DNA of 64,000 nucleotides from Malacoraja senta (GCA_038087875.1 CM075989.1:21702001-21766000); one strand, 5' to 3'. Counted from the stretch's first letter, positions 1 to 64,000 are shown. Made by a program: numbers and translations. The notes: generated by a model not told the origin, from the sequence alone.

Positions 1-528
1 TCTAAAATCAATATATAGCACAGACAGGAAGTGGTCAAGCTGAGACTTTTAGTTATATAGATGCGCCAAACGCAGGCAGGTGGGACTAGTATAGCTGGGA
101 CATGTTGGCCAATGTGGGCTAGTTGGGCTGAAGGGCCTGTTTTCATGCTGTTTCATTCTATGTGGGATCTCTCATCTTTGGAATGTAAACTTTAGAGGCA
201 CCTTATCTTCCAAATGCCACAGAATAACCAGAAGTGCCATTTCTGTTCATCAAGGGAACCTAAATGTTCAGATGGGTGGACCTTATCTGAATGGTTTTAG
301 ACTTTACTTTGAACGTTAGAGATACAGCTCGGAAACAGACCCGTTAGCCCACCGAGTCCGCGCTGACCAGCGATCACCCCGTACACTAAAGGGGCTGTCC
401 CACTGCGGCGACCTAATCCGCCAGTTAAGAAGAGTGTCTTCGACTTTCAAGCTCGAGGGCACTCGCCTGGAAAACCTCGAGCTGGATCGACCGTCCGCGT
501 TGAAACCGCGAGCTGGATCGACCGACCG

Positions 529-728
<200 letters not shown>

Positions 729-842
729 AAGGCGGGGGCCAGGGAAAGCGGGGGAGCGCTGTCTGAATTTCACACCCGCAATGAAGGGGAAGGTGAAAGA
801 CGGCTGCCATAGTGTACGGTAAGTCCTTTAGAGAATGTGGAT

Positions 843-1056
843 GGGAGGGGGGGTGGAGAGAAGGGGAGAGAAGGGGAGAGAAGGAGAGAGAGAAGGAGAG
901 AGAAGGAGAGAGAGAAGGAGAGAGAAGGATAGAGAGAAGGAGAGAGAAGGGGAGAGAAGGGGGAGAAGGGGAGAGAAGGGGAGAGAAGGGGAGAGAAGGG
1001 GAGAGAAGGGGAGAAGGGGAGAGAAGGGGGAGAAGGGGGGGGGGACAGGAGTGGAG
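843..1056. repeat. Polypurine tract, (GGGGAGAGAA)n-like
   Basis: Direct inspection; lies inside the MITE. Confidence 0.95.
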
Positions 1057-2314
1057 ACACTTTAAAGAAGTTTAATACAGTTTAGCGGGCATTTAACCTA
1101 CCGGTCGGTTTTCCCTGGTCCTGAAAACTCCAATGAGCAAATCAAAATGCCCGGTCAGCAAAGGAGATTGCCTATGGCTGCCCTCGACTGCCTGTGACTA
1201 AATAGCGACCCCACTCCACTGCACTACGAGTCAAAAAGAACCATGCCGACCAAATTTTACTCGTGGAAAATTTTTCGACATGCTGAAAAAGTTTCCGCGA
1301 CCTAGCTGAGGCTGCGAGTATTCGGGAACTTCCCTCGAGCAGGAAGGAGAGTTCCTGTGACCTCATAGGACCTCCTAGGACCTCGTGTTGACCATGCTGC
1401 TAGTTTGAGTCGAGGGCAAACTCTTCTAAACTTGCAGATTAGGTCGCGGCAGTGGGACAGCCCCTTTACTTACACACACTAGGGACAATTTTTTACTACA
1501 TACCAACGCTAATTAACCTATAAACCTGTACGTCCTTGGAGCACCTGGAACCACACGGTTACGGGGAGAATGTGCAAACTCTATACACACAGCACCCATA
1601 GTATGGATCGAACCCGGGTCTCTGGCGCTATGAGGCAGCAACTCTACCGCTGCGCCACCGTGCCGCTCCATTTGTGCATTAAAGATAATAGTTGTTAGAA
1701 TACCTTAGCTCCACTCTCCTGCACAAACAATATTTTGTGATTCCCTTAAAATAAAAGTTTTACTGCATCTATCTTGAATATATTCTCTGACTGAGCCTGC
1801 ACAGTCCTTCTTGTTAAAGAATTCCGAAGGTTCCCTGCCAACAAGTGAAAAATGTCTCCTCATCTCTGACGGACGTGACCGATCTCTCATTCTGAGGCTG
1901 GGACCACCTGGCTCCATACATCTCAGCCAAGAGAAACATCACCTCTCCATACACCCTGTCACAATCCCTTTAGGTATTTTAATAGCCTATATATCGGCTT
2001 TGTGTGTTTTTTAGGAGTTTCCAATTACGATCTAATACGTATGTGCAGAACATTTGCGACATTAGCAGTTGTTTCTTAAGCTGCTCCAGCAGGCACAGTG
2101 TCCAGTTTCTTGGCGTGTATGTTCCTTGCCCTGCAAACCAGTTGCCCAGAAGGAGATATGTCTGCTCCTTACAGCTGTGCGTTGGAAATGTCGGCACAGA
2201 CACCATTAAATCCCTCAACACTCAACACATCTCCACCTCTGGACATCTCCGTCGATGCTGCATTCTCCCAAACACTTCTCCTTTTTAGGTTCCTCGGTCT
2301 ATTTCGGCAGAAAT

Positions 2315-2775
2315 AGTGGCGCAGCGGCAGAGTTGCTGCCTCACAGCGCTGGAGGCCCCCCGGTTCGAACCTGAACCCGGGATGCTGTCCGTACGGAGTT
2401 TGCAGCGGCCCGCATGGGTTTTCTCCGGGTGCTCCGGTTTCCGCCCGACATCCCAAAGACATTTAGGTTTGCAGGTTAATTGACTTCTGTAAATTGCCAA
2501 TTTGGAAACCTGACTTTCCGCGAGAATTTAAAAAATCTGACTACGGGTGCTGTCTGTGCGGAGTTTGCACGTTCTCCCCGAGGCAGTGTGGATTTTCTCC
2601 CGCTGCCCCGGTTGCCTGCCACACTCCAAAGATGAGCAGGTTTGTAGGTTAAGTGGCTTCTGTAAATTATCCCTAGTGTGTGTAGGATAGAACTGGTGTA
2701 CGGGGTGATCGCTGGTCGGTGCGGAGTCAGCGGGCCTAAGGGCCTCTTTCCACGCTGTAGCTGTTAAATAAACCA
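2315..2775 (+). mobile_element. Two adjacent HE1/V-SINE-type copies (3'-truncated, then 5'-truncated)
   Basis: A-box GTGGCGCAGCGG, B-box GGTTCGAACC, V-domain GGGTTTTCTCCGGGTGCTCCGGTTTCC; second V-domain at ~2560-2640 with tail. Confidence 0.85.
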
Positions 2776-3151
2776 AAGAAGCAAGCCACACATGGGCAGT
2801 AAAAGTTGGCAATTTCACTCGGGGAGATCACTTGTTGGCACAATCCCTTTGTTCACCTGACAAAGGTAAGAGTCATTACGCCAGGCCTTAGCTCCATGTA
2901 GCTTCCAGCAAGTGCAGTCCATGCCAAGAAATTTTAATGAGTTCCTTTTGCACAAAGCCTGTAATTAAAACAACTCTGGCTTTCATTAATCATAAAAGTG
3001 AACATGAATTCCGGTTAAAAAGTACAACTTTCATCCATTTTAAAGCCGTAAAATGCAAATGAATACAAACAATCATGTGTTTAGATTTTAAAAATGTACA
3101 AATGTGAGGGAAATAAGTGCTTAGGCAAAGGAGGAGCGATGAGAAGTGTCA

Positions 3152-3300
3152 GTTAGTTTAGTTTATTGCCACGTGCACCGAGGTTCAGTGAAAAACTTTT
3201 GCTGTGTGCTAATCAGTCAGCAGAAAGACTATGCATGATAACAATTGAGTGTTCCACAGTGTATAGATACAGGATGGAGGGAATAATGTTTAGTGCAAGA
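3152..3300 (-). mobile_element. Rex1/Babar LINE 3' tail fragment
   Basis: Matches the 3' end of the longer copy at 29506-29880. Confidence 0.7.
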
Positions 3301-3364
3301 CCACCCATGACAAATTATGGACCAAGCGCAGGCAGCTGGGACGAGTGTAGATGGGACATCTACT

Positions 3365-3847
3365 TGACCTCCCGGCTGATCTACATCGGTGAGACCAAGC
3401 GGAGGCTTGGCGATCGTTTCGCCGAACACCTCCGGTCGGTCTGCAATAACCAACTTGACCTCCCAGCTGGCTCAGCACTTCAACTCCCCCTCCCATTCCG
3501 TATCTGACCTCTCTGTCCTGTGTCTCCTCCATGGCCACAGCGAGCAACACCGTAAACTGGAGGAAATGCACCTCATATTCCGCTTGGGCAGTCTACATCC
3601 TGGGGGCTTGAACATTGAATTCTCCCAATTCTTCTAGCCCTTGCTGTCCCCTCCCCTTCATCAGCCCTCTGGTTGTCTCCTCCCCTCCCCCAGCCCTCGG
3701 GCTCCTCCTCCGCCTTTTTCCTTTTTTCCTTTCTTCTCCCCACCCCCTATCAGTCTGAAGAAGGGTTTCGGCCCGAAACGTTGCCTATTTCCTTCGCTCC
3801 ATATATGCTGCTGCACCCGCTGAGTTTCTCCAGCATTTTTGTGTACC
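3365..3847 (+). mobile_element. Penelope-like retroelement 3' fragment: frameshifted GIY-YIG endonuclease C-terminus plus hammerhead-bearing repeat
   Basis: LIYIGETKRRLGDRFAEHLRSV then LAQHFNSPSHS...LEEMHLIFRLGSLHPGGLNIEFSQF* in another frame; pyrimidine tract; hammerhead motif at 3755-3782. Confidence 0.85.
3755..3782 (+). ncRNA. Minimal type I hammerhead ribozyme motif (Penelope-type)
   Basis: CUGAAGA-A-GGGUU(UC)GGCCC-GAAACGUU: both conserved core boxes, helix II, palindromic ACGU in place of helix III. Activity untested. Confidence 0.7.
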
Positions 3848-4499
3848 GTAGATGGGACATGTTGTCCGGTGCGGGCAAGTTGGGCTGCAGGGCCTGTTTC
3901 CACACTGCATCACTCTATGACTCTAAATAAAAGGCAACTAAAGCTCTGATTTTGATCCAACCACTTGCTTGTGAGATTGTTAACTTTCCCAGACATTGTA
4001 GAAATAGTCTCCTACTTCCCTTCCATGTTGATGAGGCCCAACCCAGGCAACTACTTGTGTGCTACCCACAGAGGCAGATCCACAAACTCATATTACAATC
4101 GCTCCACACTTTTAAACCTTCAGCGACATTTCTTACTTTAACCATGATCTTCTTAAACTCCTCTCAGCTCTGCCCACTAAACCTGATTCCCTGATCACGT
4201 ATCTACAACACTGTGAACGGCTCGATTGTAATCGTGAATGGTCTTTCCGCTGACCGGTTAGCAGGCGACGAAAGCTTTTCACTGTACCTCAGTGCACGTG
4301 ACAATCAAAGAAGCTAAACTAAACTGAACTGATGTTATCATGGACTGGGAAAATAGTTACGCACTCGGGCTGGATTCCACAAAGGATTATAAAGAAATAA
4401 ACACATTTAAAAATTGCTGCTGTAGTTTTGATTTGAGGTGGATTACATTCCTTTCATACCGATTGTAAGCATTGCACATAAGCGCAGGATATGAATAAC

Positions 4500-4780
4500 A
4501 GTCATAGAATTATACCGTGTGGAAGCAGGCCCTTCGGCCCAACTTGCCCACCCAATCAAGGTGTCCCATCTACACCAGTCCCACCTGCCTGCGTTTGACC
4601 CATATCCCTCTAAACCTGTCCTATCCGTGTACTGTACTTGTCCAAAAGTTCCTTAAATGTTGCGATAGTCCCTGCCTCAACTACCTCCTCCGGTAGCTCG
4701 TTCCATACGCCCACCACCCTCTGTGTGAAAAAGTTACCCCTCGGATTCCTATTAAACCATTCCCTTCTCACGTTAAACCT
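4500..4780 (-). mobile_element. CR1 LINE 3' fragment
   Basis: RFNVRREWFNRNPRGNFFTQRVVGVWNELPEEVVEAGT, the CR1 ORF2 C-terminal motif, plus 3' UTR. Confidence 0.9.
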
Positions 4781-4898
4781 ATGATGATAATGATGCATGC
4801 ACTTTGTCAATCAGCACAAGTGATACACTTGATATCAAAAGAATAAAAGTCCACATAAACTGTAAAATGCAAGTTAATTGAAAGGATTCCATTTTCCC

Positions 4899-5207
4899 AG
4901 TTTAGTTATGAGATACAGTGTGGAAACAGTCCCTTCGGCCCACAGAGTCCGCGCCGACCAGCGATCCCCGCATATTAACACTATCCTACACACACTAGGG
5001 ACAATTTACGATTATATCAAACCAATTAACCTACAAACCTGTACGTCTTTGGAGTGTGGGAGGAAACCGGAGATCCAGGGGAAAACCAACCAGTTCACGG
5101 TCACGGGGAGAACGTACAAACTCTGTACAGACAGCACCCATGGCCAGGATCGAACCCGGGTCTCTGGCACTGTGAGGCAGCAACACTACCGCTGCGCCAC
5201 TGTGCCC
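4899..5207 (-). mobile_element. HE1/V-SINE-type SINE, near full length
   Basis: Head, V-domain and (CTAAA)n tail all present in reverse complement. Confidence 0.9.
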
Positions 5208-5993
5208 CCAGTTCAGGAACAACTTAGGGTCTGATGGTAGATTCTTTGATGCTGAGCAAGGATCCAACACCAACTCAAGGGTAGATCACAGTAGATAGAC
5301 CACTCAGTCTGAAGAAGGGTCCTGACCCGAGGCGTCGCCCGTCCACTCCCTCCGCAGATGCTGCCTGACCACTGAGTTCCTCCAGCACTTTGCATTTTGA
5401 TCACAGCACACAATCTACTGTTCCCTTGAGTACAATACCGAAGGAGAGATTCACTGTTGGAGTAACCACACATCAGATCAGAGATTAAACCAAGCATGGA
5501 CAGCGTGTGGCAGAAGATGTATCTTTATGCTCCCTTATTCAATAGGATCATGGATAATCTTTAACCTTAGTGCCACTTACTTGCACCAGCCCCATTTCCG
5601 TTGATTCCATTAAGAGCTGAAAAGACATCGATCTCAATCATGAACATCCTCAGTGCTTGAGTCTCCACAGACTCGTGGAAAGATAATTCCAAAGATTCAC
5701 CATGTTCTGGGTGAAGCAATTCCTCCTCTTGTCTATACTGGATTGCTTACAAAAACGTGTGAGCTTGTAGGTTAATTGGCCTCTAAATTGTCCCGAGCAT
5801 GTAAGTGGAATAACACAGAACTCGTGTGAACAGGTGAGCAATAGTCAGCGTGGATTTGAAGTCTCTGTTTCCGTGCTGTAGCGAGCATAGTGAATGTAGA
5901 TTCAAGTCCATGCTGACTCCCGATCACCTGCTCACACTAGTTCTGTATTATTCCTCTCTCACATCCACTCCCCACACACTCAGGGCAATTTAG

Positions 5994-6088
5994 GGTCTGA
6001 AGAAGGGTTTCGGCCCGAAACGTTACCTATTTCCTTCGCTCCATAGATGCTGCTGCACCCGCTGAGTTTCTCCAGCATTTTTGTGTAC
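5994..6088 (+). mobile_element. 95-bp Penelope-derived hammerhead insertion with 13-bp TSD
   Basis: CAGGGCAATTTAG at 5981-5993 and 6089-6101; intact core at 5997-6024; host is a minus-strand SINE. Confidence 0.85.
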
Positions 6089-6715
6089 CAGGGCAATTTA
6101 GAGGCTGATTTACCCACAAACTCGCACGTCTTTGGGATGCGGGAGGAAACCGGAGCACCCAGAGGACACCCTCGCAGTCACAGCGAGAACGTGTAAACTC
6201 CACACAGACAGCACAAGTTTATAGTCAAAGCATCAGTGGCAAAGGTGGAGGCTACAGGGGCAGCGCCAAGGTAGCAGGCTCGAATGAAAGATGGGGCACA
6301 AAACTGGAAAGCAGAGAGGAGGAGTTAAAAGATGTGTCACAAACTGATAGTGAGCGGGATGAGGCATCTTACAGGCACCCGACATAGGGGAACTGTCACT
6401 TACCACAATGTATAGCGGACTTGGCCTCGTGAATTGGAATATGGTGCAAAAGGCAACATTAAATCATGGTTAAGGCTGATAATGATCGCAGGTTAGCTCC
6501 ACAAGAATGATAAGGAGAACAGATAAGAGATTGCCTCTTCTGACAAGTGGATCAATAACTTGTCAGAAGCATAGATCCAAAGAGCCAGCGGGAAAAATGA
6601 AGGGATTTTGTTTACACTGGATTTCATGATCTGGTACATTAGGCCTGATAAGACATGGGAAGCAGATTCCAGAAATGATTTTGAAACAGATGTTGCCCAA
6701 ATCCTTGACGATTTA

Positions 6716-6950
6716 GTCAGAGGGTGGTGAATCTGTGGAATTCTTTGCCGTAGAAGGCTGTGGAGGCCACTTCAGTGGATATTTTTATGGCAGAGAGAGA
6801 TAGATAGATTCTTGATTAGTACGGGTGTCCGAGTTTATGGGGAGAAGGCAGGAGAATAGGGTTAGGAGGGTGAGATAGATCAGCCATGATTGAATGTTGA
6901 AGTAGACTTAATGGGCCGAATGGCCTAATTCTACTCCTTTCCCTTGTGAC
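6716..6950 (+). mobile_element. CR1 LINE 3' fragment
   Basis: SQRVVNLWNSLP motif and GATCAGCCATGATTGAATG-type 3' UTR. Confidence 0.85.
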
Positions 6951-7388
6951 CTCATTATCAGGTTGAGGGAAATGTTAGTGTATGGGAATGAATGCTCTTA
7001 TATAGTATATGCACAGACACAATGGGCCAAATGGCCTCCTTCTTCTGTGTAGTTGGCATTCTAAAAGGTACTAGCTCATTGTGTAAACGCTGGTCACAGA
7101 ATTCTCTCTGGAACAAAGTGAATAGATGATTAATAGCGTGAAGTGGACGCTCTGTTTCCATGCTGCAGCAGGCAAAGCTAGTGGAGATTAGAAATATTAG
7201 AACATAGAACAGTGGAGCACAAGAACAGGCCCAGTGATGCCGAGGCCATCTCTTATCTGCCTGCACATGTGTTAGGATAACCCTTACACTGCGATGGTTA
7301 AGAACAATATTAACCAAAATCAAAATGCTGTCTGTCACATTTTCTATCATCTTCTCCCCTTCACTAACAGCTTGTAACAAACCATGAG

Positions 7389-7985
7389 TGGCACGGTGGC
7401 GCAGCGATAGAGTTGCTGCCTTAAGGGCCTGTCCCACTTGCCGATTTTTTCGGCGACTGTTGGCATCATTGACTGACGTATCAGGTCACCGAAAAATTAG
7501 CGGCGTGATTTGGCTTGACGCCGGGTGATGCGGGGGAATGCGGCGTGATGACGTATTGACGCGGTGTTTTTCTAAGTGTCGCAACATTTTTTTTGTCGCC
7601 GCTGGTTTGTGAAATGTTCAAAATCTTTTGGCGACACTGATGTGACGCCGTCAATCGCCGAAAAAATCGGCAAGTGGGACAGGTCCTTTACAGCGCCAGA
7701 GACCCGGGTTCGATCCTGACTAAGGGGTGCTGTCTGTATGGAGTTTGCGCGTTCTCCCCGAGACCTGCTCGTGGGTTTTCTCCGGGTGCTTCCGGTTTCC
7801 TCCTACACTCCAAAGACGTGCAGGTTTGTAGTTTAATTGGCTTTGGTATAAATATAAATTGTCCCCAGTGCGTGTACGACAGTGTTAATGTACGGGGCGA
7901 TCGCTGGTTGGGTGCGGACTTGGCCAGGCTAAGGGCCTGTTTCCGTGCTGTATCTCTAAAACTAAACCGAACCAAACCAAACCAC
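7389..7985 (+). mobile_element. HE1/V-SINE-type SINE split by a MITE
   Basis: Removing 7424-7687 and one TTA restores GTTGCTGCCTTACAGCGCC. Confidence 0.9.
7424..7687. mobile_element. PIF/Harbinger-type MITE
   Basis: TIR AGGGCCTGTCCCACTTGCCGATTTTTTCGGCGA; exact TTA TSD; empty site reconstructable from SINE consensus. Confidence 0.9.
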
Positions 7986-9129
7986 AGATCTGGCAGATCA
8001 AGAAATGATGGGATATCTGTTAAAAACAAAAACAAGCCGCAACATAAGATCGAGATGACAAACTCCACAGGGTCACTTGGTTTTGCTTAGGTCATCTGTG
8101 CTACGCCAATCATTTTATCTATTTTATTAAGACCCACAGCAATAAAGTATATGAAATAATAAGTATAAAATGCTACTGACAGTTATGGCTAGGGAAGAGT
8201 AGAGGACATGCAATGTCATCAATATTACCTCCAGGTCACAAAATAACTCACCAGTTATTACTTATCGTACATCTGGTATGATGGTCTCTTTGCTCTTTGG
8301 CTACTGCTGACTTCAAGTGGTGGGTCGTGGTCCCAAGCTGTCTGCTGACTCAGGACAGCTTTATCAGTGTTTCCAGCGTTCTGCCTTGTTCCGCTGCGCC
8401 TTCATCTGCCTTTTACTGCTTTGTCTCGTGGGTCGTGACCTCTTGTCTCCTGCCTTGCCTGCAGCCTCTATCGTTCTCGTCCCCCCCCACCCCCGCGCGC
8501 TTTGGGAAAGCAAGGCGATAAAAGTGAAGGAACGCCACACACAGACAGAGGCCGGAATAATGGCAGGTTTTAAGCCAGCGAGGAGACCAGGCCCAATGGC
8601 AAATGATAGACCATGGAGGAGGATCGTAAAGAAAGATAAAATGGTTTCTGAACAACAACAACAAAATTGGTGCGAGCTGAGGGAAAACAAAGACAAACTG
8701 ATCTCACAAGGAATGAATTGTTTGGAATTTTCTGAAATGGATTTGGCAAGAAAAAGCTCTGAACAACACTGAGAACAAGAGCAAATGGAAAATAAAATTT
8801 ACAAACTAATTGTAGTGAAAATTTTAAAAGAAGCAGTAAGAGAGATGGGTAACTTAACAACTGCTAACATTGGGACCTGATCTCGACCCGAAACGTCACC
8901 CATTCCTTCTCTCCAGATATGCTGCCTGTCCCGCTGAGTTACTTCAGCATTTTGTGTCTATCTTCGATATAAAGCAACATCTGCAGTTCTTTCCTACACA
9001 TTGGGACCCGATATGTATACTTCAGCAGGTCCATGTCACTTTCTTGTATGTTGTCTGTTTAAGATCAGACAACATCAAGAGGTGGTGGGATTAGAAGAGA
9101 ATTATGCCACTGATCTTAATTTAAATTAA

Positions 9130-9435
9130 GGGCGGCACGGTGGCGCAACGGAAGAGTTGCTGCCTGACAGCACCAGAGACTCGGGTTCGATCCCGACCTC
9201 GGGTGCTGTCTGTACGGAGTTTGTACGTTCTCCCCGTGACCTGCGTGGGCTTTCTCCGCGATCTTCAGTTTCCTCCCACACTCCAAAGACGTACAGGTTT
9301 GCAGGTTAATCGGCTTGGTGTAAATGTAAATTGTCCCTAGTGTGTGTAGGATAGTGTTAGTGTGCAGGGATCGCTGGTCGGCGTGGACTCGGTGGGACGA
9401 AGGGCCTGTTTCCACGCTGTATCTCTAAATTCAAC
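9130..9435 (+). mobile_element. HE1/V-SINE-type SINE, full length
   Basis: A/B boxes, V-domain, CR1-like tail GAAGGGCCTGTTTCCACGCTGTATCTCT. Confidence 0.92.
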
Positions 9436-10039
9436 TACAATGCCCAATGTCTCTTTAGTTTGTTAAAACCAATGTCCGCCATGGATTCTGAAGGTGGCCA
9501 TTCAATGGCATTTGACACATGAGTTGAGCGATTTGGATGGTCTTCAAGAGCGTCTTTATGGCGGCATGGTGGCGCAGCGGAAGGGTTGCGGCCTTACAGT
9601 GCCAGAGTCCCGGGTTCCTGACTACGGGCGCTGTCTGTACGGAGTTTGTACTAAATTAGAAGCTACAGCATACAGTGATGAATCTCTTGAAATCTTTGCC
9701 CCTGTTTGTGGTGGAACTTGGATCATTAGTAATTAAAGTGGAGGTTCCTAAATAGTTGAAAGACCAACAAACAGAGGGGGATGGAAAAATGGCGCAGAAG
9801 AGAAGTTGAGGCCAGCATAGATCGTAGTAGTTTAGTTTAGAGATACAGCGCAGAAACAGGCCCTTTAGCCCGCCAAGTCCGCACCGACCAGCGATTCCTG
9901 CACACTAACACTATCCTACACACACTAGGGACAATTTACATATATAACCAAGCCTATTTAACCTACAAACCTGTACATCTTTGGAGTGTGGGAGGAAATC
10001 AAAGATCTCGGAAAAATCTTGAGTCAGTGCATGGTTAAT

Positions 10040-10390
10040 GTGGGCCACAATAGAGGGATATAAAATCATCAGGGGAGTAGAAAGGGTGAAGGGCTTTGTC
10101 CCATGGAAGGGGAATGAAGAACTAATGGACATAGGTTTTGGGTGAGAGGGGAAAGATGGGTATCAGCCAGGCACATTTTTCATCCAGTGAGCGGTGGGCA
10201 TCCGGAACAAGCTGCCAGACCAGGTAGTTGAGGCAGATACTATAACAGCATTTTAAAGGTATTTGGACAAGCACATGGATAGGAAATGTTTACCTGTTCA
10301 TGGGCCAAACACTGCTAAATGGGACTAGCATGTTGGTCAACAAGGACATATTGGGCTGAAGGGACTGCTCCTGTCATGTATGAGTCCATG
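10040..10390 (+). mobile_element. Diverged CR1 3' fragment
   Basis: YKIIRGVERV...RNKLPDQVVEA remnants and 3' UTR. Confidence 0.75.
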
Positions 10391-10452
10391 TTTGGGTGGC
10401 ACGGTGGCACAGCGGTAGAGTTGCTGCCTCACAGTGTCAGAGACCCGGGTTC

Positions 10453-11105
10453 TGTGGAAAGAATCAGATTTTCCCTGTTGGACAAACTGGAATTATTCGT
10501 TGGAACATGGTCTCCCTTTATTGATTATTTAAAGGGTCAGAATGGTTCAGCACAGGAACCTGACTAACACTCGGGCTAAAGAATGGATGAAATGTTATAC
10601 TCTGAAATGTACGAAGATATCTCGAACGAAGTTTTTTATCTAAATAAATGTTTCCATTCTTCTTTAACTATCTTTTTCTTTTCTGTTTTCTTTTTTTTTT
10701 TTTTTTTTCTTCTTTTTTTTTTCTTTCTCTGTTCTTTCTTTACTTCATCTATCTTTTTAGTTCTATCTAGTTTAAAAAAAACAAAAAAAGGCAAAAGGTA
10801 TTGGAGACAATGTAATAATAATTGACAATATTATCAATTTAAAAATGTAAGACTGGTAATGATGATAATATGTTAAAGAAGGAACTGCAGATGCTGGAAA
10901 ATCGAAGGTACACAAAAATGCTGGAGAAACTCAGCGGGTGCAGCAGCATCTATGGAGCGAAGGAAATAGGTAACGTTTCGGGCCGAAACCCTTCTTCAGA
11001 CGATGATAATATGTTGATAATATGTTGTGTACTTATCTCCAAATGATGATAATATGTTGTGTACTTATCTCCAATAAAAAATATTTTCAAAAAAAAAAAA
11101 AAAAA
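10453..11105 (+). mobile_element. 5'-truncated L1-clade LINE with poly(A) and 14-bp TSD
   Basis: TSD AGAGACCCGGGTTC (10439-10452, 11106-11119); VERIRFSLLDKLELFVGTWSPFIDYL resembles fish L1 ORF2 C-termini; T-rich UTR, AATAAA, poly(A). Confidence 0.8.
10875..11001 (-). mobile_element. Penelope-derived hammerhead insertion with 14-bp TSD inside the L1 UTR
   Basis: GATGATAATATGTT at 10861-10874 and 11002-11015; intact core on the minus strand. Confidence 0.85.
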
Positions 11106-11857
11106 AGAGACCCGGGTTCGATCCTGACTACGGGTGCTGTCCGTGCGGAGTTTGTACGTTCTCCCCGTGACCACGTGGGTTTTCCCCCAGTGGTGCAGTT
11201 TCCTCCCACACTCCAAAAACGTACAGATTTGTAGGTTATTTGGCTTTGGCAAGTTGTGAAATGTTGCCCAGTGCGTGTGGGTTAGTGTTTGGGGTGATCG
11301 CTGGTCGTCAGGGACTCGGTGGGCTGAAGGGCCTGTTTCCGCGCTGTGTCTCTAACGTCTGAAGACTCTGTCTAATATTTAATGACACTTCTTCAAAAAT
11401 TGGTTGAGCCGGGATGATGGTCTTCTTATTGCAGCCTACATGTGGGAACCGTGACGAAAGTGATTCTGTTTCTTGTCCTCATTAGATCTGAAGGATGGCT
11501 TCACAAATGACATTGTTTGCTTTGCTGATGACATCACCTGCTACAAAGCAGTTAATTCTCTGTTAGTGAGATGAGTGCGGACTGAAGCAGAGCAGAGAAA
11601 TGTGGACAGAATTGGACAGAAGACAGACTAATTACGCATTATCTGCTGGACTGATAGGAATATGTCATTAACCCTGTTCCAAAGCTAGACTGGGATGTTT
11701 CTCATCAAACACCTCCCACCCTCCCCAGCCATTGGAAACTCAACTCTACTCACTGGGAAAGATTCATTCCTTCAGTTATCTACAGTGCATCAAGGCAAAA
11801 ATCCACTCCCCACTCCCCAGGGGCAATTTGCACAGGCCAGTTAACCTACAAACACGT

Positions 11858-12093
11858 GTTAAAGAAGGAACTGCAGATGCTGGAAAATCGAAGGTACACA
11901 AAAATGCTGGAGAAACTCAGCGGGTGCAGCAGCATCTATGGAGCGAAGGAAATAGGCAACGTTTCGGGCCGAAACCAAAAGGAAATAGGCAACGTTTCGG
12001 GCCGAAACCCAAGGGTTTCGGCCTGAAACGTTGCCTATTTCCTTCGCTCCATAGATGCTGCTGCACCCGCTGAGTTTCTCCAGCATTTTTGTG
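11858..12093. mobile_element. Fold-back Penelope-derived element with 33-bp internal repeat and 15-bp TSD
   Basis: TSD AACCTACAAACACGT (11843-11857, 12094-12108); inverted arms; two 33-bp units. Confidence 0.85.
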
Positions 12094-12156
12094 AACCTAC
12101 AAACACGTACGTCTTCGGGATGTGGGGGAAAACCGGAGCACCCGGAGGAGACCCAC

Positions 12157-12570
12157 TCTGGAGTTTGAAAGGATGAGGGGGGATCTTATAGAAACATATA
12201 CAATTATAAAAGGACTGGACAAGCTAGATGCAAGAAAAATGTTCCCTATGTTGGGCGAGTCCAGAACCAGGGGCCACAGTCTTAGAATAAAGGGGAGGTT
12301 ATTTAAGACTGAGGTGAGAAACAACTTTTTCACCCAGAGAGTTGTGAATTTGTGGAATTCCCTTCCACAGAGGGCAGTGGAGGCCAAATCACTGGATGGA
12401 GTTAAGAGAGAGTTAGATAGAGCTCTAGGGGCTAGTGGAGTCAAGGGATATGGGGAGAAGGCAGGCACGGGTTATTGATAGGGGATGATCAGCCATGATC
12501 ACAATGAATGGCGGTGCTGGCTCGAGGGGCCGAATGGCCTTCTCCTGCACCTATTTTCTATGTTTCTATG
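12157..12570 (+). mobile_element. CR1 LINE 3' fragment inserted in a minus-strand SINE
   Basis: LEFERMRGDLIETYTIIKGLDKLD...FFTQRVVNLWNSLPQRAVEA...GYGEKAGTGY*, then UTR ending TTCTATGTTTCTATG. Confidence 0.93.
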
Positions 12571-13368
12571 TCACAAGAAGAACGTACAAACTCCCGCACA
12601 GGCAGCACCCATAGTCAGGATCTGCGACGCTGTGAGGCAGCAACTGCACCCCCTGCGCCCCCTGTTAACTTGGAACAAAGCAGAATTCAGAAAGATCGTG
12701 AGTGCGGAAGGCAAAGCTCGCGGATCAGAAAAGCGCAACGTGGTCGGAGCGCAAGACATATTCCTGTGAGATATACAACAGAAAAATGAGCTGGCAGTTA
12801 GATCACAATTTAATCAATGGCTTATATATCACTATTTCCTGAAGCATTATTAGAACAATGCTAAAAATATTATTGAACAAGTGAAAATCTACTGGCATCT
12901 CTGTAATGCCCAATGGATGAGATGACTGGAAATATCGATCTGTCTCTGGCACTGATTTTTTTTAATTCTCTATGTGGCGGTGGAAACAGAGTGATACTCG
13001 ACGGATTTCACTGCTATTAAATGATCCAGAAATGTCCATTTGCAATATGCTGAAAATTAAATACGTACTGTCACATAAATCTCACATCAGTTTCACCAGG
13101 CTTTTTGATTCTTTCCACTGACATCTGTTAGAATACTTTTGCTTAAGTGGGCAATTGCTGACAGTGCTGGGTTTACTCAATCCAATGAGCAAAGGATATG
13201 ATTTTAAATTTACTGTTAGTTCCTTAACATCATAATGCTGACAGCACTTCAGAAAAATGTGGGACATTCAGACGATTTAAACAATACCATGTGAATGGGC
13301 ATATAATTAAGCTTATAAGTTCCACAATGCAGTTTAATTCAATGCCTCGAAAAATTGTCTTTCAAACT

Positions 13369-13672
13369 GGCAGCAGGGTGGCGCAGCAGTTGAGTTGCTG
13401 TCTGACAGCACTTACAGCACCAGAGATCCAGATTCGATCCTGACTACGGGTGCTGTCTGTACGGAGTTTGTACCTTCTCCCCGTGACCTGCGTGGGTTTT
13501 CTCCGAGATCTTCGGTTTCCTTCCACACTCCAAAGACGTACAGGTTTGTAGGTTAATTGGCCTGGTATAAATTGTCCCTAGTGTGTGCAGGATGGTGTTA
13601 ATGTGTGGGGATCGACACAGACCCGGTGGGCCGAAGGGCCTGTTTCCATGCTGTATTTCCAAACTAAACTCC
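13369..13672 (+). mobile_element. HE1/V-SINE-type SINE
   Basis: Head, V-domain, tail. Confidence 0.9.
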
Positions 13673-13849
13673 AATCCCAAAATTTGGATCCCTACAAGCT
13701 TAATCCCTGTGGATGCTCATCAGAGTTCAAAGTTTAATTTATGAAAAATCAAAAGATAAGCATAAAAGGAAAAAATACCCCAAAAAATATATAATGATGG
13801 TGATACTTATTTTATCTGCTAGAAATAAAGACCTTCATATACAGAAAAG

Positions 13850-14425
13850 AAGATAGACACAAAAACGCTGGAGTAACTCAGCGGGACAGGCAGCATCTCT
13901 GGAGAGAAGGAACGGGTGACGTTTCGGGTCGAGACCCTTCTTCAGACTGAGAGTCAGAGGAGAGGGGAACTAGACATATGGAAGGGTACAAAGAGCATGT
14001 AAGGTGTGAAAAGGACAGATCAAAGCAGATGATGGTCAAGGAAATGTAGAAGGGTCTCGACACGAAACGTCGCCTATTCCTTCTCTCCAGAGATGCTGCC
14101 TGTCCCGCTGAGTTACTCCAGCATTTTGTGTCTACCTTCGATTTAAACCAGCATCTGCAGTTCTTTCCTACACATAGAATGGTTAATTGTTAGCTGAGGG
14201 GAAAGTGACAATGAGGCATACAAACTGTACAATTAATCAGGAGGACGGTGAAATAATAGAAGACCTAAGGTGATTGAGGGACAGAGAGAGAGGTTACTTG
14301 AAGTTAGAGAAATCAATTTTCAGAACGCTGGGTTGTAAACTGCTCAAGCAGAATATGAGATACCCCGTTCCTTCTCTCCAGAGATGCTGCCTGGGTTACT
14401 CCAGCAGTTTGTGTCTATCTTCAAC
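13850..14425. mobile_element. Penelope-like cluster: minus-strand 3' end with nested plus-strand repeat copies
   Basis: Intact GUC hammerhead core on minus at 13918-13945; endonuclease tail remnant at ~14290-14360; plus copies at ~14049-14173 and ~14362-14425. Confidence 0.8.
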
Positions 14426-15012
14426 GTAAACCTCCCCTATGATCGCGTGGGTTTTCTCTGGATCTTCAGGTGTCCTCCCACACTCCAAAGACGCACATTT
14501 TTGTAGACCAATTGGCTTTGGTAAAATTGTAAATTGTCTCTAGTGCGTAGAATGGAGCTAGTGTGCGGGGATCGCTGGTCGGCGTGGACTCGGTGGGTTG
14601 AAGAGTCTGTTTCCGCGCTGTATCTCTAAACTAAACTAAACTGAGAATGTGAAACTCGAAATAAAGTTACTTTGGAGTTCAGTCACCTGTAGGAATCTGG
14701 TAACCGGTTTGTACATGTCCTCATCAGTGATGTCATTGAGTCTCAATTATCTTTTCATTGATGCTGGCTGAAGGGTAAGTATCATTAAGAAGATCAGGAA
14801 ATACTCCTCCATTCTTTCTTCAAACAGTACTGGTTTGATCTATTGACGTCTTGGTGCCATGCTGTATCTTTCAATCAATGAATCAATTAATCCCAGCTTG
14901 GTTCTTTGACTCTGCAGTTACTCCAGGGGCAATTTAAAGTCAGTGTTTAACCTACCAGCCAGCATGGTATTGGCATGCATAACGTGCCACAGTTTAGCCA
15001 TTTATAAAATGT

Positions 15013-15330
15013 GGCCTAGTGGCGCAGGGGTAGAGTTGCTGCCTTACAGCCAATGCAGCGCCGGGGACCCGGGTTCAATCCCGACTACGGGTGCTGTCTG
15101 TGCGGAGTTTGTACGTTCTCCCCGTGACCTGCATGGGTTTTCCCCGAGATCTTTGGTTTCCTACCACACTCCAAAGACGTGCAGGTTTGTAGGTTAATTG
15201 GCTTGGTGTACGTGTAAATTGTCCCGTGTGTGTATAGGTTAGTGTTAATGTGCGGGGATTGCTGGTCGGTGCAGACCCGGTGGGCTGAAGGGCCTATTTT
15301 TGTGCTGTATCTCTAAACTACAGTAAACTA
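15013..15330 (+). mobile_element. HE1/V-SINE-type SINE
   Basis: Head, V-domain, tail. Confidence 0.9.
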
Positions 15331-15552
15331 AGCAATATAGAACAGGAAAAGGCCCTTCGGCCCACAATGTCTCTGCTGAACATGACGCCAAGTTAAACTA
15401 ATCTGCCTGCACATGATCCATATCCCCCCATATCAATGTGCCTATCTAAAAGTCTCTCAAAAGCAGTTATCGTATCTGCCTCCACCACCACCCCTGGCAG
15501 CGTATTCCAGGCCTGCAGTATTGTCTGTGTTAAAAAAACAGTCGTTGAACAT

Positions 15553-15845
15553 TGTCACAAAAAGCTGGAGTAACTCAGCAGGACAGGCAGCATCTCTGGA
15601 GAGAAGGAATGGGTGACGTAGGGTCTCGACCCAAAACATCACCCATTGCTTCTCTCCAGAGATGCTGCCTGTCCCGCTGAGTTACTCCAGCTTCTTGTGT
15701 CCACCTTCAGTTTAAACCTTCTTCTGAAGAAGAAGGGTCTCCAGCCGAAACGTCACCCATTCCTTCTCTCCAGAGATGCTGAGTTACTCCAGCATTTTGT
15801 GTTTATCTTCGTGCTTAAACCAGCATCTGCAGTTCCTTCCTTCAC
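15553..15845. mobile_element. Penelope-derived fold-back plus tandem copy
   Basis: Inverted arms GCTGGAGTAACTCAGC...GCTGAGTTACTCCAGC; further CTGAAGA...GAAACGTC copy at ~15724-15845. Confidence 0.75.
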
Positions 15846-16577
15846 ATTGAACGTTGTCATTCCCTCACACTCACGCGGCGCAAATGTTCCCAGTCATTTG
15901 CTTCGTTTGCTGACGAGTTGCAGATGGGATTGATGGCTGTGCAACCCTCAGTGAGCAAGCTCACTTCTGACTTTATGATGGATTGAAATCCATTAGCGAG
16001 CAGCTGAAGATGGTTGGGTCCCAAGCGCCGCTGCGAAGCTCCAGCAGTGATGCCTTGGGCTGGAATGATTGACCTCCAACAACCGGAACCTTTATGCCTC
16101 GTATGCATTCTGCACAGGAGACGTTTCCCCTCGAATCCCATTGAGTACATTTCTGCCAGGGTTCCTAGATGGCACATATGGCCACAGCAGAGATAGACAC
16201 AAAATGCTGCAGTAACTCAGCGGGACAGGCAGCATCTTTGGAGAGAAGGAATGGGTGACGTTTCAGGCCCAGACCCTTCTTCTGGAGAAAGAAAAGTCTG
16301 CATTTTGACATCTTGTACAACCCCAGAATGTCTCGTGGCAATAAGCCACCAGTGAAATATTTACTTTAGAAGAATAGTTACTGGCACAATGCACTAAACA
16401 ACAGCAACATCGTTTTCCCAAACAAGCTGGCCCAGGTAAAACACAGAGTGTTGGAGGAACTCAGTGGGTCAGGCAGCATTTGTGGAGGGAATGGTTACTG
16501 GTTGGTGATGTTTCGGGATGAGACCTTTCTTCACTCAAGATTTCAATATTTGCTGTACCTTGTGTCTCCAATCTATT

Positions 16578-16905
16578 TTGGACGTGGAGAGGATGTTTCC
16601 GCTCGTGGGAGAGTCTAGGAGCAGAGGCCACAGCCTCAGAATAAAAGGACGTACATTTAGAACGGAGATGAGGAGGAATCTCTTGAGCCAGAGGGTGGTG
16701 AATCTGTGGAATTCATTGCCACAGACGGCTGTGGAGGCCAAGTCATTGGATATTTTTTAGGCAGAGATAGATAGATTCTTGATTAGTGCGGGTGTCAGGG
16801 GTTATGGGGAGAAGGCAGGTGAATGGGGTTGAGAGGGAAAGATAGATCAGCCATGATTGAATGGCGGAGTGGACATGATGGTCCGAATTGCCTAATTCTG
16901 CTGCT
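16578..16905 (+). mobile_element. CR1 LINE 3' fragment
   Basis: DVERMFPLVGESRSRGHSLRIKG...QRVVNLWNSLPQ. Confidence 0.9.
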
Positions 16906-17598
16906 ATAACAGAGACCCAGCTTCGATCATGACTACGGATGCTATCTGCACATTCTCCCTGTGACCGCGTGGGTTTTCTCCGGGTGCTCCGGTTTCCTCC
17001 CACACTCCGAAGACGTGCAGGATTGCTGCTTCATAGCCCTCGGTACAAATTGTGAAGTTGTCCCTTGTGTGTGCAGGGTTAGCGTACAGGGTGTTCGCTG
17101 GTTGGCGTGGATTCGGTTTGCCAAAGAGCCTGTTTCTGTGCTGTGCGTCTAAAGTCTAAAGTCCAATTGTGAACAACTATTTTTTTTACTCATCCATGCA
17201 GCTGCTAATAACATCACTCATAATAACTAATAACAAACAAGGGTATATTCTGCTCGTAACACACCATTAAAATCACTTGTGTCCTCTCCATGTTGATATT
17301 ATTTACTACGGTGCTAAAGCAACATACTGTCGTCTTTAGAATTACAACCTGCTGGTGCCCTAAAGTGCCTTAGGTTCTGATCACAAATGCAAGATCAGAA
17401 TGAAGCCATTTTACTTCAAATCATTATGTCCCATGTGTTATTTTATTGAAGGTGAAAACAAGACATCAAAGGGGACGAGGCTCAAGGAAGATGTAGAATA
17501 GATCATTGTTAACTAGGAGAAGGTGACAACGAGGCATACAGAGGTAATATTTAATCAGGTCGTTCGGTGAACAAGGAAGGGGAGGGATGGAGAGAGAA

Positions 17599-17912
17599 GC
17601 ACGGTGGCGCAGCAGTAGAGTTACTGCCTTCCAGCACTTACAGCGCCGGAGACCCGGGTTCGATCCCGACTACGGGTGCTCGTCTGTACGGAGTTTGTAC
17701 GTTCTCCCTGTGACCGCGTGGATTTTCTCCGAGATCATCGTTTTCCACCCACACTCCAAAGACGTAGAGGTTTGCAGGTTTGTAGGTTAATTGGCTTGGC
17801 ATAAATGTAAATTGTCCCTAGCGTGTTGGATAGTGCTAGTGTGTGGGGATCGCTTGTCGGTGCGGACTGGGTGGACCTGTTTGGGCGCTGTATCTCTAGA
17901 AACTAAAACTAA
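17599..17912 (+). mobile_element. HE1/V-SINE-type SINE inserted in a minus-strand Penelope fragment
   Basis: Flanks (~17450-17598 and 17918-17950, ...AGGGTTACTTGAAGTT) match the Penelope 3' region at 14176-14360. Confidence 0.8.
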
Positions 17913-18469
17913 AAAAAAGAGGCAAAAGCAAGGGTTACTTGAAGTTGGAGGAGTCCCATTCCCGACCATTCCCGACCGTCCTTGAGAAAGGAGAAGTGGA
18001 AACTCTGGGACCACTGCTGGCCATATGGTGGAGGCGCTCCCTTAATGCTGTTTGATCGGAAATTATAGATTTGCCTTTAAAGAAAAGACTTCCTTTTATG
18101 TAGAACCTGTCTGCTGCAGAATCACCCAGAGCCACGGATTCAGAGGTGATGAATGATTTCTGGCCAAATCAGGGTGTTGTGTCTAACATGGGTGGAGCTG
18201 ACGATATAATTTATACCTCGACTGGACTCAGTATCTGTTCCCAACACAGAGGCAAAGCAAAGGGTGATATTTAACAGTTCACTTCAGGGTTAGGTTGGAT
18301 CTCGACACGTGATTTATATTCAACAAGGGTGTTTTTGACTTTGGACTGCAGAGAATAATGAGTGCTATTACATCAGCTGCCCATTATACATCTGTTGCCT
18401 TTCACTAATGCTCAAAGTGGAATGTCCCCCAGACTAATATAGTCATCTTCAACTTTAGTTTAAGAATCG

Positions 18470-18765
18470 AGCGGCACGGTGGCGCAGCGGTAAAGTTGCT
18501 GCCTTACAGCGCCAGAGACCGGTGTTCGATCCTGACTACGGGTGCTGTCTATACGGAGTTTGTACGTTCTCCCCGTAGGTTTTCTCCGAGATCTTCGGTT
18601 TCCTCCCACACTCCAAAGACGTACAGGTTTGTAGGTTAATTGGCTTCGGTGTATATAAATTCAAAATTGTCACCAGTGTGTTCATGTGCGGGGATCGATA
18701 GTCGGTGTGGACTCAATGGGCCAAAGGGCCTGAGTCCGCGCTGTATCTCTAAACTAAAATTAAAC
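18470..18765 (+). mobile_element. HE1/V-SINE-type SINE
   Basis: Head, V-domain, tail. Confidence 0.9.
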
Positions 18766-19944
18766 CGAACACAAGAAACAGAACCTGTAGGAGGCCATTT
18801 GGCCCAAATGCTTGCTCTGCCTTTCACCAAAATGATGGCTGATCTTTTATCCCAGTGACACTTTTCTGCACTAAATCCGTACTCTTTAATGTCCTTAATA
18901 TTTGAACAATCATTTGATCTTTAACTTGAATATTCTCAGCGAGTGAATCTTCACAAATCCGTTTTGTAAATTGTCACCAGTGTGTGTCGGGTAGTGTTCC
19001 TGTGCGGGGATCGCTGGTCGGTGCGGATTCGATGGGCCGAAGGGCCTGTTTCCGCGCTGTCTCTCTAAACTAAAATACCCTGTGCTCACAATTTAATTTG
19101 ACCTGACCAGGAAGTGTATAGTTATGAACAGTTTATCATGTCAGTGAGTTATTCAAGTTCCGTGACCCATTTTTGCCAACAAAGAAGATATCAAAATCCG
19201 CAATTCAATGGCATCATTCAGAAGCTGAAACAAGGTTAATTCCAGGTGTAGAAGCACTCACTGACTGACAAGTTGAGACAGGGAAGTTGGCAGCAATTGA
19301 ATGTCAAACCTGAAAGAGGTTGAGAATCATAAAAATACTGAATTGTTATGACAAAGAAGGAAACCATATGGCCCATTGATGCGATGCAGTCTCCCAACAG
19401 TGCAGTTCGATCCGTCCTAATCTCATCCTGTTTCCTCATTGCCCTGCAATTATTCTCTCTCAAGCGCCTATCCAATTCCTTTTTGAAAATATGTAGCGGG
19501 GGAACAGCCGATTCTGGTTTACACCAAAGATAGGCACAAAATGCTGGTGTAACTCAGTGGGTCAGGCAGCATCTCTGGAGAGAAGGAATATCACAGGTTA
19601 ATTTGTAGGTTAATTGGCTTGTCATACATGTAAATTGTCCCTAGCGTGTAGGATAGTCCTAGTGTGTGGGGATCGCTTGTCGGTGCGGACTGGGTGGACC
19701 TCTTTCCGCGCTGTATCTCTAGAAACTAAAACTAAAAAAAAAAGAGGGAAAGCAAGGGTTACTTGAAGTTGGAGGAGTCCCATTCCTGACCGCTGCGCCA
19801 CCATGCCCCTCGATTAGTACGGGTGTCAGGGGTTATGGGGAGAAGGCAGGGATTAGGAGGGAGAGATAGATCAGCCATGATTGAATGACGGGCTGAAAGG
19901 GCTGAATTTGTGCCCGTCAATGAGTGGCTGGCACATTCTTACAT

Positions 19945-20215
19945 CTATGTTTGAAGGCCAGGGTTCTCTATCCCACTCCTGGGTCTCACACACATAATCC
20001 ACACCCTAGTGCTTGAGGGACTCCTGGACGATAACATTCATTGATGTTCAAATAACACATTAAACGGAGGCACCATCTGTTCTCTCAGATGGATTTAAAA
20101 GAGTCTATGACACTCTCTCAAAATAAAGCGCTCCCAGAATCATTGCCAAGATTTGTCCTTCAATCAACATGGTTAAAATTAGAGATGGTTTTCCCTTATC
20201 ATTTTGGGGAATTCA
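19945..20215 (+). mobile_element. Old Deu-domain SINE (SacSINE1/AmnSINE1-like)
   Basis: TTAAACGGAGGCACCATCTGTTCTCTCAGATGGATTTAAAAGAGTCTATGACACT...GCCAAGATTTGTCCTTCAATCAACAT resembles the recalled Deu-domain consensus; highly diverged. Confidence 0.6.
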
Positions 20216-20332
20216 GTGCTGTCCAATATGGCAACCACGTCTAGAGTCAGGCACAGAGTCATACAGCGTGAAAACAGGCCCTTTGGCCCAACTTGCCCAG
20301 TTGTCAGGGGTTATGGGGAGAAGGCAGGAGAA

Positions 20333-21468
20333 GGCAAGAATCCTTTCTATTACAAGGATAGTATGGTACAACACAAATTTGGAGTTAAATCTAACTACGG
20401 GTTGGGTGATGGGTGGGGAGGGATGCGAGGCCCTTTTCTCTTTCTTTCTTTTTTGTCATTTTATTTCTCTATTCCTTTTTTATTTCTGTTATTCACTCAC
20501 TCTTTGGCTACACCAATTTGGTAGCCTAGGGGTTCTATCCTTGCACATTCCACTTTCTCTCTCTCTTGCTTTTTCTCCTTTCTTTTCTCTTACCTATAGC
20601 TAAAAGTCAAAATTGAAGCTGTACAATAACTGTATTATGTCATATAACTGTTTTTAACTGTGTATATGTGGGGGGCGGGGTAGGGGGAAACTTTAAAAAT
20701 CTCTTCCCTGCACGGGAGACCCGACCTTTTCCCTGTCGGGTCTCCGTTGTCGTTGGGGCCTAGCTCCGTGGAGCGGCCTCCGACCGGGACGACCTGGGGG
20801 CTCCAGTCGCGGAGCCTGCGGAGCTGCGGACTTACCATCGTGGGGCTGGCCGTCCTTGGAGCGTGGGGAGCGGTGGTGGCTCGCTGCTGCGGCCCGACTC
20901 CGGAGCTCCAGCTGCAGACCTGTGGACTATGATATCGGGAGCTCGCGGGTCCAGGTGAGAGAGCGCTTTCCGGAGCCCCCGCAGCTCAACTTCTCCCGCC
21001 CGTGACGCGGGGTTGGAACGACCCGGAGCGGGGCTGTAAATCGCCCGGCGCGGCTTTAATGGCCGCGGGACATTCCAGCGCCCGCCGGGGGCTCCAACTT
21101 TGTGACTTTTGGGCCCGGAGCGAGGCCGTACACCGCCCGGCGCGGCCTCAACGGCCGTGGGACTTAACGTTGCCCGCCTGGGGCTTCAACATCGGGAGAA
21201 AAATGGTGCAGGGGAGAGAAATGATTTTGCCTTCCATCACAGTGAGGAGGAGATTCACTGTGATGGATGTTTTTCTGTAAATTGAATTGTTTGTTTGTCG
21301 TGTAGGAATTGTTTTGTTTGTATGGCTGTGGAAACGGAGTTTTGTTTGAGCCTTTGAGGTTCAAATGACAAGAAATAAAATCAAATCTAATCTAATCTAA
21401 TCTAATATGCCGTTGGTTATATTTTTGTACACTTGCTTCTAATAAATAAAAATAAAAAAAATAAAAAT
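20333..21468 (+). mobile_element. L1-like 3' UTR insertion with A-rich tail and 15-bp TSD, containing a nested GC-rich element
   Basis: GAGAAGGCAGGAGAA (20318-20332) vs GAGGAGGCAGGAGAA (21469-21483) within a CR1 3' end; G-tract/T-rich UTR; AATAAA-rich tail. Confidence 0.7.
20645..21405 (+). mobile_element. GC/CpG-rich unclassified retroposon with Rex1-like tail
   Basis: Abrupt CpG-rich block; ends CAAATGACAAGAAATAAA then (TCTAA)n; no recognisable ORF. Confidence 0.55.
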
Positions 21469-22019
21469 GAGGAGGCAGGAGAATGTGTTTCGGAGGGAGA
21501 GATAGATCAGCCATGATTGAATGGCGGAGTAGACTTGACAGGGCAGATGGCCTAATTCTGCTCCGATCACTTATGAACATGAACTTATGCCCACATCGAC
21601 CAACATGTATCATCTACACTAGTCCCACCTGCCTGCATCAGCCATGATCAGCCATGATCACATTGAATGGCGGTGCTGGCTCGAAGGGGCGAATAATTTT
21701 AGTTTGGAGATACTTCATGGAATCAGGCACTTCGGCCCACCAAGTCCACACCGACCAGCGATCGAACCGGAATTTCTGGCGCTGTAAGCTGCAACTCTAC
21801 CGCTGCACTACCGTACCACCAAATGTTCTTATATAGGTATAGAGCTGTACAACATGGAAACAGGCCCTTCAGCCAACTTTATCCATGCTGACCAACTTGG
21901 CATATTGAGCTAAAACCCAAGTCCTGCATTTAGCTGTAGCCCTCTAAACCCCTCCTATCCATATATCAATCCAAATATCATTTAAGCATCATAATTGTAT
22001 CCACTTCATATTCATATAA

Positions 22020-22425
22020 TCAGATAGGAGCAGAATTAGGCCATTCGGCCCCGTCAAGTCTATTCCGTCATTCAATCATGGTGGATCTATCTCTCCCTCC
22101 TAACCCCATTCTCCTGCCTTCTCCCCATAACCCTGACACCCCTACTAATCAAGAATCTATCTATCTCTGCCTTAAAAATAGTCATTGACTTGGCCTCCAC
22201 AGCCTTCTGTGGCAACACAGATTCACCACCCTCTGACTGAAGACATTCCTCCTCATCTCCTTCCTAAAGGAATGTCCTTTAATTTTGAGGCTATGACCTC
22301 TAGTCCTAGACTCTCCCACCAGTGGAAACATCCTCTCCACATCAACTCTCTCCAGGCCTTTCACTTTTTGGTGAGTTTCAATCCCTCATCCTTCTAAACT
22401 TCAGCGAGTAAAGGCCCAGTGCCAA
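22020..22425 (-). mobile_element. CR1 LINE 3' fragment
   Basis: KGLERVDVERMFPLVGESRTRGHSLKIKG...SQRVVNL. Confidence 0.9.
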
Positions 22426-23117
22426 CTGCAGAAAAGGACAGAATACTCATCTGTCTAAAACCATCAAAACAAAATTACATATGAGTAAGTAAAATATTGC
22501 ATTCCAACATGATTAAATCTATTTCTTTTTTGTGCCAGAGAGTTGGTCTCATTCAACATTCCATCCATCTGAAGCAATGCTTTTAACGTGCCACATTTGA
22601 CAACTTTGAAATAGATTTTTTTTAAACACCACTGGGATTTTCAAATTGTCCTGTGAAATTCTATTGAGCCCATAGAGATGGATTTAATAAGACCTCATGA
22701 CATTATTTTGAGAATATCACAGGCATTTATTTCTCTGTATTCCCCACCCTGTCGTGCCCACAGTTTCTGGGCCTGCTGGGCTTCATTGCATCCCAACCAT
22801 TGAAAGCCTTGTTTATACAATGCTCACTTTCACAATTATATCTCAACGGCTCCCTATCTTGCCACAGAGCAGCCGTATAAACCTTTGAGTATCTTACGTT
22901 CACCTCCAATTTTGACCACTTTTGCATTCGTGACTCCCTTTTCCTTCATTATTGACCTTCATTGGTTCAAGCTTTCAGCTCGAGATTCCATCCCTAAAGC
23001 CCTTAAGCTCACGACCTCTCTTCCTTTAAGGTAATGCCATTGTTATTATACCAAGCAGTTGGTCAATTCTTCTTATCCCACGTTCCTCAGGTTAGTTTAG
23101 TTTAGTTTAGTTCCGTT

Positions 23118-23658
23118 CAGGGGTTCCCAACCTTTTTCATCCCGTTTACCCCTGGAAACTTTAATAGCACCATAAAAGCCCTGTCCCACGGTACGAGTTC
23201 ATTCCAAGAGCTCTCCCGAGTTTGCCCTGATTCAAACTCGGAGATTTACGGTAATGGCTGCTCGTCGGTACTCGGGCTCTCGTGGACATTTTTCAACATG
23301 TTGAAAAATCTTCACGAGTCTTCCCGTGCTTACCTGCCGTTAGCGAGTCTTCTCGAGTACCGGCCGTTAGCGTTACGAGCCGCTAAGAGACGTCCCCGAG
23401 CTCCGACGTACCCACTACATTCATTCTCCGTGCTTACCACGAGTTTGATATTTTTTAAACTCGGGAGAGCTCTTGGAATGAACTCGTACCGTGGGACAGG
23501 GCTTTAACAATGTTATTTCACTTATTTATGAACAACTAATGATGACCAGATACCAGAACCAAACACAGTCAGTCAATGAGAACAAATATGTACAAATCCA
23601 CAATCAACAAATTTACCCCATGGATAGGTGAAATTTACCCCAGGTTGGGAACCCTTTG
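23118..23658. mobile_element. hAT-like MITE hosting a PIF/Harbinger MITE
   Basis: Ends CAGGGGTTCCCAACCT / AGGTTGGGAACCCTTTG; subterminal TTTACCCC repeats; no clear 8-bp TSD. Confidence 0.65.
23176..23504. mobile_element. PIF/Harbinger-type MITE with 48-bp perfect TIRs
   Basis: AAGCCCTGTCCCACGGTACGAGTTCATTCCAAGAGCTCTCCCGAGTTT and exact inverse; TAA TSD. Confidence 0.92.
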
Positions 23659-24029
23659 CTTGGTTTATTGCCACATGTAACCAGGTAACAGTTAAAAGCC
23701 ATTTGTTGACAAGATGGCTTGTGTGTTCATGTGTAGTCTTTCCGCTGACTGGTTAGCACGCAACGTAAGGCTGTTCACTGTTCCTCTGTACACGTGACAA
23801 TAAACTAAACTAAATTAAATTAAACCACATTCCTTGGCTTGATGCCAGTGGCTGGGAGATTACACCCATGTGGAACATCTTGGGCCATTTTATCTTGTGC
23901 TGGTCATTAATAAATCCAATGTACCTCGGTCCACGTGATAACAATCAGCTAAACTAAGGGACACATATTAGTATTATATGATGACCCACCTTTAGCCAGG
24001 TGGCTTGGTGCATAGGACAAAATATTAGA

Positions 24030-24530
24030 GTTATAGTCAAAAAAGCAATGGAAACAGGTCCTTCGGCCCAACTTGCCCATGCCGACCAAGATACTCCATC
24101 TACACTAGTCGCACCTGCCCGCGTTCAGCTCAGAACCCTCTAAACCTTTCCCATCCACGTACCTATCCAAATGTCTTTAAAATGTTCTCATAATACCTGC
24201 CTTAACTACCTCCTTTGGCAGCTCGTTCATTTTACCCACCAACCTCTTTGTGAAAAAGCTGTTCGCACGACCAGCGATACCCGCACGCTAATACTATTTC
24301 ACACACACTGGGGACAATAGTTTTACATTTTTCTACCAAGCCAATCAACCTACAAACCTGCACGTCTTTGGAGTGTGGGAGGAAACCGAAGATCGCGGAG
24401 AAAACCCACGCAGGTCACGGGGAGAACGTACAAACTCCGTACAGACAGAACCTGTATTCAGGATCGAACCCGGGTCTCTGGTGCTGTTAGGGAATGTAAG
24501 GCAGCAACTCTACCGCTGCGCCACTGTCCA
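24030..24530 (-). mobile_element. CR1 3' fragment abutting an HE1/V-SINE-type SINE
   Basis: CR1 UTR/ORF end ~24030-24260; SINE ~24265-24530. Confidence 0.8.
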
Positions 24531-25184
24531 CAGAGCCCTGCCTTGTTGCATCCACGTAGAGAGAAGATTCACCTTTCTGTGGATCCATCAGTTCCTAAAC
24601 TAACAAAGTTTAAAAATATGTGAAAAAATATATATTTCAGTTACAGGAAGTACAGCTTGTAAGACTCGGTAGTAAGCAGGGATCGTATACCCAACCCTGT
24701 TCTTATCTACACGTAGAGTGCTATAAAACACACACAAACACATACAAGTCATTGAAGGAAACACTCCAGCGATGATTAACCTGGTAACGAGATGCATAGA
24801 TGGTGAGATATAGAACAAATGAATGAAAGCTATGCCAAAAAGTTATCATGATAAAGCAAAATAGATTGTAACCTGTATGTTAGGTGATGATATGTTAACA
24901 GATGTGTTTTGTTGGCAGGGATTGCAAGCAGACAGAAATACATCTAAGGCACCATTAGATCAATTAGTTCAGTAGATGTTGGTGACAACTCTACCGTAAC
25001 AGAATCATGGATTTGTTTCCACTTTCCACCATTAATCTGCCGAGTTAAATATCCCATACAAGCAGAAAATCCTTACGATCGTGGCATCCACATAAAAGGT
25101 CTGTGTCGACATTCAAAGGAACATCTTTCATTAGAATTTCTTAAAAGGAGTAGCTGACTGGATTTAAATGGATCCAATGTTTAT

Positions 25185-25613
25185 GAAGGAACTGCAGATG
25201 CTGGATTACACCAAAAATATACACAAATGCTGGAGTACTTCAGCAGGTCAGGCAGCATCTCAGGGGTGCTGAACTCTATCATCCACCTCTTTGGTGACCC
25301 TCAGACTATCCTTGATTAGACTTTACTGGCTTTACCTTGCACTAAACGTTATTCCCTTATCATGTATCTACACACTGTAAATGGCTCGATTGTAATCATA
25401 TATTGTCCTTCTGCTGACTGGATAGCACGCAACAAAAGCTTTTCACTGTACCTCATTACACGTGACAATCAACTAAATGAAACTAAAAGGAATAGGTGAC
25501 ATTTCAGGCCGAGATATCTGAAGAAGGGTCTCGACCCAAACCGTCACCTATACCTTTTCTCCAGAGATGCTGCCTGACCCGTTAAGTTACTCTAACATTT
25601 TGGGTCAATCTTC
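25185..25613. mobile_element. Penelope fold-back interrupted by a plus-strand Rex1 3' end (~25265-25487)
   Basis: Inverted arms flank a block that is the reverse complement of ~29506-29720. Confidence 0.75.
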
Positions 25614-26429
25614 AATGGCCCTAACTCAGTCCTGTGTTTTGAATACAAATTAAAATGGATGTTTTCAGATCACCAAATATGATAAAATATGTATCACCAC
25701 ACTGTTGGTTTTGCTGAGGTGGATTCTTTAGCATTTGGCAAAACATTGCCGATTAATAAATATTTTCAAACGAGGTAATCAATCAAAATCAATTTCTCTC
25801 TTGAGAACTGGAAATTCTCCAACAATGCGGGGGGGGGGAAGTTTCCAGGAGGTTTACAACAGAAACAACTAATGTTCTTAATCATAATTCATAATTGCCT
25901 TCAATTCAGAGCTTTGATCTGCCCTTGGAATACAAGCTTTGTGACCAGTCGCACAGGTGTGTTCTGCTCAACTGTAATTACCTGCATTTAGGCTCAAATG
26001 AAGTGGAGCTGAGGAGATTTAAAGTGATTGCAGGTGTAGTTGGGGAATTGCAAAAAGGTCAGACTTTAATTGGCTGCTGACAACTGCAGCTATAGGTAAT
26101 TGTTTTGTTGAACAATGGCTACATCTGCATTGAGAACCTGGGTACAAAGCGATGAGGCACCCCTCACCAACACTCATGCCACCCAACTGAAGGCACGATG
26201 GCACAGCGGTCGAGAGCTGCTGCCTCACAGCTCCGGAGAACTGGGTTTTGATCCAGACTACAGTTGCTGCCTGTACGGAGTTTGTACCTTCTCACCGTGA
26301 CTGCGCTGGTTTTCTCCGGGTGCTTCGGTATCCTCCCACACTCCAATGACGTGCAGGTTTGTGAGTTTATCGACTTTGGTAAATTGTTCCTAATGTGTAG
26401 GATGCGAACCTGGGTTAATATAGGGTAGC

Positions 26430-26664
26430 CAAAGTGCTGGAGAAACTCAGCGGGTGCAGCAGCATCTATGGAGCGAAGGAAATAGGCAACGTTTCGGGCC
26501 GAAACCAAAAGGAAATAGGCAACGTTTCGGGCCGAAACCAAAAGGAAATAGGCAACGTTTCGGGCCGAAACCCAAAGGGTTTCGGCCTGAAACGTTGCCT
26601 ATTTCCTTCGCTCCATAGATGCTGCTGCACCCGCTGAGTTTCTCCAGCACTTTTGTCTACCTTC
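26430..26664. mobile_element. Fold-back Penelope-derived element with three 33-bp units
   Basis: Near-perfect inverted arms; unit AAGGAAATAGGCAACGTTTCGGGCCGAAACCAA x3. Confidence 0.85.
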
Positions 26665-27022
26665 TAACTAACTAAAACAAACGTGAATGGTTTTGAGGGT
26701 GGGGATAGCTTTGGGCAAGTTAACTCTTGAACCATCCAGAAGGATTAAGGATAATCGGATACAAAGTAGTTATGTTCTCAAAACACTTATGTTTTAAAAG
26801 TCCAAAGTATTTAAGGTTGTTTTATTTGATTTTACTCTTATGGCCACAACTCTTTGTGAAAAAGTGTCAAGCTATAATCTTCAGCCCACCGTGGGTGCGA
26901 TGGGTGCAGGTTTCATCGCGTGCTAACCAGTCAGTGGAAAGACATGATGACAATACCTCTTGTGTGGATGGGGCATGTTGGTTAGCATGGGCAAGTTGGA
27001 CCGAATGGCCTGTTTCCACATT

Positions 27023-27119
27023 GTCTGAAGAAGGGTTTCGGCCCGAAACGTTGCCTATTTCCTTCGCTCCATAGATGCTGCCTCACCCGCTGAGTTTCTC
27101 CAGCAATTTTGTCTACCTT
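27023..27119 (+). mobile_element. Penelope-derived hammerhead mini-insertion
   Basis: Intact core 27025-27052 within a CR1 tail; CATTGT on both sides. Confidence 0.8.
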
Positions 27120-28459
27120 GCGCATTGTATAATTCTAATTCTGGTTAATTTCAAACACTGTTGCATCTGGTCAAAATAGCCTTTTAAGTTTTAAGAGATG
27201 CAGCGTGAAAACGGGCCCTTTGACCAGAAATCCCCACACACCAGCACCAACACACACACATGCACGCACGCTCATGCACACACACACACACACACAACAA
27301 TTTTACATTTATACCAAGCCAGCTGACCAACAAACCTGTACGTCTTTGGAATGTGGGAGGAAACCAATTATCTCATGTGTAGGATGCAAAACTGGGATAA
27401 CATAGAACTAGTGTATAGGTGGTTAATGGTCGGTGATTAGTACGGGTGTCAGAGGTTATGGGGAGAAGGCAGAAGAATGGGATTAGGAGGGAGAGATAGA
27501 TCAGCCATGATTGAATGGCGGAGTAGACTTGAAAAGAGCTTGCGAGCTGCATGGAGGACAGAGATGTGTGGTGCGTCCGTCACCGTGCCTGTCGGAAACC
27601 AGCTCCACTGCGTCGCTAATGTTTTCAAATATGATGAATGAAGTAGACTTGATGGGTCGAATCGCCTAATCCTACTCCTATTCCTTCTGACCTTACGAAC
27701 TCGGAGAAAATCCACACGGCTCACGGGGAGAAAGTACAAACTCCATACAGACAGCACCCGTGGTCGGGATCGAACCCGGGTGTTTGGCACTGTAAGGCAG
27801 CAAATCTACCGCTGTGCCACCATTCTGCTGAACATACAAAGTTGATGTCGACTTAAAAAGATATTACTGCAAGTTGCGGAGAATCGGAGATCATTCAACG
27901 TAATATCCTGAATGATGTTTTGTGGAGAGAATGGAATGCAGCAGTTTTGTGGAGTTTTCTTTGGTAGTTCAGATGGTGAAGGGTTAAAGTAATTTACTCC
28001 AAGCACATGGGTCAAGGACTTTTATTGTGTTTGCGTGGGTGATGGTGCTAGCGAGAACACAGGTGCAGCGATAGCAGTGAGCAAGCGGCCGTACAGGCAG
28101 CAAGATAATGTAACAGGTGTGCGGAGGGCAGGAGTCTGCTGTGTACGTAATTGAGAGGACAAAATGTCCTTGCATAACTGAAGGCATTGCATTTGACATT
28201 AGCTGCTTTAAAAAAAAAAAATAACCAGTCAGAATAGATTTGGACGAAATGGCCTTTTTTAAGGAGCTGAACTTATCCCTTGTTCAGTCGTTCTGATTAT
28301 TGATTCTTTTTTTAATTACATGTCCCGACAAAATTCTTTGCAAATTTGAAATCCACTTAAAAATGCAACAGAATAATTTTGCAAATGTCATGTCTGAGTA
28401 AGGATCCTGGATATTTTGTACTGTATCACTGTCACCTTATTGGATTAAAACATAGACAC

Positions 28460-28775
28460 ACAGGGTGGCGCAGCGGTAGAGTTGCTGCCTCACATCGTCA
28501 GAGACCAGGGTTCGATCCTGACTACGGGTGCTGTCTGTACGGAGTTTGTACCTTCTCCCCGTGACCTGCGTGGGTTTTGCCCGGGTGCTCCGGTTTCTCT
28601 CCCACACTCCAAAGACGTGCAGGTTTTGTAGGTCAACTGGCTTGGTGCAATTGTAAATTGTCCCTAGTGCGTGTATAAGGGTAGTGTTAGTGTGCGGGGA
28701 TCGCTGGTTGGTGCGGACTCCGTGGGCCGAAGGGCCTGTTTCCTCGTTGTATCTCAAAACTGAACTGACCTAAAA
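28460..28775 (+). mobile_element. HE1/V-SINE-type SINE
   Basis: Head, V-domain, tail. Confidence 0.9.
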
Positions 28776-29177
28776 TAACCTTGAACTGACTTGAGCTGAA
28801 AGATGAAGAAAGAGAACAAAGGTTTGTTTTTTTAACAATCAAAGAGAGTGAACCACCACTTCTGATACTTTGCAAATATAGAACAGAGATAATAGTTAGG
28901 TTGTGGTATGAACTTCCCAGCTGTTGCTATCATATGTACAGGGAGATACAGTACAATCTGCAATCCGACTTCAGTCTAAAACTCAAATCAGCACTGTAGA
29001 CTCTCAATGTAAGAATCAAGGATGCAAACATGTACTCCCATGCGAAAAGCCAGAGAAAATCAAAGATTAAAGCTTAATAATTTGTACTTTTAATGAAATT
29101 TAAACATCTGGCAGTCAGAGGTTAAATATGTTCCAGAGAAAAGTGAACTTAAAAGTAAATGTAACTTGCTGATATGT

Positions 29178-29372
29178 GAAGGGAGGAACTGCAGATGCTG
29201 GTTTCAACCGAAGATAGACACAAAAAGCTGGAGTAACTCAGCGGGACAGGCATCATCTATGGAGAGAAGGAATAGGTGATGTTTCGGGTCGAGACCTGAA
29301 ATGTCGCCTATTCCTTCTCTCCATAGATGCTGCCTCACCCGCTGAGTTTCTCCAGCATTATTGTCTACCTTC
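29178..29372. mobile_element. Penelope-derived fold-back
   Basis: Inverted arms meeting near 29290. Confidence 0.75.
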
Positions 29373-29505
29373 TGTCTATAATCATTGTTAATATGAAATG
29401 CCTTTGTTGGGTCATCTCAGAATCACCTCTGTTCCAAGGAGAGCACCCCTTCTTCATCATTCTATTTGCATAACTAAAGGTGTTCATCACTGGAATCCCT
29501 TCAAG

Positions 29506-29880
29506 TTAGTTTAGTTTATTGTCACGTGTACCGAGGTACAGTGAAAAGCTTTTGTTGCGTGCTAACCAGTCAGCAGAAAGACAATACATGATTACAATCG
29601 AGCCATTTACAGTGTGTAGATACATGATAAGGGAATAACGTTTAGTGCAAGGTAAAGCCAGCAAAGTCCGATCAAGGATGGTCCAAGGGTCACCAATGAG
29701 GTAGATAGTAGCTCAGGACTGCTCTCTGGTTGTGGTAGGATGATTCAGTTGCCTGATAACAGCTGGGAAGAAACTGTCCCTGAATCTGGAGGTGTGCGTA
29801 TTCACACTTCTATACCTTTGGCCTGAGGGGAGAGGGAGTGGCTGGTGTGCGATTCGTGTTAGAATATGCTGCTGGCCTTT
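29506..29880 (-). mobile_element. Rex1/Babar LINE 3' fragment
   Basis: Minus strand encodes PSGQRYRSVNTHTSRFRDSFFPAVIRQLN, typical of the Rex1 C-terminus; tail GTGACAATAAA(CTAAA)n. Confidence 0.85.
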
Positions 29881-29954
29881 CCAAAACCTTCATTCCATTC
29901 CCAACTCATGGACCTAGACCTGGTGAGAAAAATCTGCTCGTGGCCAAGTCAATG

Positions 29955-30372
29955 TTTTATTAGACTCAGACTTGGTCCCTTGGAGCGCAGGAGGATGAGG
30001 GGTGATCTTACAGAGGTGTACACATTTAGGAGAGGAATAGACGCAGCAGGGTAAATGCACAGAATCTTTTGCTCAGAGTAGGGGAATTGAGAACATAGGT
30101 GTAAGGTGAGGGGGAAAGATTTAATTGGAATGTAGGGGATAACTTTTTTACACAAAGCGTGGAGGTTGTACGGAACAAGCTGCCGGAGGAGGGAGTTGAG
30201 GCAGGTAATATCTTTACATTTAAGAGAAAATTGGATAGGTACATGGATAGGATGGGTTTCAAGGGATATGGGCCAAACGCAGGCAGGTGGGACCAGTGTA
30301 GATGTGACATGTTAGTCGGTGTGGGCAAGTTGGGCTGAAGGGCCTGTTTCCATGCTGTATGACTCTATGACA
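29955..30372 (+). mobile_element. CR1 LINE 3' fragment (UTR type shared with the SINE tail)
   Basis: LERRRMRGDLTEVY; ends GAAGGGCCTGTTTCCATGCTGTATGACTCTATGA. Confidence 0.88.
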
Positions 30373-30542
30373 AATGGACCAGAGAGTTGCAAATTGTGTA
30401 GGGAATTGATGCGGAGTTAATTGTTTAGGAAAATAGATGGAGAGGGGAGAGGAACAATGGATGCAAGTTTAGCCTCTGGCCTGTGTAGTCTTATTAAACT
30501 CAGATGTTCCAGGAGTGATCAACAATGTCTGGTCCTAGAAGG

Positions 30543-30755
30543 TCGGCACGGTGGCGCAGTGGTAGACTTGCTGCCTCTCACAGCGCCAGAGACCCTAGTT
30601 CGATCCCGACTACGGGTGCTGTCTGTACGGAGTTTGTACGTTCTCCCCGTGACCTGCGTGGGTTTTCTCAGAGATTTTCGGTTTCCTCCAACACTCCAAA
30701 GACGTACAGGTTTGTAGGTTAATCTGCTTGGTATAAATGTAAAATGTAAAATTGG

Positions 30756-30786
<31 letters not shown>

Positions 30787-30878
30787 AGGGCAGTGTTGTG
30801 TGGGGATCGCTGGTCGGTGCGGACTAGGTGGGCCAAAGGGCCTGTTTCTGCACTGTATCTCTACACTAAACTAAACTA
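30543..30878 (+). mobile_element. HE1/V-SINE-type SINE with internal (GT)n expansion
   Basis: Head, V-domain, (GT)n at ~30759-30786, tail. Confidence 0.9.
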
Positions 30879-30888
30879 TTTATTCTGT

Positions 30889-31029
30889 TTAAGAAGGAAC
30901 TGCAGATGCTGGAAAATCGAAGGTACACAAAAATGCTGGAGAAACTCAGCGGGTGCAGCAGCATCTGTGGAGCGAAGGAAATAGGCAACGTTTCAGGCCG
31001 AAACCCTTCTTTAGACTGGATAACTAAAT
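30889..31029 (-). mobile_element. Penelope-derived mini-insertion with 15-bp TSD, core mutated
   Basis: AACTATTTATTCTGT at 30874-30888 and 31030-31044; CTAAAGA instead of CTGAAGA. Confidence 0.8.
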
Positions 31030-32091
31030 AACTATTTATTCTGTGGCAAACATTGAACACAGTGACTCGCTGCACATTTGTAGGGTTGGAAACCGGCCCT
31101 TTGGCCCAACTTGCCCGTGCCGACCAACGTGCCCCTTCTACTCGGGTCTCGCCCTCCCATGTCAGTCATCCACATTCACAAGATGCGGTAGCAAATGGAC
31201 ATTGTGTGCGGAAGCGCTGTTTATTCCGGTCCCATTCTGTTTGCTGCCTCTTGCTCCAGATATGTCATTGTCAAACTGAGGATTTATAAACCATATTTAT
31301 GTCGGTACCAAATCAGGAGTGTAAACGGGGCAACTGGTTTATAAGCAAATGTCTGACACGTTATTGAATGCAGTTAAAAGATTTATAAAATACGAAGTGA
31401 AGCTGCCAAATAGGATGTAATGTAAATGGTGATTATGAAATGTGTGCTGTAAATCTGATGAATGTCTAATCTGGACCAACTCTATTCACTTAAGTCGAGT
31501 TTATCGTGAGACCTGTTATTAGTACAATGACTATAGATTGAACATGCTCTGGGGTTTTCAGTGATAGATTTTGATATATATCTCTTTGATGTATGCAATA
31601 AATTAAAATGCTTATATTTCACTGGACTTAATATACTCATAATGCATGGTTGCATAGTATTGGGAAATAGACAGTCAGAGAGGTAAAAGATGGGCAGTTA
31701 TATTTTGCAGGAAGTTGCCGACTGTGCAGAATAAAAACCGGGCAGTTTGCGAGTTAACAAACGGTCAAGACCGAGTCCTTTCAATGCCAGATATTCCTGT
31801 TTATAATATCACACGCACAGACTATTGGTATCATTACGATTTGCATCTGGCGTGCTTGAACGGGGCAAGGAATATCTAAGTGGCAGAAACTGGTGAGCAA
31901 TTTAAATGTGCCATTGACTGGATGGTAATCGAAAAGCATTACATTTTAGTTTACAGATACAGCGTGGAAACAGGCCCTTCGGCCCACCGAATCCGTGCCA
32001 ACCAGCGATCACCCGCGCACTTTCACTATCCTACACTCACAAGGAACAATTTACAATTATACACGGGGAGAACGTACAAACTCCGTACAGA

Positions 32092-32577
32092 CTGATTCCT
32101 GGGATGTCAGGTCTTTCATATGAAGAAAGACTGGATAGACTTGGCTTATACTCGCTAGAATTTAGGGGATTGAGAGGGGATCTTATAGAAACGTACAAAA
32201 TTCTTATGGGGTTGGACAGGCTAGATGCAGGAAGATTGTTCCCGATGTTGGGGAAGTCCAGGACAAGGGGTCACAGATTAAGGATAAGGGGGAAATCCTT
32301 TAAGACCGAGATGAGAAAAAACTTTTTCACACAGAGAGTGGTGAATCTCTGGAACTCTCTGCCACAGAGGGTAGTTGAGGCCAGTTCATTGGCTATATTT
32401 AAGAGGGAGTTAGATGTGGCCCTTGTGGCTAAAGGGATCAGGGGGTATGGAGAGAAGGCAGGTACAGGATACTGAGTTGGATGATCAGCCATGATCATAT
32501 TGAATGGCGGTGCAGGCTCGAAGGGCCGAATGGCCTACTCCTGCACCTATTTTCTATGTTTCTATCTATGTATCTAT
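32092..32577 (+). mobile_element. Young CR1 LINE 3' fragment inside a minus-strand SINE
   Basis: Uninterrupted 123-aa frame GLSYEERLDRLGLYSLEFRGLRGDLIETYKIL...GYGEKAGTGY* plus complete UTR. Confidence 0.95.
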
Positions 32578-34526
32578 GACAGCACCCGTGGACTGGAGTG
32601 AGCCCGGGTCTCTGGCGCTGCAAGCCCCGAAAGGCAGCACCTCTACCTCTGCGCCACCGTGCCATCCCGGTGTTAAATCAACATCAGGAGATAGGGATTT
32701 GGGTTGATTGCTTTGTTCAATGTTAGGTATGGATGCAACTTTATTTTGCCTTGGTAAACTATTTGGCCAGTTCTCCTTTGTTTTTGTTCAATTTAAATTA
32801 GTTCCTGGATGGGAGCATAACGGATCTTTGTATGACAATCAGTGGCATATTATCCATCTCAGCTGTGGGCCAGGCATGTTACCAGAAGATTATTTACCAC
32901 CTGTTACTGAGTATAATCTGATAAATGCTCGCAGATATTTACAAATTCAAGTTGAGTTGGAATGAAAGACTTGTATTTTTCAATTGCATGACACCTTCAC
33001 ATGTTGAATAGCAAAGATGTACACCAGTTACTATTGTATTGTAGATAATATGGTAGCCCACTTTTTACACTCAACATCCCACAAACTGCATAAAGATAAA
33101 ATGACCTGACCATTTGCTTCTGAAGTAGGGTCTCGACCCGAAACGTCGCCAATTCATTCTCTCCATAGATGCTGTCTCGCCCGCTGAGTTTCTCCAGCTT
33201 TTTTTGTCTACCTTCGATTTTTCAGTAGAGGAGGGGGAGAACAAAAGGAGGGGCTGACGTGCTTTGTAAATTTGTCAGCACCAGAGGTGGCCTCTATTTG
33301 TATGCATTGGGTATGCAAGCAAAGAATTTCACTGTGTCTTTAAAGTATTCCATCCATTGCATCATTGTGATGGCTAAAGCAAATCAAAGCTGCATTCAGC
33401 ATCTTAGTAACTTTGATGTTTGAATAAAATATGTCTTAATCTAAAAGTGTCAGTGAGCTAATGATGTCAAAGGATCTCTGTGAAACCATCTTCCAGGAGA
33501 CATATGAATGAGACTGTAATCTTGAGAAACAAATATGACTTCTGCAAGAGTTCTGGCACCTGACTGCAGGTACTGCCGGTTCGGAGTTTGTACGTTCTCC
33601 CTGTTTCTCCGGGTGCTCCGGTTTCCTCCCACATTCCAAAGACATGCGGGTTTGTAGGTTAATTGGCCTCTGTAAATTGTCCCTAGTGTGCAGGGTAGAA
33701 TTAGTGTACGGGTGATCACTGGGCAATTGGCTTCTGCAGATTGTCCCTAGTTTGTGGGATAGAACTAATGTATGGGTGATCGTTGGTTGGCACAGAGTCA
33801 GTGGGCCGAAGGGCCTGTTTCCACGCTGTATCTCTAAACCTAACCAAACTAAAAAATGAGCTGAGTATAGAAACTAGACATGAATTGTGTCACCCCTTTA
33901 GGTGCCTTGACCAAGATTAACGAACGCTGCAGGGATCGGAGCAATTCCACGTCAAATTTTGCAATTGATTTGTGGTACTGCAGTGTTAGAGTGCAGAGTT
34001 ATTCTTTGTTGAAGTCTTCCTTGCTTTCACAAGGGGTAGGATGACATGGCGTGCACTAACAAGGTGACTGCCACTACTCTCAGCCTCAATAACAGGAGGA
34101 AATATCTGCTGGAAGGCACAAGTACTATTTGACTGGCCCAATCATTCATTCTGGATAAGGCTGATCTTTCTGACTGCCCATTGGAAATATTTCCCTTGGG
34201 ATTACTGTCCTTTGTAAAGAGCAATGGTTACAAAGGAAAGTGCTCGGCAAGGAACACTGTGTTCCACTTTTATAGCATTTATGATGGTCTTTCATAGGTG
34301 TATAAAGTCTTTCTGAAACACAAGTGGTACCTGTTAGTGACCTGATTTGCTCCCTTGCTGAATCCAAGTACCACCATAACAGTAAACTACAAGATAAAAG
34401 CTCCACTTACACTTACTCAAGTAGTCCTGGATCAAATGGCTTATCTATGCTTAAATTGTCTGCAGTTAAAAGTATAAATGTTATTTCTGCCAATGGGGTT
34501 TTCAGAGCCAATAGTTGAAAGATTAC

Positions 34527-35850
34527 ATAGAACATAAGTACAGCACAAGAACAGGCCCTTCGGCCCACAATATCCATGCCCAAAATGATTCCAACTCTTA
34601 TCTGCCCGGACATAATCCATACACCTCCATTGCCTGCATATGTTGATCCAAAAATTCTCTTATAAGCTACTATCATATCTGACTCCACCACCACTGGCCT
34701 GTAATTCCCTGGATTCATTACACTTTCCTTCTTAAGTAAAGGAACAACATTAGGGTAGCATGGTGGTGCAGCTGGTAGAGTTGCTGCCTCACAGCAACAG
34801 AGACCTGGGTTCGATCCTGACTTTGGGTGCTGTCTGTGTGGAGTTTGAACATTCTCCTTGTGACCGTGTGGGTTTCCTCTGGGTGCTCTGGTTTTCTCCC
34901 ACATCTCAAAGATGTGTGAGTTTGTAGGTTAATATGCATCTGTAAAATTGCCCCTGGTGTGCAGGGAGTGGTGTGAAAGTAGTTTAACATACAACTAGGT
35001 TTGAACGGGCAATTGGCCAACATGGACTCGGTGGGCCGAAGGGCCTGTTTCCATGTTGGATCTCTGAACAATAGCTACTCTGCAGCCCTCAAGGCTGTGG
35101 CTGGAGTAGACACAGTGATCTTCATCTAGGTGCTTGCAATCTCCTCTCTTGTTTTACTCAATAACCTGGGATAGATCCCATCATGTCCTGGGGATTTATT
35201 CACCCTAATTGACTTCGAGGGCCCCAACACCACCTCCTTCTTAATCTCAACCTGCCCTTGCATATTAGTAACCTCCTCACTGAATCACACCATCCTCTAT
35301 GTCCTTCTCCTTGGTGGAAACAAGTGCAAAGTACCCATTTAGTACCTAACCTAATCCCCAAACTCCAAGCACAGAATCCCTTCTTCCTACCCAATGCACT
35401 CCTTATCTCTGATTACCCTCCTGTTGTTAAAGTAGGTACAAAAAGTAAATTTCTTTTCTCCAACTCACCAAGCCATTTCATGGCTCTTTTTGGCACTTCT
35501 AATTGCCCACTTAAGTCATTTCCTCTTCTTTACATTCCTCAAAGGTCCTGTCTAATTCCATCCTCTTAAACCTTGCATGCTCTTCATTTTATTATTTTTT
35601 GGACCAAATTTACAACATCTTTTCTCATCTAAGGTTCCTTTTCTTTGCCATCCTTATCCCTCCTCTTTACTGGAACATGCCGCTTCTGAACTTCTACCAA
35701 CTGGCCTTGAAATGCCTCCAGATGTGGACCTACCCAATGGTAGCTACTCCCAGAGTAGCCCTCTCGAGCTCCTGCCTAATAATGTTGTCGTTTGTTTTAC
35801 CCCAATTTAGTACCTTCCCACATGTCCTGCCTTCTCCCTATTCAAAACAA
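34527..35850 (-). mobile_element. Old internally deleted CR1, interrupted by a plus-strand SINE (~34753-35070)
   Basis: Minus-strand IRVNKSPGHDGIYPRLL (~35130-35210) and KKESVMNPGNYRPV joined directly to C-terminal VVESDMIVAYKR and 3' UTR. Confidence 0.7.
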
Positions 35851-35901
35851 TCTTAAAACTTATGGAGTTGTGATCACTATACCGAGTTTAGTTTAGTTTT
35901 A

Positions 35902-36105
35902 AGGGCCTGTGACACTCAGCCAATTTTTTGGGCGACTACAGGCAACTACCGGAAAATTATCAACATGTTGAAAAATGTTCAGCCACAGTGGGCGACAATT
36001 TTTGCTGTTGTATGGTGATGTAGGTTGCCGTAGGCTGTCGCCAGGTGACGCAGGTGAATTCCATTAAAACTAGTCCCTGGCATTCGCCTAAGTGGGACAG
36101 GCCCA
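35902..36105. mobile_element. PIF/Harbinger-type MITE
   Basis: AGGGCCTGTGACACT / AGTGGGACAGGCCCA; TTA TSD; related (inverted) to 40146-40307. Confidence 0.8.
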
Positions 36106-37105
36106 TTAGTGTTAGTTTTAGTTTAGAGTCTAGCACAGAAACAAGCCCTTCGGCCCATCGAGTCTACGACTACGATCACCGCACACTCGCACTATCCTAC
36201 ACACTAGGAATAATGTACAATTTTACCGAGCCGATTAGACTAAAAATCTGTGTGTCTTTGTTGTGTGGGAGGAAACCGGAGTAGTCGGAGAAAACTCGCG
36301 CAGGTCACGGGGAGAACATACAAACTCCTTACAGGCAGCACCCGTAGTCGGGATGTGTAGGATTGTGTTGATGTGTGGGGATCGCTGGTTGGCGTGGACT
36401 CGGTGGGCCAAAGCGCCTGTTTCCGCGCTGTATCTGTAAACTAAGCTGAAACTAAGTCCAGAGGCAAGGTCAAGCAGATGCTTCTGGAGATGACCGGACC
36501 CCAAAATAAAAGTAGAGTCAATTCTCCAGAAGAAGCAAATCCTGGCAAGAGGCAGCGATATTTCCCTGAAGAGGCGATAACTGTTGGTGACGTGCACTTG
36601 TGAATATACAGTCCTGTAATCTGAAGACCAGCTGTCTATGAAAGACCATTGAAGTCGTTCCCAGAGGTGGCATTGTGGAGAGATTTCACGTTCTATTATA
36701 TCGCGGTCCCTCACCATTCAATAGACTGGTCCATTCAGTGATAAAGGAAAAAGTCACTGATTTCTTTACACTCTGTGTTATTTTTGACTTTTTTATTTGG
36801 TAACGTTTTGAGAAGCAGTATGATTTGAACAACACAATCCTTGTCTCCGAGTTAATCGACCATATGTTAGTATCGTATTGCACTCTACACTAATTGTCCA
36901 GGTTTCAGGCATTCTCATCCAACCACTGGATACGGCATCCCACTGGGGAAGTTTCCATCGGCTTGAAGCGACATTGATGCCTTCATGCTAACTTGAGAAG
37001 ACTGTAGATCGATGGATTAAATCTGCAGTGTCACAATGTTGGCTACAGGAGAAAGTAGAGGCCAAGAAACAGGAGCGAGAGAATAAACAGGAAACGTAAT
37101 TCATT

Positions 37106-37710
37106 GTGAAGGAAGGAACTGCAGATGCTGGTTTAAACCGAATATGGACACTAAAAGCTGGAGTAAGTCAGCAGGACAGGCAGCATCTCTGGAGAGAAGC
37201 AATGGGTGACGTTTCGGTTCAAGACCCTTCTTCAGAATCGACCCGAAACGTCACCCATTCCTTCTAGACCGCTAAGATCTTCTGAGACCAATCTGTTAGT
37301 GATTCCCAGAGTAAATACAAAACATGGGAAAGCAGGATTTAGTTACTATGCAACAAATAGCTGGAATAAACTTCCTGAAGATTTAAGACTTGCCCCTACT
37401 TTCATTACTTTTAAAACAAGACTGAAAACTTTTATGTTTACTTTAGCTTTCAGCTAAATCTTAACTACATTGCACTTTTAACTTTTGCTCTTTTCTATTA
37501 TGCATTTATAACTTTGCTTTTATTTTCTTTTAATTCTTCTATTTTATTTCATTTATTATTTCATTTTATTGTATGACATGTTTTTATGTGAAGCACTTTG
37601 AGTCTGCCTCGTGTATGAAATGTGCTATATAAATAAAGTTGCAGTTGCAGTTGCAGTTCTCTCCAGAGATGCTGCCTGCCCCGCAGAGGTACCAGGTTTT
37701 TGTGTCTATT
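37106..37710. mobile_element. Penelope fold-back interrupted by an L2 fragment
   Basis: CCATTCCTTCT | insertion | TTCTCTCCAGAGATG restores the repeat consensus. Confidence 0.8.
37266..37656 (+). mobile_element. L2-clade LINE 3' end
   Basis: RPLRSSETNLLVIPRVNTKHGKAGFSYYATNSWNKLPEDLRLAPTFITFKTRLKTFMF; tail GTGAAGCACTTTGAG...TGAAATGTGCTATATAAATAAA then (GTTGCA)n. Confidence 0.88.
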
Positions 37711-38096
37711 TTCTTTAATTTTTTATTTTATTGGATTTGATTTGGCTTTTTAAGTCATATAAAGTCACTTTAAGTTATAAAGTCATAGGAGTTCATTTGT
37801 ATGTAGGGGTGTCCATAAGTCAGCCTTGTAATGTACGTGTAACCCAGGAACAGCCAGTATTAGTTTAGTTTAGAGATACAGCGTGGAAACTGGCCCTTCG
37901 GCACGTTGAGTCTGCACCTACAACAATCACCTGTACACTAGTTCTATCCTACACATGTGGGATGATTTACAGAGGCCAATTAAGTTATAAATCTGCACGT
38001 CTTTGGAGTGTGGGAGGAAACTGGAGCACTTGGAGGAAATCCACACAGTAGCAGAGAGAATGTATAGTCGGCACCCGTAGGCAGGATTGGAACTAG

Positions 38097-38505
38097 CATT
38101 GGTAGAGGAACAGCATCTCATCTTTTGTTTGGGCAGCTTACAACCCAGTGATATGACTTTTGATTTTGCTAACTTCAAGTAACCCCTGCACTCTCTCTCT
38201 CTCTCCATCCCTCCCCCATCCAAGTCGCACCAGGTTCCCGTTCTCACCTAGCAAACAACTAACAATGGCCAGATTCCTTTATCATCGTTAATTTTTTGCA
38301 TATCATTCATTTGTTCTCTTTCACTCCACATCACCTTCTATATCTGTCATTTCCCTTTTCCCCCGACTCGCAGTCTGAAGAAGGGTCTCGACCCGAAACG
38401 TCACCCATTCATTTTCTCCAGTGATGCTGCCTGTCCCGCTGAATTACCCCAGCATTTCGTGCCTATCTTCGGTGTAAACCAGCATCTGCAGTTCCTTCCT
38501 GCACA
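38097..38505 (+). mobile_element. Penelope-like 3' end with intact GUC hammerhead (38375-38402)
   Basis: EEQHLIFCLGSLQPSDMTFDFANFK* then CTGAAGAAGGGTCTCGACCCGAAACGTC. Confidence 0.85.
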
Positions 38506-38664
38506 TTTCACTGGCATTGGTCCTGTATTCCATGATAGAAGGCACCAATGTTATCTGTAGATAATCTATAGATTGGCTCTAATCTGTTTGAATAATGGCA
38601 CAGGATTGATGAACTGAATGTGCCAACTCTGCCTGCATGCTCCTCTACAAAATGTATCTTGAAA

Positions 38665-38847
38665 TGTGTTAAAGAAGGAACTGCAGATGCTGGAAAATCA
38701 AAGGTACACAAAAATGCTGGAGAAACTCAGCGGGTGCAGCAGCATCTATGGAGCAAAGGAGATGGGCAACGTTTCGGCCCAAAACGTTGCCTATCTCCTT
38801 CGCTCCATAGATGCTGCTGCACCCGCTGAGTTTCTCCAGCATTTTTG
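38665..38847. mobile_element. Penelope-derived fold-back with 12-bp flanking duplication
   Basis: TGTATCTTGAAA at 38653-38664 and 38848-38859; inverted arms. Confidence 0.8.
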
Positions 38848-38887
38848 TGTATCTTGAAACTTCTTGTGTTCTGCATTAATGGACTGG

Positions 38888-39175
38888 GCAGAGTTGCTGC
38901 CTCACAGCGCCGGAGACCCGGGTTCGATCCCGACTACGGGTGCTGTCTGTACGGAGTTTGTACGTTCTGCCCGTGACCTGCGTGGTTTTCCCCCGAGATC
39001 TTCTGTTTCCTCCCACACTCCAAAGACATACAGGTATGTAGGTTGATTAGCTTGGTGTATGTGTAAATTGTCCCTACTGTCTGTAGGATAGTGTTAATGT
39101 GCAGGGATCGCTGGTCGGCGCGGACTCAATGAGCCAAAGGGCCTGTTTCCTCGCTGTATCTCTAAAATCTAAGCT
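38888..39175 (+). mobile_element. HE1/V-SINE-type SINE
   Basis: B-box, V-domain, tail. Confidence 0.88.
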
Positions 39176-40145
39176 AAAAAATATTACTCACAACGTCATC
39201 CCATTGCATCTAAATAGCAATCATGGCAGATGACGAAAGTTGAATTATATGCTCATTGAAAATTGCTTCAGTGATCTCACTTGCTTCTCCAGTTTATTTT
39301 AAACTTCAGTTTAAACTATTATTGTCTAACTTTCATCTTTATCACATAACATGTTAAAAGTGCTAACCGAACTTCAAACATGTTAATGAAAAATATAGAA
39401 ATTGTCATTGGCATTCACAATATGCACCCATGAAATGCAAGTGGACCCATTTAAACAATTCACAATGAACTTGGTTGTGAGCAACCATCTGAAAATGGAT
39501 CCTAATTTTAATGGCACATTTGTACAATGCATAATTGAAAGAATGAACCCACTCAATAGCCACCGATGTTTAATATTCATGTCCCCTTCCTTTCTCGATT
39601 TTTAAGATATATATGCTAAATAGTAGATACAAATGCACATGAATAATTGCCATTCACATTATATGTATTCCTAATGTATAAGCTTGGATATGTCTCAATA
39701 GTTGATTACTCATTTTTAATAGGCTTCCCTTAAAGGTCAACTTTTGGGACACTAAAGTTGTATTCTGTCACTTCTATATTCAAAAAGACCTTTTGTTGTT
39801 TGTCAGTTTAGACCGATAACAAATTGTACTTTTGGATATTTTAATGCAAATTTCACAAATTATATATGTAAATAAATTTACATTTAAAATCAAGGAAGAA
39901 AGAAATTTGGAATGTATTTGATGTCTTTGCCAGCTCTTAAACGCAACTCAAAGTTCATGACTGGAAATGCATTGGTTGAGGTCCTCATGCTGCCTGCTAT
40001 TTAGCTCAATTGCTGAGAAGATATCATTCGTTCTAGGAACAAGATTAAGCCTTTTGAGTCAACACTGCCATTCAATCGTGGCTGATTTCTCTTTCCATAT
40101 CAACCCCATTCTCCTACCTTCCTCCCGTAACCCCTGACATCCTTA

Positions 40146-40307
40146 TGGACCTGTCCACTTAGGCGACTCTTTAGGCGACTATCAGGGACTAGTTTGAATG
40201 AAATTCACCCACTACACCTGGCGACAACCTACGACAGCAAAAAATGTCGCCACTGTTGCCCAAACATTTTCAACATGTCCTGTAGTTGCCTAAATGGGAC
40301 AGGCTCA
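40146..40307. mobile_element. PIF/Harbinger-type MITE in a CR1 3' end
   Basis: TGGACCTGTCCACTTAGGC / GCCTAAATGGGACAGGCTCA; TTA TSD. Confidence 0.75.
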
Positions 40308-41384
40308 TTATTAATCAAAAAATTGTCAATTGCATGCAGATATTCAGAAGTACATAGAAATATTCAGCATACATTGCGGGTGTCAGGGGTTATGGGGGGG
40401 GAGGCAGAAGAATGGGGTTACAGGGAAGAGATAGATCAGCCATGATTGAATGGTGGAGTGGAATATTTAATGGATGGGCCGAATGGCCTAATTCTTCTCC
40501 CATCACATGACTTAATGACCTTATGACCCTAAGACGGGTGGCACAATCCTTTGGAAAACATGGGATTGATGGGTTTGGTACAAGAGTTGGCATAGATTCG
40601 TTGGGCCAAAAGATCTCCTTCAAAGACATTAGAAGCAAAGAATATACACGATTATATACTTTTACAGGGCAGCACCGTGACTCGGCGGTAGAGCTGCCAT
40701 CTCAAACCGCCAAAGACTCTGGTTCGATCCTGACCTCGGGGACTGTCTATGTGGAGTTTGCACATTCTCCCTGTGGTTTCCAGGTGCTCTGATTTCCTCC
40801 CATAGACGTGCGGGCTTGTTGGTTAATTGACTTGGGTAAGATTGTAAATCGTCCCTTGTGTGTATGATAGTGCTAGTGTACCGGGTGATTGAAGTTCAGT
40901 ATGGACTCAGTGGACGGAAGGGCCAGTTTCCGCTCTGTATCTCTCTAAAGTCACACCATTTTACTCTGCATGCTCTAGCTCACTGACAGAGCAATTGGTG
41001 ACCGATGATTATGATGGTTTTACCACCAACATTTCCATTCCATGTCAATAAAACATTTTTACACCTTTGCCATTGGCAGGAGAGAAATTTGTGCAATAAT
41101 GTAATATAGAATATGGAATGGTAGCGAAGGGAGAGGGTGTTGCAGAATTCTTGTCAGCGTGAGGAGGAGAAACTCTTCAAAGTAAGCATACTCCAGAGAT
41201 GCTGCCTGTCCTGTTGACTTACTCCAGCATTTTGTGTTTATCTTCAGTGTAAACCAGCATCTGCAGTTCCTTCCTGCACATTTCGTCTGCTCCACTGCGA
41301 AATCTCCTCAAGGTACGCATAATTTGAAGAAGTTTTCCTCCTCGCTCCGATGAGAGTTCTGGAACTCTCCTCTCTCATTGCTAC

Positions 41385-41560
41385 CCTTCCATATCTCTGT
41401 GCCTCCCTCTCCCCTGACTCGCAGTCTGAAGAAGGGTCTCGACCTGAAACGTCACCTGTTCCTTCTCTCCATATAGATGCTGCTGCCTGTCCCACTGAGT
41501 TACTCCAGCATTTTGTGTCTATCTTTGGTGTAAACCAGCATCTGCAGTTCCTTCCTACAC
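41385..41560 (+). mobile_element. Penelope-derived repeat with hammerhead motif (41426-41453)
   Basis: CTGAAGAAGGGTCTCGACCTGAAACGTC; partial second copy at ~41190-41280. Confidence 0.78.
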
Positions 41561-42283
41561 TAAACTTCTTTAGTTGGTATTCGCAGTGACTTCTATGTAC
41601 AAAACAACAGGGAGAATTGTTAATGGGCTGACGTCTCACTAGTTTTACACAACTGCATAAAGACCTCGTAAAGTTTTCAAACAATAGCAGACTTATCAAC
41701 CAAGCAGAAGTGATTCGATATTCTATCTTAAGTGTAATTAATGTAAGCCACCATCTGCTGAAGTTATAATGTAAGTATTTAGGACTCAGAATAATTAAAT
41801 CATTGCTTGGTGCAATTTAAATATTATAAAATCCATCTCAAAAGAGTTTGGAGTGAATCAGCATGTACTGTACATATTGTGTGCTCCCTACTATTCAAAG
41901 TGTCTCATTGTTCAGTATAAATAAGTACTCTTTCAGCTTTGTCCAAGTGGTTTGTAAAAATTGTTTGAATGTAATTGAAATGATGGTCTAAACACAGAAC
42001 TTTATTCTGCTAATCCAACACAAACTGAGCCTTGGCTGTCCTTGGAAATTAACAAATGTCAGCTCCTGCAAGTCGGATCAGACATTAAACTGCAACCTTC
42101 ATATCATTGAGGGGTGGCACGGTGGTGCAGTGGCAGAGTTGCTGCCTCACAGCGCCAGAGACCCGGGTTCGATCCTGACTACGGATGCTGTCTGTACGGA
42201 GTTTGTACGTTCTCCCCGTGACCTGCGTGGGTTTTCTCGCATGCGGCCATTTCCGCAAGGAAGTCAGCTGTTCTGGATGAATG

Positions 42284-43062
42284 TGGTCTCCGCGCCGGAG
42301 CTCTCCCCATGGTCTCCACGCCGGAGCTCCCCCATGGTCTCCACGCCGGAGCTCCCCCCCCCTTGGTCTCCACGCCGGAGCTCCCCCCCCTGGTCTCCAC
42401 GCCGGAGCTCCCCCCATGGTCTCCACGCCGGAGCTCCCCTCGTGGTCACCATGCTGGAGCTCCCCCCGTGGTCTCCACGCCGGAGCTCCCCCCATGGTCT
42501 CCACGCCGGAGCTCCCCCCATGGTCTCCACTCCGGAGCTTCCCCCCCCTTTGGTCTCCACGCCGGAGCTCCCCCCCTGGGTCTCCACGCCGGAGCTCCCC
42601 CCATGGTCTCCACGCCGGAGCTCCCCCGTGGTCACCACGCTGGAGCTCCCCCCGTGGTCTCCACGCCGGAGCTCCCCCCATGGTCTCCATGCCGGAGCTC
42701 CCCCCCCCCCCCTTGGTCTCCACGCCGGAGCTCCCCCCATGGTCTCCAAACCGGAGCTTCCCCCCCCTTTGGTCTCCACGCCGGAGCTCCCCCCTGGTCT
42801 CCACGCCGGAGCTCCCCACGTGGTCTCCATGATGGAGCTCCCCCCCTTGGTCTCCACGCCGGAGCTCCCCCCCCCTTGGTCTCCACGCCGGAGCTCCCCC
42901 CCGGTCTCACGCCGGAGCTCCCCCGGTCTCCACGCCGGAGCTCCCCCCATGGTCTCCACACCGGAGCTCCCCCCCCCTTGGTCTCCACGCCGGAGCTCCC
43001 CCCGGCTCCATCGCCGGAGCTCCCCCCCGGTCTCCACACCGGAGCTCCCCCCATGGTCTCCC
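42284..43062. repeat. GC-rich minisatellite, ~22-28-bp unit GGTCTCCACGCCGGAGCT(C)n
   Basis: About 30 head-to-tail units varying mainly in C-run length. Confidence 0.95.
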
Positions 43063-43191
43063 ACTGCTACTACACGGTACAAATGATACATTTACGCGTG
43101 TGAAGTAGCACTTTGTTTTCAGACTTGCACAACATCTGACTTTCGCAAGGTTCTGTGGGACGTACCCCTTACCTAAGTCGAGGATCGTCTG
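43063..43191. mobile_element. Possible Tigger/pogo-like terminal fragment
   Basis: Ends TAAGTCGAGGATCGTCTG-TA (rc TA-CAGACGATCCTCGACTTA); partner TIR not found. Confidence 0.4.
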
Positions 43192-43282
43192 TATGAAACA
43201 AAGCATGCTAACCAAGTTTGATTTTTTTTTCTTTAAAAGCTTATTATTGAAGTGGCTGTTGCAGTGGCTATTACAGACACCC

Positions 43283-43750
43283 AGTTTTTCACACAAAGGG
43301 TGGTGGGTGTATGGAACGAGCTGCCGGAGGAGGTAGTTGAGGCAGACAGGGCTGTCTTAACAGCATTATAGGCCCCTGGGCAAAGCAGTGCACTGGGCCC
43401 CCTACACTTCCAGTTTCTTTATGTCGAATCAAATTATGCCGTCATGCACTTGCGATGTTCTTCTCTGTTTTCATGTTCTACAATAACATTCTACAATACA
43501 TAGATTAGCATGGGGCCCCTATGCTCTTGGGGCCCGGGCAACTGCTCAGCGTGCCCATGGGTTAAGACAGCCCTGGAGGCGGGGACTATCACAATATTTA
43601 AGAAACAGTTAAGAGAGGTTCATGGCAAGGACAGGTTTGGAGGGATATGGGCCAAAGGCAGGCAGAAGGGACCAGTGTAGCTGAGACAGTAAGGGCAAGT
43701 TGGGCCGAAGGGCCTGTTTCCACGCTGTGTCACTCTATGACTCTATGAGT
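43283..43750 (+). mobile_element. CR1 3' fragment split by a hAT MITE
   Basis: FFTQRVVGVWNELPEEVVEA then UTR. Confidence 0.85.
43347..43575. mobile_element. hAT (Tip100-like) MITE
   Basis: Perfect 15-bp TIR CAGGGCTGTCTTAAC; 8-bp TSD GAGGCAGA/GAGGCGGG (6 of 8); subterminal GGGCCC repeats. Confidence 0.82.
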
Positions 43751-44863
43751 CTATTTGATTATTTAGTGGCTGACAGAATCTCCTCCTTATAGCTGCAACA
43801 GGTCCAAACACCATTAGCCGGCATCATGATAAGAAACCCGTGTCCATTATTGTATTTAAAATTGCTGCAAACTAAACAGAAAAAGATTATATCTTAGATA
43901 AACTCAATCTTACTGACCTGGAACACCTCCGTCTCCTTTCTTGATCTCACTTTTTCTTGGCTCCAGTCCCCCCCCCCCCCTCCTCTGTCTTTCAGTCTGA
44001 AGATGGGTCCCAACCCAAAACGTCACCCGTTCCTTCTCTCCAGAGATGCTGCCTGGCCCGCTGAGTTACTCCAGCTTTTTGTGTCTATCTTCGATATGAA
44101 CCAGCATCTGCAACACTACAGAAAGAAAAAAAATGTTTGTACTAACCTATTTCCCACAATAATTTACCATATTATCAACTAATAATTTCTTCTCTTGGCA
44201 TATTTTTAAGGTACTATAGGCAATAAACACTCACTATTGCTTTGGCAAGATACTGAGTCAATTAATGAAAAATTCATTCTGGCTTTCTCAATGTAAACCT
44301 GGAAGGGCATAACTAAATAAGTACGCTATACATATTTCAGTCAGGAAAAGTAATTGTGCAATCTATGTTTTATTTTATGTGTTTAGGGTTCAAGTGGAGA
44401 ATTAATTGAAGTCCATCATTCATTCATTTTATGATCAGTGAATGCACTAGATATGCAAATAAACAGGAAGAAATATTGTCATTCTAAAGAAAAGTAACTG
44501 AAAATCTGATGATTTAATAGTTAGTTATTAACTGTAATGCATTCTCTGTCCATATGTCAGAAATCTTAAAGCTGATCTTTATGATTTGTATTGTTTTATT
44601 AATTAGATGTGGGGTGGGACAGTGACAACACAAGTGAAGCTACATACAGATTTAGTTTATTTAGATATACAGGGCAGAAACAGGCCCTTTGGCCCAACAA
44701 GTGAAGGCCAACCAGCGATCCCCACATCTGTGACACTATCCTACACTAGGGACAATTTTACATTTATACCAAGCCAATTAACCTACAAACCTGTACGTCT
44801 TTGGAGTGTGGGGGGAAACCGAAGATCTCGGCGAAAACCCACGCAGGACACGGGGAGAACACA

Positions 44864-45005
44864 CTTCTTCTTCTTCTTTCGTGTGGCGTGCACAGCCTCA
44901 AGTTGTTGAACAACTTGTTCTATTTGATCTTCCGTTTGTGCACGTCGAGTTGATTGCATTAGTCGAAACAGGGCGGACCACGTGAAGGTTGCAATCTTCC
45001 ACCCC
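44864..45005 (-). mobile_element. ~142-nt ribozyme-headed non-autonomous retroposon with (GAA)n tail
   Basis: Interrupts a SINE; GGAGAAC duplicated at 44854-44860 and 45007-45013; ends ACACG-AAAGAAGAAGAAGAAG; no Pol III boxes. Confidence 0.8.
44952..45005 (-). ncRNA. Minimal HDV-like (CPEB3-type) self-cleaving ribozyme motif, 54 nt
   Basis: P1 GGGGUGG/CCGCCCU with G1.U; P2 GAUUGCA/UGCAAUC; P3 ACC/GGU; L3 UUCACGU; vestigial P4 U(UUCG)A; J4/2 CUAA with putative catalytic C at 44962. Manual fold; activity untested. Confidence 0.85.
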
Positions 45006-45523
45006 TGGAGAACGTGCAAACCAAAGGAATAGTTAGATCTCAAGCCGGGTGTTGAGCAGCCAGGTTGTTGTCTCTGCGTCAATGTCTGCCAGGCCCTGAG
45101 CTCCATTTGGTGGGTGGTAGAGCGGGCACCCAGAGATGACATGGTTGGTTGTCTGTTGTTCTGCTTTGCATTCACAGGCTAAAGTCTGGAGAAGTCCCCA
45201 TCTCCACATGCTGGCATTGAAACGCCCAACTCCAGTGCAAAGTCTTGTTGACGTGACTAGACGACATATGTTGTTCTACTGACCAGGAGAAATGTCCAGA
45301 CCAGTCCTCAATCAGGGAAAGAATGCAAACTCAATTGTCTGGCCCACAAATTTTAATCTTATACAACGAGTCAACCATAAAACATAGATTTAATCTCATA
45401 AATGTACAAATCACTTTACTTCATTCAATTAGATAAATCGGATTGTCACTTTGGGGTTGTGTAGTAGGAATGAGCCTGGCATCATTTCTGGCTCTAATGA
45501 AAGTAATCTGCACCATATCTATA

Positions 45524-45790
45524 TTTAGAGACGGCGTGGAAACAGGCCCTATGGCCCTCCGAGTCCGCGCTGACCAGCCATCAGCCATGCAATAGATTTA
45601 TCCTATGCACCAGGGACAATTTACAGAGGGCAATTAACCTACATACCTGCACGTTTTTGGGATGTGGTAGGAAACTCACATGGTCACGGAGAGATTGTAC
45701 AAACTCCGCACAGACAGCACCCCATAGTCAGGATCGAACCCAGGTCTATGGTGCTGTAAGGTAACTCTACCACAGCACCACCCTGCTGCC
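45524..45790 (-). mobile_element. HE1/V-SINE-type SINE
   Basis: Reverse-complement tail, partial V-domain, head. Confidence 0.82.
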
Positions 45791-45809
45791 TAAATGATCT
45801 GGCAAATTA

Positions 45810-46290
45810 AGGGCCTGTCCCACTTGGCGATTTTTTTTGGCAACTGCCGGCGTCATAAGTGTCACCAAAAGATTGTGAGCATTTCAAAATCCAGCGGCCA
45901 CAAAAATAATGTTGCGACACTTGAAAAAACACCGTACGTCATCACGCCACATCACCGCCACGTCATACGTCATCACGCCACATCACCGCCACGTCATACA
46001 TCATCATGCCACATCACCGCCACGTCATACATCATCATGCCACATCACCGCCACGTCATACATCATCACGCCACATCACCGCCACGTCATACATCACGCC
46101 ACATCACCGCCACGTCATCACGCCACATCACCGCCACGTCATACATCATCACGCCACATCACCGCCACGTCATACATCATCACGCCACATCACCGCCACG
46201 TCATACGTCATCACACTGCGTCACCGCCGTTTTTCGGTGACCTGATACATCAGTCAATGATGACGGCAGTCGCCGAATAAAATTGGCCCA
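45810..46290. mobile_element. PIF/Harbinger-type MITE (7424 family, inverted) with tandem expansion; right TIR damaged
   Basis: TTA-AGGGCCTGTCCCACTTGGCG; internal sequence matches rc of 7424-7687; ~30-bp unit array at ~45937-46213. Confidence 0.82.
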
Positions 46291-46419
46291 ATACTGATTC
46301 AAGCTGCACCTCCATACACCTGACAAGATGGTTGTATTTTGAACTGCTTGCACAACCAGTAGTACAGAACAAAACTTGGAGGTTGCAGGGGGATTAAAAA
46401 CAATCAAGCAAAAGGGAGA

Positions 46420-47110
46420 GATTGGACAGGCTAGGATTTAATATTTTGAGCACAGGAGGCTGGGTGGTGATCTTATAGAGATGTATCAAATCATGAGGGG
46501 AATAGATGGGACAGAGTCTCAAGTAGGGGAATTCATAACCAGAGGACATAGGTTTAAGGGGAGGCAGGAAGGATTTAATAGGAACCTGAGGGGCAACTTT
46601 TACATTTGGAGGGTGGTGGATGTGGAACGTGCCAGAGGAGGTAGTTCAAGCAGGTACTATAAACGAACAGCACAGCTGTAGAGTTGGCTGCTTCACAGTG
46701 CTTACAGGGCCAGAGACCTGGGTTTGATCCTGGCTATATGTGCTTGTCTTGTCTGTACAGAGTTCGTGGGTTTTTCTCCGACAACCTCGGTTTCCTCCCA
46801 CACTCCAAGGACGTGCAGGTTAATTGGCTTGGTTTAAATGTAAAAATTGTCCCTAGTGTAGGATAGTGTTAGTGTGCGGGATCGCTGGTCAGTGTGGACT
46901 CCGTGGGCCGAAGGCCCTGTTTCCGCACTGTGTCTCCAAACTAACAGCATCTAAAGATACTTGGACAGCTATATGGATAGGAAATCTTCAGAAGGATATG
47001 GGCCTTTGAAACCTTCAAAGGGATATCCCTAGACAGGGCATCTTGTGGGGCATAGTCAAGTTGGGCTGAATGGCCTGTTTACATGGGGCATGACCCTATG
47101 ATTCTATGAC
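46420..47110 (+). mobile_element. CR1 3' fragment with inserted SINE (~46667-46943)
   Basis: GDLIEMYQIMRGID...RGHRFK; CR1 resumes after the SINE tail. Confidence 0.8.
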
Positions 47111-48462
47111 CATTAATTCAATTAATTAAAGAAAACTATCATGGCCTAAAGAAATACCAAAACCACTGACATTGTGTTTTCCTTTCTTTCTTATTTCTTA
47201 ATATTTTCAAAAGAGGAAGGATTGTAAACCTTGTCTTCCAGATCAGCATTGTAGCATATCCTTTTCAAATACATTAACAATAGTGTCCCCATTACTTTCC
47301 CTGCCCTGGTTAATTTGCCCCAAGTGAATGATATAATGAATTCTTATAGAAATAGCATTACACATATTTCAATTGCTGTTTTCAATTCCTTGTAGTGCCA
47401 TCTGAGAAAATGTTATTTTCCTAATGTCTCGAGCTCAAAAAAGTTGTCGAAGATTATACCATGTAGGTGACGAGAAATGGAAATGTTTACAAATGAACAT
47501 TTAAAGCTTTGGAGATAGACACTTCTTAAGGTGATACAAGAAAAACAAATGTTGGTGTTTTTGTGTCTACCTGGCCATATATTCCTCTGTCTAAAGTTGT
47601 CAAAATTTACCAATTAGTATTTTGAGCTCTGGTAGAGATGAACATAAGGTATCCGATGTGATTTTTGAGAGAAATAAATCTATGACCGTCAGGAAGTAGG
47701 TTGTAGGCTTTAGAGATACAGCATGGAAATGGGTCCTTCAGCCCACTGAGTCCATGCCAACCAATGATCACCTGCATACTAAATTTATCCTACAATTTGA
47801 CCTACTAGGGACAATTTTACAGGATCCAACTAACCTACAAACCTGCACGTCTTTGGAATGTGGGAGGAAACTTCTTGTGCCGAAGGGCCTGTTTCCACAC
47901 TGTATCACTCTCTGACTCGATAACTCTAACTTGGATGGGAAAGGGATGAAGAGAGAGGGAAAGCAAGGGTTACTTGAGGTTGGAAAAATCAATATTTATA
48001 TGGTTGGGTTGTAAACTGCACATTTCTCTGTTCCATGTACTATGTAACTGTTAATCCTGGTCAAATTGGGGAGGCCAGGACCCTAAAATCGAGTAAAGGC
48101 TTCAGGGCTGCTAGGCCATTTGGTCAATTTGAAAATGCTTTCTGTGGAAATGGGACAAGCTGCAGAACGGTGCCAGTTTGTCTCGAGCCTAGATCAGAGC
48201 TGCAAGAAGAGAATGGGAACATCTGCAGATCTTGACAATTAGGTGCAAAATGCATAGAATGGATTGGATGAGTGCAAACCAGACATACACATTGTAAATA
48301 ATGTTGCAAAGCTTTACTTTGCTGAATGTTGATTGGATGAGGTATTGAGCCTTGTCTGGTTTTCTTGCATATCAGCGCAAATGTTGAGATGTTCGTTTCC
48401 TCTGAGAAACACTGTTTGAATACAATGTATTAGCCACTGTATTATTGGGTTAGGGAAATGTC

Positions 48463-48809
48463 TGTCATGTACGGGGTTAATCGATATCTGTAATTGGATT
48501 GTAAAGAGACCACCCCCATGTGATTTGGCCCCTCGAGGTCCCGGGACCTATAAAAGTCGCTGCCACGTGGTCCTGCGTCGATCTTCTGGGAGAGCGCTTG
48601 GGACTGCGTGACCTTCTGGAGTGTCTCTGTTTGAGCGAGGGCAAGAGGGCTTGATCAGGCAGATACAAGGATCGAACCCGCGGTGGTTAGGTATAGTAGT
48701 TGAACTGTAATTGTGTTTTGTCAAAATAAAGTTTAGATGCGCAAGTGTTTGACTCAGTGATTTGTGACTGAAATTAGACTGGGGGGAAGCTTAGAACGAG
48801 CTATATACA
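48463..48809 (+). mobile_element. Probable solo LTR
   Basis: TGT...ACA ends, TATAAAAG near 48549, AATAAA near 48725, CpG-rich vs flanks; no matching TSD seen. Confidence 0.55.
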
Positions 48810-49214
48810 TTCCCATTCAGAAGCGTTTGCATTAACAGGCTTAAAAAAAAATCCAAGGCAGTTAATACACTCGGCTGTAAATGTTGAGCCTTTAATACAA
48901 TGAGTGAGCAGTACAGAAGCTCTGCTGATGGAAAGCTTGCTATGGCATCCATCCAATTGAAGTGCAGTTAACTGGAGTTGGGTAACGGAGACCAGGTAAT
49001 GAAAGAAATACTGGTGAGTAGAAAGTGGTCGTGGAAAATATCAACACTCCATTCATCGTAAGATTTCTTGGCAAGAGGGAAGGAAGAGGTTCCTTGACAT
49101 CAGAAAGTTTATAAATGTCAGTGAGCACTGTGAATAACGAAAACAAAATGTAGGGAAGAAAATAATAGACTTTGTAACGTGCATTTTAGAACTTGAGGCC
49201 ATCCCAAAAATATG

Positions 49215-50735
49215 AGGCACGGTGGCGCAGTTGGTAGAGCTGCTGTCCCAGAGACCTGGGTTCAATCCTGAACTTTGGTGCTGTCTGTGTTGAGCTTGCA
49301 CGTTCTCCCTGTGACCGCGTGGGATTTCCTCGGGTGTTCAAGTTCAATAGAGTTTATTGCCATGTGTCCCTGATAGGACAATGAAATTCTTGCTTTGCTT
49401 TAGCACAACAGAACATAGTCAGCACGAATACAGAACTGATGTAGGTATGTTACAATACTTGCCTTCAGCGGCGCTGTAATTCTGCCACTGGCCGTGTGCG
49501 CGATTTTGGCGCCTTTAAGGGGGGGCGGGGTTAAAACGCGGGTTTCTCCTCCCTTGTCCTGAATTATACTTTGTTGGAGTACCAGCTTCTCTGGAAGAAG
49601 CGTTCCGGGTGCCGTTTTGCGTAGTTTGTTTTAAAAATCTCCCAACAAGTTCAGCGTTGGAATCATTTAAAATCATCTTCTGAAGCGTCAACGCCAACAA
49701 CGGGGACGGATTTCACACACGGGAAAGGTAAACGAAAGTGCTTTATTTTAATGTATAAACGTTCTCGTTAAGAGGCCTTTAATTCACATTTTTACATGCG
49801 ACACGGTGATTTTATTCCCCGAATTAACGGCAGAATTTTTCATGCCAATACGGGGTTAAATTCACCGCAAATGAACGTTCCAAAAGATCGCGTTTCAGAA
49901 AACCTCACTCGCAAGATGAATTAAATCCCCATTAATTTACAGGTATTAAACATTCAATTCCTTCCATTTGGCCTGTAAATTCATGAAAATTAGATTTAAA
50001 AATTATGTTATATTGTGAATTATTGTGTGAATGTTATTTGGACACTTAGGCTATTTAAAAATGTTCATCTATTCTTAAGAAATTGATAGATGTTTAGATC
50101 TAGTAATTGAATTTTGTAATTAGCTACAATTAGGTAACTAACTAATTATATGCTTTACTTTCATGTCTTCGAAGTAAGATTGTTTCATATTTGTTTCAGA
50201 ATGCTTCAATCTATAATAACTGAAAATTTCTTTCAGTTATCATAATTTTTAAGAAAGTTATGGGCTTTTGACTGTCCTCGATCACAGCTTTTGTGTTAAG
50301 TCAATGGAAAAGCAATAGGGAACTAGATGCTAATTTCTGAGTATGATAATGGCCATAACATCTTTAATACTGAAGATATGAAAGTGAATTAAGTGTCAAA
50401 TTAAACTTCTTTTTATGCTTTATCTGATGGGATAAATTGCAGACTTTATTTTTAAAATCTCAAAATTTTGTAACATTGCTAATCAGTGTGTCCATATACC
50501 ATTGTATATTCCAGTTTCCAGTTTATATTGTATATTCCAGTATATTACATTGTATATTCCAGTTTCCTCCCACATCCCAAAGATGTGCGGGTTTGTAGGT
50601 TAACTCCAAATGTACAGGGAGTGGATGAGAAAGTGCATTAACATAGAATGTGAATAAGTTATCAATGGTTGGCATGGACTCAGTGGGCCAAACGTCCTGT
50701 TTTCATGTTTTGTCTCTTAACTAATCTAAACTAAA
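49215..50735 (+). mobile_element. HE1/V-SINE-type SINE split by a reverse LINE-tail fragment and a DNA element
   Basis: Head and V-domain start at 49215-49338; V-domain resumes ~50558; Rex1-like reverse tail ~49339-49440 continuing after 50481. Confidence 0.75.
49442..50481. mobile_element. Non-autonomous DNA transposon with TAG...CTA termini (Academ-like)
   Basis: TAGGTATGTTACAA / TTGTAACATTGCTA (12 of 14); flanks ATG/ATC; GC-rich left, AT-rich right. Confidence 0.6.
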
Positions 50736-51734
50736 ACGAAATAAAATATTGATCAAGCAATGAACTAACTTTGAAGTGCAGTCACCGGTTGTGGTCGGGA
50801 ATTTGTGGCAACCCATTTGCAAATTACCTCAATCAACAATGTCATAAGTTAACCTATGACGAGCGTTTGTTGGCACTGGGCCTATACTCACTGGAGGAGG
50901 CACCTCATTGAAACGTACAGAATAGTGAAAGGCCTGGATAGAGTAGATGTGGAGAGGATGCTTCCACTAGTGCGATTCCTCCTTGATTATGCTGCTGGCC
51001 TTGCCGAGGCAGCATGCTCCTATCTGGCACAAAGTACAGAAGGTTGAAGCTGGAAAGCATGCACCACCAGCCTCTGGAACAGCATCTTCTGCCCTGATAA
51101 CAGTCCAAATGGTCCTTCCATAAGCTAAAGTAATTCTTCTCCACCCCATTGCGGACATTGGACTTTGTCAATTGAACGGATGCACTACTAACTTGCTCCG
51201 TCTATTGGACTTGAGTTTGACTTGATTGTATTTAGCTAGAGTATTATCTGGCCTGTTTGGATAGCAGGCAAAACAAAACCTTTCACTGTACCTCTGTACA
51301 CGTGGCCCTACAAGATCTAAAACTAAACTTGAACCGCTGGATTATGAAAACACACACCCAGCATGAGATGATTACTGGCACCAACATTCCCATCTGCTGT
51401 ACAGTAACAGAGAAGGTTTTCTTCAGACGATCAAACCAACATGGGTATCATCACCTCGGGCAATCGCTTGCCGATGAAGGTCTTATCAATGATAGTCCCT
51501 TAAGTGCCCAAAAGAGACCCTGCATTAAGTGCACCTGGTCATAAGTACCATGACAATGTTTTTCCACGCTGACCTTAAAAACTTTGCTTTTGGAAGCCAG
51601 ATGTTAACTCTGAGTTACAAGCATATTTTAAAGATGCTTTTCCTCAGCTTCCACTCAGGAGATCAGGCCATTCACCATTCTGCCGGTGCTCTCCCTTCCC
51701 TCCGGAGCAGAGATACGTGGATCCTGAACAGATC

Positions 51735-51960
51735 GCACACGCACACACATGCACACTCGCATGCATGAGCATGCATGCACACACATGCACACTCACATGC
51801 ACACACAAACACACTCACGTGCACACTCACATGCACACCCACACACATGCACACTTGCATCCACTCTCACACACTCACACTTGCGCACTCGCATCACACG
51901 CGCACACACAAACACACTCGCATGCACACTCACATGCACACTCACAACCACTCACACACA
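51735..51960. repeat. Degenerate (CA)n-rich low-complexity tract
   Basis: Direct inspection. Confidence 0.9.
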
Positions 51961-52076
51961 AATAGCCTGAACACCTTGTATTCATCTGCAGTCAATTCAC
52001 TTTGACACTGCAGATCATTTACGCATACTCATAGGCATACACACACTCCAAAGACATACAAGTTTGTAGATTAAAA

Positions 52077-52293
52077 TGTGTAGGAAGGAACTGCAGATAC
52101 TGATTTAAACCGAAGATGGACACAAAATGCTGGAGTAACTCGGGCGGGACAGGCAGCGTCTTTGGAGAGAAGGAATGGGCAACATTTTGGGTCAGTCTGA
52201 AGAAGGGTTTCGACCACGAAACGTCACCCATTTCTTCTCTCCAGAGATGCTGCCCGTCCCGCTGAATTACTCCAGCATTTTGTGTCTATCTTC
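52077..52293. mobile_element. Penelope-derived fold-back inside a SINE
   Basis: Inverted arms; core CTGAAGA...GAAACGTC at ~52197 with altered helix II. Confidence 0.78.
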
Positions 52294-52923
52294 AAGTTTG
52301 CGGGTCAATTGGCTTGGTATAAATGTAAATTGTCCCAAGTGTGTTGGATAGTGTTAGTGTGCGGGGATCGCTGGTCGGTGCGGACTTGGCTGGACGAAGG
52401 GCCTGTTTCCGCGCTGAATATCTAAACTAAACTAAACATACCTAGGAAGATAGCTCTACCCAGTGACATGTGTGTTCTGGATTATTGTTCAGTTCTCGAA
52501 TGGATGTGTGCATGCAGGCAATTATATCCTGCACCTCAGGGACGTTTGCAAGGCAATAAAAGTGCAGCTGTCACTGGTGCTGCTGTAGGGCAGCTAATGA
52601 AGCTGATGTACTTCGCTGCATGGTGAAGCAGCTCTTTAGTCACATCCTCCATGTACCAATTGACCGCATCACAACTTACGTCTGATCTGTCTCCTGTGGG
52701 TGCCTGCAATGTACCAGCGGTGTAAAGATTTAAAGTAGTAATAACCTTCATTCCCACTAATGTACCTGTGCAGTTTTGGTGAGAAAGATGACTCACTGCG
52801 CCTTACTAAGCCTAGACTTTATCAGGTACTTTCTCCCCACCATCTTCTCGAAGCCTCACCTTAAATCCTCATCCCTCATTCTCTTAATTTAATAATTTCA
52901 CCATACCTCCCAGACTCTGATAG

Positions 52924-53117
52924 CTCTCTCCCCCCTCTCTCTCCCTTTCTTCCCTTCCCCCCTTCCCTCCCCCTCTCCCCCTCTCCCCCCTCTCCCCCTT
53001 CTCCCCCTCTCCCCCTCTCCCCTCTCCCCCCTCTCCCCCTCTCCCCCTCTCCCCCTCTCCCCCTCTCCCCCTCTCCACCTCTCCACCTCTCCACCTCTCC
53101 CCCTCTCCCCCTCCTCC
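52924..53117. repeat. Polypyrimidine tract, (CCCCTCTC)n-like
   Basis: Direct inspection. Confidence 0.95.
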
Positions 53118-54261
53118 AAAGTTAGTAGCAATGTTGGGTGCAGCCAACTAGAGAATTAACATTTCCTGTGCTCACAAACTCTGTCTTAGAACCAATGTAA
53201 TCTTCAATGTGATTTCATATTAATCTTGGAGAAAGAGTCTTGGAAGACATTTATTTACAAGGTTCCACACACAAAAGAGAAAGTCTGGTTTGTTTCCATT
53301 ATTTCATTACGGCTCTCAGAGAAATCCAACCTAGTAATCCAGGGGGCAGCTCAGTGGCACAGCCACAGTTTGCTGTCTTACAGCTCCAGAGACCCACATT
53401 CGATCCTGACCATGGCTTGTCACTGCACCTCGGTACATGTGACGATAATAAACTTAAACCTAAGCCACTTATAACTGGGTCAACACTAAATATAGACACC
53501 AAATGGCAGCATATCTAGAGAGAAGGAGTGGGTGATGTTTCGGGTCGAGACCCTTCTTCAGACTCTAGGTATGGTTGCAAACTATGGCCAATTGCGTTTG
53601 ACTGTGATATGAAATAGTGGCAGGAAAGCACTTGGTGATCTTTCCAAGATAGAATCTTCCATTGATTCTTTACTTCACCCCTTGCTCAAGTATTTACTAA
53701 GCATCTACTTGAAGTAATCCTAATACCCCCATAGAACACTCCAATCCTAAATGGGCCACTTCTCGTGACTGACTGCAGTAATCACTTGCTCTTCAGCACA
53801 ACCGTAGATTTTTATCTGCGGCTGCCTTCATGTTTGGGAGTTTCCTGTATTTTTACGTGGAGATTGCAGGTTCCAGCCAAGAAGGTCAAACCTTTAGGGC
53901 ATAGCGTCACAGAATACCGCTGTCGCCCTTTATGTCATCAAATGCCTCTATTAAACCTAAACAAATTCTCGATTAGAACGGGTGTCAAGGGTTATGGGGG
54001 TGAAGGCATGAAAGTCGGATTAGGAGGCAGAGTGTACTCGATGGGCTGAATGGCTCCTATAACTTGTGAATTAAACGGTGACCCCTGTAAACATCTTTCA
54101 TTCCAGAGTGAATCTCAACAAAACAAAACTGTAAAAATGGGGGAGAAAAATAAAGTTATAATAGTTAGAAAATGAAGCAGACATGTGAAGAAATTACATC
54201 AAATCTACTGAAGTCGGGCAATCAATAGGATTAATACCTTGGAGAAGTGTAGAGAAGTGAA

Positions 54262-54471
54262 GGGCGGCTGAGTGGTGCAGCGGTAGAGTTGCTGCCTCAC
54301 AGTGCCAGAGACCTGGATTCGATCCCGACTATGGATGCTGTCCGTACGGAGTTTGTTCGTTTTAACTCCGTGATCTGCATGCGTTTTTTTCCGGGTGCTC
54401 CGGTTTCCTCCCACACTCTGAAGATCTGCCAGTTTGTAGGTTAATTGGCTTGGTATAATTATAAGTTGTCC

Positions 54472-54502
<31 letters not shown>

Positions 54503-54603
54503 AGGATAGCGTTAGTGCGCGGGAATCGCCGGTCGGCATGGACTCGGTGCGCTGAATGGCCTGTTTCCGGGCTGTATCTCTAAACTAAACGGAAACTAAA
54601 CTG
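54262..54603 (+). mobile_element. HE1/V-SINE-type SINE with (GT)n expansion
   Basis: Head, V-domain, tail. Confidence 0.9.
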
Positions 54604-55074
54604 GAAAAGGGTTAAAGCAACTCCGGAGGACATTAATATAACAAGGCGTGGTGTAGGTTTCGGACTGAACAAATCATTTACGGATCCATTTCTCATTATG
54701 AACATCACTGGATTTGAGACCCAATGTGGCAATTGCTGAATTAGAAACTGTGCATCATATCGGTGACATAAGTGGTAAAAGATAGGCAATTAACTGGAGA
54801 ATGAACAAGTACACTGAATAACATCTGTGAACACATAACGTCATTAAACACAACTGTCACTAGTCTGCAAGATTATACCAATGTTTAAGTGCATGCACAA
54901 ATACATCAAGATATGCATTTAGAGCCATTTTTTGTGAACATTACACATGAGAATGGTTTCTACACTCTGAGCGAGTCAGACTACATGGTCAGGGAGGATA
55001 GTGGGAGCAAAGTCAATTGTGGACTCCAAAAGAAAATGTGTAGCCATCTGAAGGAAAGGAGTATCCAGGACGAG

Positions 55075-55820
55075 AGGCGGCATGGTGGCGCAGCGGTAGT
55101 GTTGCTGGCTTCACCCGCCAGAGCCCCGGGTCGCTGGCTTCACCCGCCAGAGCCCCGGGTCCCATCCTGACTACGGGTGCTGTCTGTACTTTCTTCTTGT
55201 GACTATGGGTTTTCTCCGGGCGCTTCGGTTTCCTCCCTCATTCCAAAGACGAACAGGATTGTAGGTTAATTGGCTTCAGCAACATTTAGTTTAGTTAGGA
55301 GATACAGCGCGGAAACAGGCCCTTCGGCCCACCGAGTCTGCACCGTCCAGCGATCCCCGCACACTAGCACTATCCTACACACACTAGGGACATTTTACAA
55401 TTTTACCAAAGTCAATTAACCTATAACCTGTACGCTTTGGGAGTGTCGGGAGGAAACTGGAGCACCCGGAGAAAACCCACTCCGGTCACGGGGAGAACGT
55501 ACAATAGACAATAGGTGCAGGGGTAGGCCATTCGGCCTTCAAGCCAGCACTGCCATTCAATGTGATCATGGCTGATCATCCACAATCAGTACCCGTTCCT
55601 GCCTTTTTCCCCATATCCCCTGACTCCGCTATCTTCAAGAAAGTATCCAGAAAACTGGCCTCCACTGCCCTCCGAGGCAGAGAATTCCACAGACTCACCA
55701 CTCTCTGTGTGGAAAAAGTGTTTCCTCATCACAAACTCCATACAGACACCCACAGTAAGGATCAAACCTGTGTCTCTGGTGCTGTAAGGCAGCAACTCTA
55801 CCGCTGCACCACCTTGCTGC
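55075..55820. mobile_element. Opposed SINE pair; minus copy split by a CR1 fragment (~55505-55729)
   Basis: Plus copy ~55075-55280 has a tandem duplication in its head; ACAA repeated around the CR1 insert. Confidence 0.8.
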
Positions 55821-57108
55821 CCTTGTTCTAACCTAGTTCCACTTGTCCGCGTTTGGCCTGTAGCCCTCTAGGACTTTCTTATTCATGTACCTGTCCAAGT
55901 GTCATTTAAATGTTGTTATTGTACCCGCCTCATCTACTTCCTCTGGCCTCTTGAAGCACTGTAGACATTGTGATGAAGGTACTCCCGCACACTATTGGGA
56001 TAAGGAAATCGGGGCACCCAGAGAAAACCAGGAGATCACAGGCAGAATGTACAAACTCCATACAGACAGCACCCGCGGGTAGGATCGAACCCGGGTCTGT
56101 GGCGCTGTGAGGCAACGACTCTACCCCTGCGCTAACTTCAAACAAGCTTTTTTTTTTAAAAGCTAATTTTAGTTTCTCCCGTTCATGGCTATACAGATGT
56201 CAGCACAAACTCGCACTGAAAGCTTGCTGCTCTTTTGTCCTGATCTGATTTTCTGTTCCCACTGTTGTCCTGAATGTTGACTTTGCTGTCTTTGTGTTAT
56301 CCTGGGGCCCGAGAGTGTCTTTTGTTTACTCTCCTGTGCCCTAGCACCAGAGAGCATAAAACACATCCATCACCACATGTTAGTGAACTGTAGATTAACA
56401 GCCAGAAGGTCACGATGGAGGCATGTTATACCTGTACAGTTCACAGTGACAGGTATGGCAACTTGCAGCTTTAATGGTCTATATCCAATTGGCATTAAAA
56501 GAGAGAGCCTGAACAAACAAAATCAATCCAGCCAGGCTGCTTTGGACACATGTAGGGCTTGAAACAATGTTGTAATCAGCCTGAAATTAGCTTTCTGATG
56601 TATAGGTCCCTTTTTAATAGCCAACTGAAAAGAAAACAAAACAGGCACATTATTAAAAAACAGCTGTTGCTCCTGGGAACGAGAAATTTAGACTTGGGAG
56701 ATTTAAGCAGCCGGGCCTTTAGTCTGGAGTGAATTTCTGTAAAATGAGCATAATTGCAGATTATTACCAGAACTGGATATTGTGCAGAATATGTCAGGTT
56801 AATGTGCTGGCCCTGGTCAAGCCGGTGTCAAAAGGGTAGTTTCACTGAGTGAGGCTGAAACAAAGGGCAAGATTCGAGATGTAAATGAATTAATTCAGTT
56901 GGACGTGAAGTTCAGTTTCATGGAGGCACAAGAAGCTGTGGATGTTGGAATCTTGAACAAAAAACAAAGTGCTAGACAAACTCAACAGTTCAGGCAGCAA
57001 ATGTGTGGAGGGACTGGAGAGGCATTAAGTTTAATGTTTCTTTACATCCTATATGTTAAAGGTTAAAAAAAATACTTTGGGAAGACTTTTGTTCCAATTG
57101 AGAAGTTA

Positions 57109-57592
57109 AGGGGCTGTCCCACTGCAGCGACCTAATTGGCCAGTTTAGAAGAGTTTGCCCTCGACTCATACTCGCAGCATGGTCGACACGAGGTCCTAGG
57201 AGGTCTTTGTAACTCTCCTTCATGCTCGAGAGTGGTCCCCGCATACTCAAGGCCTCAGCTAGGTCGCGGCGTATTTTTCAACATGCTGAAAAATGCCCGC
57301 GAGTAAAAAAAGGTCGCCATGGAAAAAATCTATTTTTTTTACTCGTAGGTTTAGTCGAAGTAGGTTGGCATGTTATTCGCAGGTAATCGAGGGTAGTCGA
57401 AGGTAGTTGTAGATAGTCTTCAACGGTCGAAGGAGGTCATCTTCACTCTCCACTATTCGGTGTCCAATTTTCCCGAAGCTAGTCAAAACTAGTCTTCTAC
57501 ATAATCGAAGGAGGTCTTCAAAATGACACTTTTCAAACTCTCCTAAACTCTTCTAAACTCAGCAATTAGGTCGCCGCAGTGGGACAGGCCCT
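57109..57592. mobile_element. PIF/Harbinger-type MITE (390 family)
   Basis: AGGGGCTGTCCCACTGCAGCGACCTAATTG / CAATTAGGTCGCCGCAGTGGGACAGGCCCT; TTA TSD. Confidence 0.88.
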
Positions 57593-57597
57593 TTAGG

Positions 57598-57888
57598 CTT
57601 TAATGATACAGCGCGAAACAGGCCCTTCGTCCCACTGAGTCCGCGCCGACCAGCGATCGTCCTGTAGACTAACTCCATCCAACACACTTTGGACTATTTA
57701 CAATTTTACCAACAAACCTGTACATATGTGGAGTGTGGGATGAAACCTAAGCCCCCGGAGAAACCCTACGCAGGTCACGGGGAGAAGGTACAAACTCCGC
57801 ACAGACAGCGCCTACGGTCAGGATTGAACCCGGATCTCTAGCGCTGTAAGGCAGCAACTCTACCGCTGCACCACCCTCCTGTGCCGCC
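57598..57888 (-). mobile_element. HE1/V-SINE-type SINE
   Basis: Reverse-complement tail, V-domain, head. Confidence 0.88.
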
Positions 57889-58384
57889 CGACAATGGAAG
57901 GATTCTCTCCGTTTATGCCAATTGGATGTAGACCATTAAAGTAGCAAGTTGTCATACTTGTCTCAATGAACTGTACAGGTGTAATCTTACTGCATTGTGA
58001 CCTTTTAGCTGACCTTTCATCATTGACTTAGTCTGCTGGGTTTTAAAGGAGGAAGGTATAACTAGGTTTCAGGTTTATTCTTGTCACCTATACTAAGGTA
58101 CAGTGAAAAGCTTTTACTTGTGTTTTTCCCAATCAAATCAAAAAATACTAGACGCGAATATAATGGAGCCAAATAGGAGTACGTCGGGTACAGCGAAGAG
58201 AAAAGTACCTGAGTGCAGAAACAGTGCTGGATTTACTAGCGGAAAAGAGATTTAAAAATGTTGGGGTGATTGTAATGGGTGAAAGTAGGTCTTCCACTGA
58301 GACCAAACCACAAAGAATGACTATGCTCATATGCCACCTTGAAGACCAGGACCAATTCTATCATGTGTAGCCGGGACTCGTAAA

Positions 58385-58800
58385 CCTGAGCTATCGGGAG
58401 AGGCTCGTCAGGCTAAGACTTTATTCCTCGGAGTGCAGGAGGATGAGGGGTGATTTTATAGAGGTGTAGAAGATCATGAGGAGAATAGATAGGGTGAAGG
58501 CACATAGTATTGTACACAGAGTAGAAGAACCAATAACCAGAGGACACGGGTTTCACGTGAGAGGGGAAAGATTTAATGAAAAACTGAGGGGCAAATTTTT
58601 CACTCAGTGGATGATGGGTGTATGGAACGAGCTGCCAGGTGAGGTAGTTGAGGCAGGTACAATCACATCATTTAAAAGACATATGGGCAGGTACATGGAT
58701 GGGAAAAGGTTTAGCGGGATGCGTGTAGATGGAGCATTTTGGTCGACATGGGCAAGTTGGGCGGAAGAGCCTGTTTCCGTGCTGTGTGCCTCTATGACTC
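58385..58800 (+). mobile_element. CR1 LINE 3' fragment
   Basis: LSYRERLVRL...RGKFFTQWMMGVWNELPGEVVEAGT. Confidence 0.9.
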
Positions 58801-59700
58801 TACCCATGCCTTGTCTACCCACGGGGAAATGCCTGTACTTAATGTGTGACCCAGGTAAACCCCTAACGGGCTCAATGGGATTAATTTGATATCATTCCCA
58901 TAACTTCCCAGAGGGAGGATTCCTGACTCTCTCTTTCCCCATATGCTCACACACACACACACATACACAGAGGAATGAATAACCGGAGGACATGGGTTTA
59001 AGGTGAGAGCGGAAAGATTGAATAGAAACCCCAGGGGCAAATGTTTCATTCAGAGGGTGATGGGTGTATGGAACGAGCTGCCAGATGATGGGAAATGGGT
59101 GTATGGAACGCCCAATCTAACATTTATTTTCTTCACGTTCCTTGCGCCTCTTATTCCACAGTAAGACCATTCCATAACGGCGGCTTCTCATCAGTCGTTG
59201 GTGCCAACAAAATATCAAAGTTAATGTGAGGAATATAAACAATGCACAGTGATTTATAGTTTGTTTTAATCAGATGTCCGTGGTCATTAGACCCTGCAGG
59301 GTATCCATATGGAGTGTCATCAGAGGCCTGGCACTCTATCATTGGACCATCCCAATTATAAATGAACGCAGTATAATTGTAATGTTAACACAATACTAAT
59401 TGATAAACATTTTTGCTTCCATCAATAAGGATCGGGGAGAGCCACCATTTAATTATATGTGCTCCCTTTCCCCCAGCAAGGTGAGACAAGAATTATTGCA
59501 ATGTGCCAGGAATCTGCTACAGAAAAAAACTCTGGAGTGCTTGGCATTTCTTTGTGTTTAGCAAAGCTTATTTTTTGCTCATTTTTTGGCAGCCTTTTAT
59601 GTGCTTGGTAGTCTTGTTTAAGATAACTGCTCCCTTGTGTTTGCTTAAGTTTCAGTAAGAGCCAACTGTTTAATACACCTTTAACAAATTCTTTGACATC

Positions 59701-59702
<2 letters not shown>

Positions 59703-59738
<36 letters not shown>

Positions 59739-59753
59739 TGTGTGTGTGTGTGT
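59703..59753. repeat. (TG)n microsatellite
   Basis: Direct inspection. Confidence 0.97.
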
Positions 59754-60112
59754 TTCAACCACCTGGTAGTTTTTTTTTCTCTCAGTGGGGTTCCTGAGTT
59801 AGATCGCTGTTGTACCAGCCAGCCTTCAAAGGGTTAGGTCACTTAGTATTAATTCTAAAGATCAAGTGGGCAGGCTGTAGGGTTACCACAAACAGAGCCC
59901 AGCCTTATCTCTGCCAGTTGTCACTCAGCAAATTCCGACAAGCACCAAGTGACTTTTGGCAGGCACCTCTGATCAGCAAGCAATGCTCGTAAGCTCTCGG
60001 TTATAGCCAATATCGTTGTTTCTCCTGCACCTGCACACCCCTGCCGACTTTAACCCTTCAAGCTATAGGTGCACCTGATGAACCTCCAATTTTGTCTGGG
60101 ATTTTTGATAAA

Positions 60113-60668
60113 AACATAGAAAATAAGTGTAGGAGTAGGCCATTCGGCCCTTCGAGCCAGCACCGCCATTCATTGTGATCACGGCTGATCGTCCCCAATC
60201 AATAACCCGTGCCTGCTTTCTCCCCATATCCCTTGACTCCACCAGCCCCTAGAGCTCTATCTAACTCTCTCTTAAATCCATCCAGTGCTTTGGCCTCCAC
60301 TGCCCTCTGTGGCAGGGAATTCCACAAATGTGTGGAAGGATGTGAAGGTCAGTGGGGCGGCACGGTGACGCAGCGGTAGAGTTGCTGCCTTTCAGCGGCA
60401 GAGACCCGGGTCCGATCCCAACTGCGGGTGCTGTCCGTACGGACTTTGTACGTTCTCCCTGTAACCGCGTGGGTTTCCCCCCGTGTTCTCCGGTTTCCTC
60501 CCACACGCCAAAGGCGTACAGGTTTGCAGGTTAATTTAGATTTGGTTAAAAAATAAATGTAAATGGTCCCTAATCTGCAGCATAGTTCCAGTGTAGGTGG
60601 ATCGCTGGTCGGTGTGGACTCGGTGGGCCGAAGGGCCAGTTTCCACACTGTATCTCTAAACTAAATTA
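60113..60668. mobile_element. Minus CR1 3' end (~60113-60330) followed by plus SINE (~60354-60668)
   Basis: CR1 UTR reverse complement; SINE head, V-domain, tail. Confidence 0.88.
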
Positions 60669-60946
60669 AAATGATTATGCTGTGAGAATTCATTTAAATG
60701 TTATGATTTCCATTTCATCTAATCCAGTGGAAAGGCAATTTTTCACGTAATAAACATTGTGATAATCTATCAAATAAATTCTTAAATATAATCCTAGATT
60801 GGCCATGAATAAACAAGTAAGTAAATGCAGATGGAGTGTTTATTAATGATGGTCACTAATCGTGACAACATACAGACAGCACCCGTAGTCGGGATCGAAC
60901 CCGGTTGTCTGGCGCTGTGAGGCAGCAACTCTACCGCTGTGCCAAG

Positions 60947-61127
60947 GAAAGACACAGAGTGCTGGAGTAACTCAGCGGGTCAGGCAGCATCTCTAGAGAA
61001 AATGGATGGGTGATGTTTCGGGTCAGGACCCTTCATCAGTCTGAAGAAGTGTCCTGACCCGAAATGTTACCCATCCTTTTTCTCCAGAGATGCTGCCTGA
61101 CCCCCTGAGTTACTCCCAGCACTTTGC
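60947..61127. mobile_element. Penelope fold-back with two back-to-back hammerhead cores
   Basis: ...TTTCGGGTCAGGACCCTTCATCAG-T-CTGAAGAAGTGTCCTGACCCGAAA... Confidence 0.8.
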
Positions 61128-61616
61128 GTAGAGTTCATATATTGTTCCTTTCTGTTTGTTTTGGACTCTTTCTTTCTCTGAAGTGTACAAGGTGGCAGGA
61201 ATCATTGGTGCCCATTAGAGCACTTGGCTGGATTTGCAGTTTGATCTTGAAACAGTTTGACTCCCCCCCCCCCCCCCACATTAACAGAGGCAGTGGTGTT
61301 TGATCATTGATTCTCAGCCTTTCAGCAGTGGCTCCTGAGGCGGGGAAAATGGTTCAATATTTCTCTACATGTACCAAAGTACAGTGAAAGTCTTATTATT
61401 TGCCTGCAGATCAGTCCGATTATTGCCACACACAAGTACAATCCCTGATTGAGTACGGACAGCATAGAAACAGCCCACTGTGTCGATAATGGGCAGCATT
61501 GAATATTACTTGGGTATATTCAGAGTTTGTGAGCACAGGAAATGTTAATTCTACAGCTGGCAGCAAACAACATTGCTACAAACTTTTCTAAAGTCTTGAT
61601 TTCTCTTACAAATCTG

Positions 61617-61933
61617 CTCGGTGACGCAGCGGTAGAGTTGCTGCCTTACAGCACCAGGGACCCGAGTTTGATCCTGACCTCCGGCTCTGTCCGTGCGGAG
61701 TTTGTACTTTCTCCCCGTGACCACGTGGGTTTTCTCCGGGTGCTCTGGTTTCCTCCCACATTCCGAAGACGTAACAGGTTTGTGGGTTAATTGGCTTCTG
61801 CAATTTGCCCCTAGTGTGTAGGATGAGCAAGCGGGATAACACAGAAGCTAGTGTCGGGGTGATCATTGGTCGGCGCAGACTCGGTGGGCCAAAGAGCCGG
61901 TTTCTGTGCTGTACCTCTAAACCAAACCAAACA
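61617..61933 (+). mobile_element. HE1/V-SINE-type SINE
   Basis: Head, V-domain, tail. Confidence 0.88.
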
Positions 61934-61982
61934 AAATAAGAGTCGCCAATTTTTTTGACGCCATTTTTAAAGCATCCTCTGA

Positions 61983-62500
61983 AACAATAGACAATAGGTG
62001 CAGGAGTAGGCCATTCAGCCCTTTGAGCCAGCACCGCCATTCACTGTGATCATGGCTGATCATCCACATTAAGTATGCTGTTCCTGCCTTCTCACCATAT
62101 CCCCCGACTCCGCTATCTGTAAGAGCTCTATCTAAAGGGCCTGTCCCACTTGGCCGTCATTTGCGTGTAATTTACGGGACATCATTTACACGTCACGACG
62201 CAAGTGATGCAGGCATGGTGCGCATTACGCTCGCATTGTGTGATGACATAGGCTGTGACGCGCGCCCGCGCAGGATTTTGTGATGTACAAAATCTTCGCG
62301 CAAATGACAGCCAAGTGGGACAGGCCCTTAACTCTCTCTTGAAAGCATCCAGAGAATCGGCCTCTGCTGCCTCCTGAGGCAGAGAATTCCATAGATTCAC
62401 AACTCTCCGGGTGAAAAAGTATTTCCTCATCTCCGTTCTGAATGGCCTACCCCTTATTCTTAACCTGTGGCTCCTGGTCCTGGATTCCCCCAACATGGTA
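61983..62500 (-). mobile_element. CR1 3' fragment split by a MITE
   Basis: MLGESRTRSHRLRIRGRPFRTEMRKYFFTRRVVNLWNSLPQ. Confidence 0.9.
62136..62328. mobile_element. PIF/Harbinger-type MITE
   Basis: TIR AGGGCCTGTCCCACTTGGC; exact TAA TSD; removal restores GAGCTCTATCTAACTCTCTCTT seen at ~60252-60273. Confidence 0.92.
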
Positions 62501-64000
62501 AACCTTGTGCCTTGTGGCCCTTCATATTCCCCAGTTTGCCAAATCGTCCCCTCAGCAGGCACTTTCCCCACCGCCCGTGAAAATGTTGTGTTTCCAAGTA
62601 TTTACCCAACGCTCCTCTCATTCCACTATCCTTTCAAGGCAGTGCATTCCAGATCACAACAGTTCACAGGGAGAGACAAAAGACCCTCATGCTCTCTTGC
62701 TTCTCATTCCAAGACCTAGTTAAACAGCTTAAATGACACCAAATCCTCAAACAGGGCTCTGAATTCCGTCTTTTACGATTTATCCCGACAGAAGGTGACA
62801 GACCAGCAGCCTCTCGGTGTTTATAGAGTTTTTTTTTATTTTTTTTTTAACTTGAGACGAAGCAATTACTAGTTGAATAATTAGAGTACCCAAATTGTGT
62901 TTTTCGTACTAATTCAGTGAGGGGCTCTGATCTTAAATTGCACACAGACTTTCCCTGGAAAAATACTAATTCAAGACTAATTTGACTACCTTTTCTGCCC
63001 CAACGGCTCGCAGGTTCCCATGAGAAAGAAAGAGTCCAAAACAAACAGCAAAGCCAATAAACAAGCTCACCTCACTGTGAAAAGTACAAATGAAATTAGC
63101 CTCTTGCGAGATAGCAAAGATGTTTCAACTCACTGCAATAATGTCACGCCGGTAAGGAAATGTTGTCTTTTGGGATGAAAAATAGCGCATAAGCATTCAG
63201 CTGAGCTCTATTCATCTTTAGCTCCTGTCGAACCCAGCCACAAAAGGATGCAACTACTGGACCAGCCCCTTTAGACCTGCTCTCTAGAGATGGACAGTGA
63301 CTGCTACTTTCAGTTGTCAGACTCTTTGTAGCAGCTACTAGTTTATGATGCTCATGTCAAGCATTTTAGTCAATGAGCACTTTGTCCGGGGCCCTGGCTA
63401 GGGCAGTGGGAAAACTGCCCACTCCTATCTCATCCCCATCCATCTCCCTCCAGTCTGTTGTCCACTTTTCTACTCCTCGGATAGTGAGGGGTCCCCAGTT
63501 AATGTACTGGAAAATTGCTCCGCATGTTTATGGGAGCCTGTTAAATGAAAGAAATAATAAAATTCACTTGGAGAGAGACGGGTTTTTTCCCCCCACTGAA
63601 CTCGTGGAGCGGCCCGTTGCTTGTCGATTGTGACCCCTCTTAAAAGATGTTGAATAGGATTCCAGAGGTGTGTGCAACAGTCTGTCCTTGCTGCACTTCC
63701 CACTTGATTTTGCTTTCACAATGGGGCCCATTTTAGCACTTTTACTCTGCAACATTCCAGTTGCACATTGCAAACTGAAACACGCTCCTTAATGCAAATG
63801 ATAAGATGGGAAAAATTAAATATTTAGCTGGTTTTCAAAGACTGGATAAACATTTTGCCTTCAAAGTGAGCATAAAGTAACCTTATTGTTTGTCGTATGT
63901 CTTATTATTTTATTATACATTAACGAATAATGTTTTTTGCACGACTGATAGATTGTTAGACCTGAAATACTCAATGAATGCAAATTTAATGAATAAGAAA

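What the first reader, a model, noticed from the sequence alone, without database searches (positions are those of the whole stretch)
44864..45005. Tiny retroposon that begins exactly with a minimal HDV/CPEB3-like ribozyme
Seen: the minus strand from 45005 reads GGGGUGG-AA-GAUUGCA-ACC-UUCACGU-GGU-CCGCCCU-GUUUCGA-CUAA-UGCAAUC. This gives all elements of the nested double pseudoknot in order: 7-bp P1 with G1.U, perfect 7-bp P2, 3-bp P3, 7-nt L3, a P4 reduced to U(UUCG)A, and J4/2 CUAA. Predicted G+1 lies one base from the duplicated target (GGAGAAC), so the element's 5' end matches the cleavage site. Known: HDV-like ribozymes process 5' ends of R2, L1Tc/ingi, SIDER and RTE elements; as I recall, L3 UUCACGU followed by GU after P1 matches the mammalian CPEB3 ribozyme. 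Inference: a promoterless SINE-like family released from read-through transcripts by self-cleavage and mobilised by a (GAA)n-tailed LINE (Vingi/Ingi or RTE-like). I do not know of a description in cartilaginous fish but cannot check.
Basis: partly seen in the sequence, partly recalled or inferred. Interest (0 to 1): 0.92.

Follow-up and report, generated by a model that had tools for sequence, protein, structure and literature searches.

The report
Ribozyme-headed mini-retroposon and its partner LINE
A 125-base jumping element present in thousands of copies starts exactly with a miniature hepatitis-delta-type self-cutting RNA fold, and a compact LINE in the same genome starts with a full-size version of that fold, so both RNAs are most likely trimmed to their exact starts by cutting themselves out of longer transcripts.

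Summary
Window 45005..44864 (minus strand) is one copy of a short retroposon: a 125-nt body plus a GAAA(GAA)n tail. The family has more than 5,000 copies in this 1.94-Gb genome.

- **Exact 5' end.** In an unbiased sample of 61 unique full-length copies, 49 have a target-site duplication directly abutting G1 of the predicted ribozyme. A shifted control gave 0 of 61.
- **The fold.** The first 54 nt fit the HDV-like nested double pseudoknot. A descriptor found this one site in the window and none in 150 shuffles.
- **Candidate partner LINE.** I found a young, (GAA)n-tailed, roughly 3.2-kb single-ORF LINE. Its mapped 5' end is a full-size HDV-like ribozyme with the same helix lengths. Its start codon sits at the J4/2-P2 junction.
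- **Relatives.** Three metagenomic relatives of that LINE carry the same device just upstream of their ORF.
- **Covariation.** Across retroposon, own LINE and relatives, 126 of 126 pair cells are standard pairs. Twelve of 18 pairs show compensatory changes. Slid controls pair at 42-47%.

Rfam models score below threshold, and the CPEB3 model gives no hit. Self-cleavage is inferred, not shown. No LINE shares the retroposon's sequence at either end.

Verdict: a real new member of a known kind, ribozyme-processed non-LTR elements. It has a natural P4-less ribozyme.

The parts
44864..45005 (-). One copy of the short non-autonomous retroposon (125-nt body plus tail)
   Evidence: Full-length 98-100% matches elsewhere in the genome. 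This copy differs from most copies at element positions 97 and 107.
44952..45005 (-). Predicted minimal (P4-less) HDV-like ribozyme, element nt 1-54
   Evidence: Weak Rfam hits only to HDV families: RF02682 at 16 bits and RF00094 at 12.9 bits.
44999..45005 (-). P1 5' strand GGGGUGG. G1 (45005) is the predicted nucleotide 3' of the cut and the element's first base.
44990..44996 (-). P2 5' strand GAUUGCA
   Evidence: Pairs with 44952-44958. Five of 7 P2 pairs are compensatory in alignment A4.
44977..44989 (-). P3 (ACC/GGU) enclosing L3 UUCACGU
   Evidence: U20 and G25 are invariant in A4. C22 pairs with G37 (P1.1), which covaries to U-A in the own LINE.
44970..44976 (-). P1 3' strand CCGCCCU
   Evidence: 4 of 7 P1 pairs are compensatory and none is broken.
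44963..44969 (-). J1/4 (GU) plus a 5-nt remnant (UUCGA) where the LINE relatives carry a P4 hairpin
   Evidence: MAFFT places a single 31-35-column gap here against the LINE ribozymes.
44959..44962 (-). J4/2 CUAA. C at 44962 is the predicted catalytic cytosine.
   Evidence: C and the two A are invariant in A4. The second letter varies (U, G, A, C) among subfamilies and relatives.
44952..44958 (-). P2 3' strand UGCAAUC. Together with the preceding A it keeps an AUG at the place of the LINE start codon.
44887..44944 (-). Predicted 3' stem-loop of the body (element nt 62-119), a possible recognition element for the reverse transcriptase
   Evidence: MFE fold. The stems do not vary between subfamilies A and B. 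Its function is inferred.
44864..44880 (-). GAAA(GAA)n tail
45007..45013 (-). Upstream copy of the target-site duplication GTTCTCC
44854..44860 (-). Downstream copy of the target-site duplication GTTCTCC

Best explanation
The element is a short non-autonomous non-LTR retroposon. Its first 54 nt form a miniature HDV-like self-cleaving ribozyme that lacks the P4 hairpin.

Likely course of events:
1. A copy is transcribed as part of a longer RNA.
2. The ribozyme folds into the nested double pseudoknot and cuts immediately 5' of G1. This gives the element RNA its exact 5' end.
3. The 3' stem-loop and (GAA)n tail are used by the reverse transcriptase of a (GAA)n-tailed LINE for target-primed reverse transcription. 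The cDNA runs to G1.
4. Integration leaves a duplication of about 12 bp.

The likely helper is a young, compact, single-ORF LINE of about 3.2 kb in the same genome. It has an APE endonuclease, a reverse transcriptase and a C-terminal Cys/His motif. It starts with a full-size HDV-like ribozyme of the same helix lengths, and its start codon lies in the J4/2-P2 junction. The retroposon's head is a P4-deleted relative of this clade's 5' ribozyme.

Shown: the family, its exact 5' ends, the fold, the covariation and the LINE. Inferred: cleavage, read-through transcription and which LINE mobilises it.
For: 1. **Exact 5' end.**
- In the best-hit set, 40 of 53 unique loci have a duplication abutting G1 and 5 more have a 1-nt gap.
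- In an unbiased sample chosen by a mid-body 20-mer, 63 of 67 copies keep the 5' head.
- Of the 61 unique copies among them, 49 have a duplication at gap 0, 3 at gap 1, 1 at gap 2 and 8 have none. The control gave 0 of 61.

2. **The fold.**
- It has every HDV-like element in order.
- The descriptor finds 1 site in the window and 0 in 150 shuffles.
- Of 4,227 Rfam families, the only hits on the sense strand of the element are HDV ribozyme models, and both align G1 to the cleavage-site end of P1. The wider 501-base scan also listed one weak lncRNA-model match (GHRLOS, 10.6 bits, E 5.2) on the opposite strand over the tail.

3. **The LINE.**
- The 3' end is ...TELQV* plus 13 nt plus (GAA)n, with more than 1,300 candidates at 97-99% identity.
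- The 5' end was mapped by BLAST. 38 non-self hits start at query 255-276, mostly 258-264, and G1 is at 260.
- 11 of 18 unique fetched junctions start exactly at GGRGGAG behind unrelated flanks.
- That start folds as P1 7 bp with G1.U36, J1/2 2 nt, P2 7 bp, P3 3 bp, L3 7 nt and a P4 hairpin. J4/2 is CCAA, followed by AUG.

4. **Covariation.**
- Retroposon against own LINE: 99.3% of cells pair and 9 of 18 pairs are compensatory.
- Adding three metagenomic relatives, whose fold lies just upstream of the homologous ORF: 126 of 126 cells pair and 12 of 18 pairs are compensatory. Slid controls give 42-47%.

5. **Differences between subfamilies.** Within the ribozyme these fall only on position 8 (J1/2) and position 45 (second letter of J4/2). 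That is 2 of 54 columns against 11 of 80 in the body.

6. **No Pol III-type head.** There is no tRNA and no tRNA, 7SL or 5S hit.

7. **Published knowledge.**
- The cleavage site of HDV-like ribozymes is the first nucleotide of P1 (PMC4908430, passage).
- P4-less minimal forms exist (PMC10879173, passage).
- Such ribozymes process the 5' ends of non-LTR elements and their non-autonomous derivatives (PMC6765202 and PMC5786205, passages and section 23).
Against: - No cleavage was observed. Only Logan contigs were available, and they cannot show RNA ends.
- Rfam scores are far below gathering: 16 against 44 and 12.9 against 50. The LINE head scores 19 against 44.
- Nested folding energy is no better than shuffles.
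- Copies within the family are 98-99% alike and their differences are post-insertion, so they carry no covariation. All covariation comes from a few lineages: 2 retroposon rows, 2 own-LINE rows and 3 relatives.
- The three relatives were picked by a descriptor that demands pairing, which biases the pair count.
- Only 3 of the 23 metagenomic loci that reach the N-terminal region matched the descriptor.
- The excess conservation of the ribozyme between subfamilies is not significant (Fisher p = 0.074).
- Similarity of the retroposon's 3' body to the LINE is no better than shuffles.
- A second (GAA)n-tailed LINE, RTE-like, exists in the genome.
Confidence: 0.82

Rival explanations
1. The fold is real and conserved but is not, or not mainly, a self-cleaving ribozyme. 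On this reading the exact 5' end comes from transcription starting at G1, driven by an internal promoter as in Pr77 of L1Tc or by Pol III. The pseudoknot would then serve protein binding, 5' protection or translation start.
For: - Cleavage was not tested.
- In L1Tc the same 77 nt are both promoter and ribozyme (abstract of PMC3383444, seen in the listing).
- In all four LINE ribozymes the start codon sits in the J4/2-P2 junction, which fits a role in translation. Reviews propose such a role for R2 and L1Tc (PMC6765202, passages).
- The element has no run of four T, so Pol III is not excluded by a terminator.
Against: - The residues that matter only for catalysis are kept. The C of J4/2, U20 and G25 are invariant in all 7 rows. 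The wobble at the cut site is G.U in 5 of 7 rows and G-C in the other 2.
- The head resembles no tRNA, 7SL or 5S RNA.
- The 3.2-kb protein-coding LINE carries the same head, which a Pol III promoter would not explain.
Confidence: 0.12
2. The retroposon is mobilised not by the compact Cys/His-motif LINE but by the RTE-like LINE of this genome, which also ends in (GAA)n, or by both.
For: - L007 holds an RTE-type ORF end (...RGRPRNSWRR...EEQRA*) running straight into (GAA)5.
- Only the tail and the 7-mer CACACGA link the retroposon's 3' end to the compact LINE, and the local alignment is no better than shuffles.
- The older subfamily B ends CATACGCAA rather than CACACGAAA.
Against: - The head of the retroposon is related to the 5' ribozyme of the compact LINE clade.
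- That LINE is young and abundant like retroposon subfamily A.
- The RTE-like element was seen once and was not studied further.
Confidence: 0.25
3. The pseudoknot reading is a chance pattern in an ordinary repeat.
For: The nested MFE is not better than shuffles. The Rfam hits are below threshold.
Against: - 0 hits in 150 shuffles.
- The fold coincides with the mapped 5' ends of two different elements.
- 126 of 126 cells pair, with 12 compensatory pairs.
Confidence: 0.01

Closest known systems
Non-autonomous derivatives of ribozyme-bearing LINEs: R2 SIDEs of Drosophila (PMC3414825), and NARTc, RIME and SIDER of the trypanosomatid L1Tc/ingi group (PMC3185411, PMC4035085; abstracts and listings only)
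   Same: Short, non-coding, mobilised in trans. The first bases are an HDV-like ribozyme that sets the 5' end, and the 3' end is the one used by the LINE's reverse transcriptase.
   Different: - Those are internal-deletion copies that share sequence with their LINE at both ends. Here no LINE shares the sequence at either end.
- The head has lost P4.
- The host is a 1.94-Gb animal genome with dispersed, not site-specific, insertions.
HDV-like ribozymes at the 5' ends of R2, R1, R4, RTE, LOA (Baggins) and Ingi LINEs (list in PMC5786205, section 23; PMC6765202, passages)
   Same: The partner LINE starts with a full-size double-pseudoknot ribozyme directly before its ORF. Its likely role is release from co-transcripts, perhaps also translation start.
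   Different: [quoted passage not shown] It is Vingi-like or L2-like in build, and neither clade is among the six listed in 2018.
- The start codon is built into the J4/2-P2 junction in 4 of 4 LINE ribozymes seen.
Minimal HDV-like ribozymes (drz-Mtgn type) and theta ribozymes of gut phages (PMC10879173, passage)
   Same: The nested double pseudoknot without the P4 domain, about 50-60 nt long.
   Different: Those come from metagenomes and phages and trim tRNAs or have no known role. This one heads a retroposon in an animal genome, and its P4-bearing relatives are at hand, so the loss of P4 can be seen as one deletion.
Mammalian CPEB3 ribozyme (PMC4836649, passages)
   Same: - The same numbering up to P1.1.
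- U20, C22, A23 and G25 in L3.
- A weak P1.1 of one G-C plus one U-U.
- A 4-nt J4/2 beginning with the catalytic C.
   Different: - CPEB3 is a single-copy intronic ribozyme with a full P4.
- The Rfam CPEB3 model does not hit this RNA at E up to 10.
Vingi LINEs and their non-autonomous derivatives and SINE bodies (PMC5786205, passages and section 23; PMC13708176, passages)
   Same: [quoted passage not shown]
   Different: Clade membership of the LINE here was not tested by phylogeny. No paper in the searched library links Vingi to a ribozyme other than as separate topics.

Membership tests
HDV-like (delta-like) self-cleaving ribozymes | Nested double pseudoknot: P1 and P2 cross, with P3 and P1.1 inside | tested here: met
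   The sequence pairs as stated. 126 of 126 cells pair and 12 of 18 pairs are compensatory over 7 rows.
HDV-like (delta-like) self-cleaving ribozymes | The cleavage site is the first nucleotide of P1, so the product starts at G1 | tested here: met
   Tested indirectly. The retroposed copies begin at G1 in 49 of 61 cases. LINE copies begin at G1 in 11 of 18. RNA ends were not seen.
HDV-like (delta-like) self-cleaving ribozymes | Catalytic cytosine at the start of J4/2, followed by two A before P2 | tested here: met
   C, A and A are invariant in alignment A4. The second letter is free.
HDV-like (delta-like) self-cleaving ribozymes | G.U wobble at the cleavage site, and the U20/G25 pair of L3 | tested here: met
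   G1.U36 in 5 of 7 rows and G-C in 2. T20 and G25 are invariant.
HDV-like (delta-like) self-cleaving ribozymes | P4 hairpin | tested here: not met
   The retroposon has 5 nt where the LINE relatives have 23-36 nt with a hairpin. P4-less forms are accepted members (PMC10879173, passage).
HDV-like (delta-like) self-cleaving ribozymes | Score at or above the Rfam gathering threshold (RF00094, RF02682) | tested here: not met
   12.9 against 50 and 16 against 44 bits. The LINE head scores 19 against 44.
HDV-like (delta-like) self-cleaving ribozymes | Mg2+-dependent self-scission | not testable with these tools
   Needs a bench assay.
CPEB3 ribozyme family (RF00622) | Match to the family's covariance model | tested here: not met
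   No hit at E up to 10 in a 501-nt or a 61-nt search.
CPEB3 ribozyme family (RF00622) | Core residues U20, C22, A23, G25, and a P1.1 of G-C plus U-U | tested here: met
   The residues are named in passages of PMC4836649. The same letters stand at the same numbers here.
Classical SINE (Pol III head from tRNA, 7SL or 5S) | Head derived from a small RNA gene with an internal promoter | tested here: not met
   ARAGORN finds none. No such Rfam hit at E up to 10.
Bipartite non-autonomous LINE | 5' and 3' ends shared with an autonomous LINE | tested here: inconclusive
   The 5' fold is related but much diverged. The 3' end shares only (GAA)n and CACACGA. No LINE has the same sequence.
Bipartite non-autonomous LINE | Microsatellite tail and target-site duplications of variable sequence | tested here: met
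   (mean duplication 11.5-12.1 bp).
Vingi clade (for the partner LINE) | Compact single ORF with APE endonuclease and RT, and no RNase H | tested here: met
   - The ORF starts at the ribozyme and runs straight into the endonuclease.
- RVT_1 is the only Pfam hit in the RT-to-C-terminal pieces.
- Relatives are about 1,000 aa with Exo_endo_phos plus RVT_1 on 3.1-3.6-kb contigs.
Vingi clade (for the partner LINE) | Grouping with reference Vingi reverse transcriptases in a tree | not tested
   No reference LINE sequences (Repbase, Dfam) are on hand.

The most novel reading that the evidence does not exclude
A widespread clade of compact single-ORF LINEs has relatives named from teleosts, a tunicate, insects and an arachnid. 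On this reading the clade generally begins with an HDV-like ribozyme that holds its own start codon in the J4/2-P2 junction. One small RNA device would then provide 5' release, 5' protection and cap-independent translation start.

The retroposon would be a P4-deleted parasite of that device, still carrying the relic AUG. The mammalian CPEB3 ribozyme, which shares the L3 core and the weak P1.1, would be a domesticated relic of the same lineage.
Probability: 0.15. Interest if true: 0.85.

Novelty: new member of a known kind. Interest (0 to 1): 0.62.

Why it matters
- **A natural minimal ribozyme in an animal genome.** It gives a 54-nt HDV-like ribozyme in thousands of copies, together with its P4-bearing relatives. 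Evolution has already run the test of whether P4 can be dispensed with.
- **A wider range of ribozyme-headed LINEs.** The range extends to a compact single-ORF clade that is not on the 2018 list of six clades (PMC5786205). It also shows a recurrent start codon inside the ribozyme, which makes the proposed link between cleavage and translation start directly testable.
- **Possible practical bearing.** Compact LINEs of this build are being developed as gene-insertion tools that keep the native 5' UTR (PMC13708176, passages). Knowing that such a UTR may be a self-cleaving ribozyme could matter there. This last point is my inference, not a tested link.

Tried and rejected
**[quoted passage not shown]** Rejected. 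The element has its own duplication, and thousands of copies sit behind unrelated flanks.

**Search for a LINE with the retroposon's 3' body but no ribozyme.**
- One pattern gave 2 hits, a copy with a 2-nt deletion and one truncated copy.
- A second pattern gave 0 hits.

**Search for the ribozyme followed by non-retroposon sequence.**
- 95 hits, nearly all copies with small indels.
- The recurrent exception, L144, is a 3'-truncated head inside an inverted repeat, not a LINE start.

**Search for the same P3/L3 with another P2.** 8 hits, all with different flanks, which look like truncated copies.

**L114/L143 as a possible LINE 3' end of the retroposon.** There is no reverse-transcriptase ORF upstream. 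L143 instead yielded the other LINE by chance.

**RNA evidence.**
- All 23 runs are kept as contigs, and only one is RNA on record.
- Laying four of them showed many unlike flanks starting beyond 45005: 25 contigs in X1, 38 in X2 and 8 in X6. This confirms the boundary in other samples but says nothing about cleavage or expression.

**3' similarity of retroposon and LINE.** Not above shuffles.

**Other metagenomic LINE starts.**
- L197, and the family L241, L250 and L252, look as if they might hold the fold.
- They failed the descriptor or are 5'-truncated, so I did not count them.

**Papers and earlier notes.**
- Not held, so not read: Kojima 2011 (Vingi), Ruminski 2011, Webb 2009.
- Earlier notes of this scan had nothing on this genome or sequence.

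Full report
**What is at the coordinates.**
- The 142 nt consist of a 125-nt body and a GAAA(GAA)4G tail (44880..44864).
- GTTCTCC lies on both sides, at 45013..45007 and 44860..44854. One extra A stands before G1, and TGT stands between the tail and the second copy.
- Upstream is the end of an older LINE ORF (...TRLEI*, stop at 45035..45033).
- The element is an insertion into that older repeat, not part of it. Elsewhere in the genome it sits behind unrelated flanks.

**A large, young family with an exact 5' end.** The window's assembly (G000, 1.94 Gb) holds the following.
- At least 1,562 candidates for the 142 nt. The 40 that were scored are all 98-100% identical.
- 1,382 exact matches of the first 28 nt.
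- 667 exact matches of the commonest 3' 28-mer. The window copy's own 3' 28-mer occurs only twice, because this copy carries two private changes.
- 5,157 exact matches of a mid-body 20-mer.

I took the first 60 places of that 20-mer list plus 7 already held. This sample does not depend on the ribozyme.
- 63 of 67 copies keep the 5' head and 4 are 5'-truncated or rearranged.
- Of the 61 unique copies with the head, 49 have a duplication of at least 7 nt directly abutting G1. Three have a 1-nt gap, one a 2-nt gap and 8 have none.
- A control block 18 nt further upstream gave 0 of 61.
- In the best-hit set, the counts were 40 at gap 0, 5 at gap 1 and 8 unscored, of 53. By eye, three of those 8 also abut G1, and two have a run of extra G before G1.

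The RNA that is copied therefore starts at G1.

**Subfamilies**.
- A young subfamily has J1/2 AA and J4/2 CUAA, and ends ...CACACGAAA(GAA)n.
- Older subfamilies have J1/2 GA or AA and J4/2 CGAA or CAAA, and end ...CAUACGCAA(GAA)n.
- Between the two main consensus sequences, 2 of 54 ribozyme columns differ (positions 8 and 45, both unpaired). In the body 11 of 80 differ. The trend is as expected under selection on source copies but is not significant (p = 0.074).

**The fold.**
- P1 is GGGGUGG/CCGCCCU, with G1.U36 and U5.G32 wobbles.
- J1/2 is AA. P2 is GAUUGCA/UGCAAUC. P3 is ACC/GGU. L3 is UUCACGU.
- C22-G37 forms P1.1. A 5-nt stretch (UUCGA) stands where P4 should be. J4/2 is CUAA.
- A descriptor with loose lengths finds only this site in the window and none in 150 dinucleotide shuffles. 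I wrote the descriptor after seeing the sequence.
- Rfam at gathering thresholds finds nothing in the window.
- With E-values, the sense-strand hits are HDV-F-prausnitzii (16 bits, E 1.8 on 501 nt and 0.22 on 61 nt) and HDV_ribozyme (12.9 bits, E 4). Both put G1 at the start of P1. The only other listed match is a weak lncRNA-model hit on the opposite strand over the tail. The CPEB3 model does not appear.
- Nested MFE folding is not better than shuffles. Pseudoknots are invisible to that method, so this neither helps nor hurts.

**No LINE with the same sequence.** Patterns that exclude the common copies, by demanding other letters at several positions, gave these results.
- No LINE has the retroposon's 3' body.
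- No LINE has its ribozyme followed by other sequence.
- No LINE has its P3/L3 with another P2.

The element is therefore not a simple internal-deletion copy of a LINE now in this genome.

**A partner LINE with the same device.** I scanned the fetched DNA for other (GAA)n tails. Two LINE ends turned up.

One is RTE-like, in L007.

The other, in L143, ends ...CECGDPTQTVEHIVTSCPKHRPPNGERGLIDLDDDTLAWLASTELQV*, followed by AAGACACACGACA(GAA)5. This second LINE has these properties.
- It is young and abundant, with more than 1,300 candidates at 97-99% identity.
- Candidate numbers fall towards the 5' end, 164 at the RT region, as expected for a LINE.
- Walking upstream reached L160. There the ORF begins MSLPRLQTAKSH...LQLNVEGL and runs directly into an APE endonuclease.
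- A BLAST of the region maps the 5' end. The 38 non-self hits begin at query 255-276, mostly 258-264.
- I fetched 20 junctions. With L160 and after removing three duplicates they give 18 unique rows. Of these, 11 start exactly at GGRGGAG behind unrelated flanks. Four differ only in the first base. Three begin 2-4 nt inside, and some of these abut inverted pieces of the LINE itself.

From that first G the RNA reads as follows.
- P1 GGRGGAG/CUCCUCU (G1.U36 in most copies).
- J1/2 AC. P2 AAAGACA/UGUCUUU. P3 GCC/GGC. L3 UYUACGC.
- A P4 hairpin, which plain folding predicts together with P1 and P3.
- J4/2 CCAA.

The helix lengths and numbering equal those of the retroposon. The start codon is the last A of J4/2 plus the first UG of P2.
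- Rfam again gives only the HDV-F-prausnitzii model, at 19 bits and E 0.35-0.4, in 3 of the 4 loci scanned.
- From the pieces, the LINE is about 3.2 kb long.
- Pfam sees RVT_1 and no RNase H in the pieces scanned.

**Relatives and covariation.**
- MAFFT aligns retroposon and LINE heads with a single gap at P4.
- On 4 + 4 rows, 99.3% of cells pair and 9 of 18 pairs change on both sides.

Protein relatives of the LINE have this profile.
- They are single ORFs of about 1,000 aa with Exo_endo_phos and RVT_1.
- They lie on contigs of 3.1-3.6 kb.
- The few that are named come from teleosts, a tunicate, insects and an arachnid.

A scan of metagenome contigs with their alignment gave 80 loci, of which 23 reach the N-terminal region.
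- The descriptor found the fold on the coding strand just upstream of the ORF in three: L184:12-84, L214:54-131 and L253:296-368.
- Each has a different P4 hairpin and again an AUG at the J4/2-P2 junction.
- The strict run also gave two hits on the opposite strand. The relaxed run gave two on the opposite strand and one far from the ORF. None of these has that AUG, and I take them as chance.

On seven rows (2 retroposon, 2 own LINE, 3 relatives) the result is as follows.
- All 126 cells are standard pairs, and 12 of 18 pairs have compensatory changes.
- The pairs are spread over P1 (4), P2 (5), P3 (2) and P1.1 (1).
- No shuffle of 500 reaches this, and slid partners pair at 42-47%.

Two cautions apply. 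The rows represent few independent lineages. The three relatives were chosen by a rule that requires pairing. Their position and the shared AUG were not part of that rule.

The retroposon's core is closest to L184: ACC/GGU, UUCNCGU, CUAA. The retroposon also keeps the AUG, which marks its head as a former LINE start.

**How it most likely works.**
- Shown: the fold, its conservation by compensatory change, and its coincidence with the 5' ends of two elements.
- From established knowledge: HDV-like ribozymes cut at the first nucleotide of P1 (PMC4908430, passage). They free non-LTR elements from co-transcripts (PMC6765202, passages). P4-less forms are known (PMC10879173, passage).
- Inferred: copies are transcribed by read-through. 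The head cuts 5' of G1. The stem-loop and (GAA)n tail recruit the LINE's reverse transcriptase. The cDNA ends at G1, which explains why truncated copies are rare (4 of 67).

Which of the two (GAA)n LINEs does the copying is open. The related heads, the shared CACACGA before the tail, and the like age favour the compact LINE.

**Comparison with what is known.**
- The kind is known. It includes R2 SIDEs, NARTc, RIME and SIDER, and ribozyme-headed RTE, Baggins and L1Tc.

New here:
- A P4-less head in an animal retroposon, seen next to its P4-bearing relatives.
- A compact single-ORF LINE clade that is not among the six listed with 5' ribozymes in 2018 (PMC5786205, section 23).
- The start codon inside the ribozyme in all four LINE heads.

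My searches for HDV-like together with chondrichthyans, for Vingi with ribozyme, and for HDV-like with SINE and retrotransposon found no description of this family. Repbase and Dfam could not be consulted, and subscription papers are not searched.

The CPEB3 likeness rests on shared core residues named in PMC4836649 and on recollection of its L3. The Rfam model does not support membership.

The host taxon was not examined.

Noticed in passing
window 45033-45200 (minus strand): End of an older LINE ORF (...CECKAEQQTTNHVISGCPLYHPPNGAQGLADIDAETTTWLLNTRLEI*). Its C-terminus resembles that of the partner LINE and of protein P0015. The retroposon copy sits about 20 nt past its stop codon.
   Followed up: partly
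window 44700-44860 (minus strand): Directly after the downstream duplication runs a repeat tail (ccgtgtcctgcgtgggttttc...ccaaagacgtacaggtttgtaggttaattgg). From memory it looks like the 3' tail of L2/CR1-type fish LINEs. Whether it belongs to the older LINE fragment upstream was not settled.
   Followed up: no
L007:1280-1475 (+): An RTE-like LINE ORF end (...RGRPRNSWRRGVPTEMSESGLNWGDLERTANNPVRWRTFVNGLFSLEEQRA*) runs straight into (GAA)5. This is a second (GAA)n-tailed LINE family in the genome.
   Followed up: no
L144:1-190: A 3'-truncated ribozyme head (ending at P2) lies inside an inverted repeat of about 50 nt. The same junction occurs on a second contig.
   Followed up: partly
L004 and L055, 5' junctions: Two copies have a run of about 8-10 extra G between the duplicated target and G1. 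These may be untemplated additions or slippage on the GGGG start.
   Followed up: no
L169, L177, L178, L181 (LINE 5' junctions): Several LINE 5' ends abut an inverted piece of the LINE's own 3' region. This looks like the 5' inversions known from twin priming.
   Followed up: no
run X12, record 15, laid on window 44883-45005: A contig from an RNA library holds element nt 1-68 followed directly by a second element restarting at G1. This is either one copy inserted into another or a partial tandem. The junction upstream of that G1 is uncut in the contig, and DNA carry-over cannot be excluded.
   Followed up: no
L160:3095-3215: The longest LINE copy fetched carries an insertion of about 115 nt of another short repeat (GAAGAAGGGTTTCGGCCCGAAACGTT...) inside its endonuclease region, flanked by a duplicated AACTTCCTGAAACTTC.
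   Followed up: no
L059/L050/L112 and others, element position 31-32: The commonest single changes in copies are C-to-T or G-to-A at the CpG in the P1 3' strand (CCGCCC to CTGCCC or CCACCC). This is the pattern of methyl-CpG decay after insertion.
   Followed up: no
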